This document shows positions 1 through 64,000 of a stretch of DNA of 64,000 bases, in pieces. The DNA comes from Candidatus Omnitrophota bacterium (lineage in GTDB: Bacteria; Omnitrophota; Gorgyraeia; Ghiorseimicrobiales; Ghiorseimicrobiaceae). Positions within the stretch are counted from its first letter, which is position 1; every line of letters starts with the position of its first letter. The stretch spans positions 159,207 to 223,206 of the forward strand of contig JAUXSB010000003.1 of NCBI GenBank assembly GCA_030681595.1, read 5' to 3'. Made by a program: the position numbers and the translations under genes. The notes below the pieces were generated by a model. It worked only from the letters and a program-made list of their open reading frames with translations, was not told where the DNA came from and did not search any database.

Positions 1-403
1 CGTGTTTTCCCGAGGTGGGCAATTTAAAATCCATGGCAATGATATCAATATAATCAATCACTTCTTGAAGTTCTTTATGCAGTATCCCGTTGGTCTCAAG
101 GTAAGTTTTTATACCATCACGCTTTATTAATTTAAGAACCTCTCTTAAAAAATCCTTCTGTAAAAGCGGCTCACCTCCGGTAAAACTGATAGAGTGATAA
201 TTTTTCTCAAACCTTGAAATTACGCCGTAAAGTTCCTCCGGCGTATATTTTTCATAACTAGACAACTGCGTGTCACAGAAAACACAGTCTAAGTTACAGC
301 CGTAGAACCTCACAAATAGCTGCCGTGCTCCCGTATAAAGCCCTTCCCCTTGGATGCTGGAAAACACTTCTGAAACTTTACCTGTAAGCGATGGCTTAAT
401 CAT
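1..403 (-). CDS. queE: 7-carboxy-7-deazaguanine synthase QueE (radical SAM). Partial gene: start codon at 403, and the 3' end runs beyond the window start.
   Basis: Reverse translation from 403 gives MIKPSLTGKVSEVFSSIQGEGLYTGARQLFVRFYGCNLDCVFCDTQ.., a CxxxCxxC radical-SAM cluster of QueE type. It sits directly downstream of queC and queD. Confidence 0.8.
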   Translation of the reverse strand, partial: MIKPSLTGKVSEVFSSIQGEGLYTGARQLFVRFYGCNLDCVFCDTQLSSYEKYTPEELYGVISRFEKNYHSISFTGGEPLLQKDFLREVLKLIKRDGIKTYLETNGILHKELQEVIDYIDIIAMDFKLPTSGKH

Positions 404-1070
404 AAGCGGGGTCCTCCATCTGAAGAGCTGAAAAGCCCTTCTTTCTTAACAAACAGCTATCGCATCTGCCGCATGGCTTTTTGCCTCCTTTGTAACAAGA
501 CCAGGTCAAGCCCAGCGGCACCCTCAACCTAACTGCCGTCCTTACAATATCTGCTTTGGTTTTTCTAATCAGAGGCGTAACTATCTCTATGCTTGCCCCT
601 GCTACTCCTTTCTTAGTAGCGGCTTTTGCCAAGCGGTTAAAAATCCGGTAATACCCGGGACGGCAATCCGGATAACCAGAAAAATCTACCGCATTAGCCC
701 CAATAAAAATACTCCCTGCGCCAATCGCCTCGGCATACGAAAGAGCGAAACTTAAAAAAATAGTATTCCTTGCCGGTACATATGTATTCGGGATTCCTCG
801 GTTGACCACGGATCCCGTTACCATCTTAGCAACCGGTATATTTATCTTATTATCTAAAAGGCTTGAGCCTTTCCACGGCAGAGATATTCTAATAATCTGA
901 AATTCGGATTTTGCAGCTTTGGCTATTTTAACTGCTGACCCAATCTCCCTCTTATGCCGCTGCCCGTAATTAAAAATCAAACAATGGGCTTTATACCCTT
1001 TGTTCTTGGCCCAGAATAAAGTTGTAGCCGAATCCAATCCGCCGGATAAAAGAATGACTGCTTTTTTCAT
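396..1070 (-). CDS. queC: 7-cyano-7-deazaguanine synthase QueC. The start is trimmed to MKKAVILLSGG (the ORF track extends to 1142).
   Basis: Carries the SGGLDS PP-loop motif and a C-terminal Cys cluster (CGRCDSC). Confidence 0.85.
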   Translation of the reverse strand: MKKAVILLSGGLDSATTLFWAKNKGYKAHCLIFNYGQRHKREIGSAVKIAKAAKSEFQIIRISLPWKGSSLLDNKINIPVAKMVTGSVVNRGIPNTYVPARNTIFLSFALSYAEAIGAGSIFIGANAVDFSGYPDCRPGYYRIFNRLAKAATKKGVAGASIEIVTPLIRKTKADIVRTAVRLRVPLGLTWSCYKGGKKPCGRCDSCLLRKKGFSALQMEDPAYD

Positions 1071-1178
1071 CCCTCGACTCCTTTTAGTCGTACTTCGACT
1101 ACGCTCAGCACGATGGTGAGCGAGCGAAGCGAGTCGAACCATCGCTCGGGATGACCCTGAACAGAGTCGAATGGGTCA

Positions 1179-1535
1179 TTACTCATAATAAGTAGCGGAG
1201 GAGTTTTCTGATTCCCATACCGTTACAGATTTAACAATTGATATTTTAGGCTTGAGCTTTCTATAGACATATTTAGCGATATTCTCCGAAGTAGGATTCA
1301 CTTTACTAAAACAAGAAATCTTATTCAGGTATTTATGGTCCAGCCCATCCAGGATTTCATTGACAACCATTTTCAAGTACTTAAAATCCAAAACCATGCC
1401 GATTTTATCTAAATTCTTTTTTTGCGCCGCCACTTCTACTTTCCAGTTATGGCCGTGCAACTCCTCGCATTTTCCTTTATAGCCTTTTAGGTTATGCGCT
1501 GCGCTGAAAACAGCTTCTATTTTTATATTATACAT
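1179..1535 (-). CDS. queD: 6-carboxy-5,6,7,8-tetrahydropterin synthase QueD.
   Basis: Has the CEELHGHNWKVEV zinc-binding motif typical of the QueD/PTPS family. Confidence 0.85.
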   Translation of the reverse strand: MYNIKIEAVFSAAHNLKGYKGKCEELHGHNWKVEVAAQKKNLDKIGMVLDFKYLKMVVNEILDGLDHKYLNKISCFSKVNPTSENIAKYVYRKLKPKISIVKSVTVWESENSSATYYE

Positions 1536-1545
1536 GCCTGCCTCA

Positions 1546-2349
1546 TTAGCCGACCTCCGCCCTGCTGACGTCTTTAACCGAATGCCCTAGAAATCTACCG
1601 GCTAGATTAGTAAACCATTCCGGATTATCGCTCACATAAAACTTATGCCTCGGCTTTTTAGCGCTATCATTAAGCAAGTCTTCGCAGGCAAGCATCCTCT
1701 TTACCTCTATAGCAACCTGCTTAGCTGAATCTATCAAATTTACTTTTTTACCTAAAACCCCCTGAATTACTTCCCTTAATAAGGGATAATGCGTACAACC
1801 TAAGATAAGCGTATCCACATTTTTATTAGTCAATGGGCCGAGATATTCTCTGGCTACTTCCCTGGTTACATCTGTATCTACCCAGCCTTCCTCAACTAAA
1901 GGCACAAATAAAGGAGTGGCCGCGCTAAAAACTTTTATCTCAGAGTCAAGCTCATTTATTTGACTTTCATAACTCCGGCTCTTTATGGTGCTGGGAGTGC
2001 CAATTACGCCGATACGCTTATTCTGAGTGGCGTAAACTGCTTCTCTTGCTGCAGGGGCAAGCACCCCGACAATAGGCACGCGGAAATGGTTTTTAATTGC
2101 GGGGAGGGCTACACTTGAGACAGTATTACAGGCTACGCAAATCAATTTTACATTTTGTTTTAGCAAAAACAAAATATTCTCAATAGAAAAACGGATTACT
2201 GTTTCTTTGGATTTTATGCCGTAAGGCACACGGGCCGTGTCGCCGAAATAAATAATATTTTCCGAAGGAAGCTGGCGGATTAATTCCTTGACCACGGTAA
2301 GCCCGCCTACGCCTGAATCAAAAACACCTATGGGATAATTATTGGCCAT
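1546..2349 (-). CDS. murI: Glutamate racemase.
   Basis: N-terminal VFDSGVGGLTV motif and a ..CTHYPLL.. motif. Confidence 0.85.
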   Translation of the reverse strand: MANNYPIGVFDSGVGGLTVVKELIRQLPSENIIYFGDTARVPYGIKSKETVIRFSIENILFLLKQNVKLICVACNTVSSVALPAIKNHFRVPIVGVLAPAAREAVYATQNKRIGVIGTPSTIKSRSYESQINELDSEIKVFSAATPLFVPLVEEGWVDTDVTREVAREYLGPLTNKNVDTLILGCTHYPLLREVIQGVLGKKVNLIDSAKQVAIEVKRMLACEDLLNDSAKKPRHKFYVSDNPEWFTNLAGRFLGHSVKDVSRAEVG

Positions 2350-2353
2350 TATT

Positions 2354-3481
2354 TTATATTTTCCTGTCCGGGCTTTTTATATATGATAAAATGCCGCAGG
2401 CTAATGCTTCGGCAATCTGCTGGCGGTAAAACGCATTCTTCATATATTTTTCTTCTTCGTGATTAGAAAGAAAGCCTACTTCTACTAATACCGCGGGCAT
2501 CTGCGTATGCCTTAATACCGCAAATCCAGCCCCTTTTACGCCTAAGACTTTTACGCCGGCATCCTGAGCACATAACCTAGAGATATGCCGTGCTAATTCC
2601 ACAGACTCAAAACGATTTTCCGTAAGCAACAAATCCCAGAGTATTGTTTTTGTATTTTTAGAAAGGTTGGCTTGAAAAAATTTTTTTGCTTCCAGCCCTA
2701 TTTTTTTTTCGGGTAAAGTTATGCGACTTTCGCTCAAAGTTAAAGCCCGCGCAAGATCATCAGCACTATCGCTAATATAATACACCTCAAAACCAGATAT
2801 GCTCTTTCGCTTAGAGGCATTAGCATGCACGCTAATGAATAAATCCACCCCGTTTTTATTGGCGATTTCTGCGCGTTTTTCTAACGGGATAAATACATCG
2901 CTTGCGCGCGTCGTTACTATCTCCAACCCTTTATCTTTTAATTCGCGCTTCAGCCGCATGGCGATATCCAAAACTATATTTTTTTCTTTTAAGCCATAAT
3001 ACCTGCCTATTGCTCCGGGATCCCTTCCGCCGTGGCCGGCATCAATACAGATTTTATTAATCTTATAATGAGCGATCAATCCTTTTTGTGCCGGCGTTTC
3101 AAATTTTACCAGTTTTGGCAGGATGTTAGCCTTAAAACTATAAGGGACTACAATTATTCCGTTGTGTAATTTTACCGCATCTTTTAAATCTTCTACCTTA
3201 TCCCCTATTAACGCCAAAGGGCTATCCAGGAGTAATTTTATCGTTGTGTTTTCTTTAGTTAAGGTAACTATCCTGGCGGCATCATCATAATCCCAACTTA
3301 TGTTTTCCTTTTGACAGATATTAATCAACGGCAGGTATTTTATTCCATTGATAGTTAAAGCAGGAACCGAATACGCTTCAAGGGATAACCTACTGGTCGC
3401 GCATCCTGTCATCAGGGCAGCAAGCAACAAACAGCAAGCAGCACTTAAAAAGAATGAAAGTATGTTTTTATGTTTTGCCAT
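2354..3481 (-). CDS. N-acetylmuramoyl-L-alanine amidase (Amidase_3 family) with a lipoprotein-type signal peptide. The start is trimmed to MAKHKNILSFF...; the longer track ORF (to 3595) runs into the tmRNA 3' end and its terminators.
   Basis: DAGHGGRDPGA motif and a cysteine-containing signal peptide LLAALMTGCATS. The extended N-terminus overlaps the tmRNA acceptor arm. Confidence 0.75.
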   Translation of the reverse strand: MAKHKNILSFFLSAACCLLLAALMTGCATSRLSLEAYSVPALTINGIKYLPLINICQKENISWDYDDAARIVTLTKENTTIKLLLDSPLALIGDKVEDLKDAVKLHNGIIVVPYSFKANILPKLVKFETPAQKGLIAHYKINKICIDAGHGGRDPGAIGRYYGLKEKNIVLDIAMRLKRELKDKGLEIVTTRASDVFIPLEKRAEIANKNGVDLFISVHANASKRKSISGFEVYYISDSADDLARALTLSESRITLPEKKIGLEAKKFFQANLSKNTKTILWDLLLTENRFESVELARHISRLCAQDAGVKVLGVKGAGFAVLRHTQMPAVLVEVGFLSNHEEEKYMKNAFYRQQIAEALACGILSYIKSPDRKI

Positions 3482-3496
3482 CAGCGATTGGGCATT

Positions 3497-3551
3497 GGCG
3501 CCGAAATACCTTATTTCGGCATCCACCATGCATTTCATTAATGAAATGCAT
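3497..3551 (-). terminator. Two adjacent hairpins immediately 3' of the tmRNA. One is the perfect 24-nt palindrome ATGCATTTCATTAATGAAATGCAT at 3528-3551; the other is GCCGAAATA..TATTTCGGC at 3497-3520. They are likely the tmRNA terminator or processing stems.
   Basis: Perfect inverted repeats abutting the CCA end of ssrA, just before the amidase start. Confidence 0.5.
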
Positions 3552-3971
3552 GGTGGAGGTGCGCGGAATCGAACCGCGGTCCCTAAGCATCGCAATATTA
3601 GCCTCTACATGTTTAGTTTTACCTTTTAATCTTGCCCAAAATTACTTCGGTAAACGGAATCAATCAAGGGCCAGCCTTTTACGGTTTTGCTCTAGCGCCA
3701 AAGGCAGAACGCTAAAGCTATCCTGCTTACGACGCCTGGCCCCACCCCACAGGCAGGGAGGGCAGACGGGTTACCGTATGAAGGGTAACGCTTGTGGAAC
3801 CATTGACATCACAGGCCTAACGACTTCAATAGAAGCCATCAGCTTGTTAAATGTCAATGTCTCTGCTGGTTTTTCAGCATTTGTGTTTTGCAAGGCTTTT
3901 TAACGAGGCCTGCCTTGCCACCCCGACATGCCACCAATACTACTTTGCCTAAGTCGAAACCTTTCACCCCC
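3551..3971 (-). ncRNA. ssrA: tmRNA (SsrA), one-piece. The tag-peptide reading frame could not be delimited with confidence.
   Basis: The reverse complement starts GGGGGUGAAAGGUUUCGAC... and ends ...GGUUCGAUUCCGCGCACCUCCACCA. This gives a tRNA-like T-arm and an acceptor stem with a G3-U pair (Ala identity). smpB lies 160 nt downstream. Confidence 0.85.
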
Positions 3972-4110
3972 TTAATGAATCCCGAAGCTTCGGGACGAAT
4001 TAATCCCGTTGAGTGTGTCAAAATTATAGACCCTCTGGAATTTCTTTGAAATTCCGAGGACTTAGTCCCTGAAATTGCTTCGCAATTTCTAGGGGCGAAA
4101 CGGGACAATT
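3972..4110 (-). repeat. Structured intergenic repeat, family 1, copy A. It contains the CCCGAAGCTTCGGG palindrome plus the GGAATTT..AAATTCC and GGACTTAGTCC hairpin modules.
   Basis: Shares about 40 nt (ccctctggaatttc..gaaattccgaggacttagtccc) with copy C at 22975-23020, and the CCCGAAGCTTCGGG hairpin with copies B and C. Confidence 0.7.
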
Positions 4111-4130
4111 TACAATTAACGACACATCAG

Positions 4131-4589
4131 TTATTTTTGCCTTCCCCTCATCACTCGCTTTATCTCCAAATCTACTTCACGTTTTTTTATCGTCTCTCTT
4201 TTGTCGTAAACGTTTTTACCTTTGGCTACGCCCAGCTCGACTTTAGCAATACCGCGTGAATTAAAATAAATTTTAAGCGGTATAAGCGTAAAACCCTTTT
4301 GGCTAACCGCTCCTGCCAATTTGTTAATCTCGTTTTTATGCAACAGGAGCTTCCTTACCCGCAAACTTTCAGTTCTAAACGCCCCGGTCTTTTCGTATTG
4401 GGCTATATGCGTATTATATAAGAATACCTCGCCGTTATCAATACGGGCAAAGCTCTCCGCCAAAGACGCCTTACCTTCCCTTAACGACTTAACTTCCTGC
4501 CCCATAAGTTCAATACCGCATTCTATCTTTTCAGAGATATGATAGTCGTGATAAGCCTTCCTATTGGAAATTGACGCTACGCTATCCAT
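4131..4589 (-). CDS. smpB: SsrA-binding protein SmpB.
   Basis: NRKAYHDYHI motif, and it is adjacent to the tmRNA. Confidence 0.9.
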   Translation of the reverse strand: MDSVASISNRKAYHDYHISEKIECGIELMGQEVKSLREGKASLAESFARIDNGEVFLYNTHIAQYEKTGAFRTESLRVRKLLLHKNEINKLAGAVSQKGFTLIPLKIYFNSRGIAKVELGVAKGKNVYDKRETIKKREVDLEIKRVMRGRQK

Positions 4590-5563
4590 TATGCGTTACT
4601 AATTACAGAAAACAGACTTAAGAATAAAGGTAAGGTAAAAATGCTGAATATATGCGTCCAGAAAATCCCCTGATTAATAAAATCCGCGTCTTTGGCTTTA
4701 TAATGCCGGCTGATCAACGAAAGAGAAGTTGCCGAAGGCACTGCCGCTTCTATAATAATCAATAATCCGATTAAGCCCTGCGGCTTAAACTTATAGATAA
4801 CAAACAAAGCTAAAGCCGGAACGAGTATTAATTTTGCCAGGAGAATATTAATTAAAACGCTTATTTTCATTGCCGCCCTGGAAAAATCTATCAAGGCAAG
4901 GCTTCCTCCTACTACCAACATCGCTAAGGGAATGGTGCATTCGCCGATTAATTTAAGCGGCCTAACTACCATATCCGGAATATATCCGCCTACCCCAAAA
5001 CCACTGAATAAAAGGCCGAGCAGTATTGCTACTACGACAGGGCTAAATAAACTTCCCAATTCAAATCCTTTTCTTTTGTGGCCGGAAAGTAAATATACGC
5101 CAAAAGACCAAACCAAAAGGTTAAACCCTAATAAAAATAAAAATAAATAAATTAAAAGTTCATCCGCGCGGTCTTTAGGCAGAAGTGTTGCCACTAAAGG
5201 AATTACCAGATAGCCTGAATTTTGAAAAGCCGAAAGCGCCAAAAATTCTCTTTTCTGGGGCAAAGACTTTAGGCCGATTTTAAGCAAAATAAAGCCTATA
5301 ATAAAGCCACAGAAATTAATAACCAGACTGATAAACGGAAAAACATACCAGTTAGGATAAAGCGAAAATTTAAATCTTAAAAGAAGCTGAGTAAAGACAA
5401 AAAGCGGAAGCGTTACCTCAACTACCAATTTACTGATTATATCTAACCCATTTGGACTGATAATGTTTCGCTTCAGGATTATAAACCCGATAAACCCCAA
5501 AATAAGTATTTCAAAGACCGCAAAACTCGTGCTTTTAAAAGAGGTTAAAAAAGCTTCTAACAT
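4589..5563 (-). CDS. Polytopic membrane permease, probably AEC (auxin-efflux-carrier / malate permease) family.
   Basis: About 10 predicted TM helices and an overall resemblance to AEC transporters. No diagnostic motif was verified. Confidence 0.45.
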   Translation of the reverse strand: MLEAFLTSFKSTSFAVFEILILGFIGFIILKRNIISPNGLDIISKLVVEVTLPLFVFTQLLLRFKFSLYPNWYVFPFISLVINFCGFIIGFILLKIGLKSLPQKREFLALSAFQNSGYLVIPLVATLLPKDRADELLIYLFLFLLGFNLLVWSFGVYLLSGHKRKGFELGSLFSPVVVAILLGLLFSGFGVGGYIPDMVVRPLKLIGECTIPLAMLVVGGSLALIDFSRAAMKISVLINILLAKLILVPALALFVIYKFKPQGLIGLLIIIEAAVPSATSLSLISRHYKAKDADFINQGIFWTHIFSIFTLPLFLSLFSVISNA

Positions 5564-5620
5564 AAGCCTATTATACCAGTAAAGGCACCCTGCTTCAATC
5601 CAAATTTTTGAGATAGATTA

Positions 5621-5649
5621 TTGACGAGGCAGTTAAGATGGGGTATACT
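5621..5649 (+). promoter_or_regulatory. Sigma70-type promoter for tRNA-Leu (TTGACG, 17-nt spacer, TATACT).
   Basis: TTGACG at 5621-5626 and TATACT at 5644-5649, about 15 nt upstream of the tRNA 5' end. Confidence 0.55.
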
Positions 5650-5664
5650 AAATAAACTTTAAGC

Positions 5665-5746
5665 GCGGAGGTGGTGAAATGGCAGACACGCAGGTCTCAG
5701 AAGCCTGTGCCGTAAGGTATGAGGGTTCAACTCCCTCCCTCCGCAT
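5665..5746 (+). tRNA. tRNA-Leu (anticodon CAG), type II with a long variable arm.
   Basis: Acceptor stem GCGGAGG / CCTCCGC. Anticodon loop CTCAGAA. T-arm GAGGGTTCAACTCCCTC. Long variable arm. Confidence 0.85.
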
Positions 5747-5805
5747 AAACATTTGTCCGCATGTCCGGCTCGGCTTGCGGCTACGTCTGGGGCTAGCCTA
5801 CCGTT

Positions 5806-6576
5806 TTAAATATCTAACCCAAACAGCTTCTTCGCATTTACAGTTGTAGCTTCTGCTATTTCGCCAAAAGTAACGCTTCTGATTTTAGCGATTGTTTCGG
5901 CAAGGAGTTTTACCTGATAGGGCTCATTGCGCTTTCCGCGGAAGCCTTCCGGGGAGAGATACGGGGCATCGGTCTCCAACATCAATTTGTCTTGCGGTAC
6001 GAGCTTGAGCACTTGGCATAAATTATCCGCTTTTTTATAAGTGACATTACATGTAAAAGAAACATAAAGACCTAAATCAAGGCACTCTCTTAGAAAATCT
6101 TTATCTCCGGAAAAACAATGCATTACTCCCCGCATTTGCGGAAAGCTCTCTTCTTTTAAAATACGCAGGAAATCCGCCTTAGCCTCTCGGCAGTGAAAAA
6201 TTAAAGGAAGATTGCGCTCTTTAGCCAAACCGATAAATTTCCTAAATACCTCTTCCTGCACACTCTCTTCGGAAAGATTACGGTAAAAATCAAGGCCAAC
6301 TTCGCCTATGGCTATAACTTTTGGGTTTTTAGATAGTTCTTTTATTTCTAAAAGATTATCTTCGGAAAAATCTTTGGCATCATGAGGATGAATACCAACA
6401 GAGGCAAATACCGCGGGATATTCTTTAGAAAGCTTTACTGCCGCGCGGCTATTTTCTAGGCTTGAGCCGACATTAATTATGTATTCAACACCTGAATCTT
6501 TCGCTCGCCTAATTACCTCTTCCCTGTCGGCGTCAAATTCGGGAAAATCCAAATGACAATGGGTGTCGATTAGCAT
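5806..6576 (-). CDS. tatD: TatD-family metal-dependent DNase/hydrolase.
   Basis: MLIDTHCHLDF N-terminus and conserved His/Asp positions. Confidence 0.8.
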   Translation of the reverse strand: MLIDTHCHLDFPEFDADREEVIRRAKDSGVEYIINVGSSLENSRAAVKLSKEYPAVFASVGIHPHDAKDFSEDNLLEIKELSKNPKVIAIGEVGLDFYRNLSEESVQEEVFRKFIGLAKERNLPLIFHCREAKADFLRILKEESFPQMRGVMHCFSGDKDFLRECLDLGLYVSFTCNVTYKKADNLCQVLKLVPQDKLMLETDAPYLSPEGFRGKRNEPYQVKLLAETIAKIRSVTFGEIAEATTVNAKKLFGLDI

Positions 6577-6655
6577 AATAAGAAGTTATAAATTATAAAT
6601 TATGCGTTATAAGTTTAAAAACTCAAGAAACTCATCACTTATAACTTCTAACTCA
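6577..6655 (-). repeat. AT-rich heptad-periodic spacer element, family 3 (TTATAA-rich, containing AACTCATCACTT twice).
   Basis: Shares the AACTYATCACTT..TTATAA motifs with the leuB and leuC upstream spacers at 32645-32721 and 34681-34764. Confidence 0.55.
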
Positions 6656-8137
6656 TCACTTCGTAACGTCTATTCTTGGGAAAAGGGGCGCGCCTTTTAT
6701 CGCCTTATCGGCTAAAAATTGGGCTTTAATTTTTTCGGCGGTCTCAGGCATAAACGGAGCAAGCTCTTCGGCAACGCCTCTTATCACCTCAACTAAGAGG
6801 GCGATAAAATCCTTTAGCTCATCGTGCTTATTTTCTTTGGCCAGATTCCAAGGCTTGGTTTCTTCAACGTGTTTATTGGCTAAGTTTATAACTTCCCATA
6901 TCGCCCCTAAGGAGCTGGAAAATTCTAAGTTCTCCATATACTGCCCTATCCGTTGAGGCAGCTCTTTTAATTTTTTACGTATCAAAGCGTTGTGGGCCAA
7001 ATTTAAACAAGGCGGGATATTACCGGAATAATATTTATCAACCATTGTCAAAGTGCGATAGACTAAATTTCCTAAATCATTAGCCAAATCAGAATTATAA
7101 CGCTTAATAATCGAACTTTCAGAGAAAGTTCCGTCCAAGCCGAAAGGGACATCGCGTAGCAAAAAATAACGGTAGCTGTCCACGCCAAATTTTTCTACCA
7201 TTTCAATCGGATCAACAACATTACCCTTAGATTTAGACATTTTTTCATGACGCTCACCGATGAGCCACCAGCCATGAGCGATAATCCTCCCTGGAAGCTC
7301 TAAATCCAGCGCTTTTAGCATAATCGGCCAGTAAATCGCATGCTGACGCAGGATGTCTTTGCCGATAAAATGCACATCCGCCGGCCAAAATTTCTTAAAT
7401 TTATTCTGGTCGTTTTCAAAACCTACTGCGCTTATGTAGTTAAGAAGCGCGTCAAACCAGACATAGGTAACGTGTTCTTTACTAAAAGGCACCTCTATAC
7501 CCCAGTTCATCCGCGACTTAGGCCGGGAAATACACAAATCTTCAAGCTTATTTTGCATGATAAAACTTAATGCCTCATTGTAACGAAAACTGGGCAGGAC
7601 AAAATCTGGATGCGCCTTAAAATAATCAATCAACCAATCCTGATATTTAGAAAGCTTAAAGAAAAAATTTGTCTCGCTGATATGTTCTAATTTACGCTTA
7701 CAATCCGGGCAAACCGGGCTATCCTCGCCTGCCTCTGTCCAAAATGTCTCGCAAGGCGTACAATACCAGCCCTCATATTTTGCCTCATAGATATCGCCGT
7801 TCTTATAAAGAATATCTAATACTTTTTGCACAGCTTTAATATGGCGCCCTTCAGTTGTACGGATAAAATCATTGTAAGAAATATCTAACTTTTGCCATAA
7901 GTCTTTAAATTTCCCGACAGTCTGGTAAGCAAATTCTATCGGCGAAAGCCCTGCCTCAATTGCCGAACGCTCTACTTTTTGGCCATGTTCGTCGGTACCG
8001 GTCAGAAATAAAACATCAAAACCGGACTTGCGCTTATATCTGGCAAGAATATCTGCGGCGATATTAGTATAAGAATGCCCTATATGCGGGGCGGCATTGA
8101 CGTAATATAAAGGGGTGGTCAGGTAAAATTTGGTCAT
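6656..8137 (-). CDS. metG: Methionyl-tRNA synthetase, short form without the C-terminal EMAP domain.
   Basis: HIGH (HIGHSYT) and KMSKS motifs, plus a CPDC zinc knuckle. Confidence 0.9.
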   Translation of the reverse strand: MTKFYLTTPLYYVNAAPHIGHSYTNIAADILARYKRKSGFDVLFLTGTDEHGQKVERSAIEAGLSPIEFAYQTVGKFKDLWQKLDISYNDFIRTTEGRHIKAVQKVLDILYKNGDIYEAKYEGWYCTPCETFWTEAGEDSPVCPDCKRKLEHISETNFFFKLSKYQDWLIDYFKAHPDFVLPSFRYNEALSFIMQNKLEDLCISRPKSRMNWGIEVPFSKEHVTYVWFDALLNYISAVGFENDQNKFKKFWPADVHFIGKDILRQHAIYWPIMLKALDLELPGRIIAHGWWLIGERHEKMSKSKGNVVDPIEMVEKFGVDSYRYFLLRDVPFGLDGTFSESSIIKRYNSDLANDLGNLVYRTLTMVDKYYSGNIPPCLNLAHNALIRKKLKELPQRIGQYMENLEFSSSLGAIWEVINLANKHVEETKPWNLAKENKHDELKDFIALLVEVIRGVAEELAPFMPETAEKIKAQFLADKAIKGAPLFPRIDVTK

Positions 8138-8228
8138 TCTTGCCCCGTTAGAGATAGCCCCGAAACTTCGGGGCGTCTATCAAACCTGTGCCTTTTAAAA
8201 ATGCTCCTGCTTCCTAAATTTACTCTTA

Positions 8229-9092
8229 CTATAAAATAGTTTTCCCGTTATCTCTAACGGGGGTTCCTTTATAGCTAACAGTGATATGCCTTCCGTCTTC
8301 TAATTCTACGAGCGCCGTACCCTTTAAAGGATTAACGCTTAATACGCTGCCTTTTCCTTCAGGTAAAACGACTTTAGCGCCTTCTTGAGGAAGGCCGAGC
8401 GATAGGTCTTTGTAAGTCTTGTATTCATAGGATAAACAGCACATTAAGCGGCCGCATAAGCCGGAAATCTTCGGCGGGTTTAAAGGTAAATTCTGCTCTT
8501 TTGCCATCTTAATTGTAACCGGCTCAAATTCCTTTAAGAACTTGGCACAGCACAGCCCCCTTCCGCATGGGCCGAAGCCTCCGAAAATCTTTGCCTCATC
8601 CCGCACGCCGATCTGCCTGAGTTCGATACGCGTCTTAAATAAATGCGCCAAATCCTTAACTAATTCCCGAAAATCTACCCTGCCTTTTGCGGTAAAATAA
8701 AATATGAGCTTGGTGCGGTCAAAAGAATATTCCGCGTCCACCAGCTTCATATCTAATTTATGTTCTTCAATCTTTTTTGTGCAGGAAGAGAATACCTCTT
8801 TCGCTTTTTGTTTGTTTTGCTGAATTTGCTTTATATCCTGCGGCGTTGCCAAGCGTAAAACTTTCTTTATGCCGTCTTCTAACTTTTCCTTAGGCCTTTC
8901 CTTTAAATGTACAGGAAGACCCGCCCTTGCAGGACTAGAAAGTATTTCCGGATCAGTAACAACCTGGCCATAATCAATGCCCCTGTCCGCTTCTACAATC
9001 ACGTAATCATCGGCCTTAAGGGTAATTTTATCAAAAATAAAATACAGAGTCTGCCCTGCTTCCCGCAGGCGCACTTGCACTACGTTTTGCAT
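8229..9092 (-). CDS. ricT: PSP1 C-terminal domain protein (RicT/YaaT-like).
   Basis: Follows holB as in Bacillus (holB-yaaT). It has a PSP1-like core and Cys-rich segments. The gene ends with a TAG stop, which shows TAG is an ordinary stop in this genome. Confidence 0.7.
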   Translation of the reverse strand: MQNVVQVRLREAGQTLYFIFDKITLKADDYVIVEADRGIDYGQVVTDPEILSSPARAGLPVHLKERPKEKLEDGIKKVLRLATPQDIKQIQQNKQKAKEVFSSCTKKIEEHKLDMKLVDAEYSFDRTKLIFYFTAKGRVDFRELVKDLAHLFKTRIELRQIGVRDEAKIFGGFGPCGRGLCCAKFLKEFEPVTIKMAKEQNLPLNPPKISGLCGRLMCCLSYEYKTYKDLSLGLPQEGAKVVLPEGKGSVLSVNPLKGTALVELEDGRHITVSYKGTPVRDNGKTIL

Positions 9093-10114
9093 AATTTTAT
9101 CCTCGTTAAGCTAGTAAGCAGCCTTAGATTAATATTCCTTTCTAAATAAAATAACGCTTTATAGATAAACCCGATACAGTCTTTTAATTCGGGTATACTG
9201 TAGCTATCCTTATTTTTCATAAGATACGCCTCCTTATCTATGTTAATTAAAGTCGGGCGGGCCTTAAGCTTAAGTAACAGCAAATCCCTAAACCAGCTTA
9301 AAAACAAATTCAGCTTATACTGCGCGTCATGCCTATCCCTAAAATCTATCCTTTTATAAATAAAATCTTCAATTAACGAGTTCTTTTCCCTTAAAATATC
9401 TTTATCTTTTATTTCAAGTGCTAAAGCCAGCCTGCCCTGTGAAAAACAGCTCAAAAAATGCGCCTTCTTCTCGTCTAAGTGATAGCATTCCATTAATATT
9501 TCTTTCATCTCTTCTAAAGCCAAGGCATTGAATTTTATCCTGCGGCAGCGGGAAAGAATAGTTGCGGAAAGTAATTTTTCGTTGGCGCTGACAAGAATAA
9601 AAATAGTATCTTTCGGAGGCTCTTCCAAAGTTTTAAGCAGGGCATCCGATGCTTCCTGCGTCATATTCTCTGCCTGATCAATAATAAATACCTTGTATTT
9701 TGCCTCATACGGCCTAAAAGCGCTTCTTTTTTCCATCTCCTTAACCTGCTCTATTTTTATAGCCCTGCTTGCCTCTTTTTTACCTAAAAGGCTGGTTTCC
9801 GCATCCTTTTCTGCCTCTGAGGTAATTAAAAATACGTCCGGGTGCTGCAAACTGTCTATTTTTTTGCAACTCGGGCACTCACCGCAAGAATCATCTAAAG
9901 CCTGGTTTACCCCGTTTGAAATAGTCCCGCCATTCGGCGGAACGTCATTTCGAACGGGGCAATTAATAAACTTAGCAAAATTCAACGCGGTCATTTTTTT
10001 GCCGATTGCTTCCGGACCGCTGAATAAATACGCAGAGGCAAGCCGATTATTCCTTAAATTCTCCAGCAAGCTCCTAATCTGAACGCTATGGCCTTTTATA
10101 TCACTGAAAGACAT
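9080..10114 (-). CDS. holB: DNA polymerase III delta-prime subunit.
   Basis: AAA+ clamp-loader fold (GPEAIGK) and a Cys zinc module (CGECPSCKK). Confidence 0.8.
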   Translation of the reverse strand: MSFSDIKGHSVQIRSLLENLRNNRLASAYLFSGPEAIGKKMTALNFAKFINCPVRNDVPPNGGTISNGVNQALDDSCGECPSCKKIDSLQHPDVFLITSEAEKDAETSLLGKKEASRAIKIEQVKEMEKRSAFRPYEAKYKVFIIDQAENMTQEASDALLKTLEEPPKDTIFILVSANEKLLSATILSRCRRIKFNALALEEMKEILMECYHLDEKKAHFLSCFSQGRLALALEIKDKDILREKNSLIEDFIYKRIDFRDRHDAQYKLNLFLSWFRDLLLLKLKARPTLINIDKEAYLMKNKDSYSIPELKDCIGFIYKALFYLERNINLRLLTSLTRIKLCKT

Positions 10115-10119
10115 ATTTA

Positions 10120-10752
10120 TTATACTCTCAATATCTTATCCACTAATTCCCTTATTTTCTCTTGCGTCTTAATTATCTCTGTTTCCTGATAGACAATTTT
10201 AATCCTCGCCGGTTCTCTCTTGGCTAATTCCATATAGCCAAAATGCACTTTCTTATGATAAGCTAGCGGTTTATTTTCAATGCGGTCATTAATTTTCCCG
10301 CGCTGGTTTAGACCTCTACCTAAATCATTATCTAAAAGAATAGTTAAATCCGGCTTTATTCCCAAAGTAACGGCGTTACCAATTGCTTTTATTAACTCAA
10401 TATCTAATCCCCCGGCATAGCCCTGATAAGCAATGGTGGCGTCTAAAAACCTGTCCGATATCACAACCTTACCTTTCTTTAGCTCCGGCAGAATTACCTC
10501 TTTAACCAATTGAGCGCGCGCCGCCATATAAAGGCATACTTCGGTAATATCGGACATTTCTTTATTTTCGGCGTCTAAAAGAATGGCTCTTATCTTTTCG
10601 CCTATCTTAGTTGAGCCCGGCTCGCGCACATAAACAAAATCTACGTTCTTATCCCTTAGATATTCACAGAGCAATTTCGTGTGCGTGCTTTTTCCCGACC
10701 CTTCCGGCCCTTCAAATGTAATAAATTTACCTTTCATATCTTCCTGCGCCAA
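10120..10752 (-). CDS. tmk: Thymidylate kinase.
   Basis: P-loop FITFEGPEGSGKST. Confidence 0.9.
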   Translation of the reverse strand: MAQEDMKGKFITFEGPEGSGKSTHTKLLCEYLRDKNVDFVYVREPGSTKIGEKIRAILLDAENKEMSDITEVCLYMAARAQLVKEVILPELKKGKVVISDRFLDATIAYQGYAGGLDIELIKAIGNAVTLGIKPDLTILLDNDLGRGLNQRGKINDRIENKPLAYHKKVHFGYMELAKREPARIKIVYQETEIIKTQEKIRELVDKILRV

Positions 10753-12122
10753 GTTGTGCCTTCTTTTGTATCTTCTAAAATTATGCCTTTTTGCTCTAAT
10801 TCCTTACGGATTTTATCGGAAAGGGCAAAATTTTTATTCGCGCGCGCGCTGTTTCTTTCTAATATTTTTGCTTCTATCTCAGTATCAAAAATTTCTTCTT
10901 TTTTTAAGGATATCTTGAATATACCCAATAGCTCCGACAATACGCGCTTGGCCGGCAAAATAAAATCCGTATTTTCTATATTCTTATTAGCGGCATTTAC
11001 CAAATCAAAGATTGCTGCCAGCCCCTGCGGTGTATTGAAATCATCATCCATCGCCTCGATAAATTTATTTTTAATTTCTTCTATTTCCGTATTTTTTTTA
11101 CTTGATACTTGATACTTGATACCTGATACCTTTTTTTCTATCTTATCAATCAATATCGCAATCCGCTCTAATGCCTTTTTCGCCTCTTCTATTTTTTCTT
11201 CCGTGTAGTCTATGGGATGCGAATAATGCGCCGATAAAAAGAATAATTTTAATAAATCCGCGTTTTTATATTTAGCGATAAAATCTTTAATGGTAATAAA
11301 ATTCCCCAACGACTTAGCCATTTTTTGAGCATTAATCGTCAAAAGGCCGTGGTGAATCCAATAATTAGAAAAAGGCTTACCAGTGAGCGCCTCTGCCTGG
11401 GCGAGCTCATTTTCATGGTGGGGGAAAATCAGGTCGCGCCCTCCGGCATGGATATCCAGCGTCTCGGACTTTAAAAACTTCTGACTCATCACCGAACACT
11501 CTATATGCCATCCGGGGCGGCCCTTGCCCCAAGGACTATCCCAGAATGGCTCATCAGGCTTAGACATCTTCCATAAAGCAAAATCCAACGGGTCTTTTTT
11601 GGTCTCATCCGATTCTTTACGTACACCGCTAAACATCTCTTTTATTGCCTGGCCGGATAATTTACCGTAATCATTAAATTTACGCACGCTGAAATATACG
11701 CCGGTTTCAGTAACATAGGCATACCCCTTATTTATCAAAACCTCAATGTATTTAATCATTTCAGGGATATTTTCCGTAGCGCGCGGCTCACAATCCGCTT
11801 CACTAATCCCTAAAGCCGCTAAATCTTCGTAATATCTGGAAATATATTTTTCCGACAACCCCTTCCAATCAACTTTAAGCTCCTTCGCGCGGTTAATAAT
11901 CTTATCGTCAATATCGGTAATATTGCGTACAAAGTTAACTTTAAAACCGCGGTATTCTAAATAACGCCGCATTAGGTCAAAGATATAAAGGCTTCGGGCG
12001 TGGCCAATATGGCAGTCATCATAAACAGTTACGCCACAGGTATAGATATTAACTTTTGGCGGGGATAGCGGAACAAATTTCTCTTTTTTACGGGTGAGGG
12101 AATTATAGATATAAATTGGCAT
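10734..12122 (-). CDS. cysS: Cysteinyl-tRNA synthetase.
   Basis: HIGH (HIGHARS) and KMSKS motifs. An in-frame heptamer array lies at 11098-11130. Confidence 0.9.
   Translation of the reverse strand: MPIYIYNSLTRKKEKFVPLSPPKVNIYTCGVTVYDDCHIGHARSLYIFDLMRRYLEYRGFKVNFVRNITDIDDKIINRAKELKVDWKGLSEKYISRYYEDLAALGISEADCEPRATENIPEMIKYIEVLINKGYAYVTETGVYFSVRKFNDYGKLSGQAIKEMFSGVRKESDETKKDPLDFALWKMSKPDEPFWDSPWGKGRPGWHIECSVMSQKFLKSETLDIHAGGRDLIFPHHENELAQAEALTGKPFSNYWIHHGLLTINAQKMAKSLGNFITIKDFIAKYKNADLLKLFFLSAHYSHPIDYTEEKIEEAKKALERIAILIDKIEKKVSGIKYQVSSKKNTEIEEIKNKFIEAMDDDFNTPQGLAAIFDLVNAANKNIENTDFILPAKRVLSELLGIFKISLKKEEIFDTEIEAKILERNSARANKNFALSDKIRKELEQKGIILEDTKEGTTWRRKI
11098..11130 (-). repeat. In-frame heptanucleotide tandem array (CTTGATA x3 + CCTGATA) inside cysS, flanked by poly-T runs. 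It encodes VSGIKYQVSS.
   Basis: Direct 7-nt periodicity is visible in the sequence. The same GATACTTG motif appears in the ispD duplication. Confidence 0.7.
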
Positions 12123-12126
12123 ATTA

Positions 12127-12166
12127 CTCGCTTCATGCTACAAGCTACAAGCTTCAAACCTGTAGC
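12127..12166 (-). repeat. Heptad-periodic leader element, family 2 (GCTTCAT GCTACAA GCTACAA GCTTCAA ... CCTGTAGCC), immediately upstream of the cysS start.
   Basis: Related to the element upstream of asd at 31511-31584, with shared gcttcatgc..caagcttcaa..cctgtagcc. Confidence 0.6.
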
Positions 12167-12170
12167 CATT

Positions 12171-12860
12171 TTATTTACCTTCTAACTTCTCTATTCTCTT
12201 TTCTAAATCCTCCATATTCTGCAGTATCGGGTCAATGATATGGATGTGGTCTAAGCTGATATCTATCTTTTTGCCGTCTTGCTTGGTAATTCTCCCCGGA
12301 ACGCCTACCACTGTAGAATTATCCGGCACATCCTTAATCACCACGGCATTTGCGCCGATATAAGAATTATCGCCCACCCTGATATTGCCTAATACCTTTG
12401 CCCCTGCGCCGATAACCACATTGTTACCAACTGTCGGATGGCGTTTGCCTTTCTGCAAACCCGTCCCTCCAAGAGTAACGCCTTGATATAAAAGGACATC
12501 ATCGCCGACAACAGCGGTTTCGCCAATTATTACACCCATACCGTGGTCAATAAAAAACCTTTTTCCGATTTGAGCGCCGGGATGAATTTCTATACCGGTA
12601 ACGTGGCGCGCGAATTGGCTGATTAAACGGGCGAGCAGAAACAAGCCTAACCCATAAAAAAAGTGCGCAATACGATGGCTGATTAAAGCGTGTAGCCCAG
12701 GGTAAAGCAAAAGCACCTCTAAAAAACTCTTTGCCGCTGGGTCTTTTTTCTGCGCGGCCTTAATTTCATTATAGAAAAATACACTTACTAAAATTATTTT
12801 TACAATATAAAACGTTATAAGGATAAGCAATATTTTTAAAAAAAGTGTCATATTAGTCAT
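12171..12860 (-). CDS. cysE: Serine O-acetyltransferase with an unusual N-terminal transmembrane extension.
   Basis: Hexapeptide-repeat region [20 protein letters not shown] and the [24 protein letters not shown]-domain. These are preceded by about 30 hydrophobic residues. Confidence 0.8.
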
Positions 12861-13338
12861 CCCCTTTCACAACCGCCGCTACTGCATAAGCGGCAATCGC
12901 TTCTTTTCTACCTAATGCGTCTAGGCCTTCGTTGGTTTTTGCTTTTATACTTATATCTTCTTCTTTCATTCTAAGGATAGTTGATATTTTTTCCCGTATC
13001 TCTCTCTTAAAAGGCAAAAGCTTCGGCTCTTCGGCAACTAATACCATATCTACATTATTGATCTTAAATTTTTTCTTCTCCACCAATTCCGCAACTTGTT
13101 TTAATAATTCTATACCGGAGATACCGTCATATTGTGGGTCAGTATCGGGAAAATGCTCGCCAATGTCTCCCAAACCTAAAGCCCCCAACAACGCATCACA
13201 TAGCGCATGTAGAAGTACGTCACCGTCAGAATGCCCCAGTAGCCCCAAAACAAAAGGAATCTCTACTCCGCCCAAAAACAGCCTGCGGCCTTCAACTAGG
13301 CGGTGGATATCATAACCGATACCTACGCGATATTGCAT
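12853..13338 (-). CDS. ispF: 2-C-methyl-D-erythritol 2,4-cyclodiphosphate synthase.
   Basis: GIGYDIHRL and HSDGDV motifs. Confidence 0.9.
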
Positions 13339-13365
13339 AACTTTCTAATTTAAACAACTCAACCC

Positions 13366-14154
13366 TTACCGCTTAATCCCTGCCTGCCGGCAGGCAGGCT
13401 TAACCCTCTTTGCTATCACCTCTGCAAACACCAAATCTTCCGGAGTAGTAATTTTTATATTAAAATATGAGCCTTCGCAAACTCTAACTTTATAGCCTAA
13501 TTTTTCTACCAAATAGGCATCGTCAGTCGCATCCAAATTCTTAAATTTATTATGGGCTTTTATTATTAAGTCCCGCCTAAAAACCTGCGGCGTCTGTATC
13601 TCCCAGATATTTCTTCTATCTAAAGTTTTATCAACAAAAATATTCTTTTTCTCGATACTTGCCTGCCCCGAAGCATCCGGGGATACTTGCCTGCCCCGAA
13701 GCATCCGGGGATACTTGATACTTTTAATCGTTGGCTTTAGAGGAACCCCGGCAATACAGGCACCGCAATCCTGTGCGCCCGAAACTACGCGGGAAATAAT
13801 CTCGCCAGTCACAAACGGGCGCGCTGCGTCGTGAATTAAAACAAAGTCGGTATCTTTATCTAAAAGTTTTAAGCCTGCTGCAACCGAATCCCTGCGCGTC
13901 TTCCCGCCGCGCCTTACACACTTCACCTTAGAAAGCCCATCTGCTTCTATTAACCTTCTGACCTTCGCTAAATTCTTATTATGCGCAAGGACTATAATTT
14001 TAGAAATAGCCGCATTCCTGCTTAATACCCTTAACGCGCGAATAATAATCGCGCAATCGTCAATACGTACAAACGGTTTAGCAACAGCGGTTTTTAGCCT
14101 TACGCCCAAGCCGGCCGCAGGGACAATCGCTTCTATCTTTACAGGCTTAGGCAT
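13366..14154 (-). CDS. ispD: 2-C-methyl-D-erythritol 4-phosphate cytidylyltransferase.
   Basis: The VPAAGLGVRL N-terminus is IspD-like. It contains a 28-bp tandem duplication. Confidence 0.85.
   Translation of the reverse strand: MPKPVKIEAIVPAAGLGVRLKTAVAKPFVRIDDCAIIIRALRVLSRNAAISKIIVLAHNKNLAKVRRLIEADGLSKVKCVRRGGKTRRDSVAAGLKLLDKDTDFVLIHDAARPFVTGEIISRVVSGAQDCGACIAGVPLKPTIKSIKYPRMLRGRQVSPDASGQASIEKKNIFVDKTLDRRNIWEIQTPQVFRRDLIIKAHNKFKNLDATDDAYLVEKLGYKVRVCEGSYFNIKITTPEDLVFAEVIAKRVKPACRQAGIKR
13657..13712 (-). repeat. 28-bp tandem duplication (GATACTTGCCTGCCCCGAAGCATCCGGG x2) inside ispD. The ORF stays open across both copies, read in different frames.
   Basis: Exact direct repeat. The unit carries CCCCGAAGCATCCGGGG, a near-copy of the family-1 hairpin CCCCGAAGCTTCGGGG. 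Confidence 0.8.
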
Positions 14155-14161
14155 TAATTTA

Positions 14162-15163
14162 TTAATGCTTCTTAGCGGATGAATTCACTTGTTCTAACTT
14201 TGCAAAAATCATCCTTCCTGCCTGCGTCTGAAGCACGGAGGTAACTTCGGCCCGCACGGATTGAGTGATAAAACGCCTTCCGTCTTCAACCACTATCATT
14301 GTGCCGTCGTCTAAATAGCCTACCGCCTGATTATGCTCTTTGCCTTCCTTAATTAGCTTTACTTCCATTATCTCGCCCGGATAAACTACCGGCTTTAAAG
14401 CATTAGCCAGGTCATTGATATTTAAAACGGTAACGCCCTGAATCTCCGCTACCCTATTTAAGTTAAAATCCAAAGTAACAACTTTGGCATCAAGAAGCTT
14501 GGCAAGCCTTACGATTTTGGCATCCACATCCTGAGTTTCAGGAAAATCATCTTCGTGAATAGTAAGGTTTATTGTAGGGGAGTTTTTCTGCATCGAATGC
14601 AATATATCCAGGCCGCGCCTGCCACGCTGCCTTTTAATGTAATCGGATGAATCAGCAACCTGCTGCAGTTCTTTTAAAACAAAGCGCGGAATTACCAAAC
14701 GCGCAGCAACGAATTTCGTTTTGCATATATCCACAACTCTTCCGTCAATAAGGGCACTTGTATCCAGAATAACTAAGTCTGATTCCTGTTCATACCTCCT
14801 TAGGCGTACATAGGGAATAATAAGGCTGAAATCTTCTCTCCCTCTGAGCGCAAAAGACATTCCCATATACGAAAAGACTAACGTTGAAATTATACGGGTA
14901 AAAAATGCCATGCTGGGCTCTAGGATCTCCAAGGCGTCTGAAACAAGCTTAGCAATAATTAAACCTAAAAGCAAACCGAAAACAGCGCTTGAAAGCCCCC
15001 GGACTGAGATGCGGCGCATCCCTCTTTCCAGGCTCACGATAAAACCGGAAATCACCAAGGCAACACCTGCGCCTATAAACCCTGAACCGGTAATGGAACC
15101 TAACTGAAAACCGACTATTACGCTCCCAATGATAAAAAAAATACGGATAAAACTTATAGTCAT
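14162..15163 (-). CDS. yacL: Membrane-anchored PIN-TRAM domain protein (YacL-like).
   Basis: N-terminal TM segments, a PIN domain and a C-terminal TRAM domain. It sits between radA and ispD as in Firmicutes. Confidence 0.7.
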   Translation of the reverse strand: MTISFIRIFFIIGSVIVGFQLGSITGSGFIGAGVALVISGFIVSLERGMRRISVRGLSSAVFGLLLGLIIAKLVSDALEILEPSMAFFTRIISTLVFSYMGMSFALRGREDFSLIIPYVRLRRYEQESDLVILDTSALIDGRVVDICKTKFVAARLVIPRFVLKELQQVADSSDYIKRQRGRRGLDILHSMQKNSPTINLTIHEDDFPETQDVDAKIVRLAKLLDAKVVTLDFNLNRVAEIQGVTVLNINDLANALKPVVYPGEIMEVKLIKEGKEHNQAVGYLDDGTMIVVEDGRRFITQSVRAEVTSVLQTQAGRMIFAKLEQVNSSAKKH

Positions 15164-15194
15164 AATAAATCCTCCCTAAATTAATAAAAATATA

Positions 15195-16577
15195 CTAAAC
15201 CAAGACTATATCTAACGCTTCTTTAATAGTAGACACGGCGATACATTCAATCTTGTTTTTTTTTGTTTTTAGCGCAGCATCTTTAAGATTGCTTTCAGGT
15301 AAAATACATCTTTTAAAACCGAGTTTTTCCGCCTCAGAAACTCTTAAATTTGCATAAGTTACACTGCGCACCTCTCCCGCCAAGCCCACTTCTCCTAAAG
15401 CCACCAAATCGAAGGGTACCGCTTTATTCTTAAAACTTGAAGCTGTGGCAATTATAATCCCCAAATCGCAAGCCGGGTCTTCCAGTTTTAACCCTCCCGC
15501 CACATTAATAAAAATATCTTCCGTGCCTAGGTTTAACCCTATCCTTTTTTCTAATACCGCGGTTAAGAGAGAAAGCCTGTTATAGTCTATGCCTTCGGCC
15601 TTACGCTGAGGGAATCCAAAACTTCCCCGTGTCACCAATGCCTGAATTTCAGCAAGTATCGGGCGCGAGCCTTCCATAGCACATACTACCATAGAACCGG
15701 ATGCGCCCTTGGGCCGCTCGGTTAAAAAAACCTGCGAAGGATTGGATACTTCTTTTAATCCTGTATTTGTCATTTCAAAAACGCCTATTTCGTTGGTTGA
15801 ACCAAACCTGTTTTTTACAGCCCTTAATATCCTATAAACCGAATATCTCTCGCCTTCAAAATACAAAACTGTGTCTACGATATGTTCTAATACGCGCGGC
15901 CCGGCAATCGCCCCCTCCTTGGTCACATGGCCGATAATGAATAAAGCAGTATTTAAACTTTTTACCAGATTAGTCAGGCCGCCAGCGCACGCACGCACTT
16001 GAGAAACACTGCCGCAGCCAGCCGAAATAGCAGAATTACTTATTGCCTGAATAGAATCAATAACGACAAACACAGGCGAAATTTTCTTTATAGATTCGGC
16101 GATTAAATTTAGGTCCGTTTGGTTCAACAGATAAAAATTAGCGCTTTCTTTTTTTATGAGGCGGTCCGCCCGTAGTTTTACCTGCTTGATAGACTCTTCG
16201 CCGCTTATATATAATACTTTATGCCCGTTTGCTGATAAGCTCTCAGCGGCCTGGAGGGCCAGCGTAGATTTACCTATCCCCGGATCTCCCGCCAATAAGG
16301 TAACCGAACCCGGAACAATCCCGCCGCCTAAAACACCGTCTAATTCTGTAAGCCTAGTAACAATACGTTTATCCGCTATAGACTCAATATCTTCAAGCAA
16401 TACCGGCTCTTCCTTACTGGCAACAAAAACAGGATTAGCCTTCCTATCTGTTATATTAGGCTCAGCGTAATCTTCTTCGGCAAAAGAATTCCAATTATTG
16501 CAATCCGGGCATTTACCTTGCCATTTAGGCGCTTGGTAGCCGCAGGCCTGGCAGGTAAAAATAGTTCGGGGCTTCAT
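15195..16577 (-). CDS. radA: DNA repair protein RadA/Sms.
   Basis: N-terminal C4 zinc finger (CQACGY..CPDC), RecA-like Walker A (GDPGIGKST) and a Lon-like C-terminal domain. Confidence 0.9.
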   Translation of the reverse strand: MKPRTIFTCQACGYQAPKWQGKCPDCNNWNSFAEEDYAEPNITDRKANPVFVASKEEPVLLEDIESIADKRIVTRLTELDGVLGGGIVPGSVTLLAGDPGIGKSTLALQAAESLSANGHKVLYISGEESIKQVKLRADRLIKKESANFYLLNQTDLNLIAESIKKISPVFVVIDSIQAISNSAISAGCGSVSQVRACAGGLTNLVKSLNTALFIIGHVTKEGAIAGPRVLEHIVDTVLYFEGERYSVYRILRAVKNRFGSTNEIGVFEMTNTGLKEVSNPSQVFLTERPKGASGSMVVCAMEGSRPILAEIQALVTRGSFGFPQRKAEGIDYNRLSLLTAVLEKRIGLNLGTEDIFINVAGGLKLEDPACDLGIIIATASSFKNKAVPFDLVALGEVGLAGEVRSVTYANLRVSEAEKLGFKRCILPESNLKDAALKTKKNKIECIAVSTIKEALDIVLV

Positions 16578-16578
16578 T

Positions 16579-17298
16579 TTATTTTCCTGATTCTTCTTTG
16601 GGCCGGAACAATAACTTCCAAGGATGGGCTTTTAAATCATTTACAAAGCTGTCTAAGTCCTGATAAAGGCTGTCATCATATATAAGCTTACCAATCATAC
16701 CTTCGCCTTTATTTATCTTATCTAAAACTGTGTTTAGTTCCTGGCCTACCTGATTAAGATTACTCACTGCCTGTTTTAGAGAAAGCCGCAGTTCTTCGTC
16801 TTTAATGACTTTATTTAGGGAATCAATACTTTCTTCTAATTTCGTAGCAATCCGGCGGCCTAGGTTACCTATTTCCTCCATCGAGACAGGGTCATCCCCT
16901 AATAAAACATCGCCGTCCTTAAATAAAGTAGTATAATCGCTTCCCGGAATTACCTCTAGGTATTTTTCGCCTAAAAGGCCAAGGGTATTAATCATCACTT
17001 CGGAATCGCGGGGAATCTGAGTATCTTTCTTTACCCAAAAAGCTATTTCAACCCGCGTCTTCTTGGTTTGCGGGTCAAAATATACATTTATCTTCTTTAC
17101 TTCGCCTGCGTCAACACCCGCAACGCGCACCGGGGAATTTACTTTAAGCCCATTGGCAAACCCGAAGAAAACCTTAAGATTGTAACCGGTACTTAAAAGG
17201 CGGATGTCGCCGATTTTAGTAACAAAATATACCAAAATAACCAACGCCACAAAAACAAATATGCCTACCTTTGCTTCTATTCTTGTCCTTTGTGTCAC
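16579..17298 (-). CDS. mlaD: MCE-family protein MlaD.
   Basis: N-terminal TM segment and an MCE domain. Adjacent to mlaF and mlaE. Confidence 0.75.
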   Translation of the reverse strand: MTQRTRIEAKVGIFVFVALVILVYFVTKIGDIRLLSTGYNLKVFFGFANGLKVNSPVRVAGVDAGEVKKINVYFDPQTKKTRVEIAFWVKKDTQIPRDSEVMINTLGLLGEKYLEVIPGSDYTTLFKDGDVLLGDDPVSMEEIGNLGRRIATKLEESIDSLNKVIKDEELRLSLKQAVSNLNQVGQELNTVLDKINKGEGMIGKLIYDDSLYQDLDSFVNDLKAHPWKLLFRPKEESGK

Positions 17299-17316
17299 GC
17301 CCCACCCCCATTGTAA

Positions 17317-17344
17317 CGTATAGCGTATAGCGTATAGCGTATAG
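17317..17344. repeat. Heptamer tandem array (CGTATAG x4) in the mlaF-mlaD spacer.
   Basis: Exact 7-nt tandem repeat. The same heptamer recurs in-frame in truA at 29799-29828. Confidence 0.8.
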
Positions 17345-17375
17345 TAAAATCCCGATAAATATTCTAAACGCTATA

Positions 17376-17465
17376 CCATAAGCCGGTAAGGCAATGGTTT
17401 GGCTTTCCATATAGCCAAAGCCATAAGCCGGTAAGGCAATGGTTTGGCTTTCCATATAGCCAAAG
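17376..17465. repeat. 45-bp perfect direct repeat x2 (ccataagccggtaaggcaatggtttggctttccatatagccaaag), each with an internal GGCTTT..AAAGCC hairpin.
   Basis: Two identical tandem copies. A partial third copy follows. Confidence 0.85.
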
Positions 17466-17495
17466 CCATAACCGCTAAACGCTGAAAATTAAAAC

Positions 17496-18269
17496 TTACT
17501 TAAGGTGCCCAAACACCAAATGTTCCGTTTCAGTAATAGGCCCAACAGCCGCTCCGGTAATAAATTGTTTTACTACCGGGTTATGTGTATTTTTTATTTC
17601 CTCCGGAGTCCCCTCGGCAATGATTTTACCCTGATAAAGCATAGCCATGTGGTCGCCGACTTTATAAGCGCTAGTCATATCATGCGTTACTACTACCGAA
17701 GTTATTTTTAATTTTGCCTGTAATTCCCGGATAAGGTCATTTATGGCATCTGCGGTGATGGGGTCAACCCCTGTAGTCGGCTCGTCATAAAGAATAATCT
17801 GCGGCCGCATGCAGATTGCCCGCGCAAGAGCTACGCGCTTTTTCATCCCTCCGGATAATTCTGAAGGCATAAAATCCTCTATGGCATGCAGGCCCACCAA
17901 GCTTAGCGATTCTTTCACGCGTTCAGCAATAGTTGCCTCATCCAATTCTGTATGTTCGTTTAAAACAAAGGCTACATTTTCGGCAACGGTTAAAGAATCA
18001 AAAAGCGCCCCGCCCTGAAAAACCATGCCTATCTTCATGCGTACTTTATTTAATTCCTTCTCTTTAAGTTTACCTATCGCAACGCCATCAACCTTAATAA
18101 CCCCCGTATCCGGACGAATTAAACCCACGATATGTTTAAGCAAGACCGATTTCCCGCAGCCGGACCTACCGATAATCACCTTAGTCTTTCCCTTTTCTAT
18201 TTTAAGGCCTACGCCATCTAAAACCTTGTGGCTACTAAATGATTTATGTACGCCGATGATTTCTATCAT
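17496..18269 (-). CDS. mlaF: ABC transporter ATP-binding protein MlaF. The start is trimmed to MIEIIGVHKSF.
   Basis: Walker A GRSGCGKS, the LSGGMKKR signature and Walker B ILYDEPT. Confidence 0.85.
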   Translation of the reverse strand: MIEIIGVHKSFSSHKVLDGVGLKIEKGKTKVIIGRSGCGKSVLLKHIVGLIRPDTGVIKVDGVAIGKLKEKELNKVRMKIGMVFQGGALFDSLTVAENVAFVLNEHTELDEATIAERVKESLSLVGLHAIEDFMPSELSGGMKKRVALARAICMRPQIILYDEPTTGVDPITADAINDLIRELQAKLKITSVVVTHDMTSAYKVGDHMAMLYQGKIIAEGTPEEIKNTHNPVVKQFITGAAVGPITETEHLVFGHLK

Positions 18270-18375
18270 AATATCACTTATTACACTGATTTTAGCGGCA
18301 AAAATAATCTGTGTAATCGCTTTTTCCCGCATAGCGGGATCCCGCTTCAACTTAAATGGCTTTGGCAAATTGCGC

Positions 18376-18443
18376 GCCAAACCACTGCCTTCTGGCTTGT
18401 GGCTTTGGCTATATTGAAAGCCAAACCACTGCCTTCTGGCTTG
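18376..18443. repeat. 24-bp direct repeat x2 (GCCAAACCACTGCCTTCTGGCTTG) separated by a TGGCTTTGGCTATATTGAAAGCCA hairpin, in the mlaE-mlaF spacer.
   Basis: Exact repeats. The hairpin resembles the GGCTTT..AAAGCC module of the 17376-17465 repeat. Confidence 0.8.
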
Positions 18444-18476
18444 CAAGTAAGCGGGAAAAATCTGCGCAATCTGCGC

Positions 18477-19259
18477 CTACTGCCCTAAAACGTAAAATAA
18501 AAACGTAAAGAAGCAATCGGCGGCAATAATCGCTACGAATGAGATAACCACCGAAGTAGTAGTCGCTTTACCTACGCCTTCAGCACCTCCCTCAGCCTTT
18601 AAACCTTCAAAACAACCTACTATAGCAATAATCATCCCGAAAAATAACGCTTTTAATAACCCGGTAAATAAATCCTTAAAAGCTAACGCGTCAAAAGTAA
18701 GCGTGATATACATATTCGAAGCAATACCCAGCCTGTAAACGCCGATAAAATATCCGCCGAATACGCCGATTAAATCAGAATAGAGGGTAAGCACAGGCAG
18801 CACAAAAGCAAGGCTTAAGAATCTTGGTACCACTAAATATTTGACGGGGTTACTGGCTAAAGTATAGAGCGCGTCTACCTGTTCGGTTACCGTCATAGTG
18901 CCTATTTCAGCAGTAATACCCGCGCCGCTCCTTCCAGCGACGATAAGAGCGGTTAAAACCGGCCCTAATTCACGCACCAAAGAAAGCGCTACGATATTGG
19001 CGATATAAATCTCCGAAGACAATTTTTGCATCTGATAAGCGGTCTGCAGAGCCAAGATTATGCCGGTAAAAACCGCCACAATCGAGACAATCAACAGGCT
19101 GTCTACGCCTATCTTTTTCATCTGCTCAAAAGTTCTTTCGCTCTTTATAGGCGGCTTAAAAATATAAAAAAATGTCTGAGAGAAAAGCTTAAATACACCT
19201 CCGGTATAATCAAAGATTACCATTACTTTTCTGCCAAAAACCTCAAATAAGTATCGCAT
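18477..19259 (-). CDS. mlaE: ABC transporter permease MlaE.
   Basis: Multi-TM permease of the YrbE/MlaE type, in an operon with mlaF and mlaD. Confidence 0.8.
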   Translation of the reverse strand: MRYLFEVFGRKVMVIFDYTGGVFKLFSQTFFYIFKPPIKSERTFEQMKKIGVDSLLIVSIVAVFTGIILALQTAYQMQKLSSEIYIANIVALSLVRELGPVLTALIVAGRSGAGITAEIGTMTVTEQVDALYTLASNPVKYLVVPRFLSLAFVLPVLTLYSDLIGVFGGYFIGVYRLGIASNMYITLTFDALAFKDLFTGLLKALFFGMIIAIVGCFEGLKAEGGAEGVGKATTTSVVISFVAIIAADCFFTFLFYVLGQ

Positions 19260-19261
19260 AT

Positions 19262-21694
19262 TTATTTCGGCTCAAAAATAAGCTCATCTTTCTTACGCAG
19301 CACTTTGACGCTGCTTGCTCCTTTAATCTTTCCGGAAATAATTTCTTCCGCTAAAGGATCCTCCAGATAACGCTGGATTGTCCTTTTTAAAGGGCGTGCT
19401 CCGTACTGGATGTCAAAGCCCTTTTCAATCAGCAGCTCCTTTGCTTCGGAAGAGACATCAAGGGTAATCTTCTGTTCGGTAAGGCGCTTAGCTAATTCAT
19501 TAAGCTCAATCTCAATTATCCTGTGTAAATCTTCGCGCGCAAGAGACCTGAATACTATTATATCATCAATCCTGTTTAAAAATTCGGGTTTGAATATACG
19601 CTTGACTTCATCAAGAAGCTTATTCTTCATATCCTGATAAGTAACTTCTTCGCCCTGAGACTTAAAACCCAAGGAACCTTGTTTGCGTAAAATTTCAGTC
19701 CCTATGTTAGAAGTCATAATAATAATAGTATTCCTGAAATCGACCTTTCTGCCGAAGCTGTCGGTAAGGCGGCCGTCTTCAAAAACCTGAAGCAATAAAT
19801 TAAAAACATCCGGATGCGCTTTTTCAATTTCATCTAAAAGAATTACCGCATAAGGGCGGCGCCTTACTTTCTCGGTAAGCTGCCCTCCTTCTTCATAACC
19901 GACGTATCCTGGAGGCGCGCCGATCAGGCGCGAAACATTAAATTTTTCCATATATTCAGACATATCAATTTGAATTAAAGCATTTTCATCACCGAACATA
20001 AACTCGGTAATAGTACGGGCAAGGAGAGTCTTACCGACGCCGGTCGGCCCCAGAAAAATAAACGAACCAATGGGCCGGCGCGGATCCTTAATACCGGCGC
20101 GCGAACGCCGGATCGCCCGGGCAATAGATGTAATTACCTCCTCTTGCCCTACCACCCGCTCTTTAATTTTTCCTTCGATATGCATCAGGCGCTCCGACTC
20201 TTTTTCCTCAAGGCGAATAACCGGAATCCCTGTCCATTGCGAAACAATAGCGGCAATGCTTTCTGTGTTTATCTGCGGGCGCATCTGATCGCGCTCCTGG
20301 ATCCATTTTTTATTAAGATTTTCCAAGTCGGCCCTTACCTTCTTCTCCTCGTCTCTTAATGAGGCGGCCTTTTCAAAATCCTGCGAACGGACCAAACTTT
20401 CTTTCTCTTTCTTAAACTGCTCTAATTTCTGTTCTGAATCTTTTATTTCTTTCGGGGCGGTAAGTACTTTTAATCTTGCGTGCGAACCGGCCTCATCAAT
20501 TAAATCAATGGCTTTATCCGGCAAAAACCTGCCGGTGATATACCTATCTGAAAACTTCGCCGCCGCCTCTAAAGATTCATCAAGAAATTCAACGCGGTGG
20601 TGAGCTTCGTACCTGTCACGCAGGCCCCTTAAAATTTCAATAGTCTGCTCAACCGTAGGCGGCTCGACAAATATTGTCTGAAACCGCCTTTCCAGCGCCG
20701 CATCCTTTTCGATGTGTTTTCTATATTCACCCAAGGTCGTAGCACCTATACATTGTATTTCGCCCCGCGACAAAGCAGGCTTTAAAATACTGGCAGCATC
20801 AATTGCCCCTTCGGCAGCACCCGCTCCCACCAAAGTATGCAGTTCATCTATAAAAATAATTACCTCTTTAGAACGTTTAATTTCATCCATTACCGCCTTG
20901 ATTCTCTCTTCGAACTGGCCGCGGTATTTAGTGCCGGCAACCATCAAAGCCAGATCCAAAACAATAATTCTTTTATTATGTAAAACTTCGGGGACGTTTC
21001 CGCTGACTACCGCCTGTGCCAACCCTTCAACAATAGCTGTCTTTCCCACGCCGGCTTCGCCTAAGAGCACCGGATTATTCTTAGTGCGCCGGCTTAAAGT
21101 TTGAATAACGCGGTTAGTTTCATTCTTACGGTTGACCACCGGGTCTAATTTCCCTTCCTTGGCCAGAGCGGTTAAATCACGTCCAAAAGCATCCAAGGCC
21201 GGAGTTTTTGTCTTGGTCTCAGGCCCGCCGCTCACTCCAAAACCCGGAGTAGCAGAACCTAATATATCCATTATTTCCTGCCTGACCCTTTCCAAGTCCA
21301 GGCCTAAATTAATCAACACCTGAAAAGCCACGCCTTCACCGTCACGGATAAGGCCCAAAAGAATATGTTCCGTACCGATATAATTATGCCCCAAAGACCT
21401 TGCTTCCTCCGCGGAAAGCTCAAGTGCCTTCTTTGACCGGGGAGTAAAGGGAATATCGCCTAAAATCTGAGTTGTCGGCCCGGGTTTTACTAATTTTTCT
21501 ACCTCTATCCTTATCGTTTCAAGGCTTAAGCCCATCTTCTGCAGCACCGCCGCCGCCACCCCTTCACCTTCACGTATAAGGCCCAAAAGAATATGTTCCG
21601 TACCGATATAATCATGATTAAAACGCCTGGCTTCCTCTTTTGCCAGAATAATTACTTTTCTTGCCCTTTCAGTAAAACGATTAAACATTGCCAT
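19262..21694 (-). CDS. clpC: ATP-dependent Clp protease ATP-binding subunit ClpC. The start is trimmed to MAMFNRFTERARKV.
   Basis: Duplicated Clp_N repeats, two AAA+ modules (GEAGVGKT, GPTGVGKT) and a UVR motif. GAGGAG lies 8 nt upstream of the ATG. Confidence 0.9.
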   Translation of the reverse strand: MAMFNRFTERARKVIILAKEEARRFNHDYIGTEHILLGLIREGEGVAAAVLQKMGLSLETIRIEVEKLVKPGPTTQILGDIPFTPRSKKALELSAEEARSLGHNYIGTEHILLGLIRDGEGVAFQVLINLGLDLERVRQEIMDILGSATPGFGVSGGPETKTKTPALDAFGRDLTALAKEGKLDPVVNRKNETNRVIQTLSRRTKNNPVLLGEAGVGKTAIVEGLAQAVVSGNVPEVLHNKRIIVLDLALMVAGTKYRGQFEERIKAVMDEIKRSKEVIIFIDELHTLVGAGAAEGAIDAASILKPALSRGEIQCIGATTLGEYRKHIEKDAALERRFQTIFVEPPTVEQTIEILRGLRDRYEAHHRVEFLDESLEAAAKFSDRYITGRFLPDKAIDLIDEAGSHARLKVLTAPKEIKDSEQKLEQFKKEKESLVRSQDFEKAASLRDEEKKVRADLENLNKKWIQERDQMRPQINTESIAAIVSQWTGIPVIRLEEKESERLMHIEGKIKERVVGQEEVITSIARAIRRSRAGIKDPRRPIGSFIFLGPTGVGKTLLARTITEFMFGDENALIQIDMSEYMEKFNVSRLIGAPPGYVGYEEGGQLTEKVRRRPYAVILLDEIEKAHPDVFNLLLQVFEDGRLTDSFGRKVDFRNTIIIMTSNIGTEILRKQGSLGFKSQGEEVTYQDMKNKLLDEVKRIFKPEFLNRIDDIIVFRSLAREDLHRIIEIELNELAKRLTEQKITLDVSSEAKELLIEKGFDIQYGARPLKRTIQRYLEDPLAEEIISGKIKGASSVKVLRKKDELIFEPK

Positions 21695-21707
21695 TACTGT
21701 TCTCCTC

Positions 21708-21800
21708 AATGAGCCCCGAAGCTTCGGGGCGAATTGATCCCGATAACAACAAAAAAATTTGGAACAAATTTTGAAGTGCTTTGTTATCGGGACAATCAAC
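21708..21800 (-). repeat. Structured intergenic repeat, family 1, copy B, in the clpC 5' UTR. It has the CCCCGAAGCTTCGGGG hairpin, the CCCGATAACAA..TTGTTATCGGG stem, and the AAAATTTGGAACAAATTTT palindromic core followed by GAAGTGCT.
   Basis: The core and hairpin are shared with copies C and D. The element fills the whole mcsB-clpC spacer, from the stop to the SD. Confidence 0.75.
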
Positions 21801-21842
21801 TACAAATTCCCACTAATTTTTATCTGCACTGCAAACTTTCTT

Positions 21843-22889
21843 TTATCCTAACCTGCTCCTGATTAATGCGGCGCGTTTAACATCGCGTTCTTGAGCCGAC
21901 AATTTTTTTGCCTCAATCTTCTGCAGGTGCGCCGGCTGAGTCAATATAAAAAGTTCATTTATCAACCTACGGTCAATATTTTTAATGATACCGAGGTCCT
22001 GTCCCAGCCTTAGCATTGAAAGCATTTCTATTGTTTCCGCGCTGTTGATAATATAGGCACTTTTTAAAATACCGAAGGCGCGGTAAATGCGGTCCTCTAA
22101 AATCTGGCGGTTATTCTGCATTAACGCGCTCCTTGCCATATTCTCCTGCTCAACAATCTGCCGGATTATAGCCTTGATATTCTCGATAATTTCTTCTTCA
22201 TTCTGCCCTAAAGATACTTGATTGGAAATCTGAAAAAAATTTCCGGCGGCCTGCGTTCCTTCACCGTAAAGCCCGCGGGTAGCAAAAGATAACTTGGTAA
22301 TTGCCGCCAAAACTTTATTTATCTGCTTAGTCATTACTAAAGCCGGCAAATGGAGCATTACCGAACCGCGCATTCCCGTCCCTACATTTGTCGGACAGGC
22401 TGTCAAATACCCTAATTCATCAGAAAAAGCAAACGGCAATCCTTTAGATAAAGAGGTGTCGATATTATTAATAATATTATTTGCTTCTGACAAATCAAGC
22501 CCGGATTTCATCACCTGTATACGCAGATGATCCTCCTCATTAACCATAATAGAGGCTATTTCTTCCTCGCTGATTACTACCGCTTTGTTTTCGGACTTAA
22601 GCGCATGCTCATGGCTCATCAAATGCCTCTCTACAAGAAACTGCTTATCTATATTGTCTAATTCGGAAAGTTTTAAATAAATACTCTTTTTTAAATACTC
22701 ATTTTCTCCTGCCGCCTTAAGCACAATCTCCATAGTACGCTCTCCCTGTTTTTTATTTGCCCAATGCGGGAAAGGCACTTTATCTAAGTTCCGGGCAAGC
22801 CTGATACGGCTTGAAATAACAATATCCGAATCAGGCCCGGTTCCTTTAAGCCATTCGGTAGTCTGTTTAAGCAGGTCGTTTAGCTGCAT
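21843..22889 (-). CDS. mcsB: Protein arginine kinase McsB (ATP:guanido phosphotransferase family).
   Basis: Phosphagen-kinase catalytic domain (C..TNVGTGMRGSV). Located between mcsA and clpC. Confidence 0.85.
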   Translation of the reverse strand: MQLNDLLKQTTEWLKGTGPDSDIVISSRIRLARNLDKVPFPHWANKKQGERTMEIVLKAAGENEYLKKSIYLKLSELDNIDKQFLVERHLMSHEHALKSENKAVVISEEEIASIMVNEEDHLRIQVMKSGLDLSEANNIINNIDTSLSKGLPFAFSDELGYLTACPTNVGTGMRGSVMLHLPALVMTKQINKVLAAITKLSFATRGLYGEGTQAAGNFFQISNQVSLGQNEEEIIENIKAIIRQIVEQENMARSALMQNNRQILEDRIYRAFGILKSAYIINSAETIEMLSMLRLGQDLGIIKNIDRRLINELFILTQPAHLQKIEAKKLSAQERDVKRAALIRSRLG

Positions 22890-22897
22890 ATCAAACT

Positions 22898-23075
22898 TCT
22901 CCTCAATGAGCGCATAATCCCGAAGCTTCGGGATTATTTGCGCGAATTGATGCCGAAAGCTACGAGAAAATTTGGAACCCTCTGGAATTTCACAAAGTGA
23001 AATTCCGAGGACTTAGTCCCGAGGAATTCTTTCGAATTCCTCGGGGCAAATTTTCAAGTGCTATGCTTTCGGTTT
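22898..23075 (-). repeat. Structured intergenic repeat, family 1, copy C, in the mcsB 5' UTR. It is the core with a roughly 70-nt hairpin-module insertion between GGAAC and CAAATTTT.
   Basis: gcgcataatCCCGAAGCTTCGGGattatttgcgc hairpin, GAAAATTTGGAAC...CAAATTTTCAAGTGCT core, and the inserted GGAATTTCAC..GTGAAATTCC / GGACTTAGTCC / GAGGAATTC..GAATTCCTC hairpins. Confidence 0.75.
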
Positions 23076-23101
23076 AACGTATTCCTCTATAAACCTCTTT
23101 A

Positions 23102-23620
23102 TTAAGTTTCTCCTTTTTTCTCTAACTCCTTAATCTTATCGCGCAGCTCTGCTGCCTTTTCAAATTCTTCCTTTTGGATAGCAGATTGCAATTGATTTTT
23201 TAATTCCTGAACCTGAGAAACCTTTGCCTTAACAACGGGCTTTACAGGAGATTCCTGCGGTTTGTTTACCGGCGACTTTCCGATATGATGGATTGAACCG
23301 TGTATTTTTTTCAATAAAGGCTTTAGATAAAGGCTAAAACTCTGATAACACTCGTTGCATCCTAGGCGCCCTACCTTTTTAAAATTTTCATAGGTCAGGC
23401 CGCAATTCGGGCACTTTGCGCCAGCCGATGTCTGGGGTTCTACCTGCCCGCCAAGATTGGATAGGCCTGCCAAGAGATCCGCTAAACCGAATTGCTGCTC
23501 CATCTCCATGCTTTTTGCCCGCGCGCAGTTCTCGCATAAATGCAGTTCTGCCATTTGGTCGTCAATAATCTCGGTCAAATGTACGGTCGCTACACTTTTT
23601 CCACATATATCACATAACAT
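23102..23620 (-). CDS. mcsA: McsA-like activator of protein arginine kinase (zinc-finger / UVR-motif protein).
   Basis: Two CxxC pairs (CDICGK..CENC and CPNCG..CNEC) and a C-terminal UVR-like coiled coil. Confidence 0.75.
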   Translation of the reverse strand: MLCDICGKSVATVHLTEIIDDQMAELHLCENCARAKSMEMEQQFGLADLLAGLSNLGGQVEPQTSAGAKCPNCGLTYENFKKVGRLGCNECYQSFSLYLKPLLKKIHGSIHHIGKSPVNKPQESPVKPVVKAKVSQVQELKNQLQSAIQKEEFEKAAELRDKIKELEKKGET

Positions 23621-23724
23621 AAATACACCTTTGCCTGATTGATGAATGCGACATCCGGATTTTTAACTCCTCATAATTTATGCTTCTTACCGATTTTAAT
23701 TTGGGCAAAAATCCTCTCTATTTT

Positions 23725-24603
23725 TTACAAGCTATACCTATACCCGTCGATCCTGGTGGCACGCCGAAATTCCTCTGTTAAACTTAGGGTAATATTGCCC
23801 GGTTTGCCATTGCCGATAACTCTGCCGTCAATTTTTACCACCGGGATAATTTCCGCGGCAGTACCAGTTAAAAAAACCTCGTTGGCATTAAATAAATCGT
23901 AGCGGGTCAACATATCTTCCGAAACAAGAATATTCCTTTTTCTCGCTATACCTAACACTACTTCTCTGGTAATCCCCGCCAGAATCCCCATTGATGTTGC
24001 GGGCGTAAGAAGCATGGATTCTTTAACCAAAAATATATTGTCTCCGGTGCATTCGCAGAGATAACCCTCATTAGTAAGCATTAACGCTTCTTCCACCTTA
24101 AAGTTTATCGCCTCAATCTTCGCCATAATGTTATTTAAATAATTCAAAGATTTTATCTGGGGCGATAAAGCTTCATTGATATTCCTGCGCGTGGGGACTG
24201 TCACGATATCCAATCCTTTTTTATACAATTCTGCGGGATATAAAGCGATACTATCGGTGATAATAAACAGCGTGGCCTGCCGGCACCTGCGCGGGTCAAG
24301 CCCTAAATCTCCTTCTCCGCGGGTCACTACAACTCTGATATAGGCCTCTTTTAATTTATTCGCCTTTAAAGTCTTGACGATCGCTCCAACAAGCTTTTCT
24401 TTGGGTAAAGGCATATCCAACAGTATGGCATGGGCAGATCTATATAACCTATCAATATGATCTTTCAACCTAAAAATCAAACAATTATAACTCCTGATCC
24501 CTTCAAAAACACCATCGCCGTATAACAGCCCATGGTCAAAAACCGAAACTTTCGCTTCCGCCTTATCCACCAGTTTTCCGTTAAGATAAATTTTCATTAC
24601 CAA
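23725..24603 (-). CDS. ilvE: Class IV (fold type IV) aminotransferase: branched-chain amino acid or D-amino-acid aminotransferase.
   Basis: HGLLYGDGVFEGIR and the ..EVFLTGTAAEI.. motifs. The symbol is tentative. Confidence 0.7.
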   Translation of the reverse strand: MVMKIYLNGKLVDKAEAKVSVFDHGLLYGDGVFEGIRSYNCLIFRLKDHIDRLYRSAHAILLDMPLPKEKLVGAIVKTLKANKLKEAYIRVVVTRGEGDLGLDPRRCRQATLFIITDSIALYPAELYKKGLDIVTVPTRRNINEALSPQIKSLNYLNNIMAKIEAINFKVEEALMLTNEGYLCECTGDNIFLVKESMLLTPATSMGILAGITREVVLGIARKRNILVSEDMLTRYDLFNANEVFLTGTAAEIIPVVKIDGRVIGNGKPGNITLSLTEEFRRATRIDGYRYSL

Positions 24604-24608
24604 ACCCC

Positions 24609-25277
24609 CTAAATAATTTGTCCGTCCCTTAGATGGATAACCCTATCGCAAGACCGGGCTATCTCTTCATTGTGCGTAACCAAAACCTGCGTCATTTTTT
24701 TTTCTTTTTGTAACCCTAAAAGAATTACTAAAATTTGCTTGCCGGTTTCAGAATCAAGGTTACCCGTTGGCTCATCGCAGAATAATATTTCCGGCTCGTT
24801 TACCAACGCACGGGCTATCGCCACTCTCTGCTGTTCCCCTCCGGAAAGCTCACTCGGTTTATGGTTGAGCCTTCTTGATAAACCCAGTATTTCTAATAAT
24901 CCTTCGGCGCGCTTTTTTGCCACTTTTTTATCACTGGCGCCATTGACTACCCCAGGGAGCAAAACATTCTCTAAAGCGGTAAACTCGGGAAATAAATGAT
25001 AAAACTGGAAAACAAAACCTATTCTTTTATTCCGTAAAGCGGCCAAGGCATCGCCTGATAACTTATAAATATCTACGCCGTCAATAAAAACACGGCCGCT
25101 CGTAGGATTATCCAAACCCCCTAATAAATGCAGGAGCGTTGATTTCCCTGCTCCCGATGGACCGACTACGCCCAATACCTCGCTTTTTTTTATAGTTAAA
25201 TTTATGCCCTTTAATACTTCCAGCCTGCTGAATTTATGGTTATAAATTTTATGTAAATTTTTTACTTCAATCATCAT
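24609..25277 (-). CDS. lolD: Lipoprotein-releasing system ATP-binding protein LolD.
   Basis: Walker A GPSGAGKST, LSGGEQQR and a 222-aa MacB/LolD-type size. Confidence 0.8.
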   Translation of the reverse strand: MMIEVKNLHKIYNHKFSRLEVLKGINLTIKKSEVLGVVGPSGAGKSTLLHLLGGLDNPTSGRVFIDGVDIYKLSGDALAALRNKRIGFVFQFYHLFPEFTALENVLLPGVVNGASDKKVAKKRAEGLLEILGLSRRLNHKPSELSGGEQQRVAIARALVNEPEILFCDEPTGNLDSETGKQILVILLGLQKEKKMTQVLVTHNEEIARSCDRVIHLRDGQII

Positions 25278-25347
25278 AAACTTAAAAATAAAAACGAAAA
25301 ACTAAAACTATAGTTTTGCCTTTTTACTTTTTAATTTTTAGTTTTTA

Positions 25348-26541
25348 TTATTCGTATCTTAAGGCCTCCACCGTATTCAGGCCCGCTGCTTTATTTGCTG
25401 GATATACCGTAGCAAGTAACGTAATCATTAAAGCGCAAAGCGAAACATAAAATATATCATGCGCGGATAAATATACCGGAAGCTTATCTAAATAATAAAC
25501 ATCCTGCGGAAGCTTTATAAACTGGTATTTCTTAAGCAAAAGGCACAATACCACCCCGGAAAAAACGCCTAATGCTGTTCCCGATAAACCAATGAACAAC
25601 CCTTGCAATGTAAAAATATTCCTGATTCCGCGGTTAGTTACCCCCACAGACTTTAAGATTCCGATATCCTTTATTTTTTCAGTTACCCGCACAATCAAGG
25701 TGCTGGCAATACCAAAACTAGCTACCAAGATGATCAAACTTAAAATAATGAACATGGTAATTTTTTCTAATTTCAAAGCATCAAAAAAGCTTTTATTTAA
25801 TTCTGCCCATGTGTTTACGCTGTAAGAATTATCAAGAATGAGAGACATTTCTTTTTTAACCGATGCGGCAGAAAATAAATCATCCAACCTTATCCCTATG
25901 CTGCCTGCGGCGTTATATACGCCGGTTATTTCCTGCGCCCTGGCAAAGCTGATAAAACCAAGGGTTAAGTCATAATTATACATGCCGGATTTAAAAATCC
26001 CGCCTATTTTAAATTTCAGATTCTCGCTAAACGAAGGAGAGATAACTTCCAATTCATCTCCTATGGATAAACCTAAGGTATCTGCCAGCTCCTTACCGAT
26101 AATTATTGAATCGCTGTCTTGCGCCAAAGAATCTAACCTACCCAAAACCATATATTTTTCTATGTTAGTAACCCTGGCTTCCTGAATAGGCTCGATCCCC
26201 CGTAAATATAGGCTAAGCACAGAATTATTCGCACGCAGAAATACCTGCGTATTAACATGAGGGCTAGTGGCTACCACCTTCGGCAATGTTTCAATCTTTG
26301 CCTGCAAATCTTTATAAAACATAATCCCGAAATCGGAATTTACTGTGATATGCGCGTTACTGCCGGCGATCTTATCACGCAGGTCGTTATCAAAACCGCT
26401 CATTACCGAAAGCACTATAATTAACGCGGCTACGCCTACGCTCACCCCGAGGATAGAAATAATGCTTATAGTAGAAACAAACCGTTCTCTATTGCCGCCT
26501 ACGAAATAACGCCAGCTTATCCACCATTCGCTTCTATGCAT
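25348..26541 (-). CDS. lolC: Lipoprotein-releasing system permease LolC/LolE (FtsX-like).
   Basis: MacB-like periplasmic domain followed by a C-terminal FtsX 4-TM domain. Confidence 0.75.
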   Translation of the reverse strand: MHRSEWWISWRYFVGGNRERFVSTISIISILGVSVGVAALIIVLSVMSGFDNDLRDKIAGSNAHITVNSDFGIMFYKDLQAKIETLPKVVATSPHVNTQVFLRANNSVLSLYLRGIEPIQEARVTNIEKYMVLGRLDSLAQDSDSIIIGKELADTLGLSIGDELEVISPSFSENLKFKIGGIFKSGMYNYDLTLGFISFARAQEITGVYNAAGSIGIRLDDLFSAASVKKEMSLILDNSYSVNTWAELNKSFFDALKLEKITMFIILSLIILVASFGIASTLIVRVTEKIKDIGILKSVGVTNRGIRNIFTLQGLFIGLSGTALGVFSGVVLCLLLKKYQFIKLPQDVYYLDKLPVYLSAHDIFYVSLCALMITLLATVYPANKAAGLNTVEALRYE

Positions 26542-27991
26542 TTTCTGATTTAGGCGCCTCTTCCGGCCTTAAATGCGGGAATAGTATTACATCCCTAATT
26601 GAAGGTTGATTAGTAAAAAGCATAACCATCCTATCAATACCTATCCCTAAGCCTCCTGCTGGAGGCATCCCATACTCTAAAGCATTAATAAAATCTAAAT
26701 CTATTTTACCATCTTTTGGATTACCGCCTAACTCTTCCTCAAAACGCTTTTTTTGCTCGATAGGGTCGTTTAACTCGGAATAAGCATTAGCCACTTCCAT
26801 CCCGCCGATAAACAACTCAAACCTCTCGGAAATATGAGGGCTCTCTTTTTTGTTTTTTGCTAAAGGACAGAGCGCGCTGAAATAATCGGTCAAAAATACC
26901 GGAGAGCCGACGCCTTCTTCTTGAAGCAGTTCTTCCGCTATACGCACCACTTGAGAACGGCTTAAACCTTTCTCAACCTTCCTGCCGTGCTTTATAAGCT
27001 TTTCTACTATTAATTCCGTATGGTCGTCTGCGTTTATATCAAATTTATCCTTCATTGCTTCGGTAAAAGATTTTTCTTTCCAGGGAAGGCTTAAATCAAT
27101 AACCTTATCCTGGTAAGTTATTTTATCTCCACACCCCAGCTCTTTGGCGACATATAAAATAATATCCGCGACTAATTTCATCATATCCTGGTAATCAGCG
27201 TAAGCCAAATAAACTTCAAGCATGGTGAATTCAGGATTATGGCGCGTAGATATACCTTCATTACGGAAACTTCTGTTTATCTCATAGACTTTCTCAAAGC
27301 CTCCGACAAGTAACTTTTTTAAGTATAATTCCGGCGCAATCCTCAAATACATATCCGCGTTAAACTCTTCATGGTAAGTCTTAAACGGTTTACCTGCCGC
27401 GCCTCCCGGGATAAACTGCAGCATCGGAGTCTCAACCTCTAAAAATCCCTTTTCATCCAGAAAACGGCGGATAGCGGAAATTATCCGGCTACGCGCCAGA
27501 AAAATCTCCCTTACTGGATGGTTTGCAATCAAATCTAAATATCTCTGGCGATAGCGTATCTCGATGTCTTTTAAGCCATGCCATTTCTCCGGAAGCGGCC
27601 TTAACGATTTAGAAAGCAGGGTGATTTTGTCTGCTTTAACTGTCGGCTCTTGGGTGCGCGTAATAAAAGTCTCGCCATTTACGCCGATAAAATCCCCAAT
27701 ATCCAAATTTTTAAAAATAGCTTTGCCATCTTGCGTTAAGGTATCCTCTTTAAGGTAAACCTGAATTTTATCTCCGGAACCATCCCGTAAGTCCAGAAAA
27801 CTGGCTTTACCGTGAGAACGTAAAGCGATAACCCTGCCACTTAGAGAGACGGCTTCTCCGGCCTTAAAGTTATCCTTGATTATTTTTATCTGGCTGGTTT
27901 TCAAGAACTTAGCGCCAAAAGGCTCTATGCCGCAACCGCGTAACTCTGCCAGCTTATTAACCCTCTGATTATAAATTTCTTCTATCTCCAT
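26534..27991 (-). CDS. lysS: Lysyl-tRNA synthetase, class II.
   Basis: N-terminal OB-fold anticodon-binding domain and class II motifs (..FRNEG.., GGLGIGIDR). Confidence 0.9.
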   Translation of the reverse strand: MEIEEIYNQRVNKLAELRGCGIEPFGAKFLKTSQIKIIKDNFKAGEAVSLSGRVIALRSHGKASFLDLRDGSGDKIQVYLKEDTLTQDGKAIFKNLDIGDFIGVNGETFITRTQEPTVKADKITLLSKSLRPLPEKWHGLKDIEIRYRQRYLDLIANHPVREIFLARSRIISAIRRFLDEKGFLEVETPMLQFIPGGAAGKPFKTYHEEFNADMYLRIAPELYLKKLLVGGFEKVYEINRSFRNEGISTRHNPEFTMLEVYLAYADYQDMMKLVADIILYVAKELGCGDKITYQDKVIDLSLPWKEKSFTEAMKDKFDINADDHTELIVEKLIKHGRKVEKGLSRSQVVRIAEELLQEEGVGSPVFLTDYFSALCPLAKNKKESPHISERFELFIGGMEVANAYSELNDPIEQKKRFEEELGGNPKDGKIDLDFINALEYGMPPAGGLGIGIDRMVMLFTNQPSIRDVILFPHLRPEEAPKSENA

Positions 27992-28047
27992 AGATGATAA
28001 TTATATAGCATACAAGAAGAGATGTCAATATAAACGCCCTCCTCGAA

Positions 28048-29628
28048 TTAACTCTGCCTGTTATTCCTTAAAAAAAGCGGTAAAATGCTTAGATAGATCA
28101 GAAAAATCGCGATTAGAAAAGGCGTGGATATTAGTGGCTTTTCAATAATTCTCTTGCTTTTTGCCTCTGGATTTATATAGACTGACGCTAACTCAGTAGC
28201 AGCAATGTAGATTAGGCTATATTTTTTAATTAACATTTCGGATTTAGCATTGATAGAGCCGTCGTTTTCTCTGAATAAGATTATAACTTTGGCATGCGAT
28301 ACCGGGTCAAAATCGGCTTTAGGCCTTATTTCTTTTAACATTGTAGTTGATGTAGCGCGCTCGGAAAATACCCCTAAAATGCCACCGGCATAGTTTAAAT
28401 CAGAATAAATAATATCATCGCTTTCAGAATTATCCCTGATTATCCTTACGATCCCCTCAAATGACCTCCGGTCATAAATCCTGCTGTTTCTGACATCGCC
28501 TAAATCGCTACCACGATTCTCTTTTCGTAAATCCATAAAAACACCTATCTGCTTGAATAAATTTGACCCAAAGGCATCCATGCCGATATTTCCACTATTA
28601 AGGTTTATTACAGGCGAAAAAACAAAAAACAAAATCAATATTCCCGCCAGAAATATTCCCCTGCCCCGCCTTATTCTTAAAAATAGTTCGTAAATAAAAC
28701 TGCTGCATAAAAGGATATACCCTAATAATCCCTGAAAACAAAAATAACGGAACCTATAATTAAAGACCATCGGTAGCATGCCTAAAACAAAAAATAAAAA
28801 TAAATAATATATCTTTTTGTTTTTCAGGAAAAAACATAACCCAAGGATTGCTCCGAGATAAATAGCAAGATTAAACTCCAGGAAAGAGTTCTCGTTAAGG
28901 TTAACCGCGTGGAAATTGCTCCGGTTAATATAAAAACATGCTAATAACGGAGCGGCGATTACTATCGCGCCCAAGACAGCCTTAAGGCAAGCAGTCAGAT
29001 AACCCCTGTCAAATAATCCGTATAAAATAAATATTGGGATGAAAAATCCGCTTATTCCCGGATGTGTATAAAAAGAAAGCCCGAAAAGCATGATTGAAGC
29101 GGCAGTTTTACGCTGCCAGATGCAATAAAAAACGCCCAAACAAATAAGCAGGGCACAGGATGCGGCGTGAGTATTAACAAAGCCTAAATAAAAAGTATAC
29201 GATGAAGCAGCGATTAATACAGCGAAAAAAGCAAAAATTCCTGAAATTACTTTTCGGAAAATTAACCAAATAGCTAAAAGTGCTGCGGGATATAAAATAA
29301 AATCAAAAAATTTAGCAATAAATATTTTGGAAAAACCTACCTTGTATAACAGAAGCATAACTATATGCAGTAAAGGGGGATAAAGATGCGCGCGACCGAA
29401 AGGCGAAGCTTCCCAAAAGGCATGAGTTACGTAACCGCCTGCCTGATCAAACCCCAGCATCACTGAAAGATGATAATAGGTATCAATGAATAAAGGGAAA
29501 AACGGCAGCCTTAATAACTGAAGAATAAAAGATAAAATTATTATGCTTAAAGAAACGGTGTCCCAGCCGGAAAGGGTAAATTCCCTCCTTAAGGAAACCG
29601 GTATTAATATGTTACTTTTAGAAGGCAT
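28048..29628 (-). CDS. Large polytopic membrane protein of unknown function, about 13 TM helices followed by a soluble domain of roughly 150 aa. It could be a GT-C-type glycosyltransferase.
   Basis: Hydrophobicity pattern only. No diagnostic motif was recognised. Confidence 0.35.
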   Translation of the reverse strand: MPSKSNILIPVSLRREFTLSGWDTVSLSIIILSFILQLLRLPFFPLFIDTYYHLSVMLGFDQAGGYVTHAFWEASPFGRAHLYPPLLHIVMLLLYKVGFSKIFIAKFFDFILYPAALLAIWLIFRKVISGIFAFFAVLIAASSYTFYLGFVNTHAASCALLICLGVFYCIWQRKTAASIMLFGLSFYTHPGISGFFIPIFILYGLFDRGYLTACLKAVLGAIVIAAPLLACFYINRSNFHAVNLNENSFLEFNLAIYLGAILGLCFFLKNKKIYYLFLFFVLGMLPMVFNYRFRYFCFQGLLGYILLCSSFIYELFLRIRRGRGIFLAGILILFFVFSPVINLNSGNIGMDAFGSNLFKQIGVFMDLRKENRGSDLGDVRNSRIYDRRSFEGIVRIIRDNSESDDIIYSDLNYAGGILGVFSERATSTTMLKEIRPKADFDPVSHAKVIILFRENDGSINAKSEMLIKKYSLIYIAATELASVYINPEAKSKRIIEKPLISTPFLIAIFLIYLSILPLFLRNNRQS

Positions 29629-30365
29629 AATCCTCTGGCGGGAGCCGTGGGACCAAGAAGATTTCTTTTCCTGGTACGCAATATTTCACGCACAACATCC
29701 GGCTTGGCTTTTCTTTTCCCTATCTCAAGCAAAGTACCCACTATGGAACGTACCATGTTATAGAGGAAACCGTCGGCAGTGATATCTATGGCAATCAACG
29801 TATAGCGTGAAGCGTATAGCGTATAACTAACTTTCTTTATGGTTATCCTGCTGATATTTTTAATGGTATTTTTTACGGATGATCCGGATGCACAAAACGC
29901 GGCAAAGTCATGCCTGCCTAAAAGTATTTTTGTGGCTTGGCGCATTTTGCTCAAATCTAATTTATAAGAAAAACGGTACGTATAATTACGCAGCAGTGCC
30001 GACGGATAATCCTGGCTTAAAATTAAATAACGGTAGGTTTTTGACTTGGCGGAAAAACGCGCATGGAAACCTAAAGGCGCATCTTCGGCATCCGAAATAG
30101 AAATGTCTTCAGGCAACAAGCTATTTAACGCTTTTCGGATATTTTCGGGGGAGATTTTAGAATTAGTGTTAAAATTCGCGGTTTGTCCGAACGCATGAAC
30201 CCCTGAATCAGTCCTGCCGGAGGCAATAAGATTCATTTTTTCCTGAAGAATCTTAGCAAGGGCCGCTTCTATTGTTTCTTGGATTGTACGGCGGGTATTT
30301 TTTTGTTTCTGCCAACCGGCATAATTTGTGCCGTCGTATTCTATGACTAATTTGATATTACGCAT
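29604..30365 (-). CDS. truA: tRNA pseudouridine(38-40) synthase TruA.
   Basis: MRNIKLVIEYDGTNYAGWQ N-terminus and the catalytic GRTDSGVHA motif. Confidence 0.9.
   Translation of the reverse strand: MRNIKLVIEYDGTNYAGWQKQKNTRRTIQETIEAALAKILQEKMNLIASGRTDSGVHAFGQTANFNTNSKISPENIRKALNSLLPEDISISDAEDAPLGFHARFSAKSKTYRYLILSQDYPSALLRNYTYRFSYKLDLSKMRQATKILLGRHDFAAFCASGSSVKNTIKNISRITIKKVSYTLYASRYTLIAIDITADGFLYNMVRSIVGTLLEIGKRKAKPDVVREILRTRKRNLLGPTAPARGLCLLKVTY
29799..29828 (-). repeat. In-frame heptamer array (CGTATAG CGTGAAG CGTATAG CGTATAA) inside truA. It encodes SYTLYASRYTL.
   Basis: 7-nt periodicity. The same CGTATAG heptamer occurs in the intergenic array at 17317-17344. Confidence 0.7.
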
Positions 30366-30469
30366 TAAAAACAGCAGGAAGAATAATAAGAGTATATCGT
30401 TAAACGGTTACGTAGCGCAAAAACGCCTTACAACGAGATTTAAAGCCTCTCTACTTACTACTTGCTACA

Positions 30470-31495
30470 CTATTTAATAAGACATTCTGCGATCTGCACT
30501 GCATTGGTTGCAGCGCCCTTACGCAGATTATCCGCAACTACCCAAAGCCATAAGCCGTTTTTAACAAAGGGGTCCCGACGGATACGGCCGACAAATGTCT
30601 CATCCCTGCCTTCAATATCCAAAGGCGTAGGATAGAGATTTTTCTTAGGGTCATCGATTATGATTATACCGGGGGCATGAGAAAGTAGATTTCTTACTTT
30701 ACCCGGATCGATAGGTTTTTCTGTTTCTATATACACTGATTCCGAATGCCCGGTTTTCACAGGTACTCTCACTGTAGTTGCCGAAATTTTTATTTTATCA
30801 TCATGCATAATTTTATGGGTTTCTTTTACTAACTTCCATTCTTCATTAGTATATTCGCACTCGCTAAATTCGCCAATATGCGGGAAAACGTTATAAGCTA
30901 ACTGCTGCGGCATAGATTTATTTTGTAGGTTAACTTTCAGATTGCCATATCCCCCAGATGCAATCAAAGAGTTTTCTTCTTTTAATTGTTCGACTGCATC
31001 CTTACCCGCACCAGATGAAGCCTGTAATGTGGTTACGATTATCCTCTTTATCCCGGCTTTCTTATAAATTGGATAAAGCGCAACCACCATCTGAATGGTA
31101 GAACAATTAGGGTTAGCAATTATGCCTTTATGTTTTTTTACATCTTTAGCATTTACTTCGGGAACAACCAGGGGCACCTCGGGGTCCATCCTAAAGTCTG
31201 CGCCATTATCAATGACTACTACGCCTCTTTTAATTGCCGCTGGCGCATAGGTAACTGCTGCTCCTTTTTCCCCTTCAGTCCCAGCAAATAAAGCGATATC
31301 TATTCCGTTAAATCCTTCGGGCGAAATAACCTTAACCTCATATTTTTCGCCGTCAACTTCAACCGCACGAGCCGTGCGCGCAAATACGCGCAATTCAGCG
31401 ATAGGAAAATTACGCTGTTTTAAAACACGCAACATCTCAATACCGACAACGCCTACTCCGATTACCGCAACATTATACTTTGATTTTTTATTCAT
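30470..31495 (-). CDS. asd: Aspartate-semialdehyde dehydrogenase.
   Basis: NAD-binding GxGxxG (VIGVGVVG) and an active-site NCST motif (ANPNCSTI). Confidence 0.9.
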   Translation of the reverse strand: MNKKSKYNVAVIGVGVVGIEMLRVLKQRNFPIAELRVFARTARAVEVDGEKYEVKVISPEGFNGIDIALFAGTEGEKGAAVTYAPAAIKRGVVVIDNGADFRMDPEVPLVVPEVNAKDVKKHKGIIANPNCSTIQMVVALYPIYKKAGIKRIIVTTLQASSGAGKDAVEQLKEENSLIASGGYGNLKVNLQNKSMPQQLAYNVFPHIGEFSECEYTNEEWKLVKETHKIMHDDKIKISATTVRVPVKTGHSESVYIETEKPIDPGKVRNLLSHAPGIIIIDDPKKNLYPTPLDIEGRDETFVGRIRRDPFVKNGLWLWVVADNLRKGAATNAVQIAECLIK

Positions 31496-31510
31496 ATAGT
31501 TCTTCTCAAT

Positions 31511-31584
31511 CCTGCTTCATGCTTCAAGCCGCAAGCTTCAAGCTTTAAACTTTTTTGCCTGTAGCCTACAACATGTAGCTTGCA
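31511..31584 (-). repeat. Heptad-periodic leader element, family 2 (GCTTCAT GCTTCAA GCCGCAA GCTTCAA GCTTTAA ... GCCTGTAGCCTACAACATGTAGCTTGC), upstream of asd.
   Basis: Shares its motifs with 12127-12166 and contains the palindrome GTAGCCTACAACATGTAGC. Confidence 0.6.
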
Positions 31585-31589
31585 GCAAA

Positions 31590-32639
31590 TTATAAGTTTT
31601 TAACCACTAAATCCCCGACCTCTTGTGTAGAATACCCCATTTTTCCTGCGGCAAGGGATTTTAAGTTCTTGCTCACTACTTTTATTACTGCATCTTCAAC
31701 CGCTTTAGCCGCCTTTTCTTCGCCTAAATTTTCCAGCAACATCCCTACCGCACAAATTGCCGCCAAAGGATTAATCACATTCTTCCCGGTATATTTGGGC
31801 GCGCTTCCGCCGATCGGCTCAAACATAGACACGCCTTTCGGGTTAATGTTTCCGCCTGCGGCAATACCCATCCCCCCTTGAATCATCGCACCCAAATCAG
31901 TAATAATATCACCGAACATATTATCGGTAACAATCACGTCAAACCACTCCGGGTTTTTCACAAACCACATTGTGGTTGCATCCACATGGGCGTAATCTGT
32001 GGAAATATCCGGATATTCCTTGGCCACTTCGTTAAAAGTCCTTTGCCATAAATCCCAGGCGAAAGTTAAAACATTGGTCTTACCGCAAAGCGTTAATTTC
32101 TTTCTCCTGTTACGCTTTCTGGTATATTCAAAGGCATAACGGATGCAGCGCTCAACGCCCCTACGCGTATTATAGGAAATCTGAATTGCGACTTCATCTT
32201 TTGTACCCTTATCCTTAAATTCCCCCATTCCTTTATAAAGCCCTTCGGAGTTTTCCCGCACTACCACAAAATCAATATCCTCGGGTTTTTTATCCTTCAA
32301 AGGACAAAAATCGGAATTATAGAGCTTCACGGGACGCAAATTAATATATTGGTCAAGTGCAAACCTTAATTTAAGCAATACGCCTGTTTCGATAACACCC
32401 GGTTTTACTTCGGGATCGCCTACGGCGCCCAGATAAATGGCTTCATATTTCTTTAACTCTACGATATCGTTATCATCCACTAATTTACCTGTCGCAAGAT
32501 ATCTTTTACCGCTGAAATCAAATTCTTTGGTTTCGTATTTGAACCCAAACTTCGAGCTAGCCGCATCAAGAACTTTCAAACCCTCGCGCACTACTTCCGG
32601 GCCTGTGCCATCGCCGCCAATTACCGCTATTCTGTACAT
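31590..32639 (-). CDS. leuB: 3-isopropylmalate dehydrogenase.
   Basis: Beta-decarboxylating dehydrogenase family (..[12 protein letters not shown]..) with leuC and leuD as neighbours. Confidence 0.8.
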
Positions 32640-32644
32640 CTTCT

Positions 32645-32721
32645 CCTCACATTCCTTTTAGAATTTATAAGTTAGAGGTTATGAATTATAAATTAAAAAC
32701 TTATAACTTATCACTTATAAT
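32645..32721 (-). repeat. AT-rich heptad-periodic spacer, family 3, upstream of leuB (TTATAA-rich; AACTTATCACTT).
   Basis: Shared with 6577-6655 and 34681-34764. Confidence 0.55.
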
Positions 32722-33219
32722 TTATAACTGCTTTTTTACCCAGGCCATCAAACCGCCCGAATTTATTAACTCTTGCATAAACGGGGCATACCCTTGGGTT
32801 TGATAAATCTTATTCTGAGTAATATTCCTTATCTCTCCTTTTTCTAAATTAACCTCTAAAATATCACCCTCATTTATTTTATCGGTATCCCTGCACTCTA
32901 ATATCGGCAGGCCGATATTGATGGAGTTACGATAAAAGATACGGGCAAAGCTTTTGGCAACTACACAAGAAATTCCAGTACCTTTAATGGAAATCGGCGC
33001 ATGCTCGCGCGATGAACCGCAGCCAAAATTTTTACCGGCAACAATAATGTCGCCGGATGACACAGATTTACTAAACTCCGGCCTAATCCCCTCCATACAA
33101 TTCTTGCCTAATTCTTTGGGATCGGTCGTCACCAAAAATTTCGCCGGAATTATCTCATCCGTATTTAGATCATCGCCGAATTTATAGACTTTCCCCTTAA
33201 GTGTCATTTTTATTATCAA
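32722..33219 (-). CDS. leuD: 3-isopropylmalate dehydratase small subunit (short, archaeal-type LeuD).
   Basis: Aconitase swivel domain of about 165 aa, adjacent to leuC. Confidence 0.8.
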   Translation of the reverse strand: MIIKMTLKGKVYKFGDDLNTDEIIPAKFLVTTDPKELGKNCMEGIRPEFSKSVSSGDIIVAGKNFGCGSSREHAPISIKGTGISCVVAKSFARIFYRNSINIGLPILECRDTDKINEGDILEVNLEKGEIRNITQNKIYQTQGYAPFMQELINSGGLMAWVKKQL

Positions 33220-33387
33220 GGTTAATGGAATCTTTATGAAGCACGCATTAGAAATCTTTTGGCAAATTTCTGCAAGGAGTTACAACGAGTAAATGCCGAA
33301 ACTGACCAACGGGAATTTCGGCAAATTTACGAGTTGTAAACCGTAGCAGACGGCAAAAGATTTCAGCGTGAGGAATAAATGATTTCA

Positions 33388-34680
33388 TTAACCCACTACC
33401 TCATCCGGATGCGCAATCCTGCCTTTTACCGCGCTTGCCGCAGCCACCGCCGGATTGGATAGATACACTTCGCTTTTTAAATCTCCCATCCTGCCGACAA
33501 AATTCCTGTTAGTTGTAGCAAGGCAGCGTTCACCCGCGGTTAAAATTCCGGCATGCCCGCCTAAGCAAGGGCCGCAAGTAGGCGTTGTTACTACTGCGCC
33601 TGATTTTACAAAGATATCAATCAGGCCTTCCTTAATTGCCTGTAAGTATATATTCTGTGTTGCCGGTATCACAATACAACGTGTATAAGGATTAACTTTT
33701 CTCCCCTTTAAAATTTTTGCGGCCAGGCGTAAATCCGAAATCCTTCCGTTGGTACAAGAACCTATTACCACCTGATCTAATTCTATATTACTTAATTGCC
33801 TTACCTGCTTAACATTGCTGGGAAGATGCGGGCAGGCAACCAAAGGCCCTATCTTCGAAACATCATATTCCTTGATTTGCGCATAAATAGCATCTTTATC
33901 GGATTTTAGATTTTTGAATTTTGAATTGTAATTTTGCCTTTTGCCTTTTACCTTTTGCGTTTCTTTGACATAGTTAAAGGTCGTCTCATCCGGCTCAATT
34001 ATCCCGGACTTTCCGCCGGCTTCAATCGCCATATTGCACATAGTAAATCTGTCATCCATCGGCAGGCTGCTAATTACATCGCCGCTAAATTCCATTGCCC
34101 GATAGGCAGCGCCGTCAACGCCGATATCGCCTATTGTATGCAAAATTAAATCCTTACCACCGACCCATTTATTTAATTTGCCATAAAAAATAAATTTTAT
34201 TGTTTCCGGGACCCTCAACCATACCCGTCCAGTTACCCAAGAAGCGGCTAAATCAGTCGAGCCAACACCGCTGGAAAATGCGCCTAATGCGCCATAAGTA
34301 CAAGTATGAGAATCGGCTCCAATAACTAAATCTCCGGGGCCAACTAAACCTAATTCCGGAAGAAGCGCATGTTCAATACCCATACGGCCCACTTCATAGT
34401 AATGCTTAATTTTATATTTTGCGGCAAAATCTTTTAATATTTTTGCCTGTTGCGCGCTCTTTTTATCCTTTGCCGGAACAAAATGATCGGGAACTAAAAC
34501 AATCTTATCTTTGATTGCCGGATTAATCCCTAATTTTTCAAATTCCTCTATGGCTAAGGGCGCGGTAATATCATTGCCTAAAGATAAATCTACCTTTGCC
34601 CAGATAAATTCACCTACCCGAATATCTTTCTTATCAGGCGTGTGAGCCAATAATATTTTTTCAGTAATTGTGTAAGGCAT
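33388..34680 (-). CDS. leuC: 3-isopropylmalate dehydratase large subunit (LeuC, about 430-aa type).
   Basis: Aconitase-family Fe-S ligand cysteines (..CTNGR.., ..TCGPCLG..). Confidence 0.8.
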   Translation of the reverse strand: MPYTITEKILLAHTPDKKDIRVGEFIWAKVDLSLGNDITAPLAIEEFEKLGINPAIKDKIVLVPDHFVPAKDKKSAQQAKILKDFAAKYKIKHYYEVGRMGIEHALLPELGLVGPGDLVIGADSHTCTYGALGAFSSGVGSTDLAASWVTGRVWLRVPETIKFIFYGKLNKWVGGKDLILHTIGDIGVDGAAYRAMEFSGDVISSLPMDDRFTMCNMAIEAGGKSGIIEPDETTFNYVKETQKVKGKRQNYNSKFKNLKSDKDAIYAQIKEYDVSKIGPLVACPHLPSNVKQVRQLSNIELDQVVIGSCTNGRISDLRLAAKILKGRKVNPYTRCIVIPATQNIYLQAIKEGLIDIFVKSGAVVTTPTCGPCLGGHAGILTAGERCLATTNRNFVGRMGDLKSEVYLSNPAVAAASAVKGRIAHPDEVVG

Positions 34681-34764
34681 GTAATATCTAAGTTAGAAGT
34701 TATGAATTATGAGTTACAAGTTATGAGTTAAAAACTAATAACTTATCACTTCTCATTCATAACT
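34681..34764 (-). repeat. AT-rich heptad-periodic spacer, family 3, upstream of leuC. It has six tandem TAACTYN heptads and can fold as a long imperfect hairpin.
   Basis: In the mRNA sense it reads TAACTCA TAACTTG TAACTCA TAATTCA TAACTTC TAACTTA, preceded by GTTATGA-type heptads complementary to them. Confidence 0.6.
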
Positions 34765-36000
34765 TCACTTGAATTTTTTTACTACTAAAGTGGCGTTATG
34801 CCCGCCAAAACCCAATGAATTAGACATCGCCACTTCTACTTTTGTGTTGCGGGCTTTATTAGGTACGTAGTCTAAATCGCACTCAGGGTCAGGATTTTCG
34901 TAGTTGGTTGTAGGCGGGATAATATCATTTTTTATAGCTAAAGCGCAGATAACAAACTCGATTCCTCCGGCCGCGCCCAATAAATGTCCGGTCATGGATT
35001 TCGTAGAACTTACCGCTATTTTTTTAGCGTATTCACCGAATAATTTCTTAATGGCTAAAGTTTCAATCCGGTCATTAAGCAATGTGGATGTTCCATGAGC
35101 ATTTATATAAGAAACATCTTTGGGCAAAATACGCGCGTCTTTTAAAGAAAGTGCCATCGCTCTTACTGCACCGTCAGCGGTTGAATCAGGTGCCGTAATA
35201 TGATAGGCGTCTCCGCTCATGCCGTAGCCGACAATCTCGGCATATATTTTTGCCTTACGTTTTAAAGCATGCGGTAGCGACTCTAACAACACAACTCCCG
35301 AACCCTCAGACATAACAAAGCCGTCTCGGTCGCGGTCAAAAGGCCTGCTTGCTTTCTCCGGCTCATTATTTCTCTTAGAAAGCGCCTTTAAAGCACAGAA
35401 TCCACCGATGCCCAGATACGTAATCGCACTTTCCGTGCCTCCGGCAAGCATTAAATCGGCATCGCCCCTTTGAATTATCTTAAAGGCATCTCCTACAGCA
35501 TGCGAACCTGAAGCACAGGCAGTCGCAACGCAGGAATTCGGCCCTTTAAAACCTAAATCTATTGATATGTGCCCCGCTGCCTCGTTAACAATAAGCATCG
35601 GGATAAGAAACGGGGACAGCCTTGAGGGGCCCTTTTCAAGATAAACTTTAAACTGTTCTTCTATTATATGCAAGCTTCCTATGCCCGAACCAACAACAAC
35701 ACCCGCGCGGTTTTTATCTATTGCGGATGAATCTAGTCCCGCATCATTAAATGCTTCTCTTGCCGCGGCCACCGCATACTGCACAAATTTATCTACATGC
35801 CTTACTTCTTTCGCGGAGAAATACTTTAAAGGATCAAACCCTTTTACCTCCCCGGCAATCTGCGAATCAAAAGCTGAGGCATCAAAAACAGTAATCCTAC
35901 CTATACCGCTTTTGCCGGCAAGTAAATTTTCCCATAGGGTTTTTGTATCATTTCCTAACGGCGATATGCTGCCTAGCCCCGTAATAACTACTCTTTCCAT
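34765..36000 (-). CDS. fabF: 3-oxoacyl-ACP synthase II.
   Basis: KAS II active-site Cys (ATACASG) and His/His motifs. Confidence 0.9.
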   Translation of the reverse strand: MERVVITGLGSISPLGNDTKTLWENLLAGKSGIGRITVFDASAFDSQIAGEVKGFDPLKYFSAKEVRHVDKFVQYAVAAAREAFNDAGLDSSAIDKNRAGVVVGSGIGSLHIIEEQFKVYLEKGPSRLSPFLIPMLIVNEAAGHISIDLGFKGPNSCVATACASGSHAVGDAFKIIQRGDADLMLAGGTESAITYLGIGGFCALKALSKRNNEPEKASRPFDRDRDGFVMSEGSGVVLLESLPHALKRKAKIYAEIVGYGMSGDAYHITAPDSTADGAVRAMALSLKDARILPKDVSYINAHGTSTLLNDRIETLAIKKLFGEYAKKIAVSSTKSMTGHLLGAAGGIEFVICALAIKNDIIPPTTNYENPDPECDLDYVPNKARNTKVEVAMSNSLGFGGHNATLVVKKFK

Positions 36001-36098
36001 CTTTAATTTACCCTTATTTATAACAGTTGCCCCCCGATGTAATGTCGGGGGGCTATATAATCTAAAAAACCATTCGAAAAACGCTTCTATTGCTTTGT

Positions 36099-36338
36099 TT
36101 ATTTATTTACGGCTTTGGTCTCAATGTACTTTATCGCATCCCCTACTGTACCCATCTTCTCCGCATCCTCATCGGGAATTTCAATTCCGAACTCTTCTTC
36201 TAAAGCCATTACCAATTCCACCGTATCCAAAGAATCTGCGCCTAAATCGTCAATAAACGAAGCCTGAGGAGTAACCTCCTCAACTTTTACACCCAGCTGT
36301 TCTGCAATTATTGACTTCACTTTATCTGCTACTGCCAT
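36099..36338 (-). CDS. acpP: Acyl carrier protein.
   Basis: DSL phosphopantetheine attachment motif ([18 protein letters not shown]). Confidence 0.95.
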
Positions 36339-36492
36339 TTTTTTCCTCCTTAAATAACGCTACAGCCTACGCCATCCCGACAATCGTTCTGGCGATAGAT
36401 ATTAACAATGCAAGCTGCCCGTCGGGATTTAACCTTTGACACTCGAAATTCCCAATGTCAAAGATAAGTTTCCCCGCTTACGGCGGGGTCAC

Positions 36493-37233
36493 CTACATAA
36501 CCATACCACCATCAACCACAATTACCTGGCCTGTAATATAATCCGAATCGCCGCCTGCTAAAAACAGGCATGTTTTGGCTACATCTTGCGCCGTGCCAAA
36601 CTTACCCAAAGGGATATTTTTCAACATCTTTTCCTTTATATCTTCGGGAAGTTTTGCGGTCATATCCGTCTGGATAAACCCCGGCGCAACTGCATTAACA
36701 CAGATATTACGCAGAGCCAGTTCTTTTGCCGTTGACTTTGTAAAACCAATGATACCTGCCTTAGATGCCGCATAATTGGCCTGCCCAATATTGCCGATCA
36801 GGCCGATAATAGAGGCAATATTTACAATCTTACCCTGCCTCTGTTTTATCATTACCTTTGAGACAGACTTAGTAACATTAAATGTGCCTTTTAAATTTAC
36901 ATTTAGCACTAAATCCCAGTCTGACTCGGACATCCGCAGTAAAAGACCATCGCGGGTAATCCCCGCATTGTTAACTAATATATCAATCTTGCCGAATTTG
37001 TCAAGGATTTTGTTTACCATTTCCTCAACTTGGGCAGAATTAGTCACATCTACTTTAAGGCCAATGGCTTTCTTGCCAAGCGCTTCAATATCTTTAGCAG
37101 TTATTTCTGCTGATTCAAGATTTACGTCGCAGATAGCGATATCCGCGCCTTCTTGGGCAAAAAGCAGGGCAATTTCTCTGCCGATCCCCCGGCCAGCGCC
37201 GGTAATTAAAACAACTTTGTCTTTTAGACGCAT
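36493..37233 (-). CDS. fabG: 3-oxoacyl-ACP reductase.
   Basis: SDR family (TGAGRGIG; YAASKAG). Confidence 0.9.
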   Translation of the reverse strand: MRLKDKVVLITGAGRGIGREIALLFAQEGADIAICDVNLESAEITAKDIEALGKKAIGLKVDVTNSAQVEEMVNKILDKFGKIDILVNNAGITRDGLLLRMSESDWDLVLNVNLKGTFNVTKSVSKVMIKQRQGKIVNIASIIGLIGNIGQANYAASKAGIIGFTKSTAKELALRNICVNAVAPGFIQTDMTAKLPEDIKEKMLKNIPLGKFGTAQDVAKTCLFLAGGDSDYITGQVIVVDGGMVM

Positions 37234-37254
37234 TTTAACCTCACTCCATTAAAA

Positions 37255-37303
37255 GTAACCAGAAACCAGATACCGGTAACCAGAAAAAAATTCTGGTATA
37301 TGG
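37255..37303. repeat. GTAACCA/CTGGTTAC heptad element, family 4 (gtaaccagaaaccagataccggtaaccag..ctggtat), in the fabD-fabG spacer.
   Basis: Related to 41585-41643 through the shared AACCAGATACC and GGTTAC repeats. Confidence 0.6.
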
Positions 37304-37320
37304 CAACTGAAAACTGGCTT

Positions 37321-38259
37321 CTAATTTAAAATGTCTTCCGCCTTTTCTATATTCGCTACCTCTAAACTTGGTTCTATTTTCCTTAAAATACCTTTGAGGG
37401 TCTTACCCGGCCCAATCTCAAAAAATCTCTTTACCCCTTGCGCCAACATAAAACGTACCGAATCCTCCCAAAGCACCGAAGATTTTACCTGTAAAGCAAG
37501 CTTTGCGCGCATGTCCTCAATTGAGACAAACGGCTTAGCCGTAACATTGCTAATTACCTCGGGATGTGGCATCCTAAAAGCGGTTTTTTCTAGAATTCCC
37601 CCCAACTTTATGCTTGCTTCTTCCATTAATGTAGAATGGAATGCGCCGCTGATCCCCAATTCTATCAGGCGCTTTGCGCCTTTTGCTTGGGCCAAAACAG
37701 AGAATTTATCTACATTTTCTACGTTACCGGTAACCACCACCTGTCCCGGGCAATTAAGATTAGCGATTTCGTTTCCCGCCTCTTTAGATAAATTCTTTAC
37801 CGTTTCCAAATCAAGGCCTAGCACTGCCACCATTTTACCGGGATATTTTTGTGCAGCTTGGCTCATCAGTTCTGAACGCTTTTTAACCAATACGAGTGCA
37901 TCGTCAAACTTTATCGCCCCGCAGGCAACCAATGCCGAATATTCCCCTAAACTTAGGCCCGCAGCATACCTGACACCTGCCTGTCCCACCACAGGTGGGG
38001 ACACTTGACACTTAACACTTGTCTTCAGCGCTTCAAATGCGGCAATACTCGTTACTAAAATTGCGAGCTGGCAATTATTAGTTTGAGTAAGCGCATCCAA
38101 TGGGCCATCAAAACATAATTTAGACAAATTAAAACCTAAAACTTCATCTGCTCTGTCAAAGACCTGTTTTGCTTGAAGATATCTCTCATATAAATCCCTG
38201 CCCATACCCACATATTGCGCGCCTTGGCCGGGAAAAATATAAGCAATGTTTTCTACCAT
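37321..38259 (-). CDS. fabD: Malonyl-CoA:ACP transacylase.
   Basis: GLSLGEYSAL active-site motif. Confidence 0.9.
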   Translation of the reverse strand: MVENIAYIFPGQGAQYVGMGRDLYERYLQAKQVFDRADEVLGFNLSKLCFDGPLDALTQTNNCQLAILVTSIAAFEALKTSVKCQVSPPVVGQAGVRYAAGLSLGEYSALVACGAIKFDDALVLVKKRSELMSQAAQKYPGKMVAVLGLDLETVKNLSKEAGNEIANLNCPGQVVVTGNVENVDKFSVLAQAKGAKRLIELGISGAFHSTLMEEASIKLGGILEKTAFRMPHPEVISNVTAKPFVSIEDMRAKLALQVKSSVLWEDSVRFMLAQGVKRFFEIGPGKTLKGILRKIEPSLEVANIEKAEDILN

Positions 38260-39239
38260 ATAATTACCATAGCGCCCCAGACAAGCCCTGCGCCGAAGGC
38301 ATCTAACACCACCACATTACCTTTTTTAATCCGGCCGGACTCTACAGCTTCGCAGAGCGCAACTGCCGTTGAGGCAGAAGACATATTTCCGTATTTTTCA
38401 ATATTAAAATAAATTTTTCCCAGAGGAAGCCCGGTCTTTTTGGCTACCGCTAAAAGGATCCGCATATTTGCCTGATGCGGAATAAAAATATCCGTATCTT
38501 TACAGCTTAAGCCCACCTGATGCAAGGCTTTATCGGCGGCTTCGCTCATCGCTCTTACCGCCACCTTAAACAATTCGTTACCTTGCATATGCACAAAATG
38601 TAATTTATTGGCAATCGTCTTTTTGCTGGGAGGCAGGCGTGAGCCTCCCGCAGGTAAGGTCAATAAATCAGAAGAGCTGCCGTCTGCGGCTAAATATGTA
38701 GAGACTATCCCGCCGCTTTTTACCGGCGCTAAAACACAAGCTCCCGCGCCGTCTCCAAACAAAACACAGGTATTACGGTCTTTCCAGTTAGTGATCGCGG
38801 AAAGTTTCTCTGCGCCGACAACCAAAGCATTTTTATACGCGCCGGACAAAATGAATTTTTCCGCGGTACTTAAAGCGTAGACAAATCCGGCACAGGCAGC
38901 GCTAATATCAAAACAAACGGCCTTTTCTGCGCCGAGCGCCTTCTGTACCAAACAGGCGGTTGAAGGAAACTGCATATCCGGTGTAATCGTCGCCACAATA
39001 ATTAATTCCAAATCTTTAGGCCTTACGCCCGCTTTCTTTAAGGCTTTTTTTGCCGCCGCGACCGCTAAATCGCTGGTGGCTTCATTGCTTGCCGCAATCC
39101 GCCTCTGTTTTATGCCGGTACGAGTAATAATCCATTCGTCGGAGGTATCTACCATCTTCTCTAAATCAGTATTTGTAAGCACCTTTTTCGGCAGATAGCT
39201 CCCTACGCCGACAATACCAACTTTCTTTGTTTTAAGCAT
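38253..39239 (-). CDS. fabH: 3-oxoacyl-ACP synthase III.
   Basis: KAS III-type active-site Cys (..AACAGF..) and a size and context that fit fabH. Confidence 0.9.
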   Translation of the reverse strand: MLKTKKVGIVGVGSYLPKKVLTNTDLEKMVDTSDEWIITRTGIKQRRIAASNEATSDLAVAAAKKALKKAGVRPKDLELIIVATITPDMQFPSTACLVQKALGAEKAVCFDISAACAGFVYALSTAEKFILSGAYKNALVVGAEKLSAITNWKDRNTCVLFGDGAGACVLAPVKSGGIVSTYLAADGSSSDLLTLPAGGSRLPPSKKTIANKLHFVHMQGNELFKVAVRAMSEAADKALHQVGLSCKDTDIFIPHQANMRILLAVAKKTGLPLGKIYFNIEKYGNMSSASTAVALCEAVESGRIKKGNVVVLDAFGAGLVWGAMVIIW

Positions 39240-39254
39240 CTACCCCTCTTTTAA

Positions 39255-40259
39255 TTATCTTGAAACGACCAGGTTTCTCTGAATCGCCTCTATAATTCTA
39301 TCGTTTACCTTGCGTTCTACTTCTTCTTTTGCCACTCTCACCGCGTTCTTTACGGCTTTGGAATTTGAACGTCCGTGGCTGATAATTACTATCCCATCCA
39401 CCCCTAAAAGCGGCGCGCCGCCATATTCGGAATAATCCATCGCCTTCTTAAATCTTTTTAGGCCGCTTTTTAACAATAAAACGCCTAATTTAGTGGCTAA
39501 ATTCCGCATCAACTCGCGGTATAAAAATACGCTGATAGTCTCAGCTAAGCCTTCGGAAACTTTCAAAATCGCGTTACCGACAAAACCATCACAGATAATA
39601 ATATCACAGGCGCCGGAAAATATATCCCTGCCTTCTACATTACCGATAAAATTAAGCTTGGTTTTCTCTAAAAGCGTAAATGTCTCCTTAATAAAATCCG
39701 TACCCTTGCCTTCTTCCTCTCCGACATTTAATAACCCCACAGAAGGATTCTCTTTCCTTAAGATATGGCGGCAATAGGCATCGCTCATGATCGCATAATG
39801 CAGCAGATGCAACGGCTTAGGGTCTATATTTGCGCCGACATCTATTAAGAGTGAAACCCCTCTTAAAGTAGGAACGATAACGGAAATCCCCGGCCGCTCA
39901 ATTCCGGAAAGCATCCTTAAAGAAAGCGTGGCGGCGCAGACTACGGCGCCGGTGTTCCCGGCGCTGACAAAGGCATCAGCCTTGCCTTCTTTAAGCAGGC
40001 CTATACCCTTAACAATGGAAGAATCCCGTTTTTTACGCACGCTTGAAGCGGCAGGCTCATGCATCTCAATCACTTCTTCGGTATGATAAATTTCAACACT
40101 CAAGCCGCTGGTATTATGCTTAGAAACTTCCCGTTTTATCTTCTCGGCATCGCCAATTAAAACTATGCCGATACCATATTCTTGGGCAGCCTGTAACGCG
40201 CCTTCAACCACTATCGAAGGGCCGTGATCGCCCCCCATGGCATCAACTACTATTTTCAT
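39255..40259 (-). CDS. plsX: Phosphate acyltransferase PlsX.
   Basis: MKIVVDAMGGDHGP N-terminus. Confidence 0.9.
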   Translation of the reverse strand: MKIVVDAMGGDHGPSIVVEGALQAAQEYGIGIVLIGDAEKIKREVSKHNTSGLSVEIYHTEEVIEMHEPAASSVRKKRDSSIVKGIGLLKEGKADAFVSAGNTGAVVCAATLSLRMLSGIERPGISVIVPTLRGVSLLIDVGANIDPKPLHLLHYAIMSDAYCRHILRKENPSVGLLNVGEEEGKGTDFIKETFTLLEKTKLNFIGNVEGRDIFSGACDIIICDGFVGNAILKVSEGLAETISVFLYRELMRNLATKLGVLLLKSGLKRFKKAMDYSEYGGAPLLGVDGIVIISHGRSNSKAVKNAVRVAKEEVERKVNDRIIEAIQRNLVVSR

Positions 40260-40275
40260 ATCAGTTTGTTTTGCT

Positions 40276-40336
40276 GGCTTATTAGTTTATTGCTTGTCAA
40301 AGCGCTATCCGGCCAAGCAATAAACTGTTTAACTAA
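40276..40336. repeat. Long imperfect palindrome (CTTATTAGTTTATTGCTTG ... CAAGCAATAAACtgtttAACTAATAAG) between rpmF and plsX.
   Basis: Inverted repeat visible directly in the sequence. It is a possible terminator or processing stem. Confidence 0.5.
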
Positions 40337-40340
40337 TAAG

Positions 40341-40541
40341 TTATTTTGCTTTCTTTTCTTCTTTTTCTTTTATTTCAACAACCTGTTTTCCGTTATAATA
40401 TCCACAGACAGGACATATCCGATGCGGAAACTTCGGCTGTTTGCACTGAGGGCAAACATTTAATATAATTGGTTTTACTTTTTTATGTGCCCTCTTCTTT
40501 AATGTCCTTGCTCTGGAAAACCTTTGTTTTGGTAATGGCAT
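40341..40541 (-). CDS. rpmF: 50S ribosomal protein L32.
   Basis: CPQCKQPKFPHRICPVCGYY zinc ribbon, upstream of plsX. Confidence 0.9.
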   Translation of the reverse strand: MPLPKQRFSRARTLKKRAHKKVKPIILNVCPQCKQPKFPHRICPVCGYYNGKQVVEIKEKEEKKAK

Positions 40542-40661
40542 TTCTTCACTCCTCTCTTCGTTCAGAAATTAAAAATTAAATATCAAATATAAAAAATTTA
40601 ACTAACTGTTTTAATCCTTAAATTATGTTTTTTCCCGCAAAATGCGGGAAATATTTGGTTT

Positions 40662-41081
40662 TTAACTTTTACTATTACAATCACATCTTCCTTTATTTAA
40701 GTCCTCCCCGCATTTCTGGCACAAGCCTTTACAATCCGGTTTACAGAGAGGATTTAAACTATAAGTAAGTATAATTTCGCTGCGTAAATCTTCGGTTAAA
40801 TCAATCACGGTATCGTTTCTGCCTACCGTATAATCAAAAGCTATCTTGCGCCTTAAATCCTGCGGATATTCCAGCAGGCAGCGGGAACACGTTACCATAA
40901 GCGGAAGAAAAAGCTCTCCCTTTATGATTGCTGTATCGTTCTTCTTTTCAGCACTCAGGTTGACCTCAAGCATGCCCGCGAATTCAACATCAGGCATCTC
41001 CAAATCCAAAGCCTGGGGCGCACATTTCTCGCTTAGCGCGATAACATTATCCTTAGAAAGCTTGCTGATATCTATCTTCAT
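40662..41081 (-). CDS. yceD: YceD/DUF177 family protein (23S rRNA accumulation protein).
   Basis: C-terminal Cys-rich tail and its classic position upstream of rpmF. Confidence 0.7.
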   Translation of the reverse strand: MKIDISKLSKDNVIALSEKCAPQALDLEMPDVEFAGMLEVNLSAEKKNDTAIIKGELFLPLMVTCSRCLLEYPQDLRRKIAFDYTVGRNDTVIDLTEDLRSEIILTYSLNPLCKPDCKGLCQKCGEDLNKGRCDCNSKS

Positions 41082-41560
41082 TTTCCAAGGCGTATTTTTA
41101 GGCGGTCTTCAATATCTGCAGGCAGGAAACTGGAGAGGTCGGCCCCTAAGCTGCCGGCTTCTTTTAGTAATTTAGAAGAAATATAACTGTAACTCTCGGA
41201 TGGCATAAGGAATATTGTTTCTAAATCAGGCGCGATTTTTCTGTTAGTTAATGCCATCTGGAACTCATATTCAAAATCCGAAAGCATCCTTAATCCACGG
41301 ATAATCACCTTTATTTTATTTTCACGGGCAAAATTTACGGCCAAACCCTTAAAAGAAGTTACTTTAACTCCGTCAAATTGCTTGGTTGCGCTCTTAAGCA
41401 TCTTTACCCTTTCTGAAACAGAAAAGAGTGGTTTTTTCTGAGCATTATCCGCAACTGCCACAATAAGTTCGGGAAAAATCTTTAATGCCCTCTCAATAAC
41501 ATCAATATGGCCGTAAGTTACGGGATCAAAAGTACCGGGGTATATTGCTTTTTGACACAT
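41078..41560 (-). CDS. coaD: Phosphopantetheine adenylyltransferase.
   Basis: YPGTFDPVTYGHIDV motif. Confidence 0.9.
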   Translation of the reverse strand: MCQKAIYPGTFDPVTYGHIDVIERALKIFPELIVAVADNAQKKPLFSVSERVKMLKSATKQFDGVKVTSFKGLAVNFARENKIKVIIRGLRMLSDFEYEFQMALTNRKIAPDLETIFLMPSESYSYISSKLLKEAGSLGADLSSFLPADIEDRLKIRLGK

Positions 41561-41584
41561 ACATCCTCACTTTGTTCGGAAAAA

Positions 41585-41643
41585 ACCAGATACCTGTTTC
41601 CAGACACCGGAATATATAAATCTGGTTACTGGTTACTGGTTAC
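41585..41643. repeat. Family 4 heptad element (aaccagatacctgtttccag...ctGGTTACTGGTTACTGGTTAC), overlapping the rsmD stop.
   Basis: TGGTTAC x3 tandem array. Related to 37255-37303. Confidence 0.65.
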
Positions 41644-42177
41644 TTTTTGATATAAAGATAATAGCGTATCTCCGTATTTGTATTGCTTAAAAAGCGTAAA
41701 ATCACCTGATTTTTCCGGCAGGAAGTCCTTTTTAAAATGTTGAACCAAGATAAAACCGGAAGGCGTTAATATATCATAAGCAGCCAATGTTTGCAAGGTT
41801 TTTTTTGCCATATCCTGATAATAAGGCGGATCCATAAAAATAATGTCGAACTTCCGGCCTTCTTTACTCAAGCGCGCTAAAGCCTGCTGGGTATCCAAGC
41901 CGATAAGGCTGTATCCTGCTTCGCCCAGTAAAGAAAAATTATCCTTAATTATCTTTATGCATTCCGGGTCTTTTTCTACAAGCACCAATTCTTTAACCCC
42001 CTGCGATAAGGCCTCAATGCCAATTGCCCCTGAACCCGCAAATAGCTCTAAAAAAGACAATCCCTCGATGCCGCCTAATATATCAAATAAAGCCTTCCTC
42101 ACCTTATCCTGGCTAGGCCTTATCTCTTTGGGCATTTTAATCACCCTGCCTTTATATTTTCCGGAAATTACACGCAT
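41626..42177 (-). CDS. rsmD: 16S rRNA (guanine966-N2)-methyltransferase RsmD.
   Basis: SAM-binding motif LFAGSGAIGIEALSQG and the DPPY motif. Confidence 0.85.
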   Translation of the reverse strand: MRVISGKYKGRVIKMPKEIRPSQDKVRKALFDILGGIEGLSFLELFAGSGAIGIEALSQGVKELVLVEKDPECIKIIKDNFSLLGEAGYSLIGLDTQQALARLSKEGRKFDIIFMDPPYYQDMAKKTLQTLAAYDILTPSGFILVQHFKKDFLPEKSGDFTLFKQYKYGDTLLSLYQKVTSNQ

Positions 42178-42196
42178 ATATTTAGCTACCTTCCCG

Positions 42197-44272
42197 TCAA
42201 CCTACCGTCATCAATTCTTCATACTCTGGAAAACGCTTCTTAAGTATTTCTCTCAATGCCAGATTTTGACGCTCTGCCAAGAAAGGATCGGCCCGCAGCA
42301 ATTTATACGCTTCTTCTCTTGCATCTTTCAGCAAATGCATCTGAGTCAAAGGGTTAGCGATCCTTAACTCGCTTAAACCATGCTGGCGATGCCCGAAAAA
42401 TTCACCCGGGCCCCTGATTTTTAAGTCTTCTTCGGAAATCTTAAAGCCATCGGACAAACTGGCAATCGCCCGCATCCTCTCCCTTGCGTCATCATTCTTA
42501 GGGTTAGCTATAAGTAAACAATAAGACTCCCAGGCCCCCCTGCCAATCCTGCCCCTTAACTGATGTAACTGCGTTAAGCCGAAACAATCCGCTTCTTCAA
42601 TAAGCATAACCGAAGCGTTAGCCACATCTATCCCCACTTCTAATACCGTGGTTGCCACTAAGACATTAATTTCGCCCCGCTTAAAATCCGACATTACCCT
42701 ATCCTGCTCATCCTGCCTTAACCTGCCATGCACCAAGCCAACCTTAAATCCCTTAAATATCTCCTGCGCTTGCCGATAAACCTCTAGAACAGAATAAGCC
42801 CCGGAAAATTCCGCCTCTTCTATCTTAGGGCAGACTATATAAGCCTGCCTGCCTTCCTTAATTTTTTCTTCAATAATTTTATAGGCTTCTTTACGCTTAT
42901 CCGGGCTGTAAAGTATCGTCTTGGGCAGAATCCTTCCTTTAGGCAATTCATCCAGCACGGAAATATCCAGATCCCCATAAATAGTCATAGATAACGTACG
43001 CGGTATAGGGGTTGCAGTCATAATTAGGCAATCGGGGTTATTACCTTTTTTTGGCAAAAGCGCGCGCTGGCCCACCCCAAACTTATGCTGCTCATCAATA
43101 ATTACCAAGCCTAAATTTTTAAACCTTACGCTTTCCTCTAAGAGGCTATGCGTACCAATAACAAAATCTATTCTACCCTCGGCTATCTCGTTATAAATCT
43201 TTTCTTTCTCGCCTTTCTTCAGGCTGCCTGCAAGTAACGAAACTTTCAATTTTATATTTTTAATTTTTGATATCTGCTGCTGGATATTGATATAGTGCTG
43301 TTTAGCCAAAATTTCCGTGGGGGCCATAAAGGCAGCCTGGTAACCCCCATCAAAAGCAATTGCCGAAGCAAGGAATGCGACTGCCGTCTTGCCGGAGCCT
43401 ACTTCGCCCTGAAGCAACCTCTGCATAGGCGAGGAAACAGACATATCTTTTTTAATTTCAAGGAGCGCCCTTTCCTGCGCAGAAGTGAGGCTAAAAGGTA
43501 AATTTTGAATAAGGGAACTAAAAACAGGCCCGCCTATTTTATGAATCACTCCTTTTTTTTGGGTACGCTTCATCTTACGCATAATAATCGGAATTTGATA
43601 TAAAAAAAATTCTTCGAAAGCAAGCCGGCGATAAACCTCTTTCTGGGCTGCCTCATCAGGAGGAAAATGAATATAGATAAGGCTTTTCGCCAAGTTTAAG
43701 AGATTGTGCCTTTTTCTTATGTCGTAAGGGAGGCCTTCGGATATTTTGGGGATAAATTTATCCAGCAGGCTTTTGATTAGCTTACGAAAATACCTCTGGG
43801 TTATGCCTTCGGCCAGGCTATAGACTGGGATTATCGGATCTAAATTTAAAGCCGCATCTTTTAATATTTCGAATTCCACGGGCTCCATCTGCAGGCGCCC
43901 ATGATAGCTTTCTATGCGCCCGTAAAGGATAACTTCTATCCCCGGCTTGAAATAATTTTTCAGATACGGCTGGTTAAACCATACACAGTAAATTTTACCT
44001 GTCTCATCCCCAAAGGCTACTTCTAATATACTAAAACCTTTCTTTCTCCATGAGCTCCTTTGGCCAGAGGCTAAAACCTTTGCTTTTATGACCTGAGATT
44101 CTCCCGGTTTAAGCTGGGATATCGCAACGGCCTTACTGCGATTAAGATAACGCCTGGGAAAATAATAAAGCATATCTTCGGCGGTTTTGATGCCTATTTT
44201 TCCTAATAATTCCGACTTTTTAGGCCCTACGCCTTTAAGGTAACGCACTAAAATATTTAGCGTCTCTTCCAT
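42197..44272 (-). CDS. recG: ATP-dependent DNA helicase RecG.
   Basis: Wedge/OB N-domain and SF2 helicase motifs (GEVGSGKT, DEQHKFG). Confidence 0.9.
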   Translation of the reverse strand: MEETLNILVRYLKGVGPKKSELLGKIGIKTAEDMLYYFPRRYLNRSKAVAISQLKPGESQVIKAKVLASGQRSSWRKKGFSILEVAFGDETGKIYCVWFNQPYLKNYFKPGIEVILYGRIESYHGRLQMEPVEFEILKDAALNLDPIIPVYSLAEGITQRYFRKLIKSLLDKFIPKISEGLPYDIRKRHNLLNLAKSLIYIHFPPDEAAQKEVYRRLAFEEFFLYQIPIIMRKMKRTQKKGVIHKIGGPVFSSLIQNLPFSLTSAQERALLEIKKDMSVSSPMQRLLQGEVGSGKTAVAFLASAIAFDGGYQAAFMAPTEILAKQHYINIQQQISKIKNIKLKVSLLAGSLKKGEKEKIYNEIAEGRIDFVIGTHSLLEESVRFKNLGLVIIDEQHKFGVGQRALLPKKGNNPDCLIMTATPIPRTLSMTIYGDLDISVLDELPKGRILPKTILYSPDKRKEAYKIIEEKIKEGRQAYIVCPKIEEAEFSGAYSVLEVYRQAQEIFKGFKVGLVHGRLRQDEQDRVMSDFKRGEINVLVATTVLEVGIDVANASVMLIEEADCFGLTQLHQLRGRIGRGAWESYCLLIANPKNDDARERMRAIASLSDGFKISEEDLKIRGPGEFFGHRQHGLSELRIANPLTQMHLLKDAREEAYKLLRADPFLAERQNLALREILKKRFPEYEELMTVG

Positions 44273-44420
44273 CGCAAAAATATTATACTATAATATAAGT
44301 AAAATAAAAACAAAAATCAGAGGGTAATCCGAGGCTCGCCTGATTCAGGGTATGGTTGTTGGCGCAGAGGGTATTTTGGCCTGGGCGGAATTTCAGGCTA
44401 GGCTTTACCGGAGCTGACCG

Positions 44421-44657
44421 TTATTTCAAAAGAATATTAGATGACTGCGACTGTGATACTACTTCAAAACCGTTAAATTCCGGCATAGCGGGCATAGGGA
44501 TATCCTTTACTTCTGAATTAACCGTAACTTTATAAGTCAAAACTTCATCAACCGTAATCTCAAGCTTATCTACTTCTGCCTAAATAGAAATCTCTGCAAA
44601 GGCTAAAAAAACAAAAGAAAGCATAAAGGCTATCGTTAATATGCTTATTTTTCTCAT
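44421..44657 (-). pseudogene. Remnant of a BatD-like periplasmic protein. A signal peptide is followed by an in-frame TAG and then a short BatD-like N-terminal segment that stops after about 50 residues.
   Basis: MRKISILTIAFMLSFVFLAFAEISI-TAG-AEVDKLEITVDEVLTYKVTVNSEVKDIPMPAMPEFNGFEVVSQSQSSNILLK. The ...GFEVVSQSQSS... stretch is BatD-like. TAG is a genuine stop elsewhere (ricT, holB). Confidence 0.5.
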
Positions 44658-44671
44658 AATATTTTCTAAAA

Positions 44672-45130
44672 TTAATACTGCCCGGAGGTGGTGATCGCGC
44701 TGGTAAGGAGGTCTACGCGGACAAACCTGTTGAGGTTAACAGTAGTAGTAAATGCGGTATAAGGAAAAGCACCGGTTCTTCTATAGGCATAGGCGGCATT
44801 GCGCAGAGGAGCAACTCCGACGTTATCATAGACATAATAGCTAAACCAGGCGCGCGTTGCTACATTGGGGTTATCCATCATGATAATATTCCATGCCGCG
44901 TTGGTTGATAAAGGGGTTAAATCAGCGGTTAAATTAAAAGCGGGGTCCTCGGCCCGTCCTGTTTGAAACCCCCGGTATATTACCGAAAGCATAGCCTTTG
45001 CTTCTGCTCCCCGGGATCTCTCTACCGATACAAAATAACGGGATATACCCAGCGTGCTGAGTATCCCGACGATGACTAAGACGATAACCATCTCTATCAG
45101 GGTAAAGCTTTTTGTTTTTAGCATTATCAA
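44672..45130 (-). CDS. Type IV pilin / pseudopilin-like protein with a prepilin-type N-terminal methylation motif.
   Basis: KSFTLIEMVIVLVIVGILS hydrophobic N-terminus with a conserved Glu. The -1 residue is Ser, which is non-canonical. Confidence 0.6.
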   Translation of the reverse strand: MIMLKTKSFTLIEMVIVLVIVGILSTLGISRYFVSVERSRGAEAKAMLSVIYRGFQTGRAEDPAFNLTADLTPLSTNAAWNIIMMDNPNVATRAWFSYYVYDNVGVAPLRNAAYAYRRTGAFPYTAFTTTVNLNRFVRVDLLTSAITTSGQY

Positions 45131-45132
45131 AA

Positions 45133-45723
45133 TCAGGTATTTAAAGTAGGATTATTATCGGAAGCAGCTTTATCTGTTTTTACTATTGCCTTAGGCTCTG
45201 GCTGAACAGCTACGGGTTTACTCGGTGCTGCCTTTTCCTGATTAATCTCGGATAAGTGCCTTTCTAAATCGTCATATTGCTCTTTTAGGCCGTTGTATGC
45301 TTCATTTAAAGAAGAGATATCCTTATCTTTTTTTCTTAAAATATCGTTAAGGCTGCGGATTTCATTCACCTGCCTGTCTAAAAGGCTGCGGTTATCGCTT
45401 AACTGCTTATCTTTGGCGGCAATATCGGCCTTGAGCTTTTCAATAACTTTTTTGGCTTCAGCCTCTTCGGTATTTTTAGCTTCTATTTTTTTATTCTGTG
45501 CCTCTAATTTAGCTTTTAGGCTATTAAATTCATCTTCCATGCCTTTAAATTTCTCTATTTCTTCTTTTAAGGCGTCGTTTTTCTCTTTTGCCTGAGCAGT
45601 TACCTCTACAAGCATTTTGCTAAGCTCTGCTTGGCTCTTCTTATCTAAAGCAGACGCCTTGATGGATAAGAAAATAAGTATTATCAGAAAGATAGATAAG
45701 CCCGCGATAATTCCTAAAAACAT
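45133..45723 (-). CDS. Membrane-anchored coiled-coil protein of unknown function.
   Basis: One N-terminal TM helix followed by a heptad-rich, K/E-rich coiled coil of about 150 aa. Confidence 0.5.
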   Translation of the reverse strand: MFLGIIAGLSIFLIILIFLSIKASALDKKSQAELSKMLVEVTAQAKEKNDALKEEIEKFKGMEDEFNSLKAKLEAQNKKIEAKNTEEAEAKKVIEKLKADIAAKDKQLSDNRSLLDRQVNEIRSLNDILRKKDKDISSLNEAYNGLKEQYDDLERHLSEINQEKAAPSKPVAVQPEPKAIVKTDKAASDNNPTLNT

Positions 45724-45724
45724 T

Positions 45725-46030
45725 TTAACCTCTCAGTCTTAGTGCTACATCAAATAATGTCTTTACCAGAAAAATGCGTAAAAATACCAACAGCAAAAAA
45801 GCAATTAGCGGAGAAATATCCAAACCGAAACGAAGGTTTAAGGGAAGCATTTTTCTTATCGGATAAAGTATCGGTTCGGTAACTTTATATAAAAACTGGA
45901 CTATCGGATTATGGGGATCAGGATTTACCCAGCTTATTAAAGCCCTGATTAAAATAATCCAGTAAAGAGCATGCAGTAAAATATCTAATACTTGAGCGGC
46001 CGCATTAATAAAATTACTTATTACAAACAT
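45725..46030 (-). CDS. yggT: YggT/Ycf19-family membrane protein.
   Basis: Size of about 100 aa and a YggT-like two-TM pattern. Confidence 0.65.
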   Translation of the reverse strand: MFVISNFINAAAQVLDILLHALYWIILIRALISWVNPDPHNPIVQFLYKVTEPILYPIRKMLPLNLRFGLDISPLIAFLLLVFLRIFLVKTLFDVALRLRG

Positions 46031-46147
46031 ATTAGTTTAATTATACTCCAAGCTTATATTTAGTCAACGTAAAATATACATTAAAGTAACTGCCTCCGCC
46101 TGATTTCTCCTCAAAATAAGTCGAAATCAAAACGGCTGGGACAAAAA

Positions 46148-46172
46148 TAAAGCCACCCTTTCAGGTGGCCTT
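46148..46172 (-). terminator. Hairpin (GCCACC-TTTCAG-GTGGC, flanked by T and A runs) downstream of tRNA-Met.
   Basis: aaagccaccctttcaggtggccttattttt. Confidence 0.55.
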
Positions 46173-46177
46173 ATTTT

Positions 46178-46252
<75 letters not shown>

Positions 46253-46313
46253 ATATTTTTTAAATTCAAAAAGCTATTAATAATTATATCAAAACTTAAA
46301 ACAAACACAAGCT

Positions 46314-47962
<1,649 letters not shown>

Positions 47963-47980
47963 TCAAGGCATTGCCGGCAA

Positions 47981-50899
47981 TCACCTGCTTATTGCCGCAT
48001 ATGGGCAGATTTGATTATAGGCACAATAGGTGCAGGATAAATATTGCGGCTTTGCGGGAAATTCGGCTCGGCGTATGCCGATAGCCGCTTCTTTTATCAC
48101 ACTGATTGTTTCTTCCAAGCCTGCGTCATCTTTTTCCGTGCTGCCTATCAACCCAGAATCTAAAAAATAGAGCCTCAAGCTTTGCGGTAATATGCTGTAA
48201 ATACATTTATACGCCAAGGCATAAATAGATAACTGCAGGCTTTCCTTAGCTTTTCTGTCGGCATCTTTTTGTTTTTTAATAGCAGATGTTTTAAAATCTA
48301 TTATTACCGCCTTATCACCAATTATATCAACACGATCCCAGCGTCCGCTGATTTTATTATTTTCCATAAAAAAAGAAAATTCCTTTTCCATGTAAGCAGG
48401 CAAGCTGGCTACTTTCTCCTCTTCCTGAAAAAACATCTTTAGCGCCCGATAGGCAGAAGCCCTTCTCTCTTCAATGTGTTCCCTAGAAAAAAAACCTTCC
48501 GCCCTAAAAGACGCGTCAAAGGCGCGGCACAACCCTTCTTTACTAAAGGGAATTTTATTTATCCTATGCTGATAATATTTTAATACCGCGTCATGCATTG
48601 CCTTGCCGTATAGCACTGTATGATGAGACATAATCGGGACACGTAAAATATGCACATATTTATATTTCAGCGGACAACTCATATAATCGTCAATCTGGTA
48701 ATAGCTTAAATTTAAAATTTCATTGTCCTGATCTATACCGGTTACTAAGGGCGGGGGGGTTTTCTGGGCGCCTGTTGCATTACGCTTAATCGCTTCTATT
48801 GGCGATGTTTTATTGACTTTGGAGGCTTGGTTATTTGCTTCTCCTAACGCTTCCGGGACAAACTGGCTTATTTTTCTTATCTTCTTACCGCCGTAATCAA
48901 GGGAGGAGGTAAAATAAAGCTCTTCCTTTGCCCGAGTCATCCCGACATAAAATAAACGGCGCTCTTCCTGAATATGAAAATTCCCCGAAGGAAGGGCATC
49001 CTTGATTAAAACATCAGGCACTTCTATCGGCTCTGCCCTCCTAGGCCAAGGGAAACGCCCCTGGACTAAACCAACCATAAAAACCACCTTAAACTCCAAA
49101 CCCTTTGCCTTATGTAGAGTCATAACCTGAACTGCCGAAATATCTAAATCCGGCTCTACTGTTGCAGGGTCATCCCCTGCCTCTATGAGAAGGCTTAGAT
49201 GTGCTACAAAATATACTACCCTATCTTCCTTCCCTAAATCCTCATAGCTGACAACTAACTCAAAAAACTTAGCCAAGTTACAGATTTTTTCTTCATTTGC
49301 GGCACTTGGATTTTTGGTTAGCGAAGAAAGATACCCCGTATCTGTAAGAAAAAGATACAATAACCTTCCGGTAGGCATATCCCGCGAAGCGCGCAGATAT
49401 CTTTCCATATCAACGATAAATCTGCTAATTACTTCTCTAGACTTTTCGGACACATCGCCTAATAGAGAATCATCCATCTTATACCTTAAAACAGAAAACA
49501 AAGACAGGTTTCTCCTCTTGGCATAATGCATAAGCAGGCTTAAATCCACGATATCCAGCGCGTAAATGGCAGAATTTAAAAGATGATACGCGCTAAGGCT
49601 GTCTTCAATGTCCGCCGCCAAGCGTAAAAATGAAATACACAGCCTCACTTCCTCTTTAGAATATAAACCCTGATTACCGCTAAAACGCCACGGGATACTC
49701 AGCATATTTAATGACCTTAAAAAAGGATCGGCATCATTATTAGAACGCACGAGTATGGCAAAATCAGAATATTTATAACTATTTTCTACTGCTTTTCTCT
49801 TTATAAGGCCGGCTACAAAATCCGCCTCTGAAGAAATCGTGTCAAAATTAAAATGCTCAACTTCCTTACCGTCTTTACTTAAACCGATTAATCTCTTATT
49901 GATATTGCTCTTAATCTCAAAACGATCCGGGTTATTATGCTGAATTAAGCGGTATGCCGAATCAAGGATATTTTGGCTGGAACGATAGTTCCTTATCAAA
50001 GTAATCTTTTTCGCTTTGCGATAAGTACTAGTAAAATTAAGTATATTACTGTAGGCGGCCCCGCGGAATCTATAGATACATTGATCATCGTCTGCCACAA
50101 CCGTGATATTACCGTGCTTGCCTGCCAATAGTTTCACCATTTCAAACTGGGCAAAATTTGTGTCCTGAAATTCATCTATCAAAATATATTTAAACTTTTT
50201 CTGATAACGCGCCAGCACTGCCGGATGCTTACACAACAACTCAAGGGCAAGATAAAATTGATTACCGAAATCAACCATGCCCTTTTCATTCAAAAAATCC
50301 TGGTATTGCTTAAAAACATTAGCAAGCTCAGTATGCTTTATTACCTCTTCTTTTAAAACAGGATCCGTATCCGCGCCCGGCAATAAAGCTAAATTGCGCG
50401 CGTAATCCAAATACTCCTTGCTGGAAATATTTTCGTCTTTTAAGCGGCTAAAATAAGTTATTATCGCCTCTATAAACCTTGCCGGGTCAGATAACGGCCT
50501 ATAATAAGAAAGATTGAATTTAAAAAGGTGTTCCTTAAAAAAAACCGCGGCCTCAGGCCGGGTTAAAACCCTAAAATCCGGATCCAACCCTAACACCAAA
50601 GCGTTTTCCCGTAAAAGTTTATCCCCAAAAGAATGAAACGTAGAAATCCATATTTCGGTATAACCGTAAGGCACAAGGACATCCACGCGTTCTTCCATCT
50701 CAGACGCCGCCCTATCCGTAAATGTAAGGGCCAAAATTTCATCCTGCCTTGCTTTCTGAGCCGCCAAAAGATAAGCAATCCTGCGCGTTATTACCGATGT
50801 TTTCCCTGTTCCGGCTCCGGCAATAATCAAAAGCGGCCCCTTATCATGCGTAACTACTTCAATTTGCTCCTGATTTAACCCTTCCAAAACGTTATCCAT
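47981..50899 (-). CDS. UvrD/PcrA-family SF1 helicase fused to a C-terminal PD-(D/E)xK, Cas4/AddB-like nuclease domain with a Cys cluster.
   Basis: N-terminal GAGTGKT Walker A and UvrD motifs. The C-terminus carries ..DFKT.. QLSIYALA .. CTYCAYNQICPYA. Confidence 0.75.
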   Translation of the reverse strand: MDNVLEGLNQEQIEVVTHDKGPLLIIAGAGTGKTSVITRRIAYLLAAQKARQDEILALTFTDRAASEMEERVDVLVPYGYTEIWISTFHSFGDKLLRENALVLGLDPDFRVLTRPEAAVFFKEHLFKFNLSYYRPLSDPARFIEAIITYFSRLKDENISSKEYLDYARNLALLPGADTDPVLKEEVIKHTELANVFKQYQDFLNEKGMVDFGNQFYLALELLCKHPAVLARYQKKFKYILIDEFQDTNFAQFEMVKLLAGKHGNITVVADDDQCIYRFRGAAYSNILNFTSTYRKAKKITLIRNYRSSQNILDSAYRLIQHNNPDRFEIKSNINKRLIGLSKDGKEVEHFNFDTISSEADFVAGLIKRKAVENSYKYSDFAILVRSNNDADPFLRSLNMLSIPWRFSGNQGLYSKEEVRLCISFLRLAADIEDSLSAYHLLNSAIYALDIVDLSLLMHYAKRRNLSLFSVLRYKMDDSLLGDVSEKSREVISRFIVDMERYLRASRDMPTGRLLYLFLTDTGYLSSLTKNPSAANEEKICNLAKFFELVVSYEDLGKEDRVVYFVAHLSLLIEAGDDPATVEPDLDISAVQVMTLHKAKGLEFKVVFMVGLVQGRFPWPRRAEPIEVPDVLIKDALPSGNFHIQEERRLFYVGMTRAKEELYFTSSLDYGGKKIRKISQFVPEALGEANNQASKVNKTSPIEAIKRNATGAQKTPPPLVTGIDQDNEILNLSYYQIDDYMSCPLKYKYVHILRVPIMSHHTVLYGKAMHDAVLKYYQHRINKIPFSKEGLCRAFDASFRAEGFFSREHIEERRASAYRALKMFFQEEEKVASLPAYMEKEFSFFMENNKISGRWDRVDIIGDKAVIIDFKTSAIKKQKDADRKAKESLQLSIYALAYKCIYSILPQSLRLYFLDSGLIGSTEKDDAGLEETISVIKEAAIGIRRAEFPAKPQYLSCTYCAYNQICPYAAISR

Positions 50900-51070
50900 T
50901 GTAAAATTTTAAACGCCAGCTCCGACGTTTCAGCCGGAGTCCCAACCGAAGAGTCGGAATTGGCAGATTTCTTCTCCTTGCGCCGCGCCCGAACGACTGT
51001 TCGGTCGGGCGGGCCACGAAAGGATTCACGGCATCAATCAAAAAATTTACGCCAGCCGGCATTTTTTTGA

Positions 51071-51098
51071 TTGACAATACTCTATTTTTGAGTATACT
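51071..51098 (+). promoter_or_regulatory. Strong sigma70-type promoter for rpmB (TTGACA, 16-nt spacer, TATACT), preceded by the palindrome ATCAATCAAAAAA..TTTTTTTGATTGA.
   Basis: TTGACA at 51071-51076 and TATACT at 51093-51098, about 36 nt upstream of the rpmB ATG. Confidence 0.6.
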
Positions 51099-51134
51099 TA
51101 TATAGATTATTAACCCAAAAAAAGGAACTAAAAA

Positions 51135-51353
51135 ATGGCTAAACAATGCGCGATTTGTGGAAAAGGTGTTGTTGTCGGAAAAATAATTATTCGCCGCGGT
51201 ATGGCGAAGAAAAAAGGCGGCGTCGGGCAAAAAACTACCCGCACTACACCCCGTAGATTTCTCCCCAACCTGCAAAAAGTTAAACTTATCGTAAACGGTA
51301 GAACCCGAAGGACCTACGTCTGTGCAAAATGTATTAAGGCCGGGAAGGTCTGA
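51135..51353 (+). CDS. rpmB: 50S ribosomal protein L28.
   Basis: MAKQCAICGKG...RRFLPNLQKV. Confidence 0.9.
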   Translation: MAKQCAICGKGVVVGKIIIRRGMAKKKGGVGQKTTRTTPRRFLPNLQKVKLIVNGRTRRTYVCAKCIKAGKV

Positions 51354-53019
51354 CATCCTTTAGGTTTAGCTGTATCTGACGGTTATCCTGCCAAGTGTCT
51401 AAAGACGCTGAATAAACCAAGTCTAGTTTTTCATTTTCTGACACAAGGCCAAACTTGTCTCCCATGCCAAAACCTACTACGGGAAAAGTCAACCTTCCGT
51501 CGTAAACCCAGAACTTAAGCGTATTCTTTCCTAAAACATTAGGCCTGCCTCTTACAAAAAGCTCAGAAGACAAAAATAGCGGCTCGGGATTACCGGCACC
51601 GAAAGGAGCTAAGTTATCAAGGCCGGAAACTAAATCCAAACTAAGTTCCGCTAAATTTACTTCCGCATCAATATCCAGGCAACGGATTAAGTCCTGCGGC
51701 GTTAATTCTATTCTAGCGATATCATTTATTAAATGTTTAAACTTCTCAATATTTGCCTCTAAAATAGTAAGCCCGGCCGCATGCGAATGCCCGCCATATC
51801 CTTCAAGAAATTCTCCGCACCGGCAAAGCGCATTAAAAATATGGAAATCCCGGATAGAACGGGCAGAACCCTTACCCAGAGAACCTTCAGTAGAAATAAT
51901 TATAGCCGGCCGGTAAAACCTATCGGCTATACGCGAAGCAACAATCCCTAAAACTCCCTGATGCCAACCCTCACAGCTTAAAACAATTACACTGTGATCT
52001 TTAAAATTTACCTCGCGCTCAACCTTAGCTAATGCCTCATCCAATATCTTCTTTTCAATCTCCTGCCGGCGGCGGTTCTCCACATCTAACTGACGCGCTA
52101 AATCTTCTGCCTCCGAGTGAGAAACTGCGGTCAAAAGATTAAAGGCAATCTCGGCAGAACTCATTCGCCCAGCGGCATTTAAACGCGGGCCCAAGATAAA
52201 GCTTACCGCATAAGGATCAAGTTTCCTGCCTCTAATACGGCAGATATCAATTAACGCTTTTAATCCGGGCTTCCTTGTCTGGCTCAAACACAAGAGGCCC
52301 TCTTTAACAAGTATCCTGTTTTCTCCCAAAAGCGGCACCACATCCGCAACTGTGCCCAATAAAACCAAATCTAAATCGTCTACGAGCAAATCGTCACAAA
52401 GCTTTTGGCATAATTTATAAACTACGCCTACCGCCGCTAAATCCCTAAAGGGATAGTTATGCCCTTTTAGCTTAGGGTCAACCACGGCAAGAGCGTTCGG
52501 CAATTTTTCTTGCGGCTCATGATGGTCGATAATAATGCTGTCGATTCCGGAAGCATTGAGTAACTCTATTTCTTTAAAATTAGTTATACCGCAATCAACG
52601 CTGATAAATAAATCAATTTTTTCTTTTCCGGCAAAACTTACTGCCTCTTCATTTATGCCATAGCCGTCCCTTAGACGGTGAGGAATGCAATGTTTTACCC
52701 TGGCTCCTAATTTCTCGAGGGTAAGTTTTAACAACGCGCAAGATGTTACCCCGTCAACATCGTAGTCGCCAAATATAAATATCTTTTCCTTTTTTTCTAT
52801 CGCCTGCTTCATCCGCTTGACAGCCTTATCTATATCCGGCAAAGATAACGGGCTATGCAAAAAAGACATATCCGAGCGCATAAATACTTCTGCATCTTCC
52901 TTATTCTTTACATTCCTATTAATCAACACTTGAGCTAAAACCGGCGGGATATTTAAGGCTTTGGCGAGGGATACCCTTAACAACGGTTCAGGTTTTGCTA
53001 CATTCCATCTTTTTTGCAT
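51334..53019 (-). CDS. recJ: Single-stranded-DNA-specific exonuclease RecJ.
   Basis: DHH and DHHA1 motifs (DHH..GGHSHAAG). Confidence 0.85.
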   Translation of the reverse strand: MQKRWNVAKPEPLLRVSLAKALNIPPVLAQVLINRNVKNKEDAEVFMRSDMSFLHSPLSLPDIDKAVKRMKQAIEKKEKIFIFGDYDVDGVTSCALLKLTLEKLGARVKHCIPHRLRDGYGINEEAVSFAGKEKIDLFISVDCGITNFKEIELLNASGIDSIIIDHHEPQEKLPNALAVVDPKLKGHNYPFRDLAAVGVVYKLCQKLCDDLLVDDLDLVLLGTVADVVPLLGENRILVKEGLLCLSQTRKPGLKALIDICRIRGRKLDPYAVSFILGPRLNAAGRMSSAEIAFNLLTAVSHSEAEDLARQLDVENRRRQEIEKKILDEALAKVEREVNFKDHSVIVLSCEGWHQGVLGIVASRIADRFYRPAIIISTEGSLGKGSARSIRDFHIFNALCRCGEFLEGYGGHSHAAGLTILEANIEKFKHLINDIARIELTPQDLIRCLDIDAEVNLAELSLDLVSGLDNLAPFGAGNPEPLFLSSELFVRGRPNVLGKNTLKFWVYDGRLTFPVVGFGMGDKFGLVSENEKLDLVYSASLDTWQDNRQIQLNLKDVRPSRP

Positions 53020-53117
53020 TTCTTTATAATTCTTTATTCCTATCCCGAAGCTACGGTCGGGATAAATTCCGGCACACAGGTTATGTCAACTACCGTTTCC
53101 ATAACCTGTGCCGTTAT

Positions 53118-54776
53118 TTACATTCTCTCCGGCGCAGATAACCCTGAAAGTAAAAGCCCGTTTCTTAATACAATCCTAACCGCATTAAGTAATTTAAGGC
53201 GGGCACAGCTTAAATCAAGGGATGCTAAATCCAAAACTTTATGCTTATCGTAACATTTATGAAAATCCGCGGCCAGTTCTACCAAATATTGCGTCAACGG
53301 ATAAGGATCAAACAGATCCAAGCACAAACTTAAAGCCAGCGGAAATTGCGCTAGTTTGCGCATAAGCATTAATTCTTCGAGGTTGGTGAGCAGTTTTAAG
53401 TCGGCATTTCCATGCGGGAAATTCTCCTCCTTTTCCTTATGCAATATGCTGGAAATCCGCGCGAAAGCATACTGGATATAATAGACAGGATTTTCCTGAG
53501 ATTCCTTTTTGGCCAAGTCCAAATCAAAATCTAAGTGGCTGGAAACACGCCTTGCAACGAGAAAAAAACGCGCCACATCTTTGCCTACTTCGTCAATAAT
53601 CTGGCGCAAGGTTACATAACTTGCCTTTCTGGTCGACATCGGCACAACTTTACCTTCGCGCAATAATGTCACTAACTGCACAATTATTACAGAAAGAGCA
53701 TCTTTCTCCTGCCCTAACGCAGAAACAGCTGCGCGAATTCGCGGGATATAGCCATGGTGATCCGGGCCCCATAAATTGATTACCCGTTTAAACCCACGCG
53801 CAAATTTATCACGATGATAGGCTATATCCGGAGCAAGATAAGTATAGCTTTTATCGCTCTTTATAATCACTCGGTCTTTATCATCGCCAAAAAGGGTTGA
53901 CTTAAACCAAACTGCCCCTTCGGAATCATAAATAAAATCTTTCTTTCTTAAAAATTCTATTGTATCTTCAATTTTTCCACTTTTGCTTAAAGCGCCTTGG
54001 GATGACCAAACGTTAAATTTAACATTAAAGTCTGCCAAATCATTTTTTATACCATCTAGTATATTTTTTACTCCGTATTCGGAAAAATTAAAATTTTGAT
54101 TTTCCAGCTTCAAGTTTTCAATTTCGGCGGCCATATCCTTCACATAATCCCCTTGATAATAATCTTCGGGAAAATCTATTTTCTCGCCCCTTAATTCTTT
54201 AAGCCTTAACTTGATAGAATTACCTAAGATATTAATCTGGTTACCCTCATCGTTTAAATAATATTCCCGTGTTACGCTAAAGCCTAAAAATTCCATTATC
54301 CTAGAAAGAGCATCCCCTACAGCAGCCTGCCGGGCATGGGCGATACTTAACGGCCCGGTGGGATTAGCACTCACAAATTCAATCTGTACCTTTTCTTTAT
54401 TTCCGAGGTCAACTTTGCCAAAATCACTATCTAACCTGATAATTTCCTCTATTTTTTTATAAAAGTATTCGTCTTTAATGAAGAAATTAATAAATCCCGC
54501 TCCGGCAATTTCAATTTTCCCGATTTCATCTTTTAACGGGGAAACGCTAATTTCTTTCTCTAGAATCTGTACAAGGGATTCGGCGATAATGCGGGGATTC
54601 TTTTTAAGGATCTTGCTTAATTGTAAAGCGGAATTGGAAGATAAATCACCGTGTATTCTCTCAGGCGGTATATTTAAAGAAAAAACACTTGAAACAAAAG
54701 CCTCGTCCTCTGTAATTTGGCCTGCCGCTTTGCCTATTACGATACCAAGCTTTTCTTCTAAATCAGTTTTTATCAT
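53118..54776 (-). CDS. argS: Arginyl-tRNA synthetase.
   Basis: HIGH-type motif (SANPTGPLSIAHAR) and a C-terminal DALR domain. Confidence 0.9.
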   Translation of the reverse strand: MIKTDLEEKLGIVIGKAAGQITEDEAFVSSVFSLNIPPERIHGDLSSNSALQLSKILKKNPRIIAESLVQILEKEISVSPLKDEIGKIEIAGAGFINFFIKDEYFYKKIEEIIRLDSDFGKVDLGNKEKVQIEFVSANPTGPLSIAHARQAAVGDALSRIMEFLGFSVTREYYLNDEGNQINILGNSIKLRLKELRGEKIDFPEDYYQGDYVKDMAAEIENLKLENQNFNFSEYGVKNILDGIKNDLADFNVKFNVWSSQGALSKSGKIEDTIEFLRKKDFIYDSEGAVWFKSTLFGDDKDRVIIKSDKSYTYLAPDIAYHRDKFARGFKRVINLWGPDHHGYIPRIRAAVSALGQEKDALSVIIVQLVTLLREGKVVPMSTRKASYVTLRQIIDEVGKDVARFFLVARRVSSHLDFDLDLAKKESQENPVYYIQYAFARISSILHKEKEENFPHGNADLKLLTNLEELMLMRKLAQFPLALSLCLDLFDPYPLTQYLVELAADFHKCYDKHKVLDLASLDLSCARLKLLNAVRIVLRNGLLLSGLSAPERM

Positions 54777-55116
54777 TATCTAATTTTACCGCTTCGGCAG
54801 AAGACCAAAGCCTCTCTAAAGCATAAAATTCGCGCATATCCGAACGAAAAATATGCACGATTACATCGCCAATATCCAACAGCACCCAAAGGCAAGTATT
54901 CTTTCCCTCATAATGCAAGATTTTGATGCCTGTTTTTTCAAAGCCATCTTTTATCGCCTCGGCAATTGTATCTACTCTCTTGCTCGATTCAGCTTCGAGA
55001 ATTACGAAATAATCACAGAGGTTGGAAATTTTGCCCACATTCAAAATAACAGGGCCTTCGGCCTTTTTGTCTTCTGCAAGCTTTACCGCGAATATTGCTT
55101 TGTCTAAAGCGTCTAT
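54763..55116 (-). CDS. rsfS: Ribosome silencing factor RsfS (Iojap). The true start is uncertain: the conserved N-terminus is preceded by an in-frame TAG.
   Basis: AKIDALDKAIFAVKLAEDKKAEGPVILNVGKISNLCDYFVI.. aligns with the RsfS N-terminus. GGAGG lies at 55126-55130 and the only nearby candidate start is ATA at 55114-55116. Confidence 0.7.
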   Translation of the reverse strand: MDALDKAIFAVKLAEDKKAEGPVILNVGKISNLCDYFVILEAESSKRVDTIAEAIKDGFEKTGIKILHYEGKNTCLWVLLDIGDVIVHIFRSDMREFYALERLWSSAEAVKLDNDKN

Positions 55117-55147
55117 TTTAGCCTACCTCCAGTTCCCAAATAATCTT

Positions 55148-55205
55148 ATAATAAAAACAGCGGACAGAAAGCTTCCAAAGTTCTGTAAGCGATCTGGCCG
55201 CTGTC
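55148..55205 (-). terminator. Nested-hairpin rho-independent terminator downstream of the small zinc-ribbon gene (ACAGCGG..CCGCTGT, with an inner ACAGAA..TTCTGT hairpin, then a U-run on the minus strand).
   Basis: The minus-strand reading has a stem followed by TGTTTTTATT. Confidence 0.6.
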
Positions 55206-55225
55206 TATTGCATCTTACCTAAAAT

Positions 55226-55375
55226 TTATTTTTTACCCACTATCTTATACATCCCTGTGCCGCAGTCCGGGCATTTGCCCTTTACTGCTGGGCGGCCGTT
55301 CTTCATCGTTACTCTCTCTTCATTCTTCATATCTTTTTTGCCTTTGCACTTTACGCAATAGCCCTGTTCTGCCAT
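55226..55375 (-). CDS. Small 49-aa zinc-ribbon protein, MAEQGYCVKCKGKKDMKNEERVTMKNGRPAVKGKCPDCGTGMYKIVGKK. It is not in the supplied ORF track because it is under 60 aa, and resembles the DUF5679-like CxxC..CxxC family.
   Basis: ATG at 55373-55375 with GGAGGAG 8 nt upstream. Two CxxC pairs. It has its own terminator, and a family-1 element sits in its 5' UTR. Confidence 0.7.
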   Translation of the reverse strand: MAEQGYCVKCKGKKDMKNEERVTMKNGRPAVKGKCPDCGTGMYKIVGKK

Positions 55376-55389
55376 CTTAATCCTCCTCA

Positions 55390-55512
55390 ATGACGACACG
55401 AGTTATAAGATCCGCCGTAGGCGGAGACGTAACTCGCATGTCGGAATTGATACCGACAGCTACAAAGAAAATTTGGAACAAATTTTTGCAGTGTTTTGCT
55501 GTCGGTATATAC
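55390..55512 (-). repeat. Structured intergenic repeat, family 1, copy D, in the 5' UTR of the zinc-ribbon gene. It has the ATACCGACAGC..GCTGTCGGTAT stem, the GAAAATTTGGAACAAATTTTTGCAGTGTT core and a CCGCCGTAGGCGG hairpin.
   Basis: Core identical to copy B over AAAATTTGGAACAAATTTT. The architecture is hairpin, core, then SD. Confidence 0.7.
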
Positions 55513-55604
55513 TTTTACTAATCGCTATCTTTATAAATACGCCGGATTGCTGCTTAGAATAAATCTTTTTATTATTATACACCCTAAATTTATAAGGTCA
55601 ACGC

Positions 55605-56618
55605 TTATTTAACCCGCCGGGAACCAACATGTTTTTCTTCAATTTCTCCGACGATTTCTTCAACCAGGTCTTCCAATGTTACCAGCCCAAGCGTTTTTCT
55701 CTTTTCATCAACTACAACCGCGATCTGTACCTTATCAGACTGAAATTTCCTCAACAGCTCGTTGACCTTCATCTCGGCGGACACATAAAACGGCTGATGA
55801 GCTAAATCGGAAAGCACAAATAAGCCTTTATCCCTAAGTATATAGAGTAAATCACGGGCATAAATTATACCGACAATCCTATCAATAGAGCCTTCATAAA
55901 CCGGGATACGGGCATGGCCCTCTTCGGTAAAAATGTTCAATAACTCCTCCGGGCTTGCCTTAACGTTTATTCCGACGATATTTTCTTTTGCAACCATGAC
56001 ATCCCGGACTTCGGTATCGCCGAATTCAAGAATACGGTGAAGCATTTTTCTTTCTTCTTCGCTAACCACGCCTTCTTCCTTGCCCGCCTCAATCATCAGG
56101 CGCAATTCCTCTTCGGTAATTAAAGGAGAATGGCCCGGCAGGCTGCCGCCGAATGCTTTAATTAAAATCCGGCTTAGCCCGCTAAAAAAAATCGCAAGCG
56201 GCCGGAATAAAACAATTATTCTTTCCATTACCGGGGCGGTCAAAAGCGCAACCCTGGCCGAATACCGGCTAGCCAAAATCTTCGGAGTTATCTCGCATAA
56301 AATCAATAGAAAAAAGGTAGTAACAAAGGTAGAAATAACCACACCCCAGTTCGGGCCGAATTTATATACGAAGACCACCGTAACAATAGCGGAAATCGCC
56401 GTATTCACCAAGTTATTACCGACTAATATAGTCGCAATCAATGTATCCAAATTCAGCATCAGGCGCTGTACGATGTTGGCATTCTTTACGCCTTTAGTAA
56501 GCATGTGTTTTAGCTTAATTTTACTTAAGGCAATAAGGGCGGTCTCAGAAGCAGAAAAAAAGGCAGATAAAAGAGCTAAAAGCCCTAACGCCGTTAATAC
56601 TAGAATCAATTCAAGCAT
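55605..56618 (-). CDS. CNNM/CorC-HlyC family transporter-associated protein (DUF21 membrane domain plus a CBS pair).
   Basis: Four N-terminal TM helices followed by tandem CBS-like segments. Confidence 0.65.
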   Translation of the reverse strand: MLELILVLTALGLLALLSAFFSASETALIALSKIKLKHMLTKGVKNANIVQRLMLNLDTLIATILVGNNLVNTAISAIVTVVFVYKFGPNWGVVISTFVTTFFLLILCEITPKILASRYSARVALLTAPVMERIIVLFRPLAIFFSGLSRILIKAFGGSLPGHSPLITEEELRLMIEAGKEEGVVSEEERKMLHRILEFGDTEVRDVMVAKENIVGINVKASPEELLNIFTEEGHARIPVYEGSIDRIVGIIYARDLLYILRDKGLFVLSDLAHQPFYVSAEMKVNELLRKFQSDKVQIAVVVDEKRKTLGLVTLEDLVEEIVGEIEEKHVGSRRVK

Positions 56619-56619
56619 A

Positions 56620-57885
56620 TTATAATGAAAACACTCCGGTTATCTTTTTTTTATCTTTATCCAAAACCGGCCCGATCAGAGCTAAATTCATTTTCTCGTC
56701 GCTAAAGATCATTTCGGCAATTCGTAGCAAGTCCTCTATCTTTACTTTGTTTAATTCCCGTATTATTTCTTCCTGTGTTTTTACCTTATCTAAAGAAACG
56801 GTCTGTTCTCCCATATAGAGCATTTCTTCCATTGTCTGCTCAAGGCCAAACGTCAGCTGGCCTAAATAAAAATCTTTTGCGCGCCTGAATTCAGAAATAC
56901 TTACTTTTTTGGCTTTAATCCTGCTCAACTCGCCAAGTATAACTTTTATCGCATCCAAGATCCGCCTGTTATCCACGCCGGCATGCACGATAAATGCGCC
57001 GGTATCCGTAAGAGACTTCACTTGTGTGCCGATTTCATAAGCTAATCCTCTTTTTTCCCGCAGCTCATCAAACAGGCGGCTGGACATATTTGCCCCTAAG
57101 ATAATATGCAAAAGCATAAGCGCATGCCGGTCGGGATGACCCCTTTTTAAACTATGAAACCCCAAAGCCAAATGTGCCTGCTCGGTCTTCTTATAAAAAA
57201 TGTTATGTGCTTTTTTAAAATCGGTTTTAAAAGGAATAAACGTATTCTTATCGGAGCGGGGCAATTTTGCCAAGTTTTTTTTTGCAATCTCAAGCAGCCT
57301 GTTATGCGTAATATCTCCGGCAGAAGTTAAGACTAAATTCTCTGCTGAATAAAACCTGTCTTTAAAAGATAACAAACCTGCGCGTGAAAGTTTTTTTATT
57401 GTATCAGGCGTACCGGCTAGATTCATCCCTAGAGGGTGCCCCGGCCAAATAAGTGCATCCAGAAGTTCATAGACATAGCTCTGCGGCTGATCGCGGTACA
57501 TGCGGATTTCCTCCAATATTACGCAGCGTTCTTTTTCTAATTCTGTGCCGTCAATTAACGGGTTAAGCGCCATATCGCAAATTATCTCAAGCGACCGCTC
57601 TAGATGTTTACTCAACACCTTAGCCAAGTAACATGTGCATTCTTCGGAGGTAAAACCGTTAAGAGAACCGCCAACACCTTCAATCATCTCTTTAATTTGC
57701 CTGCCGCTAAACCGCCTAGAGCCCTTAAAACACATATGCTCTAAAAAATGCGAAATACCATTATTCTCTTTATTCTCAAACCTTCCCCCGGCGCCAAACC
57801 AGATGCCGAAAGAAATAGATTTCATCTTCGGCATGTTAGCCGTAACCACTCTTACGCCGTTATCCAGTACTGTTTTTTTATACAT
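56620..57885 (-). CDS. M16-family zinc metallopeptidase (insulinase-like).
   Basis: Inverted zinc-binding motif HFLEHMCFKG. Confidence 0.85.
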   Translation of the reverse strand: MYKKTVLDNGVRVVTANMPKMKSISFGIWFGAGGRFENKENNGISHFLEHMCFKGSRRFSGRQIKEMIEGVGGSLNGFTSEECTCYLAKVLSKHLERSLEIICDMALNPLIDGTELEKERCVILEEIRMYRDQPQSYVYELLDALIWPGHPLGMNLAGTPDTIKKLSRAGLLSFKDRFYSAENLVLTSAGDITHNRLLEIAKKNLAKLPRSDKNTFIPFKTDFKKAHNIFYKKTEQAHLALGFHSLKRGHPDRHALMLLHIILGANMSSRLFDELREKRGLAYEIGTQVKSLTDTGAFIVHAGVDNRRILDAIKVILGELSRIKAKKVSISEFRRAKDFYLGQLTFGLEQTMEEMLYMGEQTVSLDKVKTQEEIIRELNKVKIEDLLRIAEMIFSDEKMNLALIGPVLDKDKKKITGVFSL

Positions 57886-58678
57886 TCCTCAACTCTCCGG
57901 TTAAGCTGCGCACAAATATGCCAATATTTTTAATCAAATCTTCTTTATTTAAATTTTCGGCTATCTTATTCACAATCGCGCTTCCGACAATTACGCCGTC
58001 ACAAAAATTAGAAAGTTCCCTTACCTGTTGAGGCCGGGAAATCCCGAAACCAACGCATACCGGCTTGGTTGTATATCTTTTTATCAAACTAACTTTCGCC
58101 CTTAAATCATCTGCCAGTTCCTTACGCGCTCCGGTAATGCCGGCTAAAGAAACATAATAGATAAAGCTACTTGATGCTTTTGCTGCTAATTTTATGCGTT
58201 TTATACTGCTCATCGGTGAGACAAAAAATACGGTATCTATTTTCCCCCTGCGCATTACCTTGATAAGCCCTTTTGCTTCCTCAAGCGGTAAATCCGGGAC
58301 AATCACGCCGTCCACACCGGATCTTTCTATTTCGGATGCAAAACGTAAAAGCCCCATCCTGTATATCGGATTATAATAAGACATCAAACATAGAGGAATT
58401 CTCACATCTTTCCTGATACTTTTTATCAATTGGATTATTTTGGCAAGGGTGGTTCCATTTTTTAAAGCGCGATGGGAAGCCGCCTGTATTACCGGCCCGT
58501 CGGCTAAAGGGTCGGAAAACGGCACCCCTAGCTCAATAATATCCACGCCGCTTCTTTCTAATTCAAAAATTAATTCTTTGGTCACGGATAGACTTGGATC
58601 GCCGACAGTTATGTAAGCAATAAACGCACATCTGTTTTTTCTTTTAAGCTCTTTAAACTTTTGCGCAAGCCGTCTCAT
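57878..58678 (-). CDS. trpA: Tryptophan synthase alpha chain.
   Basis: TIM-barrel TrpA motifs (..[14 protein letters not shown]..). Confidence 0.9.
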
Positions 58679-59874
58679 AGTTCCATCCCCTTTGCCTGGA
58701 CGACAGTATTGATATCCTTATCTCCCCTGCCGGAAAGGCAGACCACCACCAAATCGCCTTTTTTAAATTTTCCGCCGATTTTTACCGTATGGGCAACCGC
58801 GTGGGAAGACTCTAAGGCAGGGATTATTCCCTCTGTTTTACACAATAAATCAAATGCCAAAAGCGCCTCTTTATCCGTAACTGCCGCATACTCGGCACGC
58901 CCCGTTTCTTTAAATAAACTGTGTTCCGGGCCTACCCCGGGATAATCAAGCCCTGCGGATATAGAATGCGCGGTTTTAATTTGTCCGTCCTTATCCTGCA
59001 AGACATAACTTAGAGAACCGTGCAAGACGCCTTTTGAGCCGCGGCATAAGGTTGCGGCATGTTTACCGCTGTCAAGCCCCAAACCAGCAGCCTCAACACC
59101 GATAAATTTTACCCTATCTTTTAAAAACGGATAAAATAATCCCATGGCATTGCTTCCGCCTCCCACGCAAGCAATAAGACAATCCGGTAGGCGCCCTTCT
59201 TTTCTAAGGATTTGCCTTTTTGTTTCTATGCCGATAACCGATTGAAAATCACGCACCATCGCGGGATAGGGGTGCGGGCCGGCGGTTGAACCGATTAGAT
59301 AATAAGTATCGCGCACATTGGTTACCCAATCCCTGATTGCCTCGTTCATCGCGTCTTTCAAAGTCTTGCTGCCGCCAGAAACCGGAATAACTTTTGCGCC
59401 CAACAATTTCATCCGGAAAACATTCAATGACTGCCGCTTTATATCTTCTTCCCCCATATAAATACAACATTCTAATTTAAAAAGGGCGCATACTGTGGCT
59501 ACTGCCACCCCATGTTGTCCGGCGCCGGTTTCCGCGATAATACGGCTTTTCTTCATATGCTTTGCCAGAATAATCTGGCCTAAGGTATTATTGATTTTAT
59601 GCGCGCCCGTATGTAAAAGGTCTTCGCGTTTTAAATAAATTTTTGCCCTGCTTATTTTTTTGCTTAAATTCTGCGCCAGATATAAAGGCGTAGGCCTGCC
59701 GGCAAACTCCAAAAGGTAATAATTCAACTCTTTCTTAAAACTTTTACTTTTCTTTATGTGCCGGTATTCAACCTCCAAGCCTTCCAGCATTGTCATCAAT
59801 GTTTCAGGTACGAATTTTCCGCCAAATTCCTTAAAATGCCCGTATTTATCGGGAAGCATAATTACCCCTCTCAT
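58675..59874 (-). CDS. trpB: Tryptophan synthase beta chain.
   Basis: PLP-lysine motif (HTGAHKINN) and GGGSNA. Confidence 0.9.
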
Positions 59875-60629
59875 TCATAATTTATCATCGTCATCGTAAC
59901 CGGCCCTAAATAAAAAGGGCCGGATATCTTCACCGGAATAAATTTTTCCGATACCTCAAACCAGATTTTATGCCCCTTCGGAAAACTTTCTGCCATGTGC
60001 GCCTGATATACGCCAAAAGGAACTACCAGCTTTTCCTGTTTAGCAAACCTCATAATAAACTTAGCCATCGGTAAAGTAACCGGAAAATCCCTGCCCAGCT
60101 CAAAATTGCCGAGCTTACGGTAAAGAAAAGTTAATAAGATTACATTCTGTATCTTATCGTCCTGCTTAAGCTCTTTGGAACGGACCCGTTTCTTATTAAT
60201 CTGGGTAATTCTTACCGAATGATTAGCTTGGTCATACTCCTCTATGATACTCATCTTTCTGCCCCAATTATTGATATCCCGTTCTATCCTAAGAGGCAAA
60301 AAATTTTCCGTATCCGCATACATTATTTCCGTGTCCTTAAAATTTAAGGTATCGGTAGAAAAAAGTATCAGATACACATCTTTTCCTTCTAATTTTGTCC
60401 TGCCCTTGTAAGAAAGCGTAGCCCTGCCGATATTTATCCCGTTGAGCTTAATTTGATAGGTTATGGTTTCCCCTGCCTTAAAAGGCAACACTTCGTCCTG
60501 CGGGATAATGGCTTTATTTTGCCATACTTCAAGCGCCCCTTGCGAGACAGAATTGCCCGGAAAAAAATATATAGCCAGGAAAATAAATAACGACGAAGCA
60601 AGCACTATGATTAAAACCCTTATTTTCAT
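59871..60629 (-). CDS. Hypothetical secreted or membrane-anchored protein (possibly DUF3108-like) embedded in the trp operon. Its start overlaps the trpF stop and its stop overlaps the trpB start.
   Basis: N-terminal hydrophobic segment [23 protein letters not shown], then a beta-rich domain of about 230 aa. It has 4-bp overlaps with both neighbours. Confidence 0.5.
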
Positions 60630-61240
60630 TCTTTAGCCATCCTTATAAAATCCTTTATTTTTTGATGGTCTTTTTTACCCGGAGCTATTTCTAGCGAACT
60701 AGAGGCATCCACCCAATCAGGCCGCGCTGTTTTAACCGCCTCCTTGACATTATCTACCGTAAGCCCGCCGGAAAGAAATACGGGTTTCTTTATACAGTAT
60801 AAATGCCTTAACAGCTTCCAGTCAAATCTTTTTCCGCTGCCCCCCCTCTTTGAATCGCAAAAGGCATCAAAAAGGTAGGCAAAAGGGTTATAGTTTAAAA
60901 CGTGTTTTAATTCTACTTTATCCTTTATACTAATTACCTTGATTATTTTATAACCCTTAAACTTACGGCAAAAGCTTACAGATTCATCCCCGTGAAATTG
61001 CAATATATCAAACCCGCAGGAATTAGCAATTTTTTTTATTGTTTTCTCTCTGCTATTTACAAATACTCCAATCTTTGCAATATTTTCCGGCAGGCTCTTA
61101 ATTATATCTTTTACTTTCTCCGGCGCGATATAACGCGGGCTTTTTTTATAAAAAACAAAACCCAGCGCGTCGCAACCGGCATCTATCGATGCCTTTGCGT
61201 CTTCCAAATTAGTTATCCCGCAAATCTTGACTTTAACCAC
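60626..61240 (-). CDS. trpF: Phosphoribosylanthranilate isomerase.
   Basis: MVKVKICGITN N-terminus. Confidence 0.85.
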   Translation of the reverse strand: MVKVKICGITNLEDAKASIDAGCDALGFVFYKKSPRYIAPEKVKDIIKSLPENIAKIGVFVNSREKTIKKIANSCGFDILQFHGDESVSFCRKFKGYKIIKVISIKDKVELKHVLNYNPFAYLFDAFCDSKRGGSGKRFDWKLLRHLYCIKKPVFLSGGLTVDNVKEAVKTARPDWVDASSSLEIAPGKKDHQKIKDFIRMAKE

Positions 61241-62016
61241 TATCCAAATAATTCCTTAACTTTTGCGCCGATATCCTTACTTTTCATAAAAGTTTCACCG
61301 ATTAATACGGCATTTACTCCTAAATTTTTTAAGAATTCTACATCATTTTTTGTCCTAATCCCGCTTTCTGAAACGATAATTTTATTTTTAGGAATAAATT
61401 TAACCAAGCGTTTAGTCCGATTAATATCAACCTTAAAATTATGCAGGTCACGATTATTTATGCCGATAATCTCGGCTCGGGCGCCAAGCGCTTTTTTAAG
61501 GCTCGCCACGCAATCACACTCTACCAAACAATCCAATTTTAATTTGTTAGATAAATTTATAAATTTCTTTAACTTTTCAATCGGCAATATGGTAGAAATC
61601 AATAAAATCGCATCCGCCCCCCAAACGCGTGATTCGTAAATCTGGTATTCATCAACGATAAAATCTTTTCTTAAAATAGGTAAATTGACTTCTTTCTTGA
61701 TTCGCCCGATATAATCAAGTTTCCCGTGAAAAAAATCCTCCTCGGTCAAAACTGAAAGAGCAACCGCGCCGGATTTTTCATAAATCTTGGCAATTTTTAC
61801 CGGATTAAAATCGCGGCGGATTAATCCTTGCGAAGGAGACGCTCTTTTTATTTCCGCGATCAAAACAGGCCTTTCCTTTTTATTCAATGCCCGCCTAAAT
61901 GAACGCGCCTTCGGCGCCTTTTTTATCCGGGAAAGTAAACTTTCCAGAGGCAATTTTTGCTTAGCGAGTTTTATCGCCTTTTTCTTCTCTAAGATTATTT
62001 TATTTAGGATATTCAC
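61240..62016 (-). CDS. trpC: Indole-3-glycerol phosphate synthase.
   Basis: ..LIAEIKRASPSQG.. and ..IGINNRDL.. motifs. Confidence 0.9.
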   Translation of the reverse strand: MNILNKIILEKKKAIKLAKQKLPLESLLSRIKKAPKARSFRRALNKKERPVLIAEIKRASPSQGLIRRDFNPVKIAKIYEKSGAVALSVLTEEDFFHGKLDYIGRIKKEVNLPILRKDFIVDEYQIYESRVWGADAILLISTILPIEKLKKFINLSNKLKLDCLVECDCVASLKKALGARAEIIGINNRDLHNFKVDINRTKRLVKFIPKNKIIVSESGIRTKNDVEFLKNLGVNAVLIGETFMKSKDIGAKVKELFG

Positions 62017-63059
62017 TTATTTGACTGTTCTTTCAAGGCTTCAAATTTCTTAAAAGCATTTCCCGAAAATATAGACTCCCGCGCGATTTTTACCGCGTCT
62101 TTAAAATTATCGCTCACACCTACGGCGACAATGCCTAAAGCGGCATTTATCAATACCGCATCGGCCCTTGACGATTTTTCTCCATTCAAAATATTAAGGA
62201 TAATTTTTGCGTTTTCTTTAGCGTCTTTACCCGGCAGAAGCCCGGATAAATTACCTTCGCTTAATCCAAAATCCTGAGGCCTCAAATAATTAATCTGTAT
62301 TTGCCTTAAAGGATGGCTTATTTTTTTATCTATTAATTCTACGACTTTTGTCTTTCCCTCAATACTAAGCTCATCGAGCCCTTTTTCGCTATACAAAATA
62401 AAAGCCCGCCTCGACTCCAATTCACCTAAGGCCTTCGCCATAATCTCGGTCAATTTTTCTTCATAAACGCCGATAACCTGAACATCTGCCCCAGCCGGAT
62501 TACATAACGGCCCCAAAATATTAAAAATAGTGCGTGTTGCCAACTCCTTGCGCGCCTGTACCGCGTATTTCATTGCCGGATGATACATTGGCGCGAAAAG
62601 AAAACCAATGCCGATCTCCTTAATAATTTCCTCTACTCTCCTGGGAGGTGTTTCTAAATTTAAACCAAGCTCCTTTAAAACATCAGCGCTGCCGAATTGG
62701 CTTGAGACTGCCCTGTTCCCATGTTTAGCTACCTTTATGCCGCATCCGCCAATAACAAAAGCCGCGGCTGTGGAAATATTAAAAGTATGAAAACTTGAGC
62801 CGCCTGTGCCACAAGTATCCAAAACTATCTCATCGGGCGATACGCGCACGTTAACGCGTATCATTTTTTCGCGCATTGCCTCCGCGGCTCCGGCAATAAT
62901 CTCAGGCGTCTCCTTATCCTTAAGCGCCAAAAGGAATTTTTTCAAACCTTCGGTTTCGACCTTCCCGGACATAATATCACTAAAAACATATTTTATCTGA
63001 CTCCTTGAAGGCAAAACCCCTTTGGTTAAAGAACAGGTTATATCTAGTATTCTATCCAT
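62013..63059 (-). CDS. trpD: Anthranilate phosphoribosyltransferase.
   Basis: DTCGTGG motif and ..KHGNRAVSS... Confidence 0.9.
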   Translation of the reverse strand: MDRILDITCSLTKGVLPSRSQIKYVFSDIMSGKVETEGLKKFLLALKDKETPEIIAGAAEAMREKMIRVNVRVSPDEIVLDTCGTGGSSFHTFNISTAAAFVIGGCGIKVAKHGNRAVSSQFGSADVLKELGLNLETPPRRVEEIIKEIGIGFLFAPMYHPAMKYAVQARKELATRTIFNILGPLCNPAGADVQVIGVYEEKLTEIMAKALGELESRRAFILYSEKGLDELSIEGKTKVVELIDKKISHPLRQIQINYLRPQDFGLSEGNLSGLLPGKDAKENAKIILNILNGEKSSRADAVLINAALGIVAVGVSDNFKDAVKIARESIFSGNAFKKFEALKEQSNK

Positions 63060-63623
63060 TTATAACATTAAAAAATTCTTTAATATATGCTTGCCGGGTT
63101 TAGTTAAAATCGACTCGGGATGAAATTGCACGCCCCAGAGGGAAAAATCTTTATGCTTTAGGCCCATTATTTCATCTTCTTTAGTCTCTGCTGTAATTTC
63201 TAATACTTTCGGCAGGCTCTTCTTTTCAACCAATAAAGAGTGATAACGTGTAGCCTCAAAAGGGTTTTCGATATTTTTAAAAATGCCTTTGCCGTTATGA
63301 TAAATTAACGATGTTTTACCGTGCATCAGGCGGCTTGCCAGGATAACTTTGCCTCCAAAAACTTCTCCAATACACTGATGGCCAAGGCAGACGCCTAAAA
63401 TGGGGATTTTTCCGGCAAATTCCTTTATAACCATGCGGGAAATTCCGGCATCCGCGGGTGTTCCGGGCCCCGGAGAAATAACAATCTTTTTTGGCTTTAG
63501 CCTTTTAATCTGAGCAATCGTTACCTTATCATTACGAAACACCTTTAAAACTTGGCCTAATTCGCCCAAGTACTGCACGAGGTTATAAGTAAAAGAATCA
63601 TAATTATCGATCATTAGAATCAT
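63060..63623 (-). CDS. trpG: Anthranilate synthase component II / glutamine amidotransferase (TrpG or PabA type).
   Basis: Class I GATase triad (..GVCLGHQ.. and ..FHPE..). Confidence 0.8.
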
Positions 63624-63666
63624 ATTTTTTCCTTTTTTAACTCACCAATTCCCTAACTCCTTAACT

Positions 63667-64000
<334 letters not shown>

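Follow-up and report, generated by a model that had tools for sequence, protein, structure and literature searches.

The 64,000-nucleotide stretch of DNA analysed here (the window) comes from a Candidatus Omnitrophota genome and carries, in transcribed spacers, four copies of a hairpin-forming element together with two degenerate relatives, an abundance far above chance. The four copies described in the initial annotation are all present: copy A (3972-4110) lies between smpB and the tmRNA, copy B (21708-21800) between mcsB and clpC, copy C (22898-23075) between mcsA and mcsB, and copy D (55390-55512) between a CNNM gene and a DUF5679 zinc-ribbon gene, so that the assignment of host genes stands. 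The order of parts given for them also holds on the minus strand, the sense of the genes: a long hairpin, a GC hairpin, then the Shine-Dalgarno (SD) and start codon of the next gene (Table 1). The word CCCGAAGCTTCGGG has three exact matches and one near-match in the window against 0.02 expected, AAAATTTGGAACAAATTTT has two exact matches against 0.16 expected, and TCATTGAGGAG has three exact matches. The last base of copy A, 3972, adjoins tmRNA position +1 at 3971 (tmRNA 3551-3971 by Rfam and ARAGORN), and a consensus scan of this copy yields one TTCAAA-16-TATAAT match. Relative E is without the conserved frame of the terminal hairpin, and L137 has the same outer stem at a different locus; relative F is remodelled in L134, with the backbone GGAATTTATCC common to both. 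Related modules, again without the terminal hairpin, lie upstream of acpP (about 36340-36492). Because the genes of the window are all on one strand, the uniform orientation of the copies within it is by itself uninformative.

Table 1. Hairpin elements of the window and adjoining signals (H2, terminal hairpin; IM, insertion module; R1, covariance model; z, folding z-score).
Feature	Position	Strand	Sequence or structure	Score or basis
Copy A H2	3972..4004	-	compensated basal helix TTAAT/ATTAA	R1 56.7 bits
Copy A hairpin 1, type 2	4005..4104	-	P1 stem CCCGTT/AACGGG	z = -6.8
Copy A IM	4031-4095		follows TCG; TCTATAATTTTGACACACTCA is what remains of the 3' arm of the inner hairpin	
Relative E	8143..8262	-	PSP1 gene-metG spacer; long hairpin CCCCGTTAGAGATA..TATCTCTAACGGGG around GC hairpin CCCCGAAGTTTCGGGG	
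clpC start codon	21692-21694		ATG, after copy B H2	
clpC SD	21702-21705		GGAG, after copy B H2	
Copy B H2	21706..21738	-	A-TCAAT-TC-G-C-CCCGAAGCTTCGGG-G-C-TC-ATTGA	best match of R1: 60.7 bits, E = 1.4e-12
Copy B hairpin 1, type 1	21739..21791	-	P1 stem CCCGATAAC/GTTATCGGG, containing AGCACTTC and the inner hairpin	z = -5.4; sequence, folds, covariation with 7 homologous copies
Copy B inner hairpin	21754-21772		AAAATTTG-TTC-CAAATTTT	
mcsB start codon	22887-22889		ATG, after copy C H2	
Direct repeat around the whole copy C insertion, right	22890-22902		GGAGAAGTTTGAT	13 nt
mcsB SD	22899-22902		after copy C H2	
Copy C H2	22903..22951	-	longer apical stem CGCAAATAAT-CCCGAAGCTTCGGG-ATTATGCG	R1 22.8 bits, E = 0.005
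Copy C hairpin 1, type 1	22953..23072	-	P1 stem CCGAAAGC/GCTTTCGG	
Copy C IM	22978-23046		69 nt, two hairpins, in the loop of the AAAATTTG/CAAATTTT core	repeat family D12
Direct repeat around the whole copy C insertion, left	23101..23113	-	GGAGAAACTTAAT	13 nt
Degenerate relative F	53040..53113	-	argS-recJ spacer; long hairpin, then GGAATTTA, then TCCCGACCGTAGCTTCGGGA	
Copy D start codon	55373-55375		ATG	
Copy D SD	55382-55386		GGAGG	
Copy D H2	55387..55451	-	frame ATCAAT-TC-C...G-TC-ATTGA; long hairpin at the apex, module type ACTTACG..CGTAAGT	
Copy D hairpin 1, type 1	55451..55508	-	ATACCGACAGC/GCTGTCGGTAT; core 55468-55486	
Sigma-70-like promoter upstream of copy D	55574..55601	-	TTGACC..TATAAT	consensus match only; conserved in L134

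Each unit is built from interchangeable long hairpins and one conserved terminal hairpin, H2, and folds give two or more hairpins per element. H2 is the most conserved part (NN-AAT-TC-G-N-[CCCGA..TCGGG]-N'-C-TC-ATT-N'N'), with an AU-rich basal helix of 5 bp, then an internal loop that is invariantly TC/TC (2x2), then a GC stem whose apex varies; TCAAT pairs with ATTGA in the basal helix, and the departure from this in copy A is compensated. The hairpins of the initial annotation are real, but it overlooked the most conserved frame, ATCAATTCG..CTCATTGA around the GC hairpin. Its conserved AAAATTTG core does not extend to copy A, whose hairpin 1 is of a different type, and the GC palindrome that it called usual is absent from copy D, where the same frame encloses a long apical hairpin. 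Homologues of this D-type H2 are found in L006, L012, L134 and L138; the long insert is also the reason why R1 misses copy D. Homologues of the type-2 hairpin 1 are intact in L009 and bear the insertion module in L012. The remaining observation, that the loop insert of copy C (about 65-69 nt) shares modules with copy A, is borne out: this nested IM is found in copies A and C, in L012 (twice) and in L066, and both its internal position and its orientation vary among them. With the hairpin 1 types and an upstream "GTGAGG + ACTTAYGG" hairpin it makes up the set of long-hairpin modules, and across the family modules are nested and shuffled, and tandem copies occur.

The compensatory stem changes that had been noticed survive statistical scrutiny. 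In hairpin 1, 97% of cells are paired, five pairs are altered on both sides, and none of 500 shuffles reaches the score. In H2, across 69 copies picked by a search pattern that itself fixes some positions, 94.9% of cells are paired against 24-48% in slid controls, and again none of 500 shuffles reaches the score. The free positions of H2 covary, with UA 34, AU 12 and CG 12 at column pair 6-39 and CG 36, UA 21 and UG 7 at column pair 13-32. The folds have z-scores between -5.4 and -7.5. The two strands fold equally well, and G-T versus A-C mismatches (21 vs 14 in H2, 4 vs 3 in hairpin 1) do not indicate which strand is folded, so covariation does not separate RNA from single-stranded DNA. A strong G-T/A-C bias in a Chitinophagaceae class of copies probably reflects a single subfamily consensus.

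A strict H2 pattern finds five loci, in Omnitrophota or PVC-group genomes, and a looser one finds at least 120 loci in metagenomes, which reduce to at least 74 unique copies of the Omnitrophota class; viral contigs, plasmids and phages gave no matches to the pattern. Rfam 15 at gathering thresholds recovers only the tmRNA and two tRNAs from the whole window and only tRNAs from 20 related loci, and for copies B, C and D at E <= 10 only chance miRNA and snoRNA matches far under threshold. A full-text literature search found no description of this repeat family. The copies belong to a family of modular intergenic repeats in Candidatus Omnitrophota that form hairpins and seem not to have been described before. 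The same 28-nt core is present in Chitinophagaceae, where it is always antisense to the flanking genes and spans exactly from stop codon to start codon; this class has TTCAT at both ends and the complement of TTCAT 5' of H2. The sharing of a core between Omnitrophota and Chitinophagaceae is an unexplained cross-phylum link.

The units sit in transcribed spacers, either operon-internal or in 5' UTRs, and are placed closely against translation signals. Among the matches listed, a same-strand start codon lies 2-22 nt past CTCATT in 54 of 74 copies (mode 13 nt), an SD-like tetramer starts 0-5 nt past it in 47 of the 74, and the SD starts 0-2 nt past it in 39. The 3' foot of H2 is 0-5 nt from the SD; where the neighbouring signal is instead the AUG or tmRNA +1, the distance is 0-4 nt. 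At least about ten copies are SD-less with the AUG 0-4 nt past the foot (among them mcsB in L003, rpmB in L138, radA in L006, nusB in three genomes, and L14). About 80% of copies are gene-sense and 15-20% of class I copies antisense, again among the matches listed, and the element upstream of rpmB in L138 lies on the minus strand, as does rpmB, although the locus is otherwise plus-strand. Within copies B and C, matches to the sigma-70 promoter and terminator consensuses are at chance level. Copy D and the L138 copy each have a promoter upstream, and copy D would therefore sit inside a 5' UTR. Two further promoter candidates were discarded: some hairpin 1 stems contain a TTGACA 17 nt away from TCAATT, a spacing lost in longer variants, and a sigma-54 candidate on the plus strand (TTGGAAC-N4-TTGA) points away from all genes, with a loop that flips between TTC and GAA among copies (L123). 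The source genome seems, from sequence signals, to use leaderless mRNAs: TATAAT stands 5-10 nt before the ATG at 5563, 10114, 27991 and 44272, and only 28 of the 50 ATG-start ORFs of the window have an SD.

Comparison with relatives reveals rapid turnover. At the mcsB/clpC sites the relatives compared were L001, L003 and L006, whose McsB is 95, 89 and 80% identical. The mcsA-mcsB spacer measures 212 nt in the window and 1 nt in L001, holds a differently built copy in L003, and disappears in L006, where the genes overlap; the mcsB-clpC element is missing from all three. The empty site of L001 reads GGAGAAATTTGAT once, against the 13-nt direct repeat that surrounds copy C. The SD of the B and C sites is also found in relatives without the element and for that reason looks host-derived. 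Filled and empty orthologous sites thus occur, in a comparison that also took in D and F (L134, L137), and the D site is rebuilt in L134 with the H2 frame alone kept. Three genomes differ at the ribH-nusB spacer, which contains H2 alone, GTGAGG with H2, or a full unit. Units are gained, lost and rebuilt at only 5-10% protein divergence, and therefore behave like semi-mobile or recombining repeat DNA rather than like a conserved regulator of mcsB, clpC or ssrA.

What kind of mobile DNA could this be? Terminal inverted repeats (TIRs) of the MITE type are absent, as neither end, GTGAGG or variable on the left and CTCATTNN on the right, is an inverted copy of the other, and the inverted repeats of the elements are their internal hairpins; the loci examined contained no recognisable parent IS. 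The signal for target-site duplication (TSD) in 39 copies is weak (mean 4.54 vs a null of 4.25; a score of 7 reached by 4 of 39 vs 2.6% expected). With no transposase, clear TIRs or consistent TSD found, we infer mobility from distribution alone. An IS200/IS605-style match between left-flank and right-end pentamers was considered and dropped, as it fits copies A and B (GTTAA/ATTAA, GTTGA/ATTGA) and fails in C, D, L009 and L013. A plain MITE, with random position and orientation, TIRs and TSDs, does not describe these elements, given their strong bias toward the 5' edge of the RBS and their strong covariation; flanking direct repeats occur at some sites only.

The initial annotation offered as one reading a cis-regulatory RNA tied to proteostasis and ribosome rescue. 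As a dedicated thermometer or stress leader for a McsB/ClpC/tmRNA regulon, replacing the missing CtsR, it draws on the fact that three of the four window copies precede mcsB, clpC and the tmRNA, on the lack of known operators in the window (the CtsR box, direct repeat RGTCAAANANRGTCAAA, has chance-level matches and none near mcsA or clpC; CIRCE, TTAGCACTC-N9-GAGTGCTAA, has none), and on hrcA, groES and clpP following some metagenome copies among the matches listed. The same element, however, precedes EF-Tu, RecA, SSB, NusB, L14, L19, L28, RuvA, response regulators and many others, most of them unrelated to proteostasis, so that there is no gene specificity; the orthologous mcsB and clpC leaders of relatives do without it; and beside the copies upstream of groES (L107) and hrcA (L014) an ordinary CIRCE operator, a module separate from H2, already explains heat-shock control. 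Nor is the SD sequestered as a thermosensor would have it: partition-function folding of copies B, C and D predicts a probability of 0.55-0.79 that the SD is unpaired, nearly constant from 20 to 55 C, and near the SD only the GA before GGAG is predicted to pair in the basal helix. This reading is largely refuted by distribution and we consider it very improbable. What the initial annotation got right was the structural inference; the gene-specific regulation was wrong, and a generic RNA-level role may exist. Taken as a whole, its interpretation is partly supported. Scarcely credible is the idea that a dimeric transcription factor uses the palindromes as operators in double-stranded DNA. The AAAATTTG-N3-CAAATTTT core is perfectly palindromic in copies B and D, but in copy C the half-sites are 69 nt apart with the stem still kept, half-site changes are compensated (G:C to A:T), the core is missing from copy A and most family members, and the elements are either operon-internal or preceded by a promoter.

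Two other explanations start from the placement and the fold of H2. H2 might be an RNA punctuation signal whose 3' foot is cut by a dedicated endoribonuclease, in the manner of Cas6/Csy4 at CRISPR repeats or of RNase Z behind tRNAs; the cut would split polycistronic transcripts so that the downstream RNA begins exactly at the SD, a leaderless AUG or tmRNA +1, while the upstream fragment would retain the hairpins to protect its 3' end. The tight distances from foot to signal (the 39 of 74 listed copies with the SD within 2 nt), the SD-less copies, the foot of copy A ending one base before tmRNA +1, the apparent use of leaderless mRNAs in this genome, and an invariant internal loop between covarying helices all agree with such a signal. 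Yet close relatives do without the element at the same genes, the antisense copies, which include 15-20% of class I and all of the Chitinophagaceae class, would fail as a sequence-specific RNA signal, no candidate nuclease was identified, and SD-less genes are common in this genome anyway. The 5' end of tmRNA is, moreover, normally made by RNase P unaided. We consider the punctuation signal rather unlikely, and consider it distinctly improbable that a punctuation system is widespread in Omnitrophota, with repeat modules spreading because they carry a useful H2 cut signal. Alternatively, the hairpins might act as folded single-stranded DNA, recognised by an HUH/Y1 transposase (as in REP/RAYT or IS200/IS605-PATE) or by a tyrosine recombinase (as in attC), the basal helix being the guide-to-cleavage-site pairing and the RNA structure a by-product. 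The layout of basal helix, unpaired 2x2 centre, second helix and variable apex is attC- and REP-like, and equal folding of both strands, both orientations, nested and tandem copies, a core common to two phyla, the TTCAT ends and 5' complement of the Chitinophagaceae class, and 13-nt direct repeats flanking the copy C insertion and the copy in L051 point the same way. Against it, a weak tblastn search with Y1 sequences over about 0.9 Mb of Omnitrophota loci saw no RAYT gene and no Y1 transposase near the copies, and the sole Y1_Tnp gene found, in a Chitinophagaceae-class locus (L087), has different flanking hairpins of its own (GGGCT..AGCCC). The L138 orientation tracks the gene, flanking repeats are not general, as their mean score indicates, and the flanking genes are syntenic core genes rather than cassettes. 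Action as single-stranded DNA is an unlikely account.

The other reading in the initial annotation, a REP/MITE-like repeat that favours operon spacers, fits much better than the proteostasis regulator, given presence/absence polymorphism, nested modules, tandem copies, an antisense minority and a core in another phylum. On balance we favour the view that the elements are new modular palindromic repeats of the REP2/BOX/BIME kind, co-transcribed just upstream of the RBS, whose effect on RNA, if any, would probably be generic (insulation, processing or stability). Transcribed with the downstream gene, a unit may keep the SD single-stranded beside a stable helix and so insulate it; the long duplex of hairpin 1 could plausibly be cut by an RNase specific for double strands, and such a cut would leave H2 as a 5'-proximal protective stem-loop of the downstream cistron. 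Some features sit awkwardly with a repeat family. The spacing to SD and AUG is very tight, unlike what neutral selfish insertion predicts; the downstream genes are, by impression only, frequently essential and highly expressed (EF-Tu, GroES, RecA, SSB, ribosomal proteins); H2 is retained at ribH-nusB in three diverged genomes, which points to a selected function; and conservation of the TC/TC internal loop implies that some specific factor recognises it.

To our knowledge the Omnitrophota have no cultured model organism, and their post-transcriptional organisation is wholly undescribed. A family that is abundant (at least 120 loci), backed by covariation, without an Rfam match and set with near-nucleotide precision against translation signals is a concrete target for metatranscriptomic 5'-end mapping, and covariance model R1 is ready for annotating Omnitrophota genomes. 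The core shared with Chitinophagaceae is worth following across phyla. A caution also emerges: repeats seen in a single window can mislead toward gene-specific regulation.

Among known systems, integron attC sites resemble the elements in having a basal helix, an unpaired spacer, a second helix and a variable terminus, with the 3' foot just before a co-oriented ORF; they differ in that the triplets here are AAT/ATT rather than AAC/GTT, there are no extrahelical or bulged bases, the neighbours are syntenic housekeeping genes and no integrase was seen. Intercistronic RNase III sites of phage T7 and engineered Csy4/RiboJ insulators offer a functional analogy only, a stable hairpin directly upstream of each RBS of a polycistronic RNA that delimits or insulates the cistron after it; they have no sequence relationship to the Omnitrophota elements, which are repeats dispersed in the genome of a cell and whose cleavage would be hypothetical. 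The punctuation reading, if true, would give bacterial housekeeping operons a counterpart of mitochondrial tRNA punctuation or Cas6 processing. Correia elements are co-transcribed as long RNA hairpins, and reportedly serve as RNase III substrates and influence how neighbouring genes are expressed. The Omnitrophota elements share the long RNA hairpins and would likewise be co-transcribed; the Correia elements of Neisseria are classed as MITEs (PMC3184786). None of their 26-bp TIRs, TA duplication, IHF site or internal promoters was seen in the Omnitrophota elements. Pneumococcal BOX and E. coli BIMEs are modular mosaics of short hairpin units (in part after Table 1 of a review, PMC3184786), lying inside operons and transcribed with their neighbours. 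The likeness lies in mosaic modules of variable number and order, operon-internal and presumably transcribed with the adjoining genes; the Omnitrophota elements also contain a hairpin with conserved flanks (AATTCG and CTCATT). BOX and BIME units are not fixed against the SD, and BIMEs are found chiefly 3' of genes. The RAYT that goes with REPs had no counterpart in the weak tblastn search over about 0.9 Mb, and the sequences are unrelated. Neisseria REP2 (CREN) and the Borrelia plasmid IR are dispersed repeats of ~120-150 bp that lack TIRs, have two internal stem-loops, and stand directly upstream of many unrelated ORFs, beside the RBS (Delihas 2011, PMC3184786). REP2 has its own promoter, RBS and ATG; here copies B and C contain no promoter consensus and the SD at their sites looks host-derived; the Omnitrophota modules, unlike REP2, are exchangeable, and there is no sequence similarity and no regulon link. 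In size, absence of TIRs, possession of two stem-loops and RBS-adjoining placement before unrelated ORFs, the Omnitrophota elements nonetheless resemble REP2 and the Borrelia IR.

All genes of the window lie on the minus strand, and its four full hairpin elements (copies A-D) are described in that sense. The architecture first proposed for them holds in all four regions: a first hairpin with a long copy-specific stem (hairpin 1) is followed by a second, terminal hairpin (H2), the Shine-Dalgarno sequence (SD) and the start codon, in that order. The strings common to the copies occur far above chance: CCCGAAGCTTCGGG is found three times exactly and once as a near-match in the window against 0.02 expected, a 19-nt core twice exactly against 0.16 expected, and TCATTGAGGAG three times exactly. 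The GC hairpin of the initial annotation is present, but the conserved frame around it had been overlooked. This frame, A-TCAAT-TC-G ... C-TC-ATTGA, pairs TCAAT with ATTGA; the basal helix of copy A carries a double change (TTAAT/ATTAA), and copy D keeps the frame with a long hairpin in place of the short GC hairpin. Upstream of acpP there are related modules that lack H2.

Features of the window (coordinates count within it)
Feature	Coordinates	Strand	Setting or remark
Copy A			smpB / tmRNA spacer
Copy B			mcsB / clpC spacer
Copy C			mcsA / mcsB spacer
Copy D			spacer of the CNNM/CBS gene and the 49-aa DUF5679 zinc-ribbon gene
Degenerate relatives of the copies	8143-8262, 53040-53113		the former with long stem CCCCGTTAGAGAT..ATCTCTAACGGGG
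Weak H2-like covariance-model match	18090-18126	minus	inside coding region; 17.6 bits, E about 0.1; probably chance
tmRNA	3551-3971		
Promoter-like TTCAAA-16-TATAAT	4023-4050	minus	3' end of nested insertion module, into copy A remnant
TATAAT 5-10 nt before ATG, SD absent	5563, 10114, 27991, 44272	minus	
AT-rich periodic spacers	6577-6655, 12123-12170, 17299-17357, 31496-31589, 32640-32721, 34681-34764, 11098-11128		
Perfect 45-nt tandem duplication	17376-17465		spacer of ORFs 17496..18446 and 16579..17298
Perfect 28-nt tandem duplication	13654-13709		inside ORF 13366-14154

Other repeats share the window. AT-rich 7-nt periodic repeats (TATACGC four times, or AAGTTAT/ATAACTT arms, for example) fill many other spacers, forming long imperfect hairpins, and similar ones are seen at the mcsB-clpC spacer of two relatives' loci, L001 and L006. 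The stem CCCCGTTAGAGAT..ATCTCTAACGGGG recurs between argS and recJ of a relative with 64% ArgS (L137:11650-11780) and, judged by sequence, is a second repeat family. Next to copy A, the promoter-like match could drive tmRNA transcription, as a match to consensus only; the tag peptide that ARAGORN reads from the tmRNA, VTLHTVTRLPSLPVGWGQAS, is unusual, without the usual ..LAA ending, and may be a mis-called resume codon.

Among GTDB genomes a strict H2 pattern matched five loci: two Omnitrophota genomes together hold four, and a 'PVC group bacterium' has the fifth. A looser pattern, AATTCGNCCCGAN{2,8}TCGGGNYTCATT, matched at least 120 loci in JGI metagenomes and none in viral contigs. Neither plasmids, searched by BLAST with copy B, nor phages, searched with copy C, gave a match; no Rfam family matched the element, and a full-text literature search found no description of it. 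The metagenome matches split into two classes. Class I, with 74 unique copies among the matches listed, resembles the window copies, in that at least one variable hairpin precedes H2, and (A)GGAGG plus a start codon usually come next. Many of its copies show a fuller architecture, which starts directly past the upstream stop codon and runs from GTGAGG through a hairpin of type CCACGACTTAYGG..CRTAAGTYG, a linker YCGAAYT and one or more hairpin 1 modules to H2. The module types include the long stem and core described initially (type 1), a TTGACAT palindrome and ATCAAAATT-TTCTTCGAT-AATTTTGAT. The insert seen earlier in copy C and again in copy A is a separate nested module of about 65 nt with two hairpins, found also in L012 (twice) and L066 at varied internal positions and in inverted orientation. 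L017, L042, L082, L084 and L126 share a tRNA with a class I element behind it and then a conserved AAGTCCAGACGTCCCAG; beyond this the contigs are wholly dissimilar, and the site beside the tRNA may be an integration hot spot.

Class II comprises 44 unique copies among the matches listed (L016-L133, e.g. L048:3950-4020), one of them upstream of dnaN on a 1.98-Mb Chitinophagaceae contig and the others on Chitinophagaceae-like contigs; it is not in Rfam. In these matches the same 28-nt H2 core lies antisense to co-directional flanking genes in every case. The unit extends from one flanking gene's start codon, which reads CAT on the element strand within the first hairpin's 5' arm, to H2. The genes at the unit start all begin ATGAA, and about ten of the listed copies have the other flanking gene's stop codon at 0-8 nt from the foot of H2 (its 3' end). 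TTCAT occurs at both ends, with its complement 5' of H2. A Y1_Tnp gene (IS200-like or RAYT-like; L087:941-1375, also in L109) has GGGCT-N3-AGCCC hairpins on both sides, lies some 860 nt away from a class II element and appears unrelated to H2.

Covariation, the check proposed for an RNA structure, was found in both hairpins. In an alignment of 69 class I H2 sequences among the matches listed, read at the positions that the search pattern left free, the outer basal pair is UA in 34, AU in 12 and CG in 12, the closing pair CG in 36, UA in 21 and UG in seven, and the apical pair CG in 42 and AU in 15. Paired cells make up 94.9% of this alignment, against 24-48% in slid controls, and none of 500 shuffles reached its covariation score. 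In type-1 hairpin 1 (n = 8 sequences) 97% of cells are paired and five pairs are changed on both sides. A 2x2 TC/TC internal loop is invariant; it is fixed by the search pattern in pattern-selected copies and is also present in copies A-D, L003, L006 and L134. Fold z-scores run from -5.4 to -7.5. These data prove that the hairpin is under selection, as RNA or as single-stranded DNA: the two forms are not told apart, since both strands fold equally well and the counts of G-T and A-C mismatches (21 against 14 in H2, 4 against 3 in hairpin 1) do not separate them.

The placement of class I is close to the gene. A same-strand start codon lies 2-22 nt past the CTCATT of H2 in 54 of the 74 listed copies, with a mode of 13 nt, and an SD-like tetramer begins 0-5 nt past it in 47 (0-2 nt in 39). 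Some ten copies lack an SD, and their AUG follows the foot at 0-4 nt, for example at nusB (three genomes), L14, rpmB, radA and the mcsB of L003 (1 nt), and the last base of the copy A foot directly precedes tmRNA +1. The L138 copy that precedes rpmB shares the minus strand with it, against flanking argS, recJ and uvrD on the plus strand, so that orientation there follows the gene. Both it and copy D lie downstream of good sigma-70-like promoters and would hence sit in 5' UTRs; a scan inside copies B and C found no promoter or terminator consensus. About 13 of about 70 class I copies among the matches listed are antisense to co-directional neighbours, and in at least four of these (L031, L057, L075, L085) the neighbour's stop codon overlaps the H2 foot.

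The McsB and ArgS proteins of the window match those of a Candidatus Omnitrophota MAG at 100% identity. At orthologous loci of relatives, element turnover is rapid. The mcsA-mcsB and mcsB-clpC spacers, 212 and 148 nt in the window, measure 1 nt (no element) and 97 nt (an unrelated AT-rich hairpin) in L001 (McsB 95% identical). L003 (McsB 89%) has an mcsA-mcsB copy with the same H2 and a wholly different hairpin 1, and 20 nt between mcsB and clpC. In L006 (McsB 80%) mcsA and mcsB overlap and mcsB-clpC holds no element; full copies, the AAAAATTTGTTCCAAATTTTT core among them, lie in two other spacers. The D site of L134 (ArgS 90%) keeps the promoter and the frame AATTCC[hairpin]TCATTGA-AGGAGG with all hairpin modules different, and in the relative with 64% ArgS this spacer is merely 54 nt. 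At the C site of the window a 13-nt direct repeat, GGAGAAACTTAAT and GGAGAAGTTTGAT, stands on either side of the insertion, and the empty site of L001 has a single GGAGAAATTTGAT; this picture is that of a target duplication, and also the one that precise loss by recombination between such repeats would leave. The ribH-nusB spacer of three different genomes holds H2 alone, GTGAGG plus H2, or the full unit.

Together, these observations show a dispersed modular repeat family and not a conserved gene-specific regulator, because elements of orthologous sites are present, absent or rebuilt over a protein divergence of 5-10%, modules are nested, copies occur in tandem and in both orientations, and the core is common to another phylum. 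The repeat reading of the initial annotation is thereby supported, with the qualification that placement against the RBS is precise. Its other proposal, a cis-regulatory RNA dedicated to proteostasis, is unsupported given this turnover and the diversity of downstream genes, which encode HrcA, RecA, ClpP, EF-Tu, SSB, GroES, L19, L14, NusB and RuvA and, from N-terminal sequence alone, response regulators, IlvE, IlvD, pilin, GvpA, glutaredoxin and others. The hosts it named (mcsB, clpC, the zinc-ribbon gene and the tmRNA neighbourhood) are all borne out, and the further heat-shock hosts it proposed to look for do exist in hrcA, groES and clpP, within that diverse set; the copies at these genes adjoin ordinary CIRCE operators. 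A CIRCE-like TTAGCACTT-N9-GAGTGCTAA immediately precedes H2 upstream of groES in L107, where another H2-like match lies just past groES (1053-1108), and TTAGCATTC-N9-GAGTGCTAA lies farther upstream of H2 before hrcA in L014; these motifs suggest that HrcA/CIRCE is in use in both Omnitrophota-like genomes. A scan of the window found no CtsR box and no CIRCE. The thermosensor idea fails the folding test suggested for it, as the predicted probability of an unpaired SD is 0.55-0.79 across 20-55 C.

Could the family be junk that is simply tolerated? Four features argue that it is more: the foot keeps a tight distance to the SD or AUG, sense copies prevail, the internal loop is constant, and H2 has persisted between ribH and nusB. 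An apparent downstream excess of highly expressed genes points the same way. On the favoured account, the elements would be stem-loops transcribed together with the gene, with the SD left open, and would probably act generically, hairpin 1 perhaps as substrate of a double-strand-specific RNase and H2 as a protective or insulating 5' stem-loop on the downstream cistron. Alternatively, a cut made specifically at the foot of H2 would unify its three contexts (SD, AUG and tmRNA +1) and agree with apparent leaderless mRNAs in the window's genome, where an SD-like tetramer is found in only 28 of 50 ATG-start ORFs and the sequence of the TATAAT-ATG genes suggests leaderless transcripts; against this stand the antisense copies and the fact that close relatives do without the element. 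The units may spread by a purely DNA-level mechanism, in the style of REP/RAYT, IS200/IS605-PATE or attC; no enzyme for it was found.

As RBS-adjacent stem-loop repeats, the elements come nearest to the Neisseria REP2 and Borrelia IR repeats, which consist of two stem-loops directly upstream of many ORFs beside the RBS (Delihas 2011, PMC3184786), with the modular mosaics BOX and BIME not far off. Unlike REP2 they lack a promoter, RBS and ATG of their own, unlike MITEs they lack terminal inverted repeats, a fixed duplication did not emerge consistently over 39 copies, and the RAYT that marks REPs was looked for in about 0.9 Mb around Omnitrophota copies and not found. The family is new, and its general kind is already known.
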